Assembly (NCBI GenBank): GCA_048013815.1 | Contig: CM106585.1 | Span: forward strand, 21,700,001-21,764,000 | Direction of reading: 5' to 3' | Source: Setoptus koraiensis | Lineage: Eukaryota; Animalia; Arthropoda | Length of the DNA: 64,000 nt | Shown: positions 1 through 64,000 of the stretch, one piece after another | How positions within the stretch are numbered: position 1 is the stretch's first letter | Layout of the letters: every line of letters starts with the position of its first letter | Notes under the pieces: generated by a model | Database searches by the model: none | Told to the model about the DNA's origin: nothing | Seen by the model: the letters and a program-made list of their open reading frames with translations, nothing else | Made by a program: the position numbers and the translations under genes

Positions 1-765
1 TGCAGTCATGATTTATGAGCACTTGAGCGCGTGAGCACAAGCGCTCGCTGGCAAGCTCGTGCGGGCGAGCTCGTGCCGGCGCATTGGCACAGTTAACAGA
101 CTTGTTAGGCGTCTGCTAGGTGCTAATACAAATCGCGTTATAAGCGCCCAGACACACGCTGCAGCCAATTGAAAGCTGGCTCCCGCTTGCCAGTTGTCGG
201 CACGCCGCGCCGGGCCGCTTGTCGCCCCGGAGTGGGGCCCCATTCTTTAATGCTTTATGCTAATCAAATTGATAATAACAGCGCCCCCTTGCTCAATATC
301 AATCTAAACATATCACTGGCGCCAGCATCGCCAAACAATCGATAAGTGCGTGAACGCAATTCGCAACGACAGCTCGTTAGACATTTTAGTTGGCGCAGTT
401 TACATTATACAGACTGTAATGATTAGAGAATATCAATCATGGAAGAGGCCACTCCACTGAGAGACAAAGGTCCAAACATTAAGTAAGCGTCGCCTTGGTC
501 GCTGCAGAAATACTTAATTAACGACGGGCATTCGCCACCAACGCTTTGCGCCGCTCACCCAAACTTGTAGGGCCGGCAATTCTTAATTATCAGTTGTACA
601 AGCTGTAAAATTAGTTGTGCACCCACTCCCATCTCCCCTGAGCTCACTTGAACCGCACCTTGTCTCCCACGAAACTCAGCCCTGAAAGCGAAACCACTTC
701 CGCGTAACACCGCGAAAACCTTTCGACGAAATTCCACTTTCGGAGTATCTTTTTTTCCGGGTGCC

Positions 766-813
766 AACTCTCAGCCAAAACTCTCAGCCAAAACTCTCAG
801 CCAAAACTCTCAG
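766..813. repeat. 13-bp tandem repeat (AACTCTCAGCCAA) x3.7
   Basis: Exact units at 766-778, 779-791 and 792-804, plus a partial unit at 805-813. Confidence 0.95.
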
Positions 814-845
814 AGGCCAACGATTCTGCACGTGAAAGGGCTCTC

Positions 846-966
846 CCTCCACATCCGTATGTAAATAAATATAAATCGTGTCCGCACAAGTGGATGTGCC
901 CGCATATACGGATAGGTGGATACGTCCGTAATACAGACTCCGTATGCGGATTTGTGGATATGTCCG
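846..966. repeat. Degenerate direct/inverted repeat patch built on GTGGATRYGTCCG / TCCGTATG
   Basis: Three copies of GTGGAT..GT/GCCCG (~890, ~916, ~954). TCCACATCCGTATG at the left end is loosely complementary to CGTATGCGGATTTGTGGA at the right end. Confidence 0.6.
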
Positions 967-2300
967 TGTGCCTATTTGTGGAGAAAAAGCGCATAGAGGA
1001 AGAGGCCAAAAGCGAATGAGATTTTAGCACGCGCAAAGGAGAGACACGCGCTGTCACTTCATCGCCAGGAAACACGTGCCAAGTTCCGTCCCGACAACCT
1101 CTGGCGGTGATGTCAGCAAGCTAGATCGCGAAGCCTTTTATTAACCATAAACCGTTTGCGCTCAATACTCGATCGAGCGCGCATACTTTGCATTGTGACA
1201 GCCAATCCAAAATGCAATTAAGTTTTTGTTTACTCACAAAACCGGCAGCTGACCGGTGTTGTGTTTTTGCAACGCCAGAAATATCCTTGTTAAATAGCCT
1301 TGTGATCACAATGGCCAGCAGATGACCACTGTCCACTGTCACCAAGCCAATTGTTGTCCGCCAATAATTGGTACCAACACTGGCCACTAGTCTTAGTCGT
1401 AGGAGTCGTTTTGTTGAGTTGTCCAGCCAGTGCTAATCTTAATCTTAATGTTACTGTTAATGTCAGCCTATTATACTGCATATGCATGTGACGTAACAGT
1501 GGCCCTTTATTATTATGTATGTATATACGACGCATTATAAGACGGATCATTAGCGCCGGCGAATCGGGGGCCCCCAAGCAGCGCATTGATTTCAATCGGT
1601 GCCCGTTCAATTTAAGCCAGCAAGTATCTAGAAGAGAGAGGGCGCTCATTGAGGCCAACATTTTGTTGCCATGAAATGAATGTGATTTAGCGGGCTCGCC
1701 GATTGCGCCAACGTTTTGTCAGCAGTGGCTCTGGAGAGAAACACAGCCCGATTTGTAAGCAGCGAGCCAACAGTGTCAAATCAAACTGTCTGTCCATGTT
1801 TATGCCGGCCATAACAGGCATCCGTGTTATGTTATGACGATGCGACTTTATGAAAGGCACTATTCACTCGGCTCGGGCCCCACGGAATTGTCGGGCGGGC
1901 GGGCGGGCAGACACTATTTCAGGCGAGCAAACAAACAAACGGACAGTGCGCGGATTTTGCTGTTTTATGTCCATCATGAGTCAGTGATCGATGATGAACA
2001 GCACGACGCCTCTCTCTCTCTCTCGTAGTTAGTCTGGTCTGTAGTTGAGAGGCCCGGTTTCGCTGTCGTTGTCGCTGTTGTGGCTGTTGGCTGGGTTGTT
2101 GCCGTTGGCTCGGTTGTTGCTGATGCCGTTGATTTGGTGGGTCATTGTTGGCGGGCTCGCGTGCCGGCCAGCGAGCTAGCTGGCGAGCGACTTATTACCA
2201 GCTCAACTGGCGAACTCAGCTCGCTGCTCAACTCAATTCAAACGATCCGACGTAACTCGCTGGTCATGTGATGTGTTCAACCACCATTTGTGTGAGCAAC

Positions 2301-2358
2301 GCAACAACAGCAGCAACAACAACGACAACGACAACAGCAACGACAACAACGACAACAC
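2301..2358. repeat. CAA/CAG/CGA triplet microsatellite
   Basis: Directly visible. Similar triplet tracts occur at 2448-2475, 2918-2990, 29808-29880 and 32222-32290. Confidence 0.9.
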
Positions 2359-3378
2359 TAGCACAGACTAACTAACGGACTCTGCGGCGTAGAGCGCCCA
2401 AAAGGCACTTTTATTTCTCCAGAGGGCCCCGATTACGCAATGGGGCGGTTGTTGTTGTTGTTGTTGTTGTCGTCGTTGAGTTTCGTTCAGTTGTTATGCG
2501 CCATTGTGTGTTGTTGTTGCTGTTGCTTATGTTTTTGTTTGTCCAACAGCGCAAACCGACCAGGGGCACACACGGGCACGCACACGAAAGTGTTTGCAAC
2601 GACAGCGAGCTAAAGATAGATGGCACAACCAGATATGTGGGCCGACTCGCGCTAGCTCGTGCCAGCGCGTGCAAGAGTGAGCGTTGGGGGCTGCGAGCGT
2701 GCGGGAGTGAGCCAAAACAGATACAACGGCCAGACTGAGCATAATCAAAAATCAAGACACAGATTACGCGACGACAGCGCAGTTTGCACAGTCACAGCAG
2801 CATTGTAGTTGCAGTTGAGTGTAAGTACGGGGCGCAACTATGATTATATAAGTGTAAGTGTATCAAGTATAAGTATATCGAGTATAAGTATGGGCTTGCT
2901 TGCGGGTGCGCGTGCGGCTACAACAACAGCAGCACCACCAGCACTAGCGACAACAACAACAGCGGCAGCAACAACAGCAGCAACAACAAGCAGTAGCACG
3001 GTGCTGGCAGTGAGTGTCTTAACGGAACAATCATTACGAGACGGTGCACCGCTGCCTGGCGAGAGATGGTATCGCACAATAACGACAAGTGAAATAGAGT
3101 TACATAACGCGATGGTGGCGCCACACGGGACACAACTTCATCTGTGTGTCCCATTGTCTATCTACACATACAATAATACATAACTTCAATATATATATAT
3201 TGAAGCGGATATTAATGATAATATTGTCTTGACCTTGCCAGCGATTTTGGGACAACTTTCAGCGCAATTGCTGCATGTCACTGCTGTATACTACGCTGTA
3301 TATACGCTGCGAATTGGGCCTCAACTAGCCAGCCAATTCCAAGTATATGTACGTCACACAGTCTGTGTGACACGCACT

Positions 3379-3450
3379 GTCACTATAGTCACTATAGTCA
3401 CTGTAGTCGCTGTAGTCACTGTAGTCACTGTAGTCACTAGAGTCTCTATA
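3379..3450. repeat. 9-bp tandem repeat (GTCACTRTA) x~8
   Basis: Units gtcactata, gtcactata, gtcactgta, gtcgctgta, gtcactgta, gtcactgta, gtcactaga, gtctctata. Confidence 0.95.
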
Positions 3451-3644
3451 GTATAGTGATATATGTCGTTACAGGTGACTGTGTAATCAATTCTATTCAA
3501 CTATCGCCACTAGTGGTCATCACGCACACTGTCCCAGTTAAGTTTGGGCCAATTTTAGTGCAAGTTGCAGCCACTAGAGAGAGAGAGGCAAACGTCAATT
3601 TTGGTTGCTTATTATTGTGCTCAAGTGTCTTGTTCACATGCATC

Positions 3645-3712
3645 AACATACAACCAACACACAACCAACGCGCAACCAACACACAACCAACACACAACCA
3701 GCATGCCAACCA
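3645..3712. repeat. 11-bp tandem repeat (CAACCAACACA) x~6, degenerate
   Basis: Directly visible. Confidence 0.85.
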
Positions 3713-5711
3713 AACAGCTTGATAACAAGCTCTGTGTACCTTGTTGTAATTTATTTTCTAGTGCTGCCTTGAGACCAGCTCACAATGGAGCAAGTCAGAA
3801 CAATAACAACACCAGAAATAGCTCCAGCGGCACAACACAACAATAGAGAGTGGCTAACACCAAAATGCGACCAACAACAATGGCACAATATATACAAAAT
3901 GTATTACTTGCTTTGGGGCACTTTGTATACATCACTCTGTATAGTGACACACTGATGACGTAACCCTGCAACGCAAGTCGCCTCGGGTTATGTCATCGCT
4001 GTTGTTGGCGACAAGCTGACAATGCAATGGGCTCATTGCAACCACCAGCGTGACACAAACAGAAAGACCGATTTAAAACTAATTAATTATTACGTTTGTT
4101 TGGTGCATGAGTTTTGCTTGTAACGGGCGAAACAACTGGCCCAACCCGATACAGATATTAACCAGTTACAACCAGAAATACATGTAATTAACCGGTGTGC
4201 CAATCCAATTTATTCCATCAGGCGTTACCTCGTGATTCCGTTCTTGTCGCAGTGTGGCGATTAGAGCGCCTGAGCTTAGGTTAATCTTGTGAACTCAATT
4301 GAGCTCACAAGATAACTCACCAGCAACTTACCTGTGTTCGCTTCAATGATCTCTCATACTGCATGTAGCAGCCTCAGATATCGAGCGCCATTTTAGGCGC
4401 CTCTTCAGACGGCTGTACCGGTATAGGGTGCATGGAAACACTTTTATCTCTTTACCTGTGTCTCAGCACAGCATTGGCCCGCATTGATGTAGCCCCGACA
4501 ACGAGTGGTTAAAATGAAAATTAATTTGCAACAACGACAACGATTTTCATGATTCAGACCATCACAATGACAACAACAACTCATGACTGCAACCACCAAA
4601 TGCAACCTGCTCAACACACAACAAATACTCGAATGCCTCGAGTACAAACGACAGACGCTGCAAAATGATGATGCAAAACTCACTATTGTCATGTACGGGC
4701 CCCATTAATAGCGCAATAGTATGTAATAGCGCGCCCGCATAATAGCGCATTTTGTTCTCACTGGCGCCCAATAGACAACAAACAGACCTTTAGTACCCAT
4801 GTACTAAATAAACTAATGCCCAAATGTTTGTGTGTCACTTGATTATCACAACAACCGTTGAGCCAACCCAGCACAAAATATACATGTAAATATATTTTTG
4901 GCAGCCATTATATTCGGCTGTAACCAGACTGCTCGGTTCGAGGCGCTTACCTGTCCATTGAGGGTCTGTTCCATTTACGGTGTGAGTGTCGCTGCCATAC
5001 GTGAGCGTGGGTACGTTTCGGTTGCTTTGTTGGCCCCTTGCTCAGCGATGCCCAGAAATGCATTGCAAAAAATTAGGCTGGCTGGTTGGTTGGTTGACAG
5101 AAACGAATAGACGACAGAAATGGTGGCACAAATATGGCACAGAGACTCTCTCAGTCAGAGAGGATCTGATGTGAATGAGATTGAAAAATTGATTTCTGTC
5201 CCGGCGACTGTCATATTATTGTCACAGGTATGACTCGCTTTGCATGCCATGGCCCGTTTAAAAGAATCTTGAGCCGTCGTAGCAAACAAAGAGTTCAGTT
5301 ATAGAGTTTGTGACCATGGCTATATTTGGATGCCGAAAAAGAGGCTGAAACCGTGAGATGCACTCATTAAAGTTGCTAAACATCAATTGGTCTGGTTACG
5401 TTATGGCTTCATTCTCATAATAAGACTATCTCTCTTTCTGTGCGCGCTTGCAGTCAGTTTAAATAACTTATAACTCATGAAAATGAACGACTGACTCGCC
5501 TCGCTCTGTCAACATCCACTTTCATTATTATTGCAAACACACCGGAAAAGTGACAAAACAAACACAAGCGACGATCCACTGCCACCTTGTCTGAACGGAA
5601 TGCATTGTCCAAACAAACGCTGATGCAGTGTGCCCAAGCCGAGCTGCCTGAGCTAGCTGCCAGTTTGCAGCGTCATGGCTTGGCGAAAATTGACGCTGAT
5701 GCCGAGCGACA

Positions 5712-5743
5712 CAAGTTTGCGCGTGCCAGCACGCGCAAACTTG
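5712..5743. repeat. Perfect 15-bp inverted repeat with 2-nt loop
   Basis: CAAGTTTGCGCGTGC-CA-GCACGCGCAAACTTG; the arms are exact reverse complements. Confidence 0.95.
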
Positions 5744-7049
5744 CTCTGGTTCGTCTAGTGACAGTACAGTTTATATTATTATACAATTTACGGTATTATA
5801 ATACTGTTATGCTCGCCCCCTCTTTGTTGGCCGGCAACGTCTGGCATGCACGCATTGTCAGTTGTGCCTGTTTGTGCTGGCTCAGACAAGTTGGCCCACA
5901 TTCTGACTTGCGGTTCGTCTCGCGCTGCTACCTAGCACGGCTACAATACTGATACATACGAGCTGTCTAACGGGCCTGTCACAAACAACACAAACTGCAC
6001 GTTCAAATTCTATCTTGCTCAACGGTGTCACTGTTTAAAACCAACACGACGGTCGGCCCTGTTTTGTTGCGCCAACAGGCGAGCGTCTAATATCTTTTTC
6101 ATGCAAAAGCACCCCCGACAACGCTGACTCGTTGCGTAATCTCCGGCCCTCTTCTATTACACCCACACATTGGCACACGAGCCATAAATCTAAATTTGTG
6201 CCGCCGACCAATCAGTGCACCTTGACCCCAATAAACGAAGCTGACAATGTCCACTGCTCGTGCCAGACAAACAAACAAACGAACGGGGCCAAATAAACAG
6301 GCACCAAGAAAAAAGATCCGGTCTGCATAAACACTTAGCTGCCGGTGTTCGCGCGCCAACTAACTCATATTATCTTTCTCACACACTCATAATACATCAT
6401 CTCATTACATAACAAACCCATCATGATGAGTTTTGTCAGTGCTAAGCTCATGCAAGTGTCCGATATCCGGTTGTTGCATCACTCGGTGGCTTATTGTTTG
6501 TTTGCATAGGCCGCACAGTTACACAGTGCAGTTTCAAGTGCTGTTTGCCAAATCAATGGCAGCGTGCACTGTGCCAATGTTGCACACTGTGCAGCAAAAT
6601 ATTTGAAAATTCAATCAGCTGTGTGTGGCGCAGATTGGTTGTTGTTGATGTTTGTGTGGTTGTCGTGGTGGTGGCCGTACACGGTGGTTGATGGATACAC
6701 ATTGGCACCACCGCACCATGCGTATCATTGGTATAGCTACAAAATGGGTGGATAGATGGATATTAATTAATATTATCATCACAAAAAACATTTTTTATTA
6801 ACATTGTTAGTGAATTTGGAGTATTTGTCACCACCTTTTACATGATAATATCGACAATTTTAACACAAACACACAACAGGCTGTACGCACAACAATTATT
6901 TCACCATCTTGTTATTCATCTCTGCCAATCGTTTCACTGCAACAACAATAACCACCAGATACAACAACTAAATCAACTACAGCAACAACCACAACAACCG
7001 ATTCACCCAATCTGTGTCTCACGCCAACAACAATATACAATATTCAAGC

Positions 7050-7628
7050 ATGGCCTCAGGCTCGGATAGAAACTCCATGGGCCCGCCAGGTCATCATCAA
7101 CATCAGCGCATCAGTGGTCACCATCATCAACAGCAGCATCTAATAACAACAACGATGCCGCAACCAGGCAATAGTTATATGAATCCCATCGGAACAACAA
7201 TCAACAATGGCGCCGCCAATAGTAGTAATCAATCATCCACATTGGCTAATATGCTACGCCCAAAGACTTTGAATAATATTCTCGCCAAGGCAAACACGGG
7301 CGGCGTCAAATGTACACTATTATTAAACAGAGAGGGCTCTTTATTGGCTTACGCCGGTGGAACTGATGAAGAGGCCATCACAACAGCCGCTTTAGCTAGT
7401 ACCATATGGAAAAATTTTGAAAAATATGGTAATTCGGCATTCCATGAAGATAAACTCAAATGCGCTGTCATTCAGTGCCAAGAGGCCAATCTGGTTGTCA
7501 GAAATTTGTCCACAGTGTTATTGTGCATCTACGCAAACCAAGATGTGCCATTGGGTATGCTCAAGAACAAGGCCAAGTGTCTTGCAGATTATATTGAAGA
7601 ACCCCTTGATAAGATTCTTAGGACTTGA
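7050..7628 (+). CDS. LAMTOR2: Ragulator complex protein LAMTOR2 (roadblock domain), single exon, with possible N-terminal H/Q/N-rich extension
   Basis: From ATG 7251 the ORF reads MLRPKTLNNILAKANTGGVKCTLLLNREGSLLAYAG...GMLKNKAKCLADYIEEPL, matching the LAMTOR2 signature (MLRPKALTQVLSQANTGGV...LLAYSG...GMLKAKAQAL..YLEEPL). The first in-frame ATG is at 7050; which start is used is uncertain. Confidence 0.95.
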   Translation: MASGSDRNSMGPPGHHQHQRISGHHHQQQHLITTTMPQPGNSYMNPIGTTINNGAANSSNQSSTLANMLRPKTLNNILAKANTGGVKCTLLLNREGSLLAYAGGTDEEAITTAALASTIWKNFEKYGNSAFHEDKLKCAVIQCQEANLVVRNLSTVLLCIYANQDVPLGMLKNKAKCLADYIEEPLDKILRT

Positions 7629-7654
7629 GTAAAGGTTATCGTTTTTTTTTTCAT

Positions 7655-8057
7655 TTAACATAAAGTCATATTCAACGAGGTTAACCGACAGTAGACCCCA
7701 TCGCTATTACCCTTTGCCAACAAGAATTCATCGCTGTCTACTCCAACTATCTTCAGCCTGCCCTGTTTATCGTCACCTATTTGATGTCTAGTATGAATCC
7801 GTCCAGGTGGCGAGCTCTGTTCGTTGTTCCTCTAACTCATGCCGTTTGTTTGTGTCTTGGCCAATACTATAGTATTTTTGGCATGTTGATTAGCGAGATT
7901 GAAAATGGATTACACAACATCTAAATATATATCTAAATATATCAAATATCGATATCTAAATATATATATAGCTGACGCAGTGATTTGGTCGTCAGCTTAG
8001 AGTTGTCTGTCCTCAAGTTGAAGGCCCACTGCTTTTGATCGTCGGATATTTGTCTCT
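7655..8057 (-). pseudogene. HLCS: Decayed, internally deleted copy of the biotin-protein ligase gene at 10269-11321
   Basis: Reverse-strand translation gives ...DVV*SIFNLANQHAKNTIVLAKTQTNGMS*RNNEQSSPPG|RIHTRHQIGDDKQGRLKIVGVDSDEFLLAKGNSDGVYCRLTSLNMTLC*. The C-terminal 47 aa are 37/47 identical to the intact gene by manual count. Lesions: two premature stops, a ~447-bp deletion (equivalent to ~10417-10863) and an ATCTAAATATAT repeat expansion at ~7917-7970. Confidence 0.95.
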
Positions 8058-8380
8058 AATTAAGCGTGGTTTTTTAGTTCGCACGGATTTCGTTTCCGCT
8101 GCGGTACGTCCGTATCGAATCTTCAGATCCAAGAGAGCACATGATGATATTTGAAGTGCGTGCCCAGCTATCGCCACTTGCAAACACACTTGTTTACCAC
8201 TTGTTCAAGTTGATCTCTTAAATCTTATCAACGTCAGCTGATCTTAGTAACAAGTGAGCCAAAAAGTTATCAACAGTGTCGATCTGGATAATACCAATAA
8301 ATAACAGTAACAATCATTCAGATATCAACTAGTTTAAAAGAAAATTCAAATTCAAATAAACGGATTATATTACATGTTTC

Positions 8381-10006
8381 ATGGTTAGTTATCAGAGACC
8401 TGAGTTACTTCAACAAGAAAAATGTCATTATATTATCAATAATCGTATATCCATATATCTCTTTTTGTTCTCCTGGGAGAAGGCTTTCATAGTGTCTGTG
8501 GCGAGAACTCCCATTGGAACGTTCTCCAGCGGTGCCTTGAATTCTCTTAGGGCCACACAATTGGGATCTATAGCGATTCGTGGTGCTCTAGATAGAGTGC
8601 AAATCAAGTATGAAGAAGTGCAAGAGGTATTCTTTGGCCAAGTTCTCCAAGCGGGAGCCGGTCAGGCGCCGGCTAGACAGGCCGCCTTGCACGCGGGCCT
8701 ATCTAAGTCAGTCATATGTTCAACCATCAATAAAGTTTGCGCCTCAGGTATGAAAGCCATAATGCTGGGAGCTCAATCTATCCAATTGGGCAGCATGGAT
8801 GTTGTTGTGGCTGGCGGCATGGAGTCCATGTCTCATGTGCCGAGATTTATGTCTAGAAACGTGCCAGCATATGGAAATGTAGAACTACTGGACGGAATAT
8901 TGTTAGATGGTTTGACGGACGCATACGACAAGTGTCACATGGGTATCTGTGCTGAGAACACGGCTGAAAAATTGAAAATAACCAGAGACCAACAGGATGA
9001 ATACGCTGAGGCCAGTTACAAACGAGCCAATGAAGCCAACAAATCAGGCATTTTAGCCAAAGAGATTGTTCCTGTTGAATTGTTACACAAAAAGGGCCAA
9101 CAAACCACAATTTTTGCTGAGGATGAAGAATTTAAAAAAGTTGACTTGTCCAAGCTCAAAAAGTTGAGGCCAGCTTTTAAAAATGACGGCACAGTTACGG
9201 CAGGCAATGCTAGCACTCTGAATGACGGAGCCGCTGCAACTCTATTAATGTCGGAATCTGCCATACAAAGACTTAATATCAAACCTTTAGCGCAGATTGT
9301 CGCATTCGCCGATGCCGCTTGTGATCCAATAGATTTTCCTTTGGCCCCCGCCCACGCTATTCCAAAAGTAGGTACTCTGATTGATCAGCTTTACTGTCTG
9401 ATGAATTTGCCTCACCACTCTAACTATTTGTGATCAAATATTAGCGAGTCGATGAATGATAATCAAAATGCTTTCTTCCCTCAACAAGGTATTGAAATTA
9501 GCTAAAATAACTGAGAATGATGTATCAATGTGGGAAATCAATGAAGCCTTCAGCACAGTTGTTTTGGCAAACATGAAACTTTTAAAACTTGATCATTCCA
9601 AAGTGAATATAAATGGTGGAGCAGTCAGCCTCGGTCATCCCATTGGGTAAGTACAAATCCAATAACTCACATTAATCCTTTATTAGAGCTGCCCATTGAC
9701 TATTGTGCATTTCTTTTGACAACAATCTTTTCTCTAATACTGTGTTACAATGACGCATTTGACAAACAAAAAACTTTATACAGGATGTCTGGAGCGCGCA
9801 TAGTAAATAGCTTGGCCCTGCATTTGAAACCTGGTCAATTTGGATGTGCAAGTAAGTATAGTATCTCAGATGAATGAAAATGATAATTATCATCAACCAA
9901 AGAATCCTTTAATCCAGCGTTTCGGTTTGTTTTCTTAACAATCTACTCCATAGGTATCTGTAATGGTGGCGGAGGAGCTAGTGCCATAGTGATAAAACGT
10001 TTATAA
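8381..10006 (+). CDS. ACAT1: Acetyl-CoA acetyltransferase (ACAT1/T2-type thiolase); exons 8381-8383(?), 8483-9367, 9489-9646, 9784-9851, 9954-10006; ~388 aa
   Basis: Thiolase motifs NKVCASG (catalytic Cys), NEAF, GHPIG (His) and [10 protein letters not shown] (Cys). GT-AG introns 9368-9488, 9647-9783 and 9852-9953 restore a continuous frame. The 5' end is uncertain: ATG|GTTAGT...AAG, 99-nt intron, with a GAG/AAG tandem acceptor. Confidence 0.93.
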
Positions 10007-10184
10007 ACACTGCGCGATACTTTCCATTGTACCGTATGAACGTAGAACAAATAAAATCTGTGTCTTTGATATTCTCTCTCATTCACCAATTCGTTTACCA
10101 GTATATACTAAATCTGTAGAACCTGCTCTTGTGGCGCCTGGAGTGAAGCACAATCATTGATAATAGGTCTCAATATGCATTGTG

Positions 10185-10240
10185 AATGTCCTTGGCTCCC
10201 ATATATTGAAGGAATCCTCCATGAGATTCAAAGGACCCGG
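10185..10240 (+). pseudogene. LAMTOR2: Remnant of the LAMTOR2 3' end
   Basis: 10202-10240 aligns codon-for-codon without indels to the last 13 codons of LAMTOR2 (YIEEPLDKILRT* vs YIEGILHEIQRTR). It is followed by the same AAAGGTTATCGTTTTT spacer seen at 7631-7646. Confidence 0.8.
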
Positions 10241-10255
10241 ACAAAGGTTATCGTT

Positions 10256-10261
10256 TTTATT
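10256..10261 (-). terminator. Candidate AATAAA polyadenylation signal of the intact HLCS gene
   Basis: TTTATT on + (AATAAA on -) lies within 10 nt of the HLCS stop. The equivalent site in the pseudogene copy (7641-7651) is a pure T run. Confidence 0.5.
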
Positions 10262-10268
10262 TTTTCAT

Positions 10269-11321
10269 TCAACATGGAGTCATATTCAACGATGTCAACT
10301 GACAGTAGACGCCATCGCTGATACGCTTTGCCAACAAGAATCCATCGCTATCTACTCCAACTATCTCCACCCTGCCCTGTTTATCGTCATCTACTTGCTG
10401 TCTAGTATGAATCCATCGGCTCATGTAATCTTGTTTTATATCTGGCAATGTGTCCTCAGTGAAATTAGTTATCATGTCTTCTAGCCTGTTGACTATCTTA
10501 GCAACTAGTTCATCAATTTCAACTTTAACATCAGACTCAAAATGAGCCAGTATGTCATTTATGCAGGTAGTTGGCTCCGAATTGAATACATTCAAACCAA
10601 AACTAGTTATTATAATGTATCTGTTTTCCTCGATGGTTGTTTTAATGAGAATGCCACCAATTTTGCACCTTTTACCTAACTCGTCCACGTAATAGATATC
10701 ATTTGGCCACTTTAACCGAATGTATTGCTTACCCAAGTATTGCTTACACGTATCCTCCAGAGTTCTCACAATGGCCAACGCCACAAGATGCTGAAGAAAG
10801 CTAATTCGTTTGCCCACAAACGAATCTTGTCTGCATTGCATTTTCATGGAGGCCATGGCACAACCAGGGGGCGAGGTCCATTGGTTGTTCCTCTGTCCCA
10901 TGCCGTTTGTTTGTGTCTTGGCCAATACTATTGTATTTTCGGCTTGTTGATTTGCGAGATTTACAGTGGAATCCACAACATCTAAATATATACAGGGTCG
11001 ACCAAGTGATTTGGTCGTCAGCATAGAATTGTATCTGTCCAAGTTGAAGGCATAATACTTCCGATCGTCGGATTTTTGTCTCTGAGAAACCATTGACATA
11101 ATGTCGGACTTGTTGTTGTTGTTCAATTTTGTCCGCAAGACGTAATAATTTCTTCTCTGGTTGCCGGTAGGGGTGAGTTCAACATTTGTGTGATAATTCC
11201 TCTTTGATAATGTCGGGAGAGTATTATTTCGGAATGGTGTGTAGTAGTGTGAGTTTGATATCTTGCCAGAATAGGAATGATTAAATGCGGCTTTTATTAA
11301 CAATGTGTTAGACTTATGCAT
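10269..11321 (-). CDS. HLCS: Biotin-protein ligase / holocarboxylase synthetase, intronless, 350 aa, essentially the catalytic core only
   Basis: BPL motifs VDST, QTNGMGQRNNQWTSPPGCA, LQHLVALAIV, LKWPNDIY, KIGGILI and GLNVFNSEPTTCINDI; the last four are eukaryotic HLCS-type. C-terminal SH3-like tail VEIVGVDSDGFL. Confidence 0.93.
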   Translation of the reverse strand: MHKSNTLLIKAAFNHSYSGKISNSHYYTPFRNNTLPTLSKRNYHTNVELTPTGNQRRNYYVLRTKLNNNNKSDIMSMVSQRQKSDDRKYYAFNLDRYNSMLTTKSLGRPCIYLDVVDSTVNLANQQAENTIVLAKTQTNGMGQRNNQWTSPPGCAMASMKMQCRQDSFVGKRISFLQHLVALAIVRTLEDTCKQYLGKQYIRLKWPNDIYYVDELGKRCKIGGILIKTTIEENRYIIITSFGLNVFNSEPTTCINDILAHFESDVKVEIDELVAKIVNRLEDMITNFTEDTLPDIKQDYMSRWIHTRQQVDDDKQGRVEIVGVDSDGFLLAKRISDGVYCQLTSLNMTPC

Positions 11322-11891
11322 TGAATTGACTAGGGTTGAATAGTAGAAGTAGTAATAGTGGTGTTAGGTGTAATGATGGCTTGCAATATTACATTATATC
11401 GGCCAGTGGTTGCAATGCTAGAAGAGGCTACACAATAAGAGAAGTGATAATAACGGTTGTTTTCAAACTTGAAACAAGATGCTAAAAGTTGTTGTTTGGT
11501 TGTTTATTCGGGACTTGCGTTGACGTAACTTCAAAATCAAGTGGCATGGTCATTTGTGCACAGACGCTCGCTCTCCACTCCTATCTCCCTGGAATAAAAT
11601 GATAGCTCATATGGGAGCTCCTCCGAAACTAGTACATACATTCCAATAATGATTGTCACAAATACTCGCTGAAAAATGCTTGATGAGTAGACACGTATGT
11701 CAGATACACCCTGGACTACATCGCAACCGTTTAAATGTTGATAGCCTTGTGGTGTTTACAATTGCCGAACCGATTTGATTTTGCAACTATACAACTCATA
11801 TTTTTTTATAACCGGAGGGAATCTCGTGATAGTTATTATTTTATTATTGAATTTTACTGGGACAAAATCAGTCCCACATCCGTCCTAAAAC

Positions 11892-13760
11892 ATGTCTGTG
11901 AGACCTCAAAGGCCAGAGCCCAAGGAAAAGAAGTTTTATCCCTTGTTCAATATTAAGCCATCTAGACCCAAAGGTGATATCGAGGTGATAGATCTCAGAG
12001 ATTGGAATGCTATTGACTTCAATAACGTTTCGGCTGTCCTTAAGGATGTCTTTGGACATGATAAATTTAGATCTAAGCTACAGAAGGACGCTTGCATGAG
12101 TGCCTGTCACACGAAAAAAGATTTATTTATTAGCTTACCTACTGGATCGGGTAAATCTCTCATCTATCAATTACCGGCGGTCTATCAGAACAAAGGCTTG
12201 ACCATTGTGGTGTCTCCCCTGGTTGCTCTCATAAACAATCAAATAGTAAACGCCCAAAGAATAGGGATACCATGTGCAACTATTAATTCTACTCTACCTG
12301 TGACACAAATTCGCAAAATTAGACAAGAGCTTATGGCCAAAGAGACTCCACTAAGATTGCTTTATGTTACACCTGAGATGTTGTGTTCCGACAGCTTTAA
12401 ATTTTATCTCTCCTCGTTGTATAAGACAAAACAATTGCGAATGTTTGCCATAGACGAGGCTCACTGTGTCTCTAGTTGGGGACACGAATTTAGACCAGAC
12501 TATCTCAAGTTAGGCTATCTGCGTAACCAATACCCAGATATCCCGATGATGGCTTTAACGGCAACAGCAACACCCAAAGTACTAGATGATATCATCGCCA
12601 ATCTGAAATTGGACGAACCACTTCGATACATTGCATCGTCCTTTAGAAAGAATCTCTTCTATGATGTTCAATTCTCTGATTCCCTTGAGAATGCCCTCTC
12701 AACCAACCTCAAAGACTTCATCCAAGATTGCTTAGGTCTACAGCTGACTGATGAGTCCACTCAAGTACCGAATCTCAAACGAAAACCAACTGCCTCGGAG
12801 GGTACACTATTTATGTCAGCCTCTTCTTTCGTTCCTTCTGCAAGTAAGTTGGCAAAGAAGGATCAAAAAGAAAGTAAATCTAAAGGAGTGGGCATCGTGT
12901 ATTGCCGAACCAAAGCAACTTGCGAAGATATAGCAGCTCAGCTAACTCGACAGGGTATCAAAGCGCGTCCCTACCATTCAGGGCTTGGTGCCAAGGAACG
13001 GAAAGAAATCGAAAGTCTTTGGATGAACGAAGATATACTTATCATTTGTGCTACAATCTCTTTTGGAATGGGCATAGATAAACCTAATGTCAGATTAGTG
13101 GTGCATTATAACATGTCGCAGTCTTTGGCTAACTATTATCAAGAATCTGGGCGAGCTGGTCGTGATGGCAAGCAGTCCTATTGCAGGCTTTATTTTTCCA
13201 ACACCGATTTGAATGCTATTTCTTACTTGTTGACGAAAGATATGGAGATGAATTCGAATGACGCTGTGGATAAGAATATTTCCCAAGAAAAGCAATTGCA
13301 GAAGACAAAGATAGCTAAAGCAGCTTATGAGCGCTTTGAGCGAATGATTGAATACTGTAAATCATCAGATAGATGTCGTCATTTGACACTAGCTAAAGAA
13401 TTTGCCCTCGGTGATGACGTTGATCTCTTGATAAACGGTTGTAAGACATCTTGTGACTATTGTACTAATCCAAAAGATTTAAAATCACGAGTAGAAAAAT
13501 CAACCGGTTGGAAAACGAGAATAGCCAATTCAAAACCTTGGGGTAAACCAATTCAAGATGAAGGTAATGTGTATTTGTCGAAATTTGACACATCTTACGA
13601 GGATCTTTATAGTTCAGAAACTAGGTATACTGGTGATCACGACGAAGACTCGGGCGGAGGTTTTAAATCGGCCTCGAGCTACACAAAAAAGAAGGCATCT
13701 AGTGGGTCTATGCTGGATGTTGTTAGAGCTGAGTTCGCCAAAAGAAAGAGATCTAGATAG
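11892..13760 (+). CDS. RECQL5: RecQ-family DNA helicase, RECQL5 type, intronless, 622 aa
   Basis: Walker A LPTGSGKS, DEAH box with SWGHEFRPDYLKLG, TATAT, FRKNLFYDVQF (RECQ5-typical), GIVYCRT, SFGMGIDKPNVR, YYQESGRAGRDG and Zn-binding CRH...GCKTSCDYC. Confidence 0.93.
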   Translation: MSVRPQRPEPKEKKFYPLFNIKPSRPKGDIEVIDLRDWNAIDFNNVSAVLKDVFGHDKFRSKLQKDACMSACHTKKDLFISLPTGSGKSLIYQLPAVYQNKGLTIVVSPLVALINNQIVNAQRIGIPCATINSTLPVTQIRKIRQELMAKETPLRLLYVTPEMLCSDSFKFYLSSLYKTKQLRMFAIDEAHCVSSWGHEFRPDYLKLGYLRNQYPDIPMMALTATATPKVLDDIIANLKLDEPLRYIASSFRKNLFYDVQFSDSLENALSTNLKDFIQDCLGLQLTDESTQVPNLKRKPTASEGTLFMSASSFVPSASKLAKKDQKESKSKGVGIVYCRTKATCEDIAAQLTRQGIKARPYHSGLGAKERKEIESLWMNEDILIICATISFGMGIDKPNVRLVVHYNMSQSLANYYQESGRAGRDGKQSYCRLYFSNTDLNAISYLLTKDMEMNSNDAVDKNISQEKQLQKTKIAKAAYERFERMIEYCKSSDRCRHLTLAKEFALGDDVDLLINGCKTSCDYCTNPKDLKSRVEKSTGWKTRIANSKPWGKPIQDEGNVYLSKFDTSYEDLYSSETRYTGDHDEDSGGGFKSASSYTKKKASSGSMLDVVRAEFAKRKRSR

Positions 13761-14014
13761 AACGAAGGCGAGGACTCGAATGGATTTCAATTAATACTCA
13801 CAGTTAGAAGAAAAATGTTTTTCCAAAGATATGCAACTATGGATCGAATGCAATCTTTTATAAACTCACAAATAACAATTCCCCCGACATAAGTAAATGT
13901 TAAATCTTTTTAAAAGTTTTACTGAAACTGAACTAAAAAGTTGTTACAACAAATTGAATAGCTTGAATACCTGTACTATTTTATTTTCTAATTTTACATC
14001 TACATCAGGATTGC

Positions 14015-15901
14015 TCAATCTACTAATCTATATCTGTCTATCAGTGATAGTATGTGAACATTAACTACTCTCCCCGAACCTTTTCCATATATGTAATCGC
14101 TGTGACCAAAGATTAAATCGGGTATCTCATAGTCGTCAATAAGCCGAACTGTTTAGCAAAGAGGTAAATTGAGAAATTGAATTACTCATATGAAATCGAT
14201 TGCTTCTTAATACGATCTAGAACCGTCAAACTCACCTCTAAGATGTCTTTTAGTCATTCGGTAATTGCTTTTGGTGGCCAAAAGGTCTGTGTTGGCGGAG
14301 ATTAATGCAATATCTGGTGAACAAATCCTTTCCATTGGATATCTAGGATTATATATCTGATATCCAGACGATGATCAACATCAACAGATGGTAAAATATG
14401 ATTAGAAACGACGCCACACTTGTATGTGTTTTCGATAATTCGTATTAGATAACTCACCGTTCCATATTTCATGAGATTTTCCTTTGGTCCAAAATCAAAA
14501 GTTTCAAATGTTCCCCTTTTGATCAGTTGCAATAAGTGAAGACTATTCAGAATACTGGTACCCTCTGGTATATGATGCGCTATTATAGCCGTACGAGTCT
14601 GAAAACGATTTCATATTGGGAAAAAAAATACAGTATCATGAGATTTATGTAGAAAAGTGCAGTATAAGGTAATTAGGCAGTTTTGTATGGCAGTTTTATT
14701 AATCTATTTAGTAGGTTCGATAGAAGGTCTAAATTAATGGATATGATGGCGAAAACAATAATTACCTTGTTCTGACGAAACAGGTCGTTGCCCAACATCA
14801 AACTCATAATAATATCACACCACGGCTCGGTTAATTTTGGTCTGCATAACAAATCCAGAGCTGATTGAATAAAAGGAGTCCTCGGGGCCACTCGTCCCTT
14901 CAAATTTCTATTTAATTTTCTCAGATCGATTGGTTGCAATGCTAGACGCAAGAGACCAAAGTAGACATTAGGAATATAAGCCACGGGTGCCATAGCTATA
15001 AATGGTTTGACTTTGTGGCCCCATTCAGGTTGTAAACTTTGTAGTATAAACATTATCTGATTGCCTTGTGAGTGGCCCACGTAAGACAATGATCTACGAT
15101 TGCATAATGATAATATATAATCAATCATTGTGGGTAAATCATAGATTGCCATTTCATGGAATGAAAAGTCCCAATATTTAGCATGGTAACGATGATCATA
15201 ATATGTGTGACCGAGACTGTAGGTTGAGCCACGAGTGTTACCTAGCCAAACATCGTAGCCACTGTTGGCCAATAGAAAAGCAAGGCTATCTGTGATATAT
15301 GGATCTTTCTTATTAGTAAAGTGTTCAAATTTGTGTCTACGTGCACCACTTGAATGAGTACGGTTGAGATCGCGCCAATCAAAATAAGGCCTATCTAAAT
15401 TTCTGTCTGAGGCAATAATAGAATTGAATGATGACGTAAGAAAGCCGTGTTGTAATAGGACTGGCCTCAAGTGAGCTCGCAATTCCACAGGTACTAAAGG
15501 ATTGATTACTCTGTGCAATGTTATTATGTAATTATCTGGCGTTATGATATGGTGTTCTTCGCATTCGAAACGTCTCTCTCTAATGAAGTCAGGCTGATTG
15601 TGTTCGTCGAAGAGATGATATTATCATAATCAGTTTAATCTGTTCACCGAACAATTGCAATCTTATGTTTCAATTGTAATCTTATTTTTCAATTAATGTG
15701 ACAACTTACGGGATCCAAAAAGGCATCTGGATCGACATCATGAAATGGACTTAGGTCTTTTATGGACTTATGTGCTTTGTTAAATTTTTTCGCACTAACC
15801 AACTGTTGGTGCCATACAGTTATTTGCATCAATTGCATCATTACAAGAAGCACCGTTATATAACGGTCAGCTAGTTTGCACATTTTAAACTTCTTGAGCA
15901 T
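14015..15901 (-). CDS. Secreted acid/gastric-type triacylglycerol lipase (LIPA/LIPF/Lip3 family); exons 15901-15710, 15593-14766, 14598-14458, 14356-14236, 14148-14015; ~471 aa
   Basis: Signal peptide and DPD motif in exon 1; LLQHG, GYDVWLGNTRG, WDFSFHEMAIYDLP, nucleophile GHSQG, catalytic D (NTDLL) and H (FGHSDY). Four GT-AG introns (116, 167, 101, 87 nt) give a continuous frame. Confidence 0.93.
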
Positions 15902-18900
15902 CTTCTTGTTTTTTTTTCAGTCACAACTTTCTTGCTTGAATTTTCTCAGATCGGCTGTAATTATCTGCGGTGAATGTTTCAAGTTCAAAAGCAAACAAGT
16001 AAAAAAAGAACCTCTTTATATATCATTTCTTCTAGCATGTGTCGCTTGGTCACTAGAATAAATTCGTCCACGATGGTGTTGCTGTCGGGAATATGCTGTT
16101 CGAGTATTGGGGTTTTACCGTAAGTCACTGATCTCGATGACGCAATCGTTTGGAAGAGAAACAATATCAGCCAATTGAAAGTTTGGCGAAAGTTTTCAGA
16201 TATTATCCTAGATTACTACTGATTTATAAACTGGATCCACATGGATACATATGAATATATGTACAGATTATTGCACATTTGTGTTGCTGCTATAGTTACT
16301 TTGTTCTGGCTGCTTGTTTTTGGTTTCAATTTTTATTTAGAGACACGTCTTATCTGGAAATGTTTTGCACAAGTAGATCTTTGTTGGTATTGATGGTTGT
16401 CGGAGTGATACAATGTAATTGAAAACTATCACTTGTTGCGCTGCTGCTTTTATCGCGAAAAAATACCGTGCAAACAATTCCATTGATAGACCTTGTCATT
16501 GACTAGGAAAATAATGGCAGAAAAGATCCTCGATGCAGACTCAAACAAATGATGCAGATTTTATTCCCCTCGCTCTGATTATTCCAAATGTAAACTTGAA
16601 AACTGAACTTGTTGTTGTTGTTGGACAAACAAAAACATGAGCCATGTAACCAGTTTCCGTTACATTAATATTCACCACTTGTTGTTTTGAATTTGTTATT
16701 GTGTTTGTTGCTGCTGTCATGATAATATATAATTAATTAACACTGAATTAATGATTACCGATGTAAGTCGATATATTATTCAGTGTTATCGGGGCGTCTT
16801 CAGGTTGATAGATATCTATTTAATACAATAAGTGTGCTGCGTTAATAATAATGACGCGACGACGGCGACGATTCCCAATCTCTATGACAGTTAAGAAGTT
16901 GTTGTTGCTGCTTGATGGAATGACCACTATCGCGTCAAAAGTATATCTTTACTTTCTGAGCACAGCAAAGATTGATTAATTACCTGACCGTGACTCCGCT
17001 TTTTGCCTTGCTGATGAGCAAGATTGATGAAGAGGATTGACCACTGCTAGCCAACACGGCAGACTGGTCATTTAGACTACTAATCACTTTCCATGCTATT
17101 GCATGTCACTTCGGCTGGCCTAATAAATGTGAACTATGATTGTTATAATCTTGATGCTCATGTTACGTCAATTTTGTTGATGTTATGTTAACTGTATGCA
17201 TGTTATTATTGTCACTGTCGACTGTTTCGATGGATATCAGCAAAGGAAATTAATTATGCAATGTCAGTGTTTGCTTGCTTGTTTGTTTGTTATCATCATT
17301 ATCCAGATGATAGAATAATCTCATTCGTAACATCATTTGTAACGAATGTGCGTGACCTTGTCTAGCCAATCGTTGGTATGGCGATTGATTGATTCTTCTT
17401 CTTCCTCTTGATTCTTTCTTCAGTGACCCCAACACACCAATCAACGGGACAGAATATCACACGATGGCCTTTTTCGACGGTCAATTGCGGGAGTCACTGT
17501 GGGTGAAACTCACGCTCATACAACCTAACAACATTTGCTTGAACATGATCACTACACCCACTGATTGAGCGAGCGACTGGCCGTCTGACTGACTGGTCCA
17601 GTGTGAACAACAACATGCCAGACCATGTTTATCGCCTATGTTTATAGTGATAGTGTATAACAGATGTATCTTTACAAAAGCAACAGGTGAGTCAGCTCAG
17701 TCATAGCAGCTTAGCAGCCGAGATGAAGAGAGCGAAAGCTCAATCTCTGGCTGGCGTTCATTTGTCAAGCTCGCAGCAAACTTGCTTTACAGGGCTCAAC
17801 GTAGCGCTTGCCTTCTATATTTAAACAGACGATTGGATCACGATTGGTAACGGAACAACAGCGAACGGTGATGCTCTCAACGATTCATGACTGGCACTGG
17901 CTGACTCAAGCAGCAAAACAGCACCAACTGCCCACTTCCGGCTGGTCAGCTGATGAAATCGCGTCGGTGATTCAATCGAGTGAGGCGATAACAGCGAGCC
18001 TTTAGGGGACGCCGTCTATTCACACAGCTTCGTTTATGGCTGCAGCAGCAGCAGCAGTAATGGTAGTGATAGAGTTAGCAATGGTGGTAGGGGTAGAGGT
18101 AGAGGTAGTAGCGTCGGACTTGGCGGCACAGGTAGCTGCTTCGAAATTTGATTTTTGCACTTGTAGTATCGCAGAGATTTTATTGCGTTATTAGGATGTA
18201 TTTTTTCAATCATTTCCGTTTTTGCTCATGGCGCTATCGGCAACAGTAATTTGCGAGCATATTTGTGTTTATATTTGTGTCTTAATGAGTGAACAAACAT
18301 GTGTGATAAAGACTTTTTCACTCTCACTAGCTCTCGCTGGCTCTCACTGTCTCTCACTATATGATATGATGCGCGCTGTCCGCTTCCGTTACGCCGACAA
18401 ACAATATAATTTGGCAAACAATCCGCATCACATACAAAGCTAACAACGACCAACAACTATCGACATTTGCCTGGACGCACAAGAAAAAGATGACCGGTTC
18501 TTTGGCCTTTTCCATTGCTGCTAGATTCCATTATCTGTGTCCCGCTGACCCTGTTTGGTTCGGTGTCTGTAATCGGATTACGTGACCTGTGTCCGTGTTG
18601 TCGAGCTCTTTGTTGAGCGCCAAACTCATTGGCGTGAATTGTTTTCAATTGCGAGACAATTCACGATCATTCATGCAGTTCAGCCAGTGAGAAGTTGGCG
18701 AGATCAATCCATCACAATTATGCAAAAATATTCTCTTTTATATGCCATTCATTGTTCCATTTCATCCATACAAACTCGCCAAATCTGACAGAAAACTTTT
18801 ACCATCTTAGTGTGAGTAACAGCAGCGCGATGTGGAAAAAGAAAGAATTTGTATTGATTAATTCACGGATATGATTGAGTGAATCGTTCCTCGTGCCTCG

Positions 18901-19853
18901 GCCAATTGGTTGTTCGATCGAGTCCAATTAGCATACAATATTTGCTGCATTGATTCCATGATGCTATCCACCATCCATCTATCGTATTTCCGGTTTTTAA
19001 ATATCAACTTGTCCACACAGATGATACTTGAGATGTGGGTGTGCGTTGTCGATGTTTCTGGATTGTTGTTGCTTGTGTATTTGCACAAAATAAATCTTCA
19101 CGAATTCCACGAATCGAGCGAGACATTTGAGCATCATCATCGGCATTATTATTACAACTCGCATAGGGCTGCGTGTGTGGCGATCAGATATCAGAGATCA
19201 ACCATCATGATGCGAGTACGGCAAGAAACGTGAATAAGAGAAATGAGAAACGAAAGTGATTACTCATAGACATAATTTATTGACTAGATGCAACTATAAG
19301 CAAGCCTCGACAAATCAATTTAGATTGAGAAACAGACAGCACGCCGCGAGCAAGTGTTGTCTTGTTTATTATTATTATTATTATTGATTGGTAATTATTA
19401 TTAGTCATTCATAATTATCAACCAAATAAACAACAACAATAAACCTTGTTTTACGTCACTATTCAAATGTTTTTCGTCTTGGTGAATGAGTCACTAGTTA
19501 CGCTGAACACCATTAGCCTTAAATGGTGATTATTTATAGTTATGCCAACCATTGATTGATATTTATATTTACTCTCTCTGTACAATAAACTCGGTAAACA
19601 GCTAACATCGATAACAACACTTCCTACTTGAATTGTCGACTACTTGCTGTTCTCGCTAACTCACAAAATTTAAATTTCTCACTATCGACACGAGAATACA
19701 AACAGGAATTCAATGCTCAATAGTCAGTTAATTGATTCTCTCTCACAAGCTAACACAGTATTAATAATTATATAATCGATAGATCAACAGAAATAGTATA
19801 ACAATCATAGTGCAGTAATAATAATTGACGACAAATTAAATTTACTTTGGATT

Positions 19854-20225
19854 ATGGATCGGACCTCAAAGAGATTTTTCTACTTATGTCTGTTGTTTCA
19901 GATTGTGCTCAGCGGCAACCAGTTATGTCAGCGTAGCAGTTATCTAGTAATGGGTCGCTCAATAGAATTAATGACTCGCCAGAGTGAATACGACAGGTTA
20001 GGCAGACTAGAAGAAAATCAAAACTACATAGTTAAATTATATACGCAACCCAATCAACTGTATCCTGAACATTTTGTGTTTGATCCAGTGGAATTGTCAT
20101 TGAAGCCCATTGATATGAATCGAAATGAGCTGACAATGCTGAATCAATATGACACTGACACTGACAATAACAGCGACAATCCAGGTCCCAATTACGACTC
20201 CGTTCTCTCTGAACAAATCTATTAA
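19854..20225 (+). CDS. Orphan 123-aa putative secreted protein
   Basis: ATG-initiated ORF in AT-rich DNA with a signal-peptide-like N-terminus (MDRTSKR + FFYLCLLFQIVLS) and an acidic C-terminus. No family recognised. Confidence 0.6.
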   Translation: MDRTSKRFFYLCLLFQIVLSGNQLCQRSSYLVMGRSIELMTRQSEYDRLGRLEENQNYIVKLYTQPNQLYPEHFVFDPVELSLKPIDMNRNELTMLNQYDTDTDNNSDNPGPNYDSVLSEQIY

Positions 20226-20368
20226 TCTACAAATCTGTTAACTAAATCTAATCAACTTGAAACATTAAACAATCGTCATTCGTCATATCACACACAAATA
20301 ATATTGAGCTCATCAACACCAAGAAACCATCTAAAGGAATAATTATTTTTTTAATTATTTCAATATTT

Positions 20369-23300
20369 TTACTGCCTCATTAAGCGCGACATTCGCCCAT
20401 TTAACCAAATTCTCATCTGTTGATTGTTAGCCAAAACGATAAGAGATCCCGCAACGGCACTAACTAGAAATGTTGCAATGCACAACGTTGCCATCTTGCC
20501 CACTGTAACATCGCCAGAAGTATTAACGGGCACTTCGTCTCCTATGAGCTGCTCGGCGCCCTCTGGTCCCCTATAAATATACTCTTTTAGGCCTGAGTGT
20601 CAGTTACAGAATTTATATAAATCAAGACAAAATAAGCAGAATTGATTTAACATAATTGTGCATTAATATAATTGAGTTGTAATCAAGACCGAGAAATGTA
20701 TCTATCTGTATAATCTATCTACACATTCAACATTACGACGATATTATTACATAAGAAAGTGTATTTGAATAACTGAATTAAAGCCCCTGGGCCACTAACG
20801 ATATTTAACGACGATCAACTGGTCGTTTTGTTCCCTTTTGACTTGTTCAAAGTACTTACTTGGTCTCAAGAAATATAAATGGCAATTGTCCGACGAGGCG
20901 AGCTTGTGTTTTGATTGAAACTTGGCGCTGCTCATCAGACACGATTGCATTGGACGTCGGCTTGCAGTGAAACAGAATCTAAATGATCGGCATTCGGGTT
21001 CCTCGAAGCATCTTTTTGAGCACTCGTCGACATTCATACCCTGAACGTAATTTACCTGCTCGACGTCGCCACCATAAGCACGATTCTCGTAAAGATCAAA
21101 ATCGATTAGATAAGAACGTAAATAACGATCACAGGTGAGCTGATCATTCGCTATTGATTCGGGCAATTGCATGACAGTATCGATTGTGGCAACTGACGAC
21201 GCTGTTGAACTTGTTGCTTCTTGTTCACTTGGCAGCATTGTTGTTGATGTTGTTGTGATTTGAGCGCTTGTCTCATTTAATCTGCTGCTGGCATCAACAA
21301 CATCCTGTCGCGACCCAATAATAAAGCACATCTTTTTCGAAGTCACAGGTGACTCGGGTGGCTTCAGATAACCGTTATATTTGGTGCTTTGGTCAGGTTT
21401 TTGGTAACAGTAATCAAATGAGCGACAAATGCTCAATTTTCTGTCTGTAGGTTGCTGCTGATTTGCCGTTCTCGATGACCAATGCATTATGCAATCAGAG
21501 GCACAATCCGATGGGCCATTTGCTACTTCGAAGCCAGTTAACGATTTTTGTGACATCTCAAAATTCATCATGCGAACATAATGCTCTCGCAGTGTATAAG
21601 TTGACGTCCTGATAAACTTATTTAGATAGTCCCTTTTCATTATGACGCAATTTGCATCTTTTATAGTTTGTTCGTTTTGAGCATCATTATCATTGTTTTG
21701 TGTCTTGTCATCGAATTTATTGTTCAGTTTGCTGCTTGTCGGTGACTGATTTATTTGTCCTTTCAGCGACACAATACACTGCCTGGTCAAAAAACAATAG
21801 CTGAACGAATCGCATTTTGGGCCCACGTCCACACAATATAATGAGCATTCATCATAGCTGACACTGGTTGACACTTGCTTAAATCCAAGCTCGCCCAAAT
21901 TCCAATATTTTCTGCCCCTGACAGTGAGCTGAAATGCAACACTTTGTGCCTCTTTCACCAGCGAACCCATTTCGTCGGACCATTCCGGTGCCAGTTGATC
22001 GTCTGAGTTGGCGCCCATTATGTCATCGAGCGGGTCATTTTCAATTTCGAATTTGGTTGGAATAAATTCCATGTAGACGACGCTCTTCAATTTTGTCAAC
22101 TCTATGGGCATGGCAAACGAGGTCAATGGCAAACTGTGTGTGTTTTGTCTGAAATAACTATTGATTGTCTTGCTCATTGTGTTGACATATTTAAAGTCCT
22201 TGTAAGAGTTGGCCTCTGTTTTGCCGTCGGTGGTATCATCGAATTCCGATTGGGCCTGCTGCAACAAATGCAATATTAATTTCTCATCGTAAACATCATG
22301 CTGCAAGGTGGATAAAAAATATTGCAACGACGCAGTCTTGTGTTTGCTCCACAATTTCTCTCTTTCCTCATCCAGCATAAACAACGTACAATCGTCGTTA
22401 TCCTCTATAGAGACATTATCCATTTGTTTGCCCGTGGGCTGTTGTTGTTGGTTGTGCACCAAATAACAAGAGTGATCGGTGTTACAAAAACTAAACAGTC
22501 TACATTTGGTCATTTTGCACAATTGAACGCAATGATCCATATCGCGCGCCACTTGTCTACTTTCAAACTGGTAATACGTCGCCTGATCCCTGTCGAATCG
22601 CAGCACTTTGTTGTCCATCCTCTGAAATTGAACCAAATACGAGGGTCCGTCCAGTATCAACGCTCTAACAATTAACTCTAGTTGCAGCGAGTCAATTGTC
22701 ACCTCTACCTTGGCCATTTGCAGTGGGCCCAATTTGGCCAATTGGTGACTGCGCACAAATTTTGTAAAACTTTCACGAATATCCGCCTGTCGGTCGCTGA
22801 TAAGATTGGCCAATCTGGCAGTCAGTGGATAAGTTAAACGGATCCAGGCAAAATTGTGATGCTCTTGGGTGAAACAGGGTGTCACATCGAACAACTGACG
22901 CTTCACGTCCTCCGATTTCAGCTTGCTGTAATCCAATTGGAACACGATTTTTGTCAAAAGTTTGCTCCTGTCCTTGTTGTAGACAAACATTGATACCTGC
23001 TCTATTCCGTACATCATGTCATCTTGATCTTTTTCACTATTTTTAACGCTATCCTCGCGCTTCTTGAAGAACGAGTATTTACCTGATACATCTACGTTGT
23101 ATTGGCGCACAATTGACACTTGATAATCCAATGAATTCATTTCTTTCTGTTGTTTCTGTTGCCAGCCATCGTTGATGAAGGTGACTTTCGTAGGCAAATA
23201 GTGCAGCGTCTTTTCCACATAATAAACAAGTTGCATTCTCTTTTTGTCTTTGTTCGCCCGATGAGTGGTCACTGTCAAGTGATAGTCATCCTTGGACACA

Positions 23301-24580
23301 AACAGTAGATGCAACAAATTTTCATCCAACTCCAATGTGACATAATTCTTGAATTCTAACACAACGGAATTGTCGTCCAACTCGGAAAAGCTCTCTTGTT
23401 TGCACACATCACTTGTATAGTCAATGGTATATTTGACACCGGAAGCTCGATCCCAAATTATTCTCGTTTGACTCTCTTTATGTATATCAAAACCACTTAT
23501 GCGCATCATTTGCAATTGTTGACCGCCCATCTTCATCACCTCAGGCGATTGGTCTTGCTTGCTTGCAGCCGGCACCGGGGCACCAGCTCGTGCTAGTTGC
23601 AAAGACAGCGTCGACGATGTTGTAATATCCACTCTCTGCAGAGATTTGGAAAGATTTCCTGTCTGGGGCACACTGGCGCTCACCTCAATATCCAGAACGA
23701 AATTTCCCTTCAATTTGTTGTCTTTATTCACATCATGCTGAATGTCACTTATCTGCCACACAGCCTGTTTTCTTTGACATCCGAAGCCCAGCGGTAAATT
23801 GAACACTCTAAAATCAAACAATTGAGACACCTCGAGCACATTTATTGTGATGGAATTGCCTTTCGGCAATTGTTTCGACTCCAAAATAATTGAGCGCAAT
23901 TGCAACTCGCTGCTGTAGTTTGGATTGTCATCTACCTCGAAATAAAACATCACCTTATAATCGGTGACAATATCGTCAAAAGTCCAACGCATGCTCCTCT
24001 TAAATCCCTGCTCTCTAACGTCTTCGACATAAGTCATTTGTCGGACACTCTGGACACCTCTTGCTTTTTCCCACAAGGCCGATACACCGAACCATCTCAT
24101 GCGCAGCGGCAACTCTGTCGCTCGAGAAATCATCGATTGTTCGTGCCATAATTGCGGATAAAAATTGGCTGCTCTCAAATTGTTCCATTCGCATTCGTAG
24201 GGGCGATATTTGTAGATCCGTTGATCGTTCTCAGCTTCGATGTAATAACTTGTTTTGCCTTTTAACATGGAACTAATTGTAAAATGCTGTTCACCACTTT
24301 CCAAGCTAACAAACTCATTGAGAAACACTCTCTCGCTTGTTTTGTGATGCTCAGTATCATCCTGATCGAGTGTGTCTAAATAAGACGATGAAAATATTAT
24401 CTCAGACATTACATGTGCTTGTTTCATGAAACCTGCTATATCGTCAAATGAGGGCATCGGTATATCTTTTGGGGGCTCAACCTGAGCTCCATTGATTCCA
24501 TTGTCTCCCGAATATATTAACAATATTAGCCAAACATTTGAGATAATTAGACAATTGACAATGTATCCCGAAGCGGTCAT
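20369..24580 (-). CDS. Large type I membrane glycoprotein with four PAN/apple modules; exons 24580-20860 and 20592-20369; ~1314 aa
   Basis: Signal peptide MTASGYIVNCLIISNVWLILLIYSG and four C-x3-C-x(n)-C-x-x-F-x-(Y/F)C modules (CVQLC..CRLFSFC, CSLYC..CDSFSYC, CASDC..CRSFDYC, CSKRC..CRSFRFC). A phase-1 intron 20859-20593 (A|GTAAGT...CAG) adds a terminal exon with TM segment MATLCIATFLVSAVAGSLIVLA and a short basic tail. Confidence 0.85.
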
Positions 24581-25418
24581 TTTAAGATGATTAATAGTGA
24601 ATAACTCACTTCTTTCTCTTATTTGCAGTGACACAGATAGATAAAATGTGACAACAATGTTTATCATGACCGATTTTTTTTTCTATTGAAACATTTCGGA
24701 CAACGTTGCTTTTGATTCCTATCAATGATGTCAATGCACTTTGCAGGAGACCTCGATTTCGCTCAACATGTTGGTCTCGATTAATGAAAGCCTTCGTTAC
24801 TTGACTAACATTCTCGCTATCGAGCTGACAATATTTATGGAATCTCATCTGAGCTCTCAAATACATCCAGCAAGTGCTCATAAAAACACCGTCAATCTAG
24901 TCAAACAATGATTAGGCGACAACAACCAATAAGTAGATGATAGATTACGTTGCTTCATTCTATTTCTAAATAAATCTTATTAGTAAAAATGTTAACTAGC
25001 AGTCAGGTTAAGCTTATTGTCACACCACCAATGTGGTCAGTTGGTAAAATGACCTTCGAAATGTGTTTGTTGGCGACAAGCTGTCCAGATTACTCATCTC
25101 TTATATTATTAAATTAATTTTTAGCATTATTTCAGGAACCATAATTATGATACAATGACGACGATGATGAGAAAATGATGAGAAACCATTTAATTCAATA
25201 CGATTTTTTGTATCTGAATGAAACCAATAATAGAGGTAGATAGAGTTGATACCTGTTGACAGTACAACAAAAGGATATTGTATACAAGCTAGCAACCGAT
25301 CGAGAGAAAATACTTTGTCTTGAATTGATTGTTATTATTTTCAAGAATGTCAACTTCAACTACTGTTTATAGGCGAATATAATCCTTGTTTCATTTTACT
25401 TGTGCATTTATCTGATGA

Positions 25419-25930
25419 TTATGCCCAGACGGCGCTTATTTCTACCGGTGGCCTATGGAATCGAGTAACAAGCTCGGGCAGGTCATCAAAATCACGTGGT
25501 CTGTGTAAGTTACTATTATTTTCGGGCGTCATGAGTTTTTCGGAATTCGGTTTGTCCGGGTTCCAATGTTGATTTCCAGTGATCATTGTGGTATCCTTGG
25601 TCAGAGCGAAGCTATCACGGATACGGCCACTTTCCAATGCCAATTTGAATTGAAAAATTTCCTCAAATATATGATCCTTAATCATTGAATCATCGTAACT
25701 ATAGCAATCTATTTGCGCCAATAAACTAATCACAGCGGTCAATAAAGCGACTGTAACAATAGCAGTCAAGTATTGTCATATTATTGATTAGTATGGTTGA
25801 TTCAAATATCAGAACATAGAAAAAATCTTTTGTTAGAATGCATGCCAATTTATGAGTTTCAAGATGGAAATCTATCGCGAATATTATATCTTTACTTACA
25901 GCAAAAGCTTTTATCAAGCCTATTAAACAT
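25419..25930 (-). CDS. Orphan 120-aa putative secreted protein; exons 25930-25900 and 25750-25419
   Basis: ATG TTT AAT...TGC T|GTAAGT, a 149-nt intron and TTACAG|TC GCT TTA give MFNRLDKSFCFALLTAVISLLAQIDC-YSYDD..., a clean signal peptide. No family recognised. Confidence 0.65.
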
Positions 25931-27046
25931 GGTGCCAAAGTTGTGTGATACCAACGCCGGACGATAAACCAGACCCCTGATGCAATTATACGAATATCAA
26001 CAGCTCCGGCTCATTCATTTATTGTAATAATAAATGAAGAATACTAATTAAATAGAATCCACAATCAAAAACACATTTTATTCCATTCCCGTGTAATTAA
26101 TAATGATAACATTTTTATCAATATCATATTTCAGATTGCTATTTGCACACAAGATGCAAACAAGCTTATAAGAAAATTTTATTAGAAGATAAATCTTGGG
26201 CTTCAAATTTGCTGCTGTGAGTAATTCAATCGTTGCCAGTTGCCTTTGATGAGAGTATGTCGAAGAACATTGCCTAGTTTTCTCGTTCAAAGTTGAGAAG
26301 GAAACACCACTTTTCATAGCTTTATCTGTCGAACTCGATAAACGAGCCAGTTGATGTATCAAAGAAACACACTACAACTGTATAACAACACTTCCTGATA
26401 ATGTGATAGAGAATCAGCAACGGATATGGACACTACAGTTGATCAATATAGTGACAATCTCAATCCGAAATTGATCGATCTAAGTTACATGTTGAATTTT
26501 ATATTGATAGACGATTAAATACAATCATGATGTCGAGCTACATCGATGATAAGACCATGGACAGTTGAGCTCTGGGTGTGTTTGGGGATAATAGGAACTA
26601 ATTAAGTTCTACAACGATGTTCGCATGAAAATGTTTCAGCTTAGCTTCACTCGTAATCTTGATATGGGTGAGCCACCAATCAAACATGTTAGGCGAGCGA
26701 TATAAGAGGTTCCCGAGGACGCAAACCTTCAGATTAATTCAAGCAATTTGCTTTGCCTTCTCCAGCAGGACAGCATGGCGATCATATTGGAAGGCGAATT
26801 CTCATATAGTTGTTTTTTGTCTCTAGCCTCGGACATTTTGCCTGAGTTCCAAGCTAGAGTTTGTGAAAGACGTTGGATTGACCCCTAGATAGTTGTAAAT
26901 ATGATGAAATGAAGAAAAACGGTGTGTCTTGCTCGTCTACTTGCTCCAAACATTATATAAACGGATGAGGTTTGTGAAGGCGAGCATGATGATGCATACA
27001 GCCGATAATATGAAACATCTTGATAGGAAAACTTAAACGAGAACAT

Positions 27047-27925
27047 CTATTTATTGGTAACTCTTTCGCCGAATATCATTGTTCCCACTCGGATGTTGGT
27101 ACTGCCAAGCTCGACCTAGATAGAGGTAGTTTTAGATGAGATTATTAGTGGCAATATGAGTTATGGCGATGAGAGGTCTCTGAATAGTCTGATGTATTTG
27201 CATATTGTACTTACCGCCTCTTCATAGGCGTCAGACATTCCCATACTGAGTTCCAAATATTGCGGCTCTATTTCAAGATGCTTACAGAGTGTCTCTCGAC
27301 ATTCGAATAATGTCACAAAGTCCTTGTTAGGTCCATCGTCGGGCCAGCCGCCAAACTTTCCAATTGTCATTAGACCGCTCAATTCTAAGGCCTGACATTC
27401 GTTGGTGATAAACTCGCCCAATGATATAACCTCGTCAGGGGAAATTCCTGATTTTGCCTCCTCGCCGGAGGTGTTCACTTGAATCATTACCTTGAGTCTT
27501 TTTTTATCTGGTTCCCTGTCAGTGTCACCACTAGTGTTGCTATTTGGTTCTTGTTGTTTCTCATAGGCCTGATTGACAAGTTGAGCGAGAGCCTTAGAGT
27601 CGACTGTTTCTAATATATACAGGTTGGGCACTTTTAATAATTTGTTGACTTTATTCTTTTGCAGATGCCCTATGAAGTGCCATCTAATATCCTGGCATTT
27701 CTTCTCATAATCTATGGCAGTTGCTTTGTCAAATAGTTCATTGATGTAATTCTCTCCAAAGTGTCTCTGTCCATATTCATAGGCCTCAAGTATTTTTGTT
27801 AGGGGCTGATATTTGGACACGGCCACCAATCTGGGCTTATGTGGGCTCTTGAGGGCAACCATGGGCGCTCTCCTTTGCACGGCCTGATAGATGCGTTCAT
27901 TGATGAGCTCGAGGGATTTTTTCAT
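27047..27925 (-). CDS. PLPBP: Pyridoxal phosphate homeostasis protein (PLPBP/PROSC/YggS); exons 27925-27215 and 27115-27047; 259 aa
   Basis: PRLVAVSK (PLP lysine), FGENY, WHFIGHLQKNK, VQVNTSGE-type motif, GLMTIG and LSMGMS. A 99-nt intron supplies the last exon VELGSTNIRVGTMIFGER. Confidence 0.95.
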
Positions 27926-28829
27926 CTTGAGTAGCAGTGTGTGTATTCGGCTTACAGATTGAATTTCATGATACTGTTAGGATGAATCAAATGGATAATT
28001 CAATTCTGGCCGGATTACAAAATGGCTGGTTCGCTTGGCTGTAAAATATAAAGTGTAGAGAAGAAAGAAAAAACAAAAACAAAAGAAAAACAAACAGCTC
28101 TAAATCTGACAGGAGTCAGCTGTTCGCTCGTTTTGCCATATGAAATATTGGCGGCGCTCGAATCGCTCTGACAATCAATCAGGCCTCATCGCCTGTCACT
28201 TGTGTATCAGTTTGAATTCATCTAGAATTGACAGGGGCAATAATGCAATAGTTTGTACGTCAATTGCCTTTAGAGTGTGGACAATTTGTTGCTCATTATA
28301 GCGGTCAGAATGGTCGTTTGAGATTGACATTTGGCCCAGCTAGCCAGCGGCAAATGTCAAGTGAATCAATAATAACAAGTTTGACACACAGTTATTGTTT
28401 GTATAGAGTGCAATTGTATTTATTCAAATCAACTGACCAGCTGGCATCATCAGCTTTGTTGTAGCTTGCTGGTTGTGGTCATCTTACAAGTGGTCGGCCC
28501 ATTGATGAGCAACAAACGTATGGGTGACACAGGGTAGAAGTGGAGGCAAATTATTCTAATTATTTATATTATGCATTCAATTGTGTGTTTGTGTGTGAAT
28601 ATGAACAGGATGATCTGACAGCAGCAGCAGTTTGGTTGAACTGGGTGCTAGTGTTGCGATGCAAATGTCAGCTCGCTATCTGCCATAGGTGACCTTGTGT
28701 GCGATACCCGTTGCCATTGGACAGTTGAAAGTTGACAGTTGCCAGTTGACAGTTGACAGCACAAATGACAAATGACACAAGATGATACGACACACGCACA
28801 GCAGTAGTGACGTAATAGGTCATAGGTAA

Positions 28830-29812
28830 TCACTGTTTTGCGCTGTTTGGATCGTGCATCTTGGCTAAAAACCAGAAGCCTTGCGCAAGACAAATTGTGC
28901 CCAATAGATCGGCGCAAGCCATCAACAGTGTTATGCCATAGGTGTCAGGATCTAGATTTTTGCTCATAAGTAGTGTCATGAGTGGCTCACAAATGATCAA
29001 TAAAATACCAACTTGTACGAGACAAATTAGCACGTAAGTGACATAAAACGGGACAGTCAAATGGATGGCGTCGTGGAAATGGGCCAATTGTTGTTGTTGT
29101 TGCTGATGCTGCTGAATGTGATATATGACAACAAAATATATACTCTGCGCCAAAATCATCATAACGAGCAGCATTTTGGCCGCCTTGGCATTGGGACTGG
29201 GGCCCAGAAAGGACCAAAACACTGCGCGATATATTGCCTTGAAAAAGTTGACCAACTTGCGCCAACTATTTAAAAGTGACAGCAAGCTTAATAGTTTTTT
29301 CTTGCCACCGTCTGACCATGAGCTGTTATCACTGTTGTTGTCGTTGTTATCTTTTGCGAAATTGTTTTGCCTCGCCGACCACCATAATGATGAAGATCTA
29401 TCCAGACAAGCATGAGCGCCAGACAGGCCTCGGATAATCTTTGTCGCTTGACCCTCGTAACTGTGGCCGTGGTGGTTGTTGTTGGCGCTGACAACGTTTG
29501 CTTTTGCCGGCCCATCAACGGCAACAACATTTGAGCTGCTGCTGTCGTGCTGGTCGTGCTGGTGGTGGTGGTCGTCGTCGTCTCGAGCCGCTGGCACAAC
29601 AAAACTGCTGCTAATGCTGTTAAAAGGCGTCCTGTCGAGACCATGCCTCGCCGGGGGCCTCTCGCGGCCTCGTGCACTGTCCAAATGTTCATCGCCAGTT
29701 GTTCCTTGATGCATGTAAGGGTTCGTCTTGCCAAGATATTTCACTCTAATGGATCCTGTGCTGTGCAAATGTTTTGCGTTTAGACTAGACAATTTTCTGA
29801 TGTTGCTGGCGC

Positions 29813-29846
<34 letters not shown>

Positions 29847-32770
29847 GTCGTTGTTGTTGGCGCTGCTGCTGTTGTTGCAATTTGAGGCCCCCGTTGACAC
29901 TGCATGGTTGGTTGTTTCATTCAATTGCAATTTGTTTAATGTCGAACACCACAGCCATGTGGAAACTCTGCTCGCTTGAACGGCAATCAGATTTGCTCCG
30001 AATCCGTTTACAACCGGATGATAAAGTGATATTCGCGTATACAAATGATAGACCTGCGAAAATATGTAGCCTATTGCCGTTACGTGTGCGTGTCGCATGC
30101 ACCAAAAAGGCACGGGGTAGAATAGAATGAGACATGGGTATAAAAATAAACAAGATAATGGACGGATAATCTTGTTAGACGAGACGATCTTGTTATTATT
30201 GCGTCATATCTGCCGAGGCAGCCTGCTGTTGCCGATATTTGGCTGGGTGTGTGTGAGTGTATGTGGGGAGGGGGCTGTTGAAATTGGTTGACGAGACGAG
30301 ATGATACAAGCGCCGTTGATGCGGCCGGCCCCCGTTCAAATGTCGTAACGCCATTACCAGCCAATTGATATTCATGATATTCATATTATCGCTTGCATTG
30401 GCTGCTCTAATGATGCCGCCCCGCGCTATTTATGCATTCATGATACTGAGCCACTGAGTATCGGCGCCAAGCCGGCCCATCTCACGCTCGCACGATCTTG
30501 CCATTTTGGCTCAAACCTCAAACTCTATCGACTGTCACCGTCCAAATGTATCATGGCTTTTTGCGTCGTCATTATTGCATAGTAGATTACACCGATAGCC
30601 AGATTGTACTTATACCCTGTAGAGTAGTTTGGGTAGTAGTTTAGGTAGGCCACTCACCTGATATAAGGGACACGAAAATGCCCAACGTGATGGGTATGAT
30701 AGAGGTGAGCGCTATGGCTCGGGTTTCGTCTAGACGGCAAGCGCACACAGTCACTAGTGGCCACATAATTAGCGAGCCGCAAATGATTATCGTCAACACT
30801 AATGAGCTGGCGCTGTTGTCGTAGGCGTAGTTTGCGTACTCGTAGTTGCTGTCATCCAATGTGAACAAAACAAATATATAATTTGACACACAAGCATAGA
30901 TATAAACGGCACTGACGTCGCCATACAGCGCGGATATAAGCGTTGACAAATTGTCAGGATTTACTCTGAGCAATTTGGCCGTTATAACTGCCAGAATCAT
31001 CAATACACTGGATATTGTCACGAGAAACAATGCGCTCACTTGTGCCGAAGCCAACAATATGAGCACATTATCCCCGTTCATGGGCGATATAAACAAAAAC
31101 TCTATTGTGAGAGCCAATAAGCCGCTTATGAAACTTAGCGATATTGCCTGAGACCAAGCGAGCAACAAATTGGCCATGTAGGCGCGCATCATTTGCATAT
31201 TATTGTCCAGCATTCCTAAATTGGCCAACGACGACTTACCAATCAGACCAATCAGTGGTCAGCGTCGCGTGCCAGCAAAAACAATCAGACAGACAGGTGA
31301 ACAGCGAGCAATGGTTAATTTATAATTAATATATGAGCGATTAATATATGAGCGATTAATATATGAGCGATTAATATATGAGTGGGAGTTAGTGAGCTGG
31401 TCAGACGAGACGAGAGGAGCAAATTGAATTAGAGTGATTAGAGCAAAGCAAACACAATTGCGTGGTTGTGGTCTTACCAAGCGTGAGGCCATTGTCATTT
31501 CGATGTTGCCCTTAAATCCGACAAACGAGCTCAACAGGATGACAAATGCGGGTATTCTCTGGAACACTGGCCAGGTAACTATTTGTTTCACAACAAAGCC
31601 GGCGCCCAAATTTCCGAAACCGGCCAATATAAAGGGCAGACAAACTTGCAACAAAATGATTAATTTTGTCTCATGTAGCGGATCATTTATTTTTTGCTCG
31701 TTGTTGTTGCTCGTGTCTTGCCGCTGTTGTTTGTTGTCGCCAATTGTGGCCGCAAATTGAAGCTTGCCAGCTGCCTGCTTATTGCTGCTGGTGCAAGCGA
31801 TATTATCAATCAGCAGCAACTTCCTGTTGCCAAACAGGGGCAATCTCAATTTCGGGTTAATGCTGCTGTTGACAGCAGCATTGTTTGCCGGCCGCTGATG
31901 ATGTTGTTGTTGTCGTTGTTTGTGGCGCTCATCTTGCTCAAACGAACCCGAACCCAAATCCATGTCCAATGGAGTGTAGTTGCCATAGAGATTTCTCGCC
32001 AGCAGCGAGGTCTCGCTCTTTGACATCAGCTGGCTCATTTGGCCACCGGCTCTCGTCACTTGCAACGTGTCCGATTCGAACGAGCTCAGATCCACGGAGG
32101 CCAGCGTCAGCGCTGAGCTCAATCTGCTCGAAGCGATCGCCTTTGAGGGATATCTCGCCAGCGGCTTCACGTGGCGAGCGCTATATTTCGCGTTATTTGT
32201 CTTGTGCAACTTGCCGCTATCACTGTTGTTGTTGTTGTTGCCGTTGCTGCCGTTGTTGTTGCCGTTGTTGTTGCTGCTGTTGTTGGCGTTGACGTTGGCG
32301 GCCGATAAGTACTCTGGCAACGTCAGTGTCGCGCCTCTCACCTTCTTATCCTGCTGTTCGTGCGCGGAATTGCGCCCATTATCTAGGCCGTAATCGTTTC
32401 CGTTGCAAGGCGAAAATTCAATGCCAAAACTATAGTCGCTCATAGCCGAGCTCATAGAGCACAGATCCTGGCTAAATCGTGGCGTTGCCGTGTCGCCAAA
32501 AATTAAGTTCTTTACACTTTGACGGTGATTGCCATCTTGACTCAGCTCGTGACTCTCGTTGATTGGCCTTAATGACAATAGTTTCACTTTGTTGTTGGTG
32601 GCCAAAATGGTGTGACTGCCCTTGTGAGCATAAATGGTTCTCCTCTTTTGCCCGAAAATATCCGAATCAGAACATGAGCTTTCGGTCCCATTACTAGTGC
32701 TGCTTCTATTATCTGGCAACGAATCAGATAAACTCGAACGAACACTGTTGCAAGAATTCGATTGACCCAT
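28830..32770 (-). CDS. SLC41A: SLC41 family (MgtE-like) divalent cation transporter, divergent; exons 32770-31478, 31234-30658, 30070-28830; ~1036 aa
   Basis: Family motifs LQVCLPFILAGFG, KGNIEMTMASRLSS, VNPDN...GD, PVVNGFGANLIAVQASRVST and LDPD...ADLLGT. Splice phases are consistent (0, then 1). The first acceptor (AAG) is weak. Confidence 0.88.
31325..31382. repeat. 15-bp tandem repeat (ATTAATATATGAGCG) x3.9 inside SLC41 intron 1
   Basis: Three exact units plus a partial unit. Confidence 0.95.
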
Positions 32771-34272
32771 AGTTGAGCGTTACTATTGACTTTATTACGC
32801 TGCTACGTTTACAAACTTTTCCAAAACCATTCATCGCAACACACACAACAGAAAATAGTGCAACAGTGCACTGACAATTCGAGCCCAATTGGATCAGCAA
32901 TGCTCTCAGAAATTGTTAACATTTTTCCAGAGTATTCTGCATCGCAAAGGTTATGCCTAGCAAAATGCCTCGTCTAGAAAAATGCGTACAGCAAGCTCGA
33001 TCGCATGCATTGTAGCTTGCATCTCTATGAGTTATACAACACCAATCAAACTTAGTTGCGTCTATTGTCTAGAGTTTACATGAGGTCATATGGTGATTAA
33101 ATTATCTTGAAATGCGAGCTTAACTTACATAATAACTTATCATTGTATCATGTCGTCCAATCCGTTCTCATATTGCATTATCAGTGACATCCCATTCTCC
33201 CTTTTAAAAACACGCTCTTTTTGGCAATTTTTCATGTACAGGTGACAGACAAGTAAGAGATTTATCCTACAACTAATGAGCAGCATTTATGTAGCAATAA
33301 CAATTCAAAAATATGAAATATTTGAGTGGCGAATTGTGTTTCGTTTCGCGATGTTTTACTAATCGAGGCACCATTGTTGAAACGACAAACTGTATTCTTG
33401 AGATGGGAGTAGTTAATGTTATATTACATCAGCGTTTAGTCATGCGGCTTAGCCAACCAGTGTATCAAGACAGCACCGTCCAAATAAGATAGATAACCGA
33501 AACTTAAGCTTAAAGAAAGCTTATATTAAAAAACAGACGCATGTATGAAATACACATCTTGAAAAAATCAAAACATTCATCAGACATTACAAAGAATGAA
33601 TTAACAAAGATGAGAGTCAAGTTTAGTTCGCACGCTCGAAACAATCCTAGTGAGAAAAAAAAGCTGTTCTGAAGACTATCATTTACGATGTTAATTGCTA
33701 ACGCACAGGATACCCATTATTTATACATACAGGTTACATTGATTATAACTGAAACGATCTTTCTCTTTTGGCTATTCATCAGTTGAAGCGAATAATAGAT
33801 CAGAGCAGGAGATTGGGAGCCTATATTGGGGGCTAGGTAAATAAATTTATCCGGTTGTATCGGTAACAAATGAACTCGCACAAAATCAGAATAATTACAT
33901 CGTTGCAACCGAATGACCAACTGTCTGTCGAAACCAAATGAAACAAATTCCAGACAGACAATCTCATCTGCTCAATGTTGCAAGTCAAGTGTAGGAGGAA
34001 AGGGTTAGAAATGAATTCATTGTTTTCTATTTATGTGACAGATCAACTTGCGTTATTAAATTTATTTCGCAGATATGAAGCTGATATCGTTGCCTGGTGA
34101 AACTAATAGGTTCGTGCATAATTCATTATCGTCTGTATCTAGGGCTTGTTACGGGTCTATGCCATGCCTGTGTGGTGTAAAAACACCCACGATATAAACC
34201 TACAGAACCGGAAATGATTCTTACCATATGCCTGTCGTTAGTGCGTTGTATGGTTAGATTGGCTTAGCTAAC

Positions 34273-34302
34273 CTGAATGAAAGTATGAGTGGAAAAAAAA
34301 AC

Positions 34303-34337
<35 letters not shown>

Positions 34338-35388
34338 TTGTATTGAGCCATGACATAAAACACATTGGATAAATGAAAATAGAAAATGAAATAGGGTAAA
34401 ATGCTGTTTCGCCTCTGGGATCCTCAATAACCAATTGTGTATGTGTCTGTATATAACATCGAGAAGGGAGGTGAAAGAGAAAAAGTTTGTACCTAGCTAA
34501 GCTCAACTGTATGTGTGTTTCATTTAGCAATCCGTTTACGGATACCACCATTATCATTTATCAAACAAAAGATACCACTACAACTATTTTCGTATCGAGC
34601 AGCCTCATTGGTTCTATCAGATTAAATCCTCTTTTCTGGTAGACATGCTTTTTCCATAAAGAGATATAAGATTACATACGCACAGTTTTCCAAATAACAG
34701 CTATAAATTCAACAGAAAAGCCAGTGTGGAAACAAACCAATATCTAGTAATACTCATACCGATAGTTGCTGATTGATTCTGTCTTGTATTTGTATGTTTG
34801 TTTGTTTCTCTATTGCTAATCTCACGACCGCCAAACCCAACTGGACAGGCCCCTCGATTGCCAACATGCCGGGAGGTGATATTGTTTGCCGCTCGATTGG
34901 ACCGTAATAATTGCGCCGGCTCAAATGGATAGAGAGGTGTCTAAATGAAAAAAAAAAGAAACGGTTCACTACTTTCCACTAATACCGATACGATACTGAC
35001 TGAATCCTATAGCGATGCCGTTTTGGATGTTTATGCTTTATCGCCTGTCTCACAAGCAAGTTGGAGTCACAAGTTTCATTTCGTTTCATTTTTTCATTTC
35101 GGCGTTTTGGCAAATTCTTCGTCTGTTCAGATAATTGTGGTTCTGGCATAATTGACGATATTTTCATCAATTTTTTCTTACTTGAATACACAAGTTCAAG
35201 TAAGTGGTGCTTACATCATACTATCATCGAAGACCGTAACCACCAATAGTGGAAAAATCATATTTTGTACAATGCAAAAATATCTACAAATGCTCGTCAT
35301 TGTGCTTTCAAAGATGATTATCAGCGGATGACTTATACAGAATATAAATCGCTGCAAACCAGCCGATATGTAGGGAGAAAAAGTTTTT
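34273..35388 (-). other. Three candidate coding exons (35388-35215, 34940-34760, 34446-34273) of an unidentified gene or gene relic
   Basis: Canonical AG/GT sites, compatible phases (2-2, 2-0, 0-0), no stops, and a strong pyrimidine tract before 34446. No start exon or full gene found. Confidence 0.35.
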
Positions 35389-38300
35389 CTGAAAAACTGC
35401 ATCCCAAACAATTCATGAAATCATTGTAACCAGATGAACAATGGATAGATATTCGCACAGTTTTTGGCTGACCACAGAAGAATCGATAGCGATGCAACAA
35501 AAATTTAACCAAAACCCCTCATACATATGCACCCGAAATGGTAGCGATGTACACTGAAGTAAAATTTTTAATATAAAATGTTTTCACTTCGCTCAGAATT
35601 CATTGAATCGCGATAACTGTCTAATGTAGCGTTACCAATCATTAAGCGTAAAATTTGAATCATATCAAAGTCGAGTTGAGTTACGTCATCAATTGGCTGA
35701 CACAAGTTGGGGAACTGTTCGGAATTGAATTACTAACTTTATTCACTTTGGACACAATGCAGATTAAGTAAATTGCCATAAGATTAATGTGTCAAAGCGA
35801 TAGGTGAAACAAACTTAATACCCAGATTAACGTTGTACTTACCCTAAAACTGTGTGTGTGTGTGTTCCATTGATCCTCGCTGCCAACAATACATAAATCA
35901 CATAGCGCTTTTATCCAGTCAGTTAATTCTGGCGAGATTATCAACCTATGAACTTTGGGCCAATAGCTTGAATTGAATCAATCAAACAAATGCTGACCTT
36001 GAAATTGCTTATTCTCTGTATCAGTGAACTATCTAAATACCAAATGGAGTTATTTCGGGCTTCGTGAGCTGGCCAAGCTGTACCAAGTAACTAGGTTTGC
36101 AGCCTAGGTAATCACAAAAATCATCTATTATCCGGCAATATACTGTTGTTTTGTTCTCATTTTATCCGGCTGTGAGCACTGGCTAGAAGTGTGGGACCTT
36201 ATTTCATTTCATCTAATTTAATCTGCTTACTGTTGTTGTTTATCATTGAAATAGTCCCTGGTACATAGATTCGCCCATTGAGTCAAATGTCAAACGATAG
36301 AATTGGTAATACAATACTTTCGGATGATTGAACGCAACAACGGAGTAAATGATGCACTATGTTCAATGGATGAACATTAGGCGCGTTTTTGCACCACCAT
36401 GTGATCATTCAGCCCGGCCTGGTTGCATAACGATATTTGGTTAGCTGCCAAAAATCATTCTGACCGTCCGGGTGATGACAAACGAGTTAGTGACAAACAA
36501 TATTTCTCGAGCGTTTTTCAATTGAATCAATTTTCTGTTTGCTTATCCGACTCAACTAAAACAACTAAATAAGCTTGAGATTGATAACTGGTGTCCTCGG
36601 CTGCTTATCGTTTGCTAGTGACATGAGCAAAGTAGATAATGTGCAACAGAATGAGATGTATTGATCGATTTCTTCGTAGTTGACACGTTAACAACAACAT
36701 AGACGCCGACACTGTGACCAGATGAAGAAAATTCTTGCGCCGCAGATATCTCTTGAGTGACCTCCGGAAGTGCGGCCCTGCTAAGAGTATTAAATACAGA
36801 AGCGAGGCTGAATTTGGCTAGGCAGCCAAGTTAAAATTTCATTCGCTGCTACTGTATATTTCGTGACAAACAAATTGGTTTTGAGGCAACTGATGCCAAC
36901 GAGAAGCAGCTTGCACATGACAACAACAGTTCATATATTCAACCAACCAGCGAGCACGATTATCGATTGAATGCAATTCGTCGACGCCTTGTATTGAAAA
37001 ATTTATTGCATCATTAAGAAATTAATTGAATGGTGGCCATAACTATATATTGTGAGATAGATAATGAATTGGAGTGAGTATGACATGTGAATTGTTTCCC
37101 AGTAGCCACTATTTACAGTGCTATTTACATTGAATTGTCCCATCTGCAACTGATTTATTTGCGCGAATGCGCCAGTATCAACTGGCCAGTCATCGATACA
37201 ACCACACAGCTTGATGTTTACCCACCATGAAGCTGTTTGTTTGCCAGTGAATAGATAGAGAGAGGGGATCGCGTAATAGGAAAGGGGTCCCACTAGCAAT
37301 AATAGCTGAAATAATAGCCGAAATAATAGCCCCCGAAATAGTGGTTGCATATGATGAATGAATCTCCATTGGTGTCCATGATAAACAGACATAAATATTC
37401 GTTGCGTAATCAAACAATCACTCATGTTCATGACAAACAATAGAATATTGTTGTGTCGTCGGTGCAATATGTATCAATGTAACAATACTGTTGATCGGCT
37501 GTTACTGTTGTTGTTCGGCTTCTTTCTGGCAGCTGCTATCAGCTGCTTTCGTTTAGGCCCGCACACACTGTAGGAATGTGGCATGATACAATGAATTTCT
37601 GGCTATTTTGTTGGCTATTACAAGTTGTTAGCTAACGACAAACTCACACACACATAGTGAGACGATGTCATTACTATAATAATCATATCAATGGTGCCAA
37701 GCTCTCTATTTATACTATGGATTCCGTATCACGCTAAGTATTTCTGTTCAAATGGATATTATTCATTCTGTCCGCTGGCAGCATTAGCTTGTCCGGGTGG
37801 CTCGCATCATGGGATTACGAAAAATTTGTCATTAGATGGCTTTTCCCACCAAACAAGTCCAACTGACACACCCAGTGGCTTTGCTCTGCATTGTATCATC
37901 ATTAATATACATGTAATCCATACATAATGATGGTGCACTCAAACTGACCCACGGCCAACATCGTTGACCAGTAGCTGTGGGGCACAGCCGACAGGTGCTA
38001 TAAACAGAGATACAATGAATGAAACATAAATAATGTTACATAATGATCAGTGTTATTAGGTAGACAAACTCAAAATGTTGTGTCCATTGTCGATTTAACA
38101 CCAAACAGCCTTTCGTGATGGCGAAGAAAACGATGAATGGAACAACTTCCGGCAAGGGCACAATCTGACAGACACAGTTAACATTTGAACATATTTCAAT
38201 TGTCGTTGAGCTTGTAACCAAGTTTTTCAATGCATACTAGTCATAATTTTGAGCAAAAATTGTCAAGCATATCATCGAGATTGTCAATAAACGATTCGGT

Positions 38301-41022
38301 TTATGGTTCCGCCAACGAAGAATTCGCCGAAATTCCAAGTGGCACCACAGTTAGAAATGTTATCTGATTAAATACTCAGACAATAAGTTTTCGCAGTGCC
38401 CAGTGAATGTCACATTGCACGACAGTGCGATTAGACAGGATTAGACAACGATGTAGCAAGGTCGTGTCTAAAGAGTTGAGTTGTCTTTAAGTCCACATTT
38501 ATCGTGGTGGCACTTTTTTCCAGTTGGTCAGCACGGGCTTACACGATACACGTTAGGCCGAAAAATGGCGAGATTATAGCTGTCGCTAATCCGTCAGTGC
38601 GGATAAATGAGTGAAACAGTTGGTTCGGTTCGCCAGACAGAAATAAGGAATATGAAATTCGGTAGTTTATGGCAACCGCAAATAACCGCAAGTTGAGGCC
38701 TCATCAACGAGCCCAATCAGGCTTGCCGATGAGGCCTCGCCGACTCCGACAAGGAAATGGGTTATTACAGTGAGGATAAGGGCATTTCTTGTTGTCCCTG
38801 ATGCATTATTAATCCATTTACACAGCCCCCCACACCCCACGCAAACAAACACAAACAACGACCTCGTTGTTACAACAGTATTACATGATGTAATACTGAC
38901 TAGTAATGAGCTCAAGTGCTCGCGTTTTGGCCTCCGCTAATCCGGTTAGCTGGCCAATTCAGATGAGAGCAATAATGGATGATTGTCGCCATGCTATTTA
39001 GTCTGATCACAGTTTATACACAGTGCGTGTTGGGTGAGTTTGGGGCCAGCGATGAATGCAACGTAACAAGCAGACAAACATAATGGTGAACAAACAAAGC
39101 CAATAAAGATGTCACAAAATAGGTTCGAATCGGACAAACAGTCGTTAATTACCAGCGTACATGCGTCGCAGCCAGTGCTCACATTTCGGATATGCTTACA
39201 CCAAATCGAGAGAATTATATCAACTCGTCGAAATATTTTCTCTCTCTCTCTCTCTCTTAGAGAAAGGAAGACTCTCTGCGAGGCCTTTGTTTGTGGGCTG
39301 ACCGGAAGTGGACAAAGCAGTGCATTTGCACTTGTGTTCAATTGGATGTCTGTGTTAATTGCATGCATGCTAATCTTAACAAAAAGTGTATCGTAACAAA
39401 ACCCGAGCGGCCCATTCTCTCGCGGAATGTTTCTGTTTCTATCGTTGCGTTGCATTGCCCGATGCTGGCCACTAGATACTCACGAGTTTCGTTTGTTTTA
39501 TCCGTCGGCAATCCGGCGAAACATTGCCGAAAATTGCACAATGTCATTTTTTACAGTTCACACTGACGGAAGTACACATTTGTCACACAATTTCTCCATC
39601 GCCATTGACAGTATTCATTGGTGAATAGTAGTCGAGTGTCAAAACGAAATCATTGAATAATTATGGATATTTGAATATTAGATTATGTAAAGATACTATT
39701 GATACTATTTTGAACATATTGATTTATGTCCTGTGTACGTGGCAAAAGCGGCTTGCGAAAGCCCGCTGCCAATAAAGATAAAGTGGCCATGGCGCTGGCG
39801 ATGCTGTGATGCCTCACCAGTGTAGGTGAGTGGTGCTCTTGCAGACTGTTGCATAACTGATACAGACAGGAAGTTTGAAGTTGGCTTCTTTTTGCACGAG
39901 CGCTGCACAGTGTGCAACTCTGTTGTTGCTGCCGGCGATCTTATCGGTTGTCAGTTGCCAAAATAGACGCTATCGCACTTGTTTTGCCGCTACAACTTAT
40001 TTCCATAAAGTGAATACCAAAAATAGCTGCTCTGCTTTGGGGCCAGAGAGTGAGGGCGCTCAGCAGGATAAGATCAGCGCACAAAGATAAGATTACTGCA
40101 ATAGCTGGACTGGCTGCACTGGTATTAGTTGAGTATTGGTCAGGGGGGGGGCCGCTTTGACTTAGCACGTGCAGCGCGTGCAGCGTGTAGCGCGTACACG
40201 CAGGTACAAGTTGGCAAGGGCCAAGAAGGGGCGCGAGAAGAGATTTTGGTCTAAAATAATTTGATTATTCATGTGCTCTCTTCACGGCCGACAGTGTGAT
40301 CTATCTTTGATGATCAATGATGGAATTATGGTGCCGTTGCCGGGTGCAAGCACACTCACATATTAACCTATTCATCAGCTGGGGCCGGCAGCCATTCATT
40401 CTGTGGCACGAGTGTGTTGCGCGAGCGAGCGAACGACGAATGCTCTCGGCGAATGAATGGGAGCCGCGAACTGGGAGCCGCGAACTTGGACCGAATGAGG
40501 GAGAAAGACCATGTCAGAGACTGTGCGGCGAGACGGAGGGAGACTCCGGGAGAGAGAGAGAGAGAGAAAAAAGTTTTCTCGCTTGCCAAGAGAAAACGGG
40601 CCGCTAGCGCCGAGAGAAAATCGCGTGCGCGCTTTGCGTTGCTGCGTTACGCAACAGAAGCGCTCGCAATGACCACTAGGTGACTGCACTCACAAGAACT
40701 GTCTGTCGTGTTGTGCGTGTACGTGTGCGCAAACTCGCCGACGCATGCTGGAGGCGAGCGTAAGTGGCAGGGGGCAGAATTGTTTTGATTTAGCGAGGCG
40801 GCGCTGCTGTTGTTGTTAGCACATAGCGGCAGTCAGTTCGATTTGGCGAGCCTCAATGAACACGCCGGCCAGCGGGAGATAAATTCAAAGTCAATCGAAT
40901 CGAATGTTTGTAACGGATTGAAGTATCGTGTAGAGGGCGCGAGCACGCCAGAACAAGCGAACTGCAGTGGATAAGTGTTGTTGCGCTGACACAAGACGCA
41001 TCGTTTCTCGAATGAACAGTTT

Positions 41023-41285
41023 TCAGTCAGTTCTAGTGCCATCACACAGCGACTAGCCAAAATATAAGAGGCCAACGAAACTTGGAGCAACTCAACTCGA
41101 AACTGGCTCAAGCCCGCAACAAAGGCAACAAACAACGCATAGCTGCCAGCTGTAGCTTACTTACAGCAGCAACAAATAACCGATAGCTGCTGGCAAGACC
41201 GCCACACTTGGATTAGAGCGCCAGCGAAGAAGCGAAAAAGCGAAGAAGCGAAAAAGCGAAAAGGCGAAAAGAGGCGCCAAATCAG
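41023..41285 (+). promoter_or_regulatory. Candidate initiator plus non-coding first exon (possibly the 5' UTR of the GPCR gene)
   Basis: TCAGTCAGTT (arthropod Inr-like) at 41023-41032 and a strong CAG|GTGAGT donor at 41285/41286. The link to the GPCR is inference. Confidence 0.3.
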
Positions 41286-44152
41286 GTGAGTAGACGCATC
41301 ACGTTTGTCGTCGCAGCAGCACGTTGCGTCTTGTGCCGCTGCCGTTCGCCACAGTCGGCCAGAAATTCCAGAGTGCCGACCGAACTGATTTTCAGAGCTC
41401 GGCAGATTTCCAGAGCTCGGCAGGCCGCCGCCGGCGAAACGGTTGCCAGCAATTGTGTGCCGGTTATTTTTTACAGTCGATTTAGCGGCAACACTCAATT
41501 GATTTGGCACTGATCCATTACACACACACACACACACTAACAAATACAGGAATGTGTATATATTATATCCGTGTCCATGTTGCCTGATGTTATGTTATAT
41601 GGCGGTTGCATGATGTGATCCGCCGCTCAACGACTATTACGCAAAAGTTTTCTAGCTGGCTGAAAATCGCATCAAATGACACAGCAGCCAGCGTGGAAAT
41701 TAACGTACAGACGCGCGACGATTGTGTGACCAATTTCAATCAGTATTTATAAATTCATGGCCAAAGTTGACTGATAAGTTTGCCCTTTGGTGAGTTTTGT
41801 CGCTCGTCGCTTGTCGCTGTCACCAAACGACAAGCGAGGTCGCGACGAGCGAGGTGCGATATGCGACTCGCGACTAACAAACACAAACTAATGCCCAAAT
41901 ATCGTCAGCCCTATCATTCGATACTGTCGACCGAGACTCGCTCGCTCGGCTCCATGTGCACACAACTCGCAATTCGCGTTCGCGTCACAATTTGCGTTGC
42001 CGTCGCAATTCACGTTGGCGTCGCAATTTGCCATGCGATCGCAGCGGTCGACCCTAGAGAAAGAGAGATTGTTATGCAACAGCAACAATAAACATTCTTG
42101 CTTTTTTGTTCGTGTCGCACACACAAACAACGAACACGACAACTTCAATTAGATCGGCCAGGTGAGGCTCGGCCGACAGTGACAGCGAAAGTGTGTGCGT
42201 CTGCTCAATTGTTAGCATTCCGTTCATCATACACAATGTATCAAATGTGCGCGATTTAAATTGTCTAGTCGCTGCCTCTCATTATCCCTATGGCCAGCCA
42301 GTAATTGTGAGCCAGTCAGGCCTCACTGACTATTGATGGAACAGTCTCTGATAATCAGTCAGCTTGGCTTGGCTGTCATCCAGAGAGCCCTGATTGGCAC
42401 GCAATTGCGCTCAGAATATTTATAGATTGTGCAATAATTTAATAAGTGCAACAGCCCCCCGAAGTGAGCCGACAGACACAGACACAAAAAAAGAGAATTG
42501 CTGTTGTTCATCATGCTGCAGTGTGTCGCATCAACATCATCATTATCATTGCTCTCAGACACAACGGCCACATCCATCTATTTATTTAACTATTATTATT
42601 GTTGTTATTGAACAATGTGTAATGGTTGCAATTGAACAACAACAATTGAAAATGAGCTCATTACGTCACATTGTCTGGATACGTTGCCTGGCGTATGGCT
42701 CTCATGCGCATGCAGCGGTTGTTTGATGTAGGTTACAAAGTATTATTATCATTGTGGATAATACTCAGGATTAGATAACAACGAACGCTTGCTCGTGTCG
42801 TATGGACAGGAGCTGTGGCTTCCTTTTTCATTAATATCCTTTTTCATTATGTTACCACGATACCGCAAATACGATTAATATCGTCAAGTAGCGAGTAGCG
42901 CAGTAAGAAAATCTCTAGACTACTGAGTGTGTGTGTGTGTGTGTGAGTGAGGAATGCCAACGCACAACAACTATCACTGTTGTGCAATAATCAAAAAACA
43001 GTAAACAGGTCAGCGAAATGATTTGACAGTTATCTTGACAGTTAGATAACTAGCTCAGCTGATAACATGACACATGAGCCAGCTTGACAATGACACACAG
43101 TAAGCCTTTTCGTCGTCGTGTTCCTTTTCAGCAAGATCGCTCCACGATAAATACAAAGACCAAACATAGAGAGCCAGCTATAGCGTTCATATGACCTACC
43201 ATGTACATATATACTAACACCTAATAACGTCAGAAATTGTCTTTTTGCTCCTCTTTTAATCACTCTCGTCATGTAACTCTCATCGTAGCATATGTTCAGA
43301 GGGCAGTATTGATGTATACGTTCAAATGGCATTGTTGCCCTGGTTGTGTTAGCTGCTCGCAAAGTGTTTCACATGACATTGATATCATCGCAACAATTTA
43401 GATAGTAGATAGAAATAATTGTTGATTGATAAATTGGTGATCCGAACAGACAAAACAAAACACACAAATCTGTTTCTCAATTTCTTCAATTATCCGCAAA
43501 CAAACACAAGACACACAACAACTGTGCCAATAAAGCAAATTCAAGTGACTGAAAGGCAATTAGCAGCAACAATACAAATTGGATATGACGACATTAGTGA
43601 TTTGATATTATTCACTTCAATTATCACTTCTATTGTTAGTAGCTGAATCGGCACACAAGGACCATTGTCTAACATTGGACAACATATTGGTTTTATATTA
43701 TGTAAATGACTGTGCTCGAAGAAATCAGCAATATTCAACCCGACAAAATCAGTCACTAACACAGTGTCAACTACCCATCATCGGCCATATAATACTATAT
43801 GATTGTTGCCCATAAATTAGTATTTGAAAGTAAGAGTCACTGATGCAAACAAACAAATATGGCTGAAACAATGAAAGGATATATTATTATAAAATTGTAC
43901 CCATTGCATCACTCAACGCACAACAATCATCTAACTAAATAGTGAACTATATCAGGCAGCATATATATGACATATTCAATGATATGCAAAGTGTTTGATT
44001 GTAAAATATTTGTTTAGACCATAATTGATACATCAATAGTGACAGCGTCAGACGAGATATTCAACGAGTCAACGTATCATTCCTATATTTGTGATATATG
44101 AAATTAATTGTACTGAAATATTAATTGGCATTGACACGATAACAGTAATAAG

Positions 44153-44577
44153 ATGCTTTTCTGCAATTCAAGCACAATTGCCGATATTCGCAAATGGGAC
44201 AGAAGTATTCCACGTGATATAGACACCTATACAGTGTACAAGTATGTGTGTCCGATATTGTTATTTTTTTGTTTATTAAGTGTCACATTTAATTCTGTTC
44301 TACTTGGCATTGGTCATTTCAGACAAAAAAGGGATAAAACACCGATATTAGTGTTATCATTAGATTTGGCTTGCACAGATACAATAGCATCGTTAATAAA
44401 TGGAATTGGTCTATTATGTAACTCTTATTTGCCGATTATGTTTGATATTCAATTTACAACTTGCACATTATTAGTAATAGAGATATTTCGAGTTGGCTCT
44501 CTTGTGGCATCCGTATTGCATCTATTGGCATTGGCAATTGTACACTATCGAGGAGCCGTGCGTCCATTGCACTACAG
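44153..44577 (+). CDS. Class A (rhodopsin-like) orphan GPCR, first coding exon (TM1-TM3)
   Basis: TM1 Asn (TFNSVL), TM2 LACTD, ECL1/TM3 Cys (TTCTL), TM3 ending HLLALAIVHY and ICL2 RPLHY. The exon ends at a phase-2 AG|GTGAGT donor. Downstream exons were not located. Confidence 0.85.
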
Positions 44578-47500
44578 GTGAGTGAAAAATTAACTCTTTC
44601 TTTTTTATTTTAGTTATGCTTGAATTATTATAATTGTTATTACGAAATTTGATATTTTCTTTGTTTATAAGCTAAACGTGTGTGCACCAGACTAATTACC
44701 GAGCTCTGTTTATGTCACGTTCTGTTGCGGTGGTCAGTTTTTTAACGGTGATAATTTTAGACAAAAATTTTACCGAAGAATTTGCTTTTTTCGGTTGTTG
44801 GTAGCACCGGAGGGAAGGAGTGTGGCGAATAAACATTTATTGTGATATCCGTTCTACATAAAAGTAGATGTTTGAGTGTTAAGCAACTCGAATAATTCGC
44901 GTGCGATAGAAAAAAAAAGAGACAGTCAAGTGATGCAAATATGCAAAAACACAGTACACACATGTATGAGGCCTCGTAAAAAAATACACTGCTCATTGTG
45001 AGTTATTATGTAGTTATTATGTGACATCATTTGTGTTTCCACTGGACACAAAATGCAGGCCACTAACTGATAAGATCATGAGAATCATCGAGCGTGCAAG
45101 GTCATCACGCACACACACACACACAAACAATGTGATACAATGTAGGGAAATTAGTGAAATTCTTTCAGATGATTAAGTGTACTTGTTTTAGTGAAATTAG
45201 TGGGAAATGGCCGATGATGTTGTTAGATTATCTCTAAGAGGCCTCAACCATTTTAATGAATTTGCTCATGCAATTAACAGGTGGAGTTGACCGCAAAATA
45301 ATAGATTAATGGTGGTGGTGTAACTCCTGAGGCCATGCAGCGTTATCGGTGGACATGACATACATTCGAAATTGGACGAAATTCATTTTATTTTTTAGCA
45401 CCAATTATGTCAAATGAAATACTCTTAGAGATAAGACTGACATTTCTGTGCAGCGATACTGCATTTGCTTGTAGAACCCCTGCTTTTGGACACTTCCTAT
45501 ATGCCAATACACTACTTGTCAGACGAGATGGATGTTTCTCTAAAAGACAAATTGATAGAAATTTCCTGGATGCGAAATGCAACTCGACCAGAACTCGTGT
45601 TTGTCGTCTATGTGTCAACTGAACCTAGCAATATAATCAATCAGATGAACAACTAGCAGCCGATCAATCACGATAAAGGGTGCAAACGGCACACATTGGA
45701 TTGTTATTAGTAAAAGATTTCAATGTCACTCTCGAAGTGACAGGTGCATGGAATCAAGGACGCTGCAATTTCTCATCTGACGGAACAACAATAGAGGAAA
45801 ATCAATCTATTTTGTCGTTGATGGTCGCGTCCTTTGTTCGTCTTGTAATCCGTCCGTGTTTGCTGCCCGGAACAACGTCACTGTCTCTTGTTTTGCTTCG
45901 TCATTGACCTTTTTCGAGACTCCAATCAACACCAACTGCTGTCACTTGAGAATCGCGTCTGACAACTGACAGCTGACAATTGCAACTTGTTATTGTCATT
46001 GTCACACTATGGCACGCATATATAAGCTCACATAGACAGTTCATCAATTTCAAATAAGATAAACTGTTTCATCTGCTTTGTATACAAATATCCATTGTAT
46101 GCGTCAATACGTGGGGCCCCTTATCTATATTATACATAGAGTATGCTATTGTTATCAACAAATGTAGATTCTCTGAGCATAGATAAACATTTTGAATATT
46201 TCGGTGACGCGTGCTGTCACCCCTTCACTTGCTAATCAAATAATGAGTGGGCTAGCTGCAAACTCACTTATAAAATTAAATGTAACACGATGTATAATTG
46301 TGTGCGATAAAGAGATAAGATTAGATAGAAAGAGATTATTCGCGATTCCGATCCGTTCACGGCTCGATCTTATCTCATCCCGTTGTGCGATGTACACAGA
46401 TAGCGTCAGATATTTTCCATCTGATAATAGACAATGTAAATCTCCTATTCTTTTATACCATGACTACTTCACGTTAAGCTCTGACAAGTCTTGTATGAGA
46501 TGTGCGTGAAATAAAAACTGCTCTCTTTTCCTCCTTTTTCAAACTTAATTTTGAAGGTCATCCGCTGAATAATGCAATTACTTTGCAGATTTCAACTTGA
46601 TTATTGCACGCGCTCGACCAAGCTGATTCACATCGGTCAACCTATGATCTAATAATATTTCCAATGTTACAACGAGAACGTTTCGTCTAGGCGAACCCGC
46701 CTTCACATGAATAGTTGTCGTGTTCTGCCCGACTCTTCGTAATCTATTCTGTTTTACATGGATTTTGTGCCGTGCACAAATGAAAACACCCCAATAGTTC
46801 CCCACCGAGGCATGGCTTCTCAAGGGAACAGTCCAACACTGATCACTGATTGCGAATCTTCAGTTACGATTCGTAACTTACGAAGAAACTTCATGTAAGA
46901 AAATCCCGAAAAGGAGCGCGCACTTTTCTTCAGGTGGCATAAATTAGCTTGTTCCATAGAAAATAGTTCTTATCAATCAATTTTCATGGTCTTCGTTGAG
47001 AACTCGAACAACCGAAAAGCTATTTAGATTTGGAATGACAGAAGCATTCTGGGATTAGCTTTTTCGCATTCGTTTTTTTTTTCTCGGAATACCTTATGGT
47101 GGAATCCGAAAAAAGGGCTGCCTGGGGAACTCTGCGAGCGCTGAGTTAGATAGGAGAAATACAAAGGAAATAACATTGGGGAGCATTAGTAGATAGAAAC
47201 AGAATTATAGGGTGTGATCAAAGCATAGTGTCGATGTCTGATGAAGCTGCGTCTTTTCTTCATTTCAAACAAAATGAAATCTGAGGTTCCGAAAATTGAT
47301 GGCGACGAGAAAATGCTCGTAATTTATAGCTTGCTTGAATGATCAAGGCGAGCCAGCTTAACTCATTGTCACAGCTAGATGGATCCTCTACTCAAGATAG
47401 GCCAGATACCCTAAGTCGCTATGTTACGTTTGCTTGGTGCTATCAAGGAGCACATCTGCATTTGTAATATTAGCAACTGTTGTTTGCTTAGTCGATTATC

Positions 47501-50203
47501 TAAGTGCCCAATTAATGGGTACTATCAACTCAAAGCTGGAATGGATGCCGCAGTGGAATGTGCTCAGTAGTCGATTATAAGATTATTTCTGAAAAATAAT
47601 TAGCAGGCACACTAGTACAAACAATCAAATGAGCATTTCGAAATCTATCTAAAATGAAGTTGAGATTTTTTCGGGTCAATTAGCTTGCACTATCAGTGAA
47701 CTTGGTCGGTCGTAAAGGATGAGACAGCTTGCATATAATGTAATTCGCACGTATATCCTTATTCCACACGAGATCAGCGCTCCGAGTGAGATTTTATGTG
47801 ATCAGAAGGGCCAGCAAAAATAGATCATTAAGAAGTAAAAAAAAGTTCGCCTTAAAACTAAGTAAACGTGGAGTTTTTCTTTCTTTGTTCCGTTTTTACG
47901 AAATCATTTCTGAGATACGGTTTTCGGTACGAAATTCGATCAGACCCTCTCTGGGAGTCAGAAAATTTCTCACCAAACCCAACAACTGTTAGAAACCGGA
48001 AGTCGACGATGATACCATCAGCCGGACGCGAATGGTAGCACAAAAACTGTGTATTGGGCAGCTTATTCCAGTTTCTATAGCAAATACAGCCGATAATGGG
48101 TGCCCGAATGGCAAAGTGTGAGCTGACCAGGAAACCGAAATGTGATGGTTATTTCATGACGACAAACAATCTATTCATTTTTCCATTGTAAACGGATTTC
48201 TCTCTCTCTCTCTCACTGTCGGCATAGGGGTCTGCTTTGGCGAATTTGTCTACGGCATATCGTTCTAGTGATAATCGCTAGATAGTGATCACGGTTTTTA
48301 GTTGTGGTCTGAGACAGCTAATAGCCTAGGTAAGTTGCTTGAGGAAGTAGCGGAAGAAAGTAATGGCCAGTAATGACCTGGTAGAGGTACCATCTATTAA
48401 CGGTACTAACGGTTTATATTATGATAATCATTCAAATCGAGCCGGTAGTGGACATTGTCGGCGGCTACTTTGTTACGATGTGGAGTCATCATGTTGTTGT
48501 TGTTGTTGTGGTCACACGATGCTGATTTATTAAGCTGATTAGCAATTAACTCGAGCCGGTTAGCTGGTAATGCAGTCTAGTCAAGCTTGAGCTTGACTAA
48601 ACTCTGCTCGTCGTTTGTTTGGGTACAACCAATGTGCAACAACAAGTATTAACTGGTCATTTTGGTTGTCTCGTCAACGTGCAAACATGCCCACACGAGA
48701 GATACGAGCATATATCAATGGTAATTACATAATCATTTCGATCACTATTTGGGCTTATGTCGCTATATTATAATATGTATGTGTTGTCGATATAGAGCCA
48801 GTCTTGCTGGCTTGCTGGCTTGTTGGCTTGCTGACTAGCCAGCAACAACGACTAGCCAGCCAGCTAGCCAGCCAGCGAGCATGTTTACTGGGTGTAAACG
48901 TCGTACATGCACGCGCACAGTGCTGCAGAAACTAATTCGTGGGGCCCAAGAATACATGATTATGTAACTTGTTAATAGTTTGTTATTTGTGGTCGTGCTG
49001 TTATCACATTGTCATTTTGTCCAACTTGTGCCAACATTTTCGCTGTCTGTGTGCGTGTATATGTTGGCCTAATGTGTCACCCAACGAGCTGGTGGCTAGA
49101 CACACAACGGACATGGGCATCACAGTTGATGAATCATCATTTGATCGGTTGCGTCATAATCGGTTAATTCTTCTCCGCTTGTTGGCTCTCTCTCTCTCTC
49201 TCTGTCCCCTTGGCGATCTGATGATCAATGTTGGCGCGACAACTTTACACTGGCCAAGTTTGGGCTCACCGAAATAACTGTTTGGTCAGCCGGAGAGTCA
49301 GTGCAAACCAACCAGCCCAAGAGAGAAGAAGAATCAATTTTTGAGAGACGACACAATAACGGATTATCCAAGATGGCGCCAGCAAAACATGTTCACACAA
49401 GCAGTGAAATATCTAGACAGCCAGCGCTCTCTTTTGGGCGCCCCAGATAAATGGTCTGGACAACGGGGCCAACAGCGACCCAGCAGAGCCAATTGTGACC
49501 TTGACAAGTGCCCACAATGATCACTACTATCTATCTATCACTACTTGTTGTGACTTGTTGGCCACGATTGACATTTGCATCGAACCGCGACGCTTGACAT
49601 GAACAACATTGGCCTACTTGGCTAACTGTCTCGCTCACTGGTATGCATAAATTTGCCAGCAACGAGCTTGCCATTTTAGCAGCAGCAACTACACCCAAAC
49701 AGACTGGGCCTCTCTCTCTATATGGGCCCAGTGTGAAGGCGGGACGGGCCAGCGGCCGCAAACGTGCTAATCGGGCGCACGTACTCACGCGATCACCATG
49801 ATTAATCGGCTGGCTCTTTTTCTTGCTCGCCTCCATGTGCCCTTTATCTTATCTATAATCTTATCATTGGTTTCGACAACAATGGCGCTCATTGGCGACC
49901 GACCTGCGCCCGCAACTACGCCATGTATAAACATGACCGCCAATGGCTCGTTCTGGTCGCTTAAATTGACCCATTCTGTCTAGACTGGCTAGTCTCTCTT
50001 TTTTTTTCAGTTCGTTGTGTGTGTTTTTAATAGTTAACGAGTTTGTTGATGAGCTGCCGAAACAATTTTGGATAAGCATCATTATCGTTGCCTATCGCAT
50101 GGGCCCCCGCAGCATTATTGTGCTCATTGCGACGCACCTCAACTTGACTACATTTTTGCTACGCTCTCTGCCGGGCACTGAGCCCAGTTTTGGTCTGAAA
50201 TGT

Positions 50204-50265
50204 GGAAATTTCCAGCGCAAATTTCCAGCGCGAATTTCCAGTGGCAATTTTCGGTGGAAATTTTT
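50204..50265. repeat. Five AATTT-centred decamers at ~13-bp spacing, the first a perfect GGAAATTTCC palindrome
   Basis: GGAAATTTCC, CAAATTTCCA, CGAATTTCCA, GCAATTTTCG, GGAAATTTTT. Confidence 0.8.
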
Positions 50266-51460
50266 CGCCCGTGCACTGCATATCGTGTGTGCCATCTTTT
50301 GTGGCAATAAGAGAAAATCGGAGCCGAGCTGCTCGATCAAACCACTGGGGCGTCTCATGCGGCCTCGTGCGGCCTCGTCGTGCAACTTGGATACTCGATG
50401 AGACGATGATCTATTCATTCGTTCCAGAAATAGACACTAGCTTGCTGGTGAGCGTATTCAGGCCTGCGGGCTCGCCGTTCCCCCGGGCAACTCGAGAAGA
50501 CAGTTGCCAGTTCGGTTGGCCTTTTTCCAACTTGATGCAACGATAATTGCGCAACGCCGACCCCAACAGCGAGGCCACAATTTTGCTTGAAATCAGTCCC
50601 ACCAACTCAACAACTAACTAGTGACAGTTCACAACGTGTGCTCACTGTTGTTGTTGGCAGCGCGCCTCGGTTTGTTTATTCGGTGTGTGTGTGTGTGTGT
50701 GTGTGTGTCGTCGAAAGTGGCATTAGTCAATCGGTTTTAAACTTTTGCTTCTTTCGTTCTAGTTATTTAACAGGCGAAATTCTGTCCATTCGATTCTCGG
50801 CTCGATATTGTCTATACATAATTAATGAAAAACAATTTGTGTGTGTGTGTCGGTCGGTCGGTCGGTGCCAGTAGGAAATGTTTTTGCCGCTGCGCTGTCT
50901 CCTCCGAGAAAACACCAACGAGACCAACATCGACATTATAATGGCTGATGAGGCCAGTTTTTGTAGCAAGCCGGCAGCGCTGCCTAGGCCGGCAATTAGA
51001 GCCGCTCGGGGTGAGGCCGCAAATTGCCTTCTGGCTGTATAAGTGTAAATTCAAACCTTGCCTACTGCTTGCCCCCCACATACCCTCAGCGGCTTGCCCT
51101 CAGCCTAGCCGCGGCTTACTGCCCACTGGCTGCATGCAGCGGGCCGGCGCGTAACAGCACTAGCTAGCCCCAGTTAGCTTGCTATAACTAGCTTACCACT
51201 GGTGGCTAGCCAAAAACTCATTGAGTAATATAAGACAGTGAGATAGCTGCGTGAGTTATATAAGACAGTGAGAGAGTTGTGTAAGCGACTTGAAAGTACG
51301 ATGACATGAGCAGCAAAGTGATTCAAGCAAGTTATTCTATTAAGAGTGTGCCTCCATGTGAGTCTCAATGCAGTGCAACCAATTCAAGTTGCACACTGAG
51401 CTCTTCTTTATTCATCATGCATGAAAACCAATAAAAGAGTGCGCGAACGCCGCTATGCGC

Positions 51461-51560
51461 CCCATGCCGCCCCATGCCGCCTCATGCCGCCCCATGCCGC
51501 CTCATGCCGCCCCATGCCGCCTCATGCCGCCTCATGCCGCCTCATGCCGCCTCATGCCGC
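51461..51560. repeat. 10-bp tandem repeat (CYCATGCCGC) x~10
   Basis: Directly visible; no spacers. Confidence 0.95.
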
Positions 51561-51710
51561 TGCCCCATAAGTGGCGCCGCTACCACTTGCCAATGTGTTG
51601 AGCTGTGCGTTTCTCGATGAACCTCCGTGTGCCTCACAGCCAATCGACAGCGCGCTGCCGGGCCTCAGCAAGCGCCTAATACCCCAATGGCGAGTCGCCG
51701 GCAACGGGCC

Positions 51711-51793
51711 CACTGTTCGGCGACTGTTCGGCGACTGTTCGGCGACTGTTCGGGCAACTATTGGGCGACTTTCGGGCCACTGTTGGGCGACTG
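51711..51793. repeat. 11-12-bp tandem repeat (CGACTGTTCGG) x~7, decaying rightwards
   Basis: Directly visible. Confidence 0.9.
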
Positions 51794-52103
51794 CTTGGCT
51801 GTAGACGGGACTGTATACACTGGGCATATGTAGTGTATGCTAAATACGCAATGTGCGGTGTAGTTAATCCGCTTCAATTGCGTCAGCTAGCTGCTAATGG
51901 TGTGCGCGTCAAACAAGCGACTTGTACATTAATTAGGCGCTTTAGTTGACATGTGTGCCGGCCGGCCGGCCGGCCGGCATTATGTAATTATAAGAATTCG
52001 CTTTGGGTACAACGTATACTAACTAACTGTTAAGTAATCACTCAATATATTACTAATTGATTATATACGACTAATTGGTTAGCCCAAATAAACATAGTTA
52101 CAC

Positions 52104-52167
52104 TGCGCGCGCTCGAGCGGCGCTATGTCCTAGCGCCGCAAACGGGTTTTGCATACGAGCGCGCGCA
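52104..52167. other. Nested inverted-repeat element (branched stem-loop)
   Basis: Perfect 12-bp outer arms TGCGCGCGCTCG / CGAGCGCGCGCA enclose a perfect 9-bp hairpin GCGGCGCTA-TGTCC-TAGCGCCGC. Confidence 0.85.
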
Positions 52168-52916
52168 TATATAATATAAGCAATGGGGACCTTTAACACT
52201 GTTTTTAGCTGTTGCCCATGGGAGCCACATGGGAGGCTGAGGGGAGCCTCATTGATGGTGATGGTGATTGATTACTGGGGCATATTGATCTTGCGGCAAG
52301 CATATGTGCGCGTGTGTAGTGAGTGTGTGTGTGTCGAGCCTACTTACAACCGCACTCATTATAACACTAACAACTTTTGTAATACTCAAAATGGCGCCAC
52401 ACGGCGCACCAAACAAACAATTCATTAACAATTTTATCCGCTCTGCAGCATTTTCGTTGCGTGCCTTTGTGTGTGTGTGTGTGTGTTCGCTGGATATCAA
52501 TGGAAATCAATGGATCTGGTCGGATATCCAGTGATCGTTCAATCGATCATAGACGTGCAATTGCAATTGAACGTAAAACAAACAGACGCAAGACAAATGA
52601 AAAGAATTCGAATGGCTTCTTTTTATCCGCAGCTTGCCGGCGCCGGTCATAAAAGTCAATAACTTATTGACAATGAAGGCCACCCTATTGTGGCCCCAAA
52701 AGAAAAGCCAACACACGAGTGCTGCCGCCAATCTGGCAACATAAATCCGTTACCGGCTGCTTTGGATCTCGATGATCTCTTACACCGGCCACTCTGATTC
52801 TGGAGTCTGATTCTTGAGTCTGCAATCTAGACGAGTCGTCGCTAAATCGCTGATTGGCCAACAGATAATAGATAATAACTGTGGTGCAATCTATCTGAGT
52901 CTGAGATGTTGACGAT

Positions 52917-52943
52917 GAGACGAGATCTCTTAGATCTCGTCTC
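52917..52943. repeat. Perfect 12-bp inverted repeat with 3-nt loop
   Basis: GAGACGAGATCT-CTT-AGATCTCGTCTC. Confidence 0.9.
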
Positions 52944-53026
52944 GTGGTCGCCAATTGGCGACGGGGTCGCATCTCTAATCTGGCCACATCGCAGTCGGCG
53001 GACATCGAGCTGATACCTTGATTGAT

Positions 53027-53120
53027 ATATCCAGCATGAGATATCCAGCATGAGATATCCAACATTAGATATCCGAGATTGGATATCCGAGATTGGATAG
53101 CCGAGACTGGAAATCCGAGG
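53027..53120. repeat. 14-bp tandem array x~7 with two unit variants
   Basis: ATATCCAGCATGAG x2, ATATCCAACATTAG, ATATCCGAGATTGG x2, ATAGCCGAGACTGG and a partial unit. Confidence 0.9.
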
Positions 53121-56100
53121 CCCGCCACCCAACAGGGACTCTGGCAGCCAAGCAAAAGTCTGGCAAGTTTTTGGCAACTTTGCGAATGCGGTGCCCACTG
53201 TTGGCTCGCAGGAACTGGCTTGCTTGGTGAGTCACCAATGGTGACAAATACTAACTATAAATAGTGGGCTGCTTGTTTCAATGTAGCCGGTGATTGTTTC
53301 GCGACCAATAACAACCACACCAACACCACCACACAGTGACTAACAGTTACGCAACGCTCAGCCATCTAATTGCGAGTCGCCAGAATCATTAGTGCACATC
53401 ATTAATCATGCGAGCGTCAATTTAATACCGACAGAGCCCCTCGCACACAACTGCATTTAGGTAGATTTTGCAGATTTTCAGCCAGCAGCGTCCTTGAAAT
53501 AGATAGTGTATTACACAGATATATGTGGGCATGTAAACAAAAGTGGCTACATGAGACAATAAAGTGATTGCAAACTTTGTATCTGCTGCGAAATAGAAAT
53601 TCACGCCAAACCAACCAACGACGTCATAACAACCAACGTTACATAGCTGCGTATGTGAGCCAAATCGAGTCGACTCAAGCCAACAGAAAAGTGTATGTTA
53701 TCTAAATAAGTTGCATCACTATGAGTGGGAGTTGTGTTGTTTACATTTAAAAGTAAACAGAATAGAGAGAAAGAGTTATTTGTCTCAATGGGTGTCAAGA
53801 GAGACACTGCGCTGCAGCGGATAATTCTCAGCCATCATTTCAGGTGGCGAGCCAAGTTGCAATGATAACAACTTTAAACCGCCATAACCAGCTAGCGGCC
53901 ACTAATGACGCCAGCTCGTTCTGCCACACAATCAATCAGTCAGTGCAAATTAATGATGATGCCTAATGGTGAGTTGCATCGCAGTTATTTATCCGTCCGT
54001 TATCTCACAAATTCATCCAATCGCGTGTAAGTTGTTTGTTTGTCCGCGTTACAAACTGCGACCAAACTGTGTACAAACTCATCTAGAAACGCTGATATTT
54101 GCCTAGACTTATTCGGTTGCACATAAGCGAGCGACCGGGCGACAGATTTGCGTGTTGGTACCAATGGGTTTTATGGCGACTCTCGCAAGTCTCATCAATG
54201 CAAGTACATTATGTTCATTAGCAAGACTTGAATTTATTCATGTGAACAGTTTGTAGTGCAATTGCGAAAACTCACCACGCAACCCAGACTTTTACTTGCC
54301 AAAACGAACGAAATTCACTGAATTTAGCCAATTTACAGTGGCCAAATCTAATCTGTTGATTCGCATGGTGATCTGGCAAGCGATAATTATAGCGACGGTA
54401 GCCGATAAATGATTCGGAAATTTTCTTGACAGTCTTGTGCGACTTTTTACTCGTCCTCGCTCTCTCCAAGCTGCGATGACAATTTCGCAGTATCAGCTAC
54501 AGAGTCTGTAGTACAGAAATCTTAGCTTGGCAGATGGCGTTTCGGCTTGTGCCCAATGTGCTTGGCTTCGTCGAAAATCGTCGGATTCATTCTTTGCTCG
54601 ATGAGAATGAACTGCGACGAGAGAAGCGCGCTTTCTCACGAATTGGCCCCTTCAATATTGCCCTGTCTCCATGGTTCTATGCTCCATCTTGTCAGCGAAG
54701 ACGGGAGAGAGACAATTCAAGAATCATTTCAGAGAGTGCACATAATATTTTAATGCTGTGTGTAGACAATTCGACTGCATCATCAGCCCCCAGTTTATGG
54801 CAAGTTCTTGCGTGACACAAGAATTCTCTGCAAATACATCAACAGTGGTGACAATAAGTTTCGGCAACACTCAAAATGTTAGCGAGTGATGGCTTGTGTC
54901 AAACAAATTTTGTCGTGAATATAAGTAGAAATTCATTATGTTCAATGTTTTTGGGGCCATGAATGTGTGCTTAATTTTGAAAAAGAAAACTAGCCAACGT
55001 CGCAAACAGGATATACGAGTTTCGACACACAACACACAATTGGCGTGATGATGCGATACCAAGCTACTGTTACATAATAGATGGACCACGGAGAGAAAAT
55101 AATTCATTCATTTTTTGGCGAGCTAACTGCCAAACAGTGAGCTTGCTGGTGCGCTGTTGAATTCTCACTATCTCAGTATCTTGCTTTTTGGCGAGTGTGG
55201 CCCTCTTGTCGAGTCGATGGACACTTTGTAGTTTTTGCCCCTCTCTCTCTCTCTTGCAGATGGTTTCAGTTTGGTTTTCGTTTCTGCTACTGAATAGTGG
55301 CGGGCAAAATATTCTATCTAGATATATTCCGGATAGATGATGGCCAGACAATGGTGCGACATCGATGATATAAGCGCCCCTACCATCATAACAAGTAGCA
55401 CTGCTTGCTGAGAGAGCGAGACAAGTCCTCATTGTCATAATTGATAGGAAGCCATAATAATAAAACGGGCGAGTTGATAGTTTTGTTGTTGTGGTACGCA
55501 ACGCCTCAGCGTGTGCTCGCTTGCTAAACTTTACCACTCTCTTCTTCTTCTTGTATTATATAGGAAATATAAAATGATTCTTCGAGAAGCAGCTTATATA
55601 TTTCCAAATTGCCCATTCTGGCTCTCCATTAATATCTCTTGTGTGACCATTATTCTTATTTCGTTCGGTGAAAGTTTTGATTGGAATTCATTTATAAAAA
55701 TGAAAAGACGACGCGCCGACGACAGCCCGACGAGATAGAGAGAAATAGATAGAGCTATCCATAGAGATTTCATCTCCCTAATGGAATTATACTTGACACT
55801 GTTACACTAAATATGAGGGGAAAAAGAAAAGTTTATCTGCGTTAAAATGTGAGCATTTCGATCATTTATTTTCATCGTTTATTTCAATCATGGCTTTGCC
55901 ATTCTCCTTTTTATTATTTCATTTTTCGCTTGTTTGCTTTGGTGACCGGCCCAAAATAAGGAAGAGGAAATGTGCGCGGCCCGTAAAATAGATAGTGCAG
56001 CGAATTGCAGGAAGGAAAGGGGTAAGAGCGAGAGCGGAATATCGGGGACAAGGTCAGGGCAGGAAGAACCGATAAAGAAGAAGAAGAAGAAGAAGGGGCG

Positions 56101-56786
56101 AAAGAATAGGGCGAGATAAAGCAGAGCGAGCCTGGCAAGACGGAACGCACGAAAAAATAGCAAGACATAGTCATATTAGTCTGGCGTGTCCCTCTATACA
56201 GGATATACAGATACAGGTACAGGTACGGGGAGATACAATCAAACATGTAGGCAAACGACTAGCGTGATAATGGTTATTTATTGCTTGCTTGCCTCTCGTT
56301 GATCTTCTCTCAAATCTTTTTTTTCTCGCCTTATCCCCTCGCTTCTCTCTTTTGAAATTCGCTCGCACACATCCTTAATCAAACCATGCCAAGTTTAATT
56401 TGGGAATTCTCAGGTCCCATTCATACTGAGACGTTTGTAGACAAGTCTACAGTGTAGAGCGAACGAGAGAGGGGGCACGGCTGAGCGCCCTCGGCGCTCC
56501 AATCTCGACCAATCAGCGCCCGTTAGTCGAGAGTTGTTGTTGTTGGCAGGTGCAAGGGACGCCGAGATGAATTTTTCTTTCAGGATTTTTCTCTCTCTCT
56601 CGAGAGAGAGAGAGAGGACCGCTCAATTGAGAGAGGATAGTTGAATCTGTGTGTGTAGAAAAAGAAAAAAAATCTGCCCTTTTGGGGCCTTTGTCGAGCC
56701 AGTTCCAGGTAACTAGAGGCGCTTTCACGCTGGCGAAATACGCTTTATTTATTTAGACCTTTTACACCGTTTCCTAGTGTGGGTGG

Positions 56787-59700
56787 CATGCGGGCGGCGT
56801 GACTGTCTGCTGGGGGGGGGTGGGGGGGTTGGGGTGTTCCTGGCTGAAATACGTCGGGCGGGGGGCTGGAGAGGTGGAGTGGTGCCTGTCATGGGCGGAG
56901 TTTGGTAATTGGGGGGGGCCACCCTTGGTGGGGGCTGGCTTCTGGTTGGGGGGCTTGTGGTCGGCTCACATTTGTGCGTTCTGGTCGTGTATGTTTGCGG
57001 GGGGAGTGCACAACGGGGAGGGAGAAGCGGCGCGGGTGAACATAGACCAATTTGGGGTTGATCAATATACATGGACGGGGGGGGTGGATGGCCGGGGCCG
57101 TGCGACTCAAGTGGCTGAGGGTGGTTGTGGAGGGGGTGGGTTGCTAAAAGTCAAACGAGAGGGAGAGTAAAAGAGAGTATAAGAAGAAAAGGTACAAGTA
57201 AGAAAAAAGAAGACTAGAAGCGTGGACAAGAAGGAGAGAGGCGAAACGAGAAAAGAGTAGTCAAACGCGAAAAGAGAGTCGCAGGAGCAACAAGAAACAA
57301 GAAAGAAAAGACGTAGGAGAAACAACGGAAACGAAAACGTGGCTCAAGGGTAAAGTAGAGACGAAGTGAGTTAAAGTAAAGGAAACAAGGAAAGAGGCAC
57401 TCAGCAGGTAAATGGAGGAGTGAAAGAGCGGAGGAAAAGGGAAGCAAAACACCACAACGAGTCAGGGAACACGGAGAGCACAGTAGCAGGCTACGAGAGA
57501 CAGGCAGTTGAAGAGAGAACGGAAGCTGAGGTAAAAGAACGAGGTGGAAAAGGACAAGGCAAAGAAGTGGTGACGAAGACAAACGAAAGTAAAGAGAAGA
57601 GGGAAAGTGCAAGTGAAAGTGAAAGTAGGTAGAGCAAGAGAGAGAAGGAAAAGTGAGCAGAATATAGAGTAAGGAAAGAGGAAGCAGTGGCAAATGGTAA
57701 AGAGGTAGAAAAGAGACATACAACAAAAAAGTTACGAGAATAAGAAGAAAAGGGAACGACCAGGTAGAGGGGCAGGGGAGTCAACGACATAAACGGTGAG
57801 GGATTCAAAAAAGAGAAACCAAAGGAAGATAATGATAAGACGAGAAAGGAGTAAGAGAAGAAAAAAATGAAGAAGTAACCGGAAGAAGTAAGGGAGGTAG
57901 GAAAAAAGGGGTCAGGAGGGAAGAGTAAAGTGTAAGGTGATGTAAAGAGATGAGAGCGTACAAGAACGGGAAACCGAACGACAGTACAAGTCACAAAAGA
58001 ACAAAGAGAAGAGTGAGAGAAAAGTGAGACTGGTAGGAGATATGGGGCAAGGAAAAAGGAGTTATCGTCAAAAGTTGAAATAAAAGTTCGAAGTAGGACT
58101 CTAAAAAAAAGTTATGAAAAAACGGAAAAGCGAAAGCTCAGTTCAGTTAGAAAGACAAAGCAAAACAAAGATAGAGGCTCGGTAACACCAACCACGAAAA
58201 GGGAAAATGAGTAAAAAGCGTGAGGGAGAACAGTACGTATAAAAAGAAAAAAAGATTGAGTAAAGTGACAAAGAAGTAAGGGGCAGAAAAAGGTAAGCAG
58301 AAATAGGAGAGTAGACAAAAACGTGTAAAGTATAGGCAGGGGAAGTAAAAAAAGTTAGTAAAACAAAGAGTGGGCGAGGGAATGCGAAAAAAAACGGAAC
58401 AAAGAAACGAGTAGAAAAAGGTGTGAGAGGAAAAGAAGGAGAAAAATTAAAGACGAAGGAGTAAAAAAGGTACTTCAAAGAAGGAAACGAAGAAAGGAAA
58501 GGCGAAGAGCAAGAAGCAGTACGAAGAACCGAAAAAGAGACGAAGGAAAAGAAAGAAAAGAATAACGGGAGTAAGTTAGAGAAAGGGGGGAATAAGAGGA
58601 GTAAGATTTGAAAAAGGATCAGGTGGAAAACAGAGTGGAAAGAGGAGAGGAAGAAACGAAGAGAAGTGAGAGAGTAAGTTGAAAAGTAAGACAAAGAGGA
58701 CTAAGGTCCTCGGAAGGTAGTAAAAAGAAGATAAGGAAGAAAGGTTAGACGAAACGGTAAGAAGGACGCAAGAACAGGAAAAGAACGAAAAAAGAGAAGA
58801 AGAAGGTACAGTTAGAAGGAGGGAAAAAGGAAACAGGACCGAAACGAGAAAGGTGAGGAGAGGAAGGCAGTGTAGGAGAGCTTGAGTCAGGCAGGAAAGT
58901 TTACGAGTGGGTAAAGAAGTAAGGAAAAGGCAAGGGGGAAAGAAGTACATAAGTGAAAAGTACAAAAGACAGAAGTAGCACGAAAAAGGCAAAGAGAGTA
59001 GGAGCCAAGTTAAGGTTAAAGGTTGAGAGAAGGGGACAGAAAAAAACGGCAAAGAGGGGTAGAAGGAGGCAAGTTAGACAGAAAGCGTGTAGTGAGACAA
59101 TGTAGGTAAAGTAAGGGGGTAGAAGCGGAGCGACGGGAAGAACAAAGGCAGGCAGTAAGTAGTGAAGATGACGAGAAGTAAAACATAGAAGGGAAACACG
59201 ATAAAGAGAAGAGGAGATAGAGAGTACGGAGAAACGGGGGAGGAGTTAGAGAGCAGAGGAGACCGAAGTGACCAAGAGAAGTAGGGAGAGAGGGCAAAGT
59301 GGGAGCACGTAAAGAAGTACGAAGGTGGGTGAAAAAAAAAGAGAGATAAGGGGTAGATCAAGAAAGTAAAAAAGAGTCGAACGCGTACAGTAGGAACGGG
59401 TACACACGAGGAAGACGGAAGACAGAAGGGAAACGTACAGAGAAACAGAAAAAAGCAGTTAGTTAAAGGAGGTGGGACAAAAAAAGAGAAATCGTAGAAA
59501 AACAACGGGAGAAGTTACAGAGTAGTACAAAAGAGCGTGAAGATAGGGTAAAAAAAGAACATAAACAAGACCAAAGGAGACGGCGTAAAAGAACATGTAA
59601 AGATCGGAAAAGTAAGGGCGAAGTAGAGAGCTGAGCAAACGAAAGAGGTTAACCAGAAACGGTAAGGGTCAAACAGGGAGAAAGAGAGGCAGCAGAAAAA

Positions 59701-62700
59701 TGAAGCGATAAGTGCGACTAAGTGCTAAGAGAAGAAAGAAGCGCAAACAAACCCACAACGCCAAGAAAAAAAACGGAATAAAGTAACGGGGAGAAGTAGT
59801 GAAAGAACGGGGAGGAACGTTAGGTAGAAGTAGAAGAGGGACCGGAGACACGTACACAGAGAGGATAAGAACAAAGTAGTGAAAAAATAGGAACGGAAAG
59901 GAGAGAAAAAAAAAAGGTCAGGAGACAGCACACAACAGTGAGACAATTAGGAAAGTGACGAGGGAGGAACAAGTAAAGGAGTACAGGAGAGGGTGAAAAC
60001 AAAGAAGTGAACTGGCAAAGGAGATTCCACTAGTAGAGGGAAAACGAGTAGAGACGTAAAAAAGTACACCCGGAAGAGAAAGATTTGAGAGGGCAAAACG
60101 TAGCGAGAGCGAGGCACGTAAGCGCGAAAAAGAAGAAAGAAGGAAGGGTGACAGGTAGACGACGAGCAACGCAAGTAAAGGTGAGAGAACGGATAATAGC
60201 GGTCGGTTAAAGCAAGACGACAGCGAGGGAAGTAGACGATCAAGCCGAAAAGCAGGAAAGTAAGAGTTAGAAAGTAGAGAGGAAGAACGTGAAGAGGTGC
60301 CTTAAGAGAAGAGAGAAAAGCACACAGGGATGAAGGAGAAAGGAACAAGGAAGAAGAGAACAGAAGTAGGAGCAAGGAGGAGGACGTAGTGGCGGCGATG
60401 GCGGAGTGGTGCAAGAGAGGCGAACGGCAGTAACTAGGAAAGAAACACAGGTGATGAGATCGTGCAAAGAAAGGAAGACAGCCGAGAACGTTAGTGGAGA
60501 AGGTACTAGTAAAGAAAGAATATATTGAGTCAGTTTAAGTATAAAACAGATTTTGAAGCAACGAGAGAAGGAACAAAAAAGAGAACGAAAGTAAAGAAAG
60601 GGGAAAAGGAAAAGAGTCAAGTGGAAGAGATATGAGTGTAGAACAGAAAAAGAGGAAGAAGAAAAATATGACAGACGTAGCTGAAAAAGAAGAAAAAAGG
60701 TGGATGAACAGTAAGGTAAGAAAAGAAGAAGCCAAGGCTGGAGTAAAGGCAGGTGGAGGAGGTAGTAAGTACGTGACGAGATTTTTATTGGGCCGGCCGG
60801 ACAAACGAAAAAAGGAGGAAGGGGGAAGGGAAGGAGAAGGAAAAAGTGTAAAGAAAAAAAGTGACGAAAGGAGGAAGTGAAAAGAAAAGAAGATGAGGAA
60901 GGAAACAAGCAGAGTGAAAACAAAGAAAGACGAAGAACAAGTAGTAGAGGAGAAGACGAAGAGTAAGAGTAGAATAAGTTGAAAAAAAATGTAGAAAAGG
61001 AAGTGGAGGCCAAGATGAAGCGGAAACGAAGGTCTAAGTTGAAGTAGAAAAGAATAAACAACAGTGGTATGGACGCAGTCAGAAAAGAAGAGAAGTGAAG
61101 GAGGAGTAAACAGAGGCAGGAGTAGCGGAAAAGAAAAAAAAACAAGAGAGGGGATGAAGGTGCAGGAAAAGGGGAGTGAGAAAAGTGCCAGGATGGGTAG
61201 GAAAAAGGAAGATAGGAAGTAAGGACAGAAAGGGAAGGAGCACGCAGAGGGTAAGGAGACCAAAAGAAAGAAAAGGAGAAAGACGTGGAATGAAGAAGGG
61301 AGTATGAGACGCACGAAGAGTGAAGTAAAAGGTGGGGACAACGTGCGGTGAAATGGAAGGGTATGGCGACAGGGGAGTAAGTAGAGGAAGGGAAAGGAAA
61401 ACACAACAACAACAAGGACGAAGAAACGACAAGAAGGAGAGAGTAAAAAAGTAAAGAACGTGAAGTAAAAGTAGAAAGAACAAAACGAGTGACGCAAACA
61501 AGACAGGAGGGGGAAGGTAAGTAAAGAAAGACAAGTAAGTCAGGGAAGAGAAGAAAAGAGAAAGGGAGGAGGTACAGGACATGTGGAAAAGTAAAGGAGT
61601 ACTGAGAAGAAGTACATTTGACCACCTTGAGTGAAAAACAACAGCAGTTGTCGAAAGTAAAGCAACAAAAAGTGAGAAGAGAATGAACACGAGAGAGACA
61701 GAGAAGGAGAGGGAAGGGGAAAGGAAAACAAAGTACAAAACAAAGCAAGGCAAGAAGGAGGAGAGAGGTAAGGAACAACAAGGCAACAAGAGTAGAAGGG
61801 AGGGTGAGATAATTGAAGAGGTGAGTAAGCAAGCTGGAAGGTTAAGGGGCGAGAAGAGAGAAAAACAGGAAAGGCCCAAAGAAAAGAAAGTTGGGAGAGA
61901 GGGAGTAAGGAGAACAGGCAGTAACAGGAAGGTGAAGGGAGACAGAATAAAGACAAACGGGAGTAAAAACGCCGGCGGACAAGGTTTAACAAAGACAAGA
62001 AACTTGCGAAAAGTCAAGAAGGCGGCTTGAAAAGAAGGGAGACAAAGGAAAACGCAAGGAAAAAAGAGGGGAGCAAGCAGAAGCGGAGAAGCAGAGAAGG
62101 AGAAAGGGAGGAGTGAAGTGGAAACACGGAGAAGAAGACCTTAGTAAGAAAAAAGAAACTAGGACACAGGAGTAGTGGGACAAGTTACGTGACAGAAGAC
62201 GGGTGGGGAGGTTGAAGAGAAGAGAACAGTAAAGAATGAACCAGCAGATTTTTGAAGGCACAAAACGTAAAAGAGTTAAGGTAAGGAGGAACAAGGTGTA
62301 AACCAAGACTAAAAGCAGAAAAAAAAAAAAGACAAAAGGAGAGAACGTAAGAGGTATATAGTGACATTGTGTTGCGACGTGGCGGAGACCACAGTCCCAA
62401 CCCGGAAATGTGAGAGCAGAAGATAAAGTAAGTGTGAAGAAAAATGATGGAGTAGCGAGCGCTCGGAGTCCGGAGAAAAGTGAAGAGAACAAAAGATGTA
62501 AAAAAGAAACGAAGAGAAAGAAAAAAGGAGTAGAAGGAAAAGTACAAAGGAGAAAGAGAGGGGAGACGAAAACAGTAAGAGTAAAAGCGAGAAGGGACAG
62601 CGTAGAAACAAGAAGTAGTAGGGGATGGAACAAGAAAAAAGGAGGCACAAAAGAAGAAGATTTAAAGAAGGTAATAAAAAGAAAAGTGTTGAGCGGAGCT

Positions 62701-64000
62701 AAAGGGGAAACAAGGTAAAGAAGGGAAAAAGTATAGAGAAGAGGGGATGGTTACGAACGGAAGACAGATAAAAGGCTAAAGGAGTAGGAGCAGGAAAGGA
62801 GAAAGTACAGGGAAAACATCTAAACAAGGAAGAGGGAGGAGGTGAAGTAACGCAAGAAGAAAGTGAAGTAGAAAGTGAAAGGGAGAGGTGAAGGACTAGA
62901 CGAAGGAGTAAAAAAAAAGTAAGCAGAGAGATGGTAAGAAGTCAAGAGGGAACGAGTATAAAGCAAAAGCTAGTAAAAAAGACAAGGTCATGAAGTAAGT
63001 GAGAAACGAGGAAGGTAGTACGGGAAGAGGCGAGTAAGAAAGTAAAGAGGAGGAAGATTGAGGAAAAAGAAGTAAGCGGTAGAGAAGTGAGAAAGTACAG
63101 GGAGGGTGAGAAGTTGAGGAAAGTAACAAGCCAAAAACACGTAGTGAAGGTTAGCCAAGAGAGAAGAGTAAGTAAAAGAAGAGAACAGTAAAGGTGTCGC
63201 AAACGTAGGAAAAGAAGCACAGGAAGGAGTGAAAAGAGTGGAGGCAAAAAGGTGGAGGCGTGGATTAAAGGAAGAAGAAGACAAAGCAGGAAGGGACTAA
63301 TAGTGTAGAGGAGAGAAACAAGAGTGATCGAGGATAAGTAAACGGGATAAAGAGAGAGAAGAAAAAGCGTGAAGTAGCGAGACAATGGTAAAGTGAACAA
63401 AGAGTAGGAAGTGGGATAAAGTGAAACAGTTAAATTTATGAGAGGGGTCAGGTAAAGAGAGAAAAGGGTAAGGGACTTGAACTACAAAACAAAAAAGAAA
63501 CGGAAAGGGAACACTAAGGAAAAGGAAGCAGAAAAAAGCACGGCAGAAGGAGTAGGGAGTAAGCGTAAAGTGACAGGAGTGAAAGTAGGGTACAGAGTAG
63601 ATAGCCGGTGGTAGTGTTAAAGGAGTGGGAAGAAAAAAGATGAAAGAAAAGAAAAAAGGGAAATATAGAGCGAGAAACGGGCAGTAAAAGGGTGGAGAAG
63701 TTAAGACAGAGAAAGAAAGCAGTACGGAAAGTGAAAGTCACGAAAAAGCGAAAGATGTGTATAAAGACAAGGGAGGAACAACAAAAGAAAAAGGAAAAAA
63801 GGGGCAGTAAAAACTGAGAATCAGGGTAATTATTTTTGAGCCAAGAAGAGGCTGAGAAAGGAGGCGCACAGAAAAAGGAAAGAATTTTTGTTTAGGATAT
63901 TTTTTTGAGCTGGAAAAGAGGGAGGGAAAGTAAAGTAAGATTAAAAGAAGGAGAAAAATGCGTGAGAAAGGCGGCTAATGTACAGAGATAACAAGGAGCA
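56787..64000. other. Aperiodic G-rich then A/G-rich low-complexity tract, probable sequencing/assembly artefact
   Basis: Line 58441-58500 is 50/60 purine (35 A, 15 G). There is no repeat unit, T occurs mostly as GT and C mostly as AC/GC, and onset is abrupt after long G runs at 56812-56834. Confidence 0.75.

Follow-up and report, generated by a model that had tools for sequence, protein, structure and literature searches.

In the genome of the gall mite Setoptus koraiensis, a complete thiolase gene stands between LAMTOR2 and a biotin protein ligase (BPL) gene, and on either side of it lies a copy of the same block of DNA, made up of the end of LAMTOR2, a short spacer and BPL sequence. How did the thiolase gene come to lie between these two genes, and why does each of them have a broken duplicate on the far side of it? 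A preliminary description had proposed that the LAMTOR2/BPL pair was duplicated and that each copy then lost one gene. We analyzed a window of 64,000 nucleotides (contig CM106585.1, positions 21,700,001 to 21,764,000), to which the positions given below refer, and carried out searches of the 48.8-Mb genome.

The duplicated block and its neighbours

LAMTOR2, encoding the Ragulator subunit p14, is an intact single-exon gene on the plus strand (7254..7628, stop codon at 7626-7628) with a Pfam Robl_LC7 domain; its reading frame remains open upstream to position 7014. Residues 1-121 match solved LAMTOR2 chains in the PDB (E = 2e-37), and a sister-species protein (P0241) is 100% identical across the 124-aa core. 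The BPL gene is intact on the minus strand (10269..11321, 350 aa). To the right, the locus is limited by a plus-strand RecQ-family helicase gene (11892..13760; Pfam DEAD, Helicase_C and RecQ_Zn_bind), which we read as a putative RecQ5-like gene adjoining the 5' end of BPL.

The direct duplication of the LAMTOR2-tail/spacer/BPL block was confirmed. The left copy, D1 (7590..8058, 469 bp, edges tested against shuffled sequences), comprises the last 13 codons of LAMTOR2, a 26-bp spacer and a dead BPL fragment. The right copy, D2 (10202..11084, 883 bp), was delimited by repeat search, genome search and alignment. According to the repeat search and a gap-aware alignment, D1 and D2 are direct copies with 77-89% identity; the alignment used affine gaps, and a MAFFT version, in which the large gap was misplaced, was dropped. 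Four pieces pair up: 7590-7645 with 10202-10257 (77% identity), 7646-7802 with 10260-10416 (89%), 7803-7931 with 10864-10992 (87%) and 7974-8058 with 11000-11084 (78%). Positions 10417-10863 of D2 (447 bp, or 149 codons) are absent from D1, and D1 has a 42-bp TA-rich slippage expansion (7932-7973) where D2 has 7 bp. The overall divergence is about 15%, with 11-23% differences depending on the piece. This is the sole direct repeat in the window that is not of low complexity, and the D2 pieces are the sole other matches to D1 in the whole genome (E = 3e-62 and 9e-39).

The similarity between D1 and D2 breaks off precisely where each copy meets the thiolase segment, and edge tests gave no similarity above that of shuffled sequence past either edge. 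The start of the LAMTOR2 remnant, previously put at 10185, has to be moved to 10202, as the extension scores no better than shuffled sequence. Scores did not exceed those of shuffles either for further LAMTOR2 sequence left of 10202, for the 5' end of BPL right of 8058, or for remnants of a thiolase gene on the 5' side of LAMTOR2 or in the interval from BPL to RecQ5. Genome searches identified LAMTOR2 as a single-copy gene and detected no second LAMTOR2, no second copy or relic of the thiolase gene and no extra BPL pieces.

What is left of LAMTOR2 in D2 is a plus-strand stub of 39 bp (10202..10240), in which, as read from the sequence, about half of the 13 codon positions are altered and the stop position is now CGG. 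The junction between LAMTOR2 and BPL is the same in both copies, 26-28 bp separating one stop codon from the other. Because both copies carry this same junction, the two genes must have abutted before the event, as had been supposed. A minus-strand AATAAA for BPL (10256-10261) adjoins the LAMTOR2 remnant, which the BPL transcript probably uses as its 3' end region. The first canonical AATAAA 3' of the LAMTOR2 stop codon is at 8296, past the entire dead BPL fragment.

The segment between the repeats (M, plus strand, 8059..10201) consists of 322 bp of upstream sequence, a complete thiolase gene, its 3' end and a short filler. The gene (8381..10005, plus strand), named ACAT1 in the preliminary description, is an intact ACAT1-type acetyl-CoA acetyltransferase gene, with Pfam Thiolase_N and Thiolase_C domains. 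Two main exons (8480-9367 and 9489-9647, splice sites read from the sequence) are followed by two short 3' exons within about 9785-10002, a stop codon at 10003-10005 and an AATAAA at 10050. Full-length homologues aligned across residues 15-403 of 403, and the best named relatives were annotated "acetyl-CoA acetyltransferase, mitochondrial"; exon 2 was the query of the protein search. The putative mitochondrial label is taken from these named relatives only, no long presequence being seen. The closest paralogue in the genome shows 52% identity. The earlier suggestion that the gene may have been placed in a new promoter context has no support: the dead BPL fragment lacks a 5' end and a promoter, and the insert includes 322 bp of upstream sequence belonging to the thiolase gene itself.

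M is single-copy, and the genome search found neither another copy of it, apart from the filler, nor a donor or donor relic. The filler lies at the M/D2 junction (10108..10174) and matches, over 61-67 bp and with 81-88% identity, a 126-bp coding tandem repeat within a 708-aa ORF that lies on the same chromosome at a distance of 5.4 Mb (G000:C1:16284942-16285375). Four repeat units were matched (E = 5e-11 to 3e-12), and the divergence of the filler from its source is approximately that between D1 and D2. The repeat search found no inverted repeats or transposon ends at 8059 or 10201. Transposon-mediated capture was rejected, given the lack of inverted repeats, the single-copy state of M and a flanking duplication of 883 bp rather than of a few bp. 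A retrocopy was rejected as the source of the thiolase gene, since its introns are kept.

An intact biotin protein ligase and its dead fragment

The gene at 10269..11321 is the only intact BPL copy in the genome. It has a PF03099 domain and matches biotin ligases in the PDB; the name HLCS, used in the preliminary description, would apply as a functional label only, since the predicted protein is a BPL without the N-terminal BPL_N domain. Its identity is 88% and 67% to two relatives and 41-47% to some 25 others, which are short and mite-like.

The BPL fragment in D1 (7655..8058, minus strand) retains codons 303-350, 111-152 and 78-107 of its 350-codon parent and is without a 5' end or a promoter. 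It was correctly recognized as dead: there are stop codons at codons 80, 117 and 143, also visible in six-frame matches, together with a frameshifting insertion (net +35 bp) and the 447-bp internal deletion, which removes the KWPND active-site region. These are the disabling lesions of a pseudogene, and it is a partial unprocessed one, with the similarity continuing into the 26-bp spacer and the LAMTOR2 tail. A processed pseudogene or retrocopy was rejected on the grounds that the tail of the neighbouring gene and the spacer are kept in their original arrangement.

The predicted relaxation of constraint on the relic was borne out, and it affects the relic branch only. With a sister-species protein (P0001) as the outgroup, the dead fragment has 24 unique amino-acid changes and the intact BPL 3 (p = 5e-5); with another (P0002), the counts are 19 and 2. 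Nucleotide differences between the dead and intact sequences are evenly spread over the codon positions (20/16/19), and the pairwise dN/dS is 0.77. The intact and dead BPL share one derived residue, and the intact BPL and its sister-species counterpart share none; these counts, which are very small, weakly suggest that the duplication took place after the split from the sister species. In the sister species, BPL, thiolase and LAMTOR2 are on contigs of 16,738, 8,672 and 1,413 bp, respectively, which may or may not belong to one assembly. A mite-like contig from JGI metagenomes (L015), whose BPL, at 44% identity, is too distant to polarise the event, has no LAMTOR2, thiolase or RecQ5 gene within 10 kb of BPL; the neighbours there are SDA1, Rpb8, NEMF and liprin.

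Origin of the arrangement

The same build was observed at two other loci in this genome, L096 and L097: in all three cases, a convergent gene pair has the block containing its 3' ends duplicated, with a unique insert in between and one gene kept whole on each side, as would result from an insertion that duplicates a long stretch of target where two genes converge. At L096, flanks of 190 bp with 96% identity surround a 1.8-kb insert between a plus-strand and a minus-strand gene. At L097, flanks of 1,054 bp with 100% identity surround a 3,986-bp insert with a complete DnaJ ORF of 688 aa. Over 3,990 bp, this insert shows 98.8% identity to a donor that lies on the other chromosome and is without the flanking repeat, and the junction microhomologies are 0 and 2 bp. 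At the LAMTOR2/BPL locus, any junction microhomology is obscured by the divergence of about 15%. The three loci form a divergence series of approximately 0% (L097), 4% (L096) and 15% (LAMTOR2/BPL). The spare copies of both convergent genes of L097 are already cut off at the junctions even though the flanks are 100% identical, which implies that truncation accompanies the event rather than being a later loss.

The best reading of the LAMTOR2/BPL locus, and in our view the probable one, is that the thiolase segment was copied in with a long target duplication. LAMTOR2 on the plus strand and BPL on the minus strand would ancestrally have lain tail to tail, with 26-28 bp separating the stop codons. 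An event based on repair or replication would have put a 2.1-kb segment at their junction, bringing in the whole ACAT1-type thiolase gene together with its upstream and 3' sequences. The 883-bp target stretch (the final 13 codons of LAMTOR2, the spacer and codons 78-350 of BPL) would have been duplicated, so that a copy came to lie on either side of the insert, and a short piece of the gene 5.4 Mb away would have been trapped at one junction. Thanks to the duplication, both genes would have remained whole, LAMTOR2 running on into the left copy and BPL into the right one. The promoterless, 5'-truncated BPL fragment and the 39-bp LAMTOR2 tail would have been dead on arrival and then have decayed neutrally. 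Most likely, the template for the segment was an earlier thiolase locus, since lost, in which case the net result would be the relocation of a gene. Since there is a donor for L097 and none for the thiolase segment in the genome, the copying-in is argued by analogy with L097, and the loss of the donor is assumed. While the anatomy, the decay, the filler and the recurrence of the build are observed, we infer the direction of the event and its occurrence as a single event; a small 883-bp tandem duplication followed by insertion at its junction would be indistinguishable from the one-step course. Counting against the copying-in, the duplication is far longer than saving two 3' ends requires.

The main alternative to a copied-in segment is a tandem duplication of a LAMTOR2-BPL-thiolase block from a breakpoint in the LAMTOR2 tail, followed by random loss, in which copy 1 would have lost the 5' end of BPL and copy 2 the whole thiolase gene after a period in which two complete BPL genes were redundant. 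Duplications are most often tandem ones, a single new junction (M/D2), where the filler sits, would suffice, and the 447-bp deletion in the dead BPL tells of deletion active at this locus. However, at least three events would be needed, including two deletions ending exactly at today's junctions. The stretch 8060-8380 shows no similarity to 11086-11891, and no relic of a thiolase gene separates BPL from RecQ5. Nor could such a course yield L097, with copies truncated at birth and an insert from another chromosome. Whole second copies, which it presupposes, were not found, although they could have been deleted completely. We therefore regard it as unlikely. Of the pair duplication and reciprocal loss proposed in the preliminary description, the local duplication of a block stands, whereas whole copies and later loss are not supported, given the exact edges and the truncation at birth of L097.

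A different question is whether the dead BPL fragment has been retained because it has a role, either as a 3' UTR or terminator of LAMTOR2 or through antisense pairing with BPL mRNA. The LAMTOR2 transcript may cross the fragment, with the first AATAAA at 8296, and the best-preserved piece (89%) adjoins the LAMTOR2 stop codon, differences in identity from piece to piece being differences of small counts. The 447-bp deletion, the microsatellite expansion and the even distribution of substitutions look neutral instead, and such a role appears quite improbable. That a haplotype mis-join or a mis-assembly created a false second copy is hardly credible, even though the assembly is probably one of noisy long reads (CLR/Flye) scaffolded with Hi-C (PMC11920263). 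Haplotigs are expected to be near-identical and collinear, whereas the two copies differ by 11-23%, by the 447-bp deletion and by the 42-bp expansion, and their flanks differ on both sides; moreover, the window has no N gaps, and the changes fit pseudogene decay as polarised by the outgroup proteins.

Comparison with known rearrangements and implications

The BPL fragment resembles the unprocessed, dead-on-arrival partial pseudogenes at the edges of segmental duplications: it includes the spacer and the tail of a neighbour, is cut at the edge, has neither promoter nor 5' end, and shows stops, indels and relaxed substitutions. Unlike that class, the locus has two reciprocal partial copies around an inserted whole gene, with one gene complete on each side. 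Staggered breaks in Drosophila reportedly give rise to duplications at rearrangement breakpoints. These are similar in that partial gene copies of hundreds of bp lie at both junctions, without transposons or repeats, and the breakpoint genes survive; however, they are inverted and flank inversions, whereas the copies described here are direct and flank a non-inverted insert. Templated insertion, or template-switch rearrangement, comprises end joining with filler DNA and FoSTeS/MMBIR. The likeness here lies in a segment from elsewhere joined with 0-2 bp of microhomology (L097), filler from a third locus and a re-copied target; we know of no described enzymology of templated insertion in mites. 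The tandem-duplication-random-loss model is best known from mitochondrial genomes. It shares with this locus an altered gene order and pseudogene relics between genes, but it needs whole redundant copies, of which the locus shows none, and the donor of L097 is inter-chromosomal.

That all three cases lie at convergent junctions points either to a preference for such sites or to survivorship, the genome being gene-dense. The preference may be mechanistic, through breakage or fork stalling at converging transcription, and not a matter of survivorship alone. Tentatively, this eriophyoid genome could have a recurrent mode of rearrangement, in which a gene segment is copied into a convergent junction and 0.2-1 kb of target is duplicated, both resident genes surviving; the locus would be the oldest among three or more products of this mode. 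If so, subsequent loss of the donor would move genes and separate overlapping 3' ends, and this could be a main route by which gene order changes in streamlined mite genomes.

This is an ordinary rearrangement that is unusually legible, and no new kind of biological system. It provides a readable scar of a small rearrangement in a gall mite, whose genome is among the most compact animal genomes known, and it illustrates how two abutting genes can take in a third between them while both remain unharmed. The series of ages could allow the mechanism, rate and fate of such insertions to be measured, which would be useful for understanding gene-order change and pseudogene clearance in streamlined arthropod genomes.

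Structure of the LAMTOR2-BPL locus

The 48.76-Mb Setoptus koraiensis genome consists of two contigs, and the window, which contains no N gaps, lies at 21.70 Mb on one of them. The published assembly consists of two chromosomes with a scaffold N50 of 24.53 Mb (PMC11920263). The LAMTOR2 gene (+ strand, ATG at 7254, stop codon at 7626-7628) encodes a Robl_LC7 domain protein that matches solved LAMTOR2 chains over its whole length (E = 2e-37). The gene encoding biotin protein ligase (BPL; 350 aa, PF03099) is located on the - strand at 10269-11321, and is followed by a RecQ-family helicase gene starting at 11892 on the + strand. Searches of the genome identified a single LAMTOR2 copy, and no intact BPL copy besides the one at 10269-11321. 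Elsewhere in the window, the + strand consists nearly entirely of purines for more than 7 kb (56500-64000; GC skew +0.55, AT skew +0.6), and Tandem Repeats Finder did not detect a tandem repeat in this region at a score of 200.

Two direct copies of a block, D1 (7590-8058) and D2 (10202-11084), constitute the sole direct repeat of the window that is not of low complexity. Their identities by piece are 77%, 89%, 87% and 78%, and in a whole-genome search D1 matched only pieces of D2 (E = 3e-62 and 9e-39). Each copy contains the last 13 codons of LAMTOR2, a spacer of 26-28 bp, and the part of BPL that runs from codon 78 to the stop codon. As this junction occurs in both copies, LAMTOR2 and BPL were convergent neighbours before the duplication, with their stop codons 26-28 bp apart; the preliminary description of this DNA had proposed that the two genes once abutted. 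D1 lacks the region corresponding to 10417-10863 (447 bp, 149 codons) and contains a TA-rich slippage expansion of 42 bp, the D2 counterpart of which is 7 bp. The anatomy and coordinates given in the preliminary description, including this deletion and a LAMTOR2 remnant of about 50 bp, were essentially right, except that similarity of the remnant out to 10185 is not above chance. Beyond the edges of the block (7590/10202 and 8058/11084) the flanks are no more similar than shuffled sequence. Nothing more of LAMTOR2 was found on the left side of D2, nor any of the BPL 5' end on the right side of D1.

Some features of the two resident proteins were also observed. The LAMTOR2 frame is open for 80 codons upstream of the conserved start (7014-7253), a stretch rich in His, Gln and Asn. 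The sister-species protein P0241 also has a diverged open extension, of 66 aa, with length differences that are in frame. Mite-like orthologues that are more distant have lengths of 131-142 aa. This upstream frame might encode an N-terminal extension specific to the lineage, or it could simply be an open 5' leader. The BPLs of the mite and its relatives are short (about 250-350 aa) and lack the BPL_N domain (PF09825), which is present in longer eukaryotic biotin ligases of the same match list. In a distant mite-like outgroup (L015), the BPL gene (L015:10001-10804) is squeezed between Rpb8 and NEMF, with no space for extra exons.

Decay of the spare copies

D1 can be compared with intact BPL at 121 codons, 88 of which encode the same residue, and in-frame stops occupy codons 80, 117 and 143. 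Codon positions 1, 2 and 3 carry 20, 16 and 19 nucleotide differences, respectively, and the pairwise dN/dS between relic and intact BPL is 0.77. We polarised the amino-acid changes with two BPL relatives, P0001 from the sister species (88% identical) and P0002 (67%). With P0001 as outgroup, 24 unique changes fall on the relic versus 3 on the intact gene (p = 5e-5), and with P0002 these numbers are 19 and 2. The relic also lacks the KWPND region, the first 77 codons and any promoter. In the LAMTOR2 tail of D2, about half of the 13 codons are altered and the stop position reads CGG; these changes occurred on the relic, because the tail of the real LAMTOR2 is identical in the sister species.

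The raw divergence between D1 and D2 is about 15%. Intact and dead BPL have one derived residue in common, versus none for intact BPL and that of the sister species, which weakly suggests, on counts too few to be reliable, that the event occurred later than the split from the sister species. The L015 outgroup, whose BPL is only 44% identical, has unrelated neighbours around this gene.

The thiolase-bearing segment

The segment between the two copies, M (8059-10201), comprises 322 bp of upstream sequence, a whole thiolase gene and an AATAAA signal at 10050. The thiolase gene is on the + strand, with exon 2 at 8480-9367, exon 3 at 9489-9647, and two short exons ending in a stop codon at 10003-10005. 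It has full-length homologues, with alignments covering residues 15-403 of 403; its best named relatives, searched with exon 2, are mitochondrial acetyl-CoA acetyltransferases. The thiolase of the sister species (P0121) is 85% identical. Exon 1 apparently consists of the start codon alone, an ATG directly preceding a GTTAGT donor (8381-8479). With such a start the protein would have no long mitochondrial presequence, and the N-terminus of the thiolase relative P0122 is very short too.

M is single-copy genome-wide except for one piece (10108-10174), located just inside the junction with D2, which is 81-88% identical to the 126-bp units of a coding tandem repeat within a 708-aa ORF at 16.28 Mb on chromosome C1. 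This piece reads as templated filler. The source (L095:1069-3195, G000:C1:16284568-16286694, minus strand) is a low-complexity ORF that contains coding tandem repeats of 126 bp (42 aa) and 93 bp. A repeat search found no inverted repeats at the M boundaries, and neither the region upstream of LAMTOR2 nor the interval between BPL and RecQ5 contained a thiolase relic.

Similar arrangements in the genome and their origin

Two other loci have a comparable arrangement. At 5.24 Mb on C1 (L096:4012-6206, G000:C1:5240011-5242205), direct repeats of about 190 bp with 96% identity surround a 1.8-kb insert between a convergent pair, in which the + gene ends at 4019 and the - gene occupies 6140-7663. At 16.29 Mb on C2 (L097:2385-8478, G000:C2:16290884-16296977), direct repeats of 1,054 bp with 100% identity extend over the 3' ends of two genes, one on the + and one on the - strand. 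The 3,986-bp insert contains a complete 688-aa DnaJ ORF, and over 3,990 bp is 98.8% identical to a stretch of the other chromosome (L098:3456-7431, G000:C1:4808955-4812930), where no flanking repeat is present. Microhomology at the two junctions amounts to 0 and 2 bp, filler is absent, and the spare copies of both genes are cut off at the junction while the repeats are still identical. L097 is therefore a direct case of spares that were incomplete from the outset, and of an insert copied from another chromosome. It is odd that its flanks are identical, yet its insert differs by 1.2% from the donor; this might reflect polishing of the assembly or gene conversion of one flank by the other. From the thiolase locus, L096 and L097 we therefore conclude that one build is common to the three loci: a convergent pair, a duplicated block over both 3' ends, and an insert between the copies.

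The duplicated feature of the thiolase locus is real. An assembly artefact is very unlikely: the copies diverge by 11-23%, they have different flanks and their decay is polarised. According to the preliminary description, the gene pair was duplicated and whole genes were then reciprocally lost. Such a route, from an ancestral LAMTOR2-BPL-thiolase block through a tandem duplication and two deletions, is a less likely alternative: it is less economical, since both deletions must end exactly at the present junctions, and it is unlike the pristine analogue L097. Reciprocal loss of whole genes is also not supported by the edges of the block, past which similarity stops, or by the spares at L097, which are cut at the junctions. 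The order of gene, copy, insert, copy, gene fits one insertion event that also duplicated a long stretch of the target. The same structure would be expected if the block had first undergone a small tandem duplication and the insert had then entered at the junction of the two copies. By either route, neither the BPL fragment nor the LAMTOR2 tail was ever complete, and whole-gene reciprocal loss is not needed.

The locus is thus better read as an insertion with target duplication than as a pair duplication with reciprocal loss. By analogy with L097, the thiolase segment would have been copied into the LAMTOR2/BPL junction. We only infer that an older thiolase locus was lost afterwards, because neither a donor nor a donor relic was found in the genome. 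A new promoter context for the thiolase (ACAT1) provided by the dead BPL copy, as suggested previously, receives no support, since this copy lacks a 5' end. The feature belongs to a known kind, that of partial unprocessed pseudogenes at rearrangement junctions, and what makes it more interesting is the occurrence of one build at least three times in a single streamlined genome.
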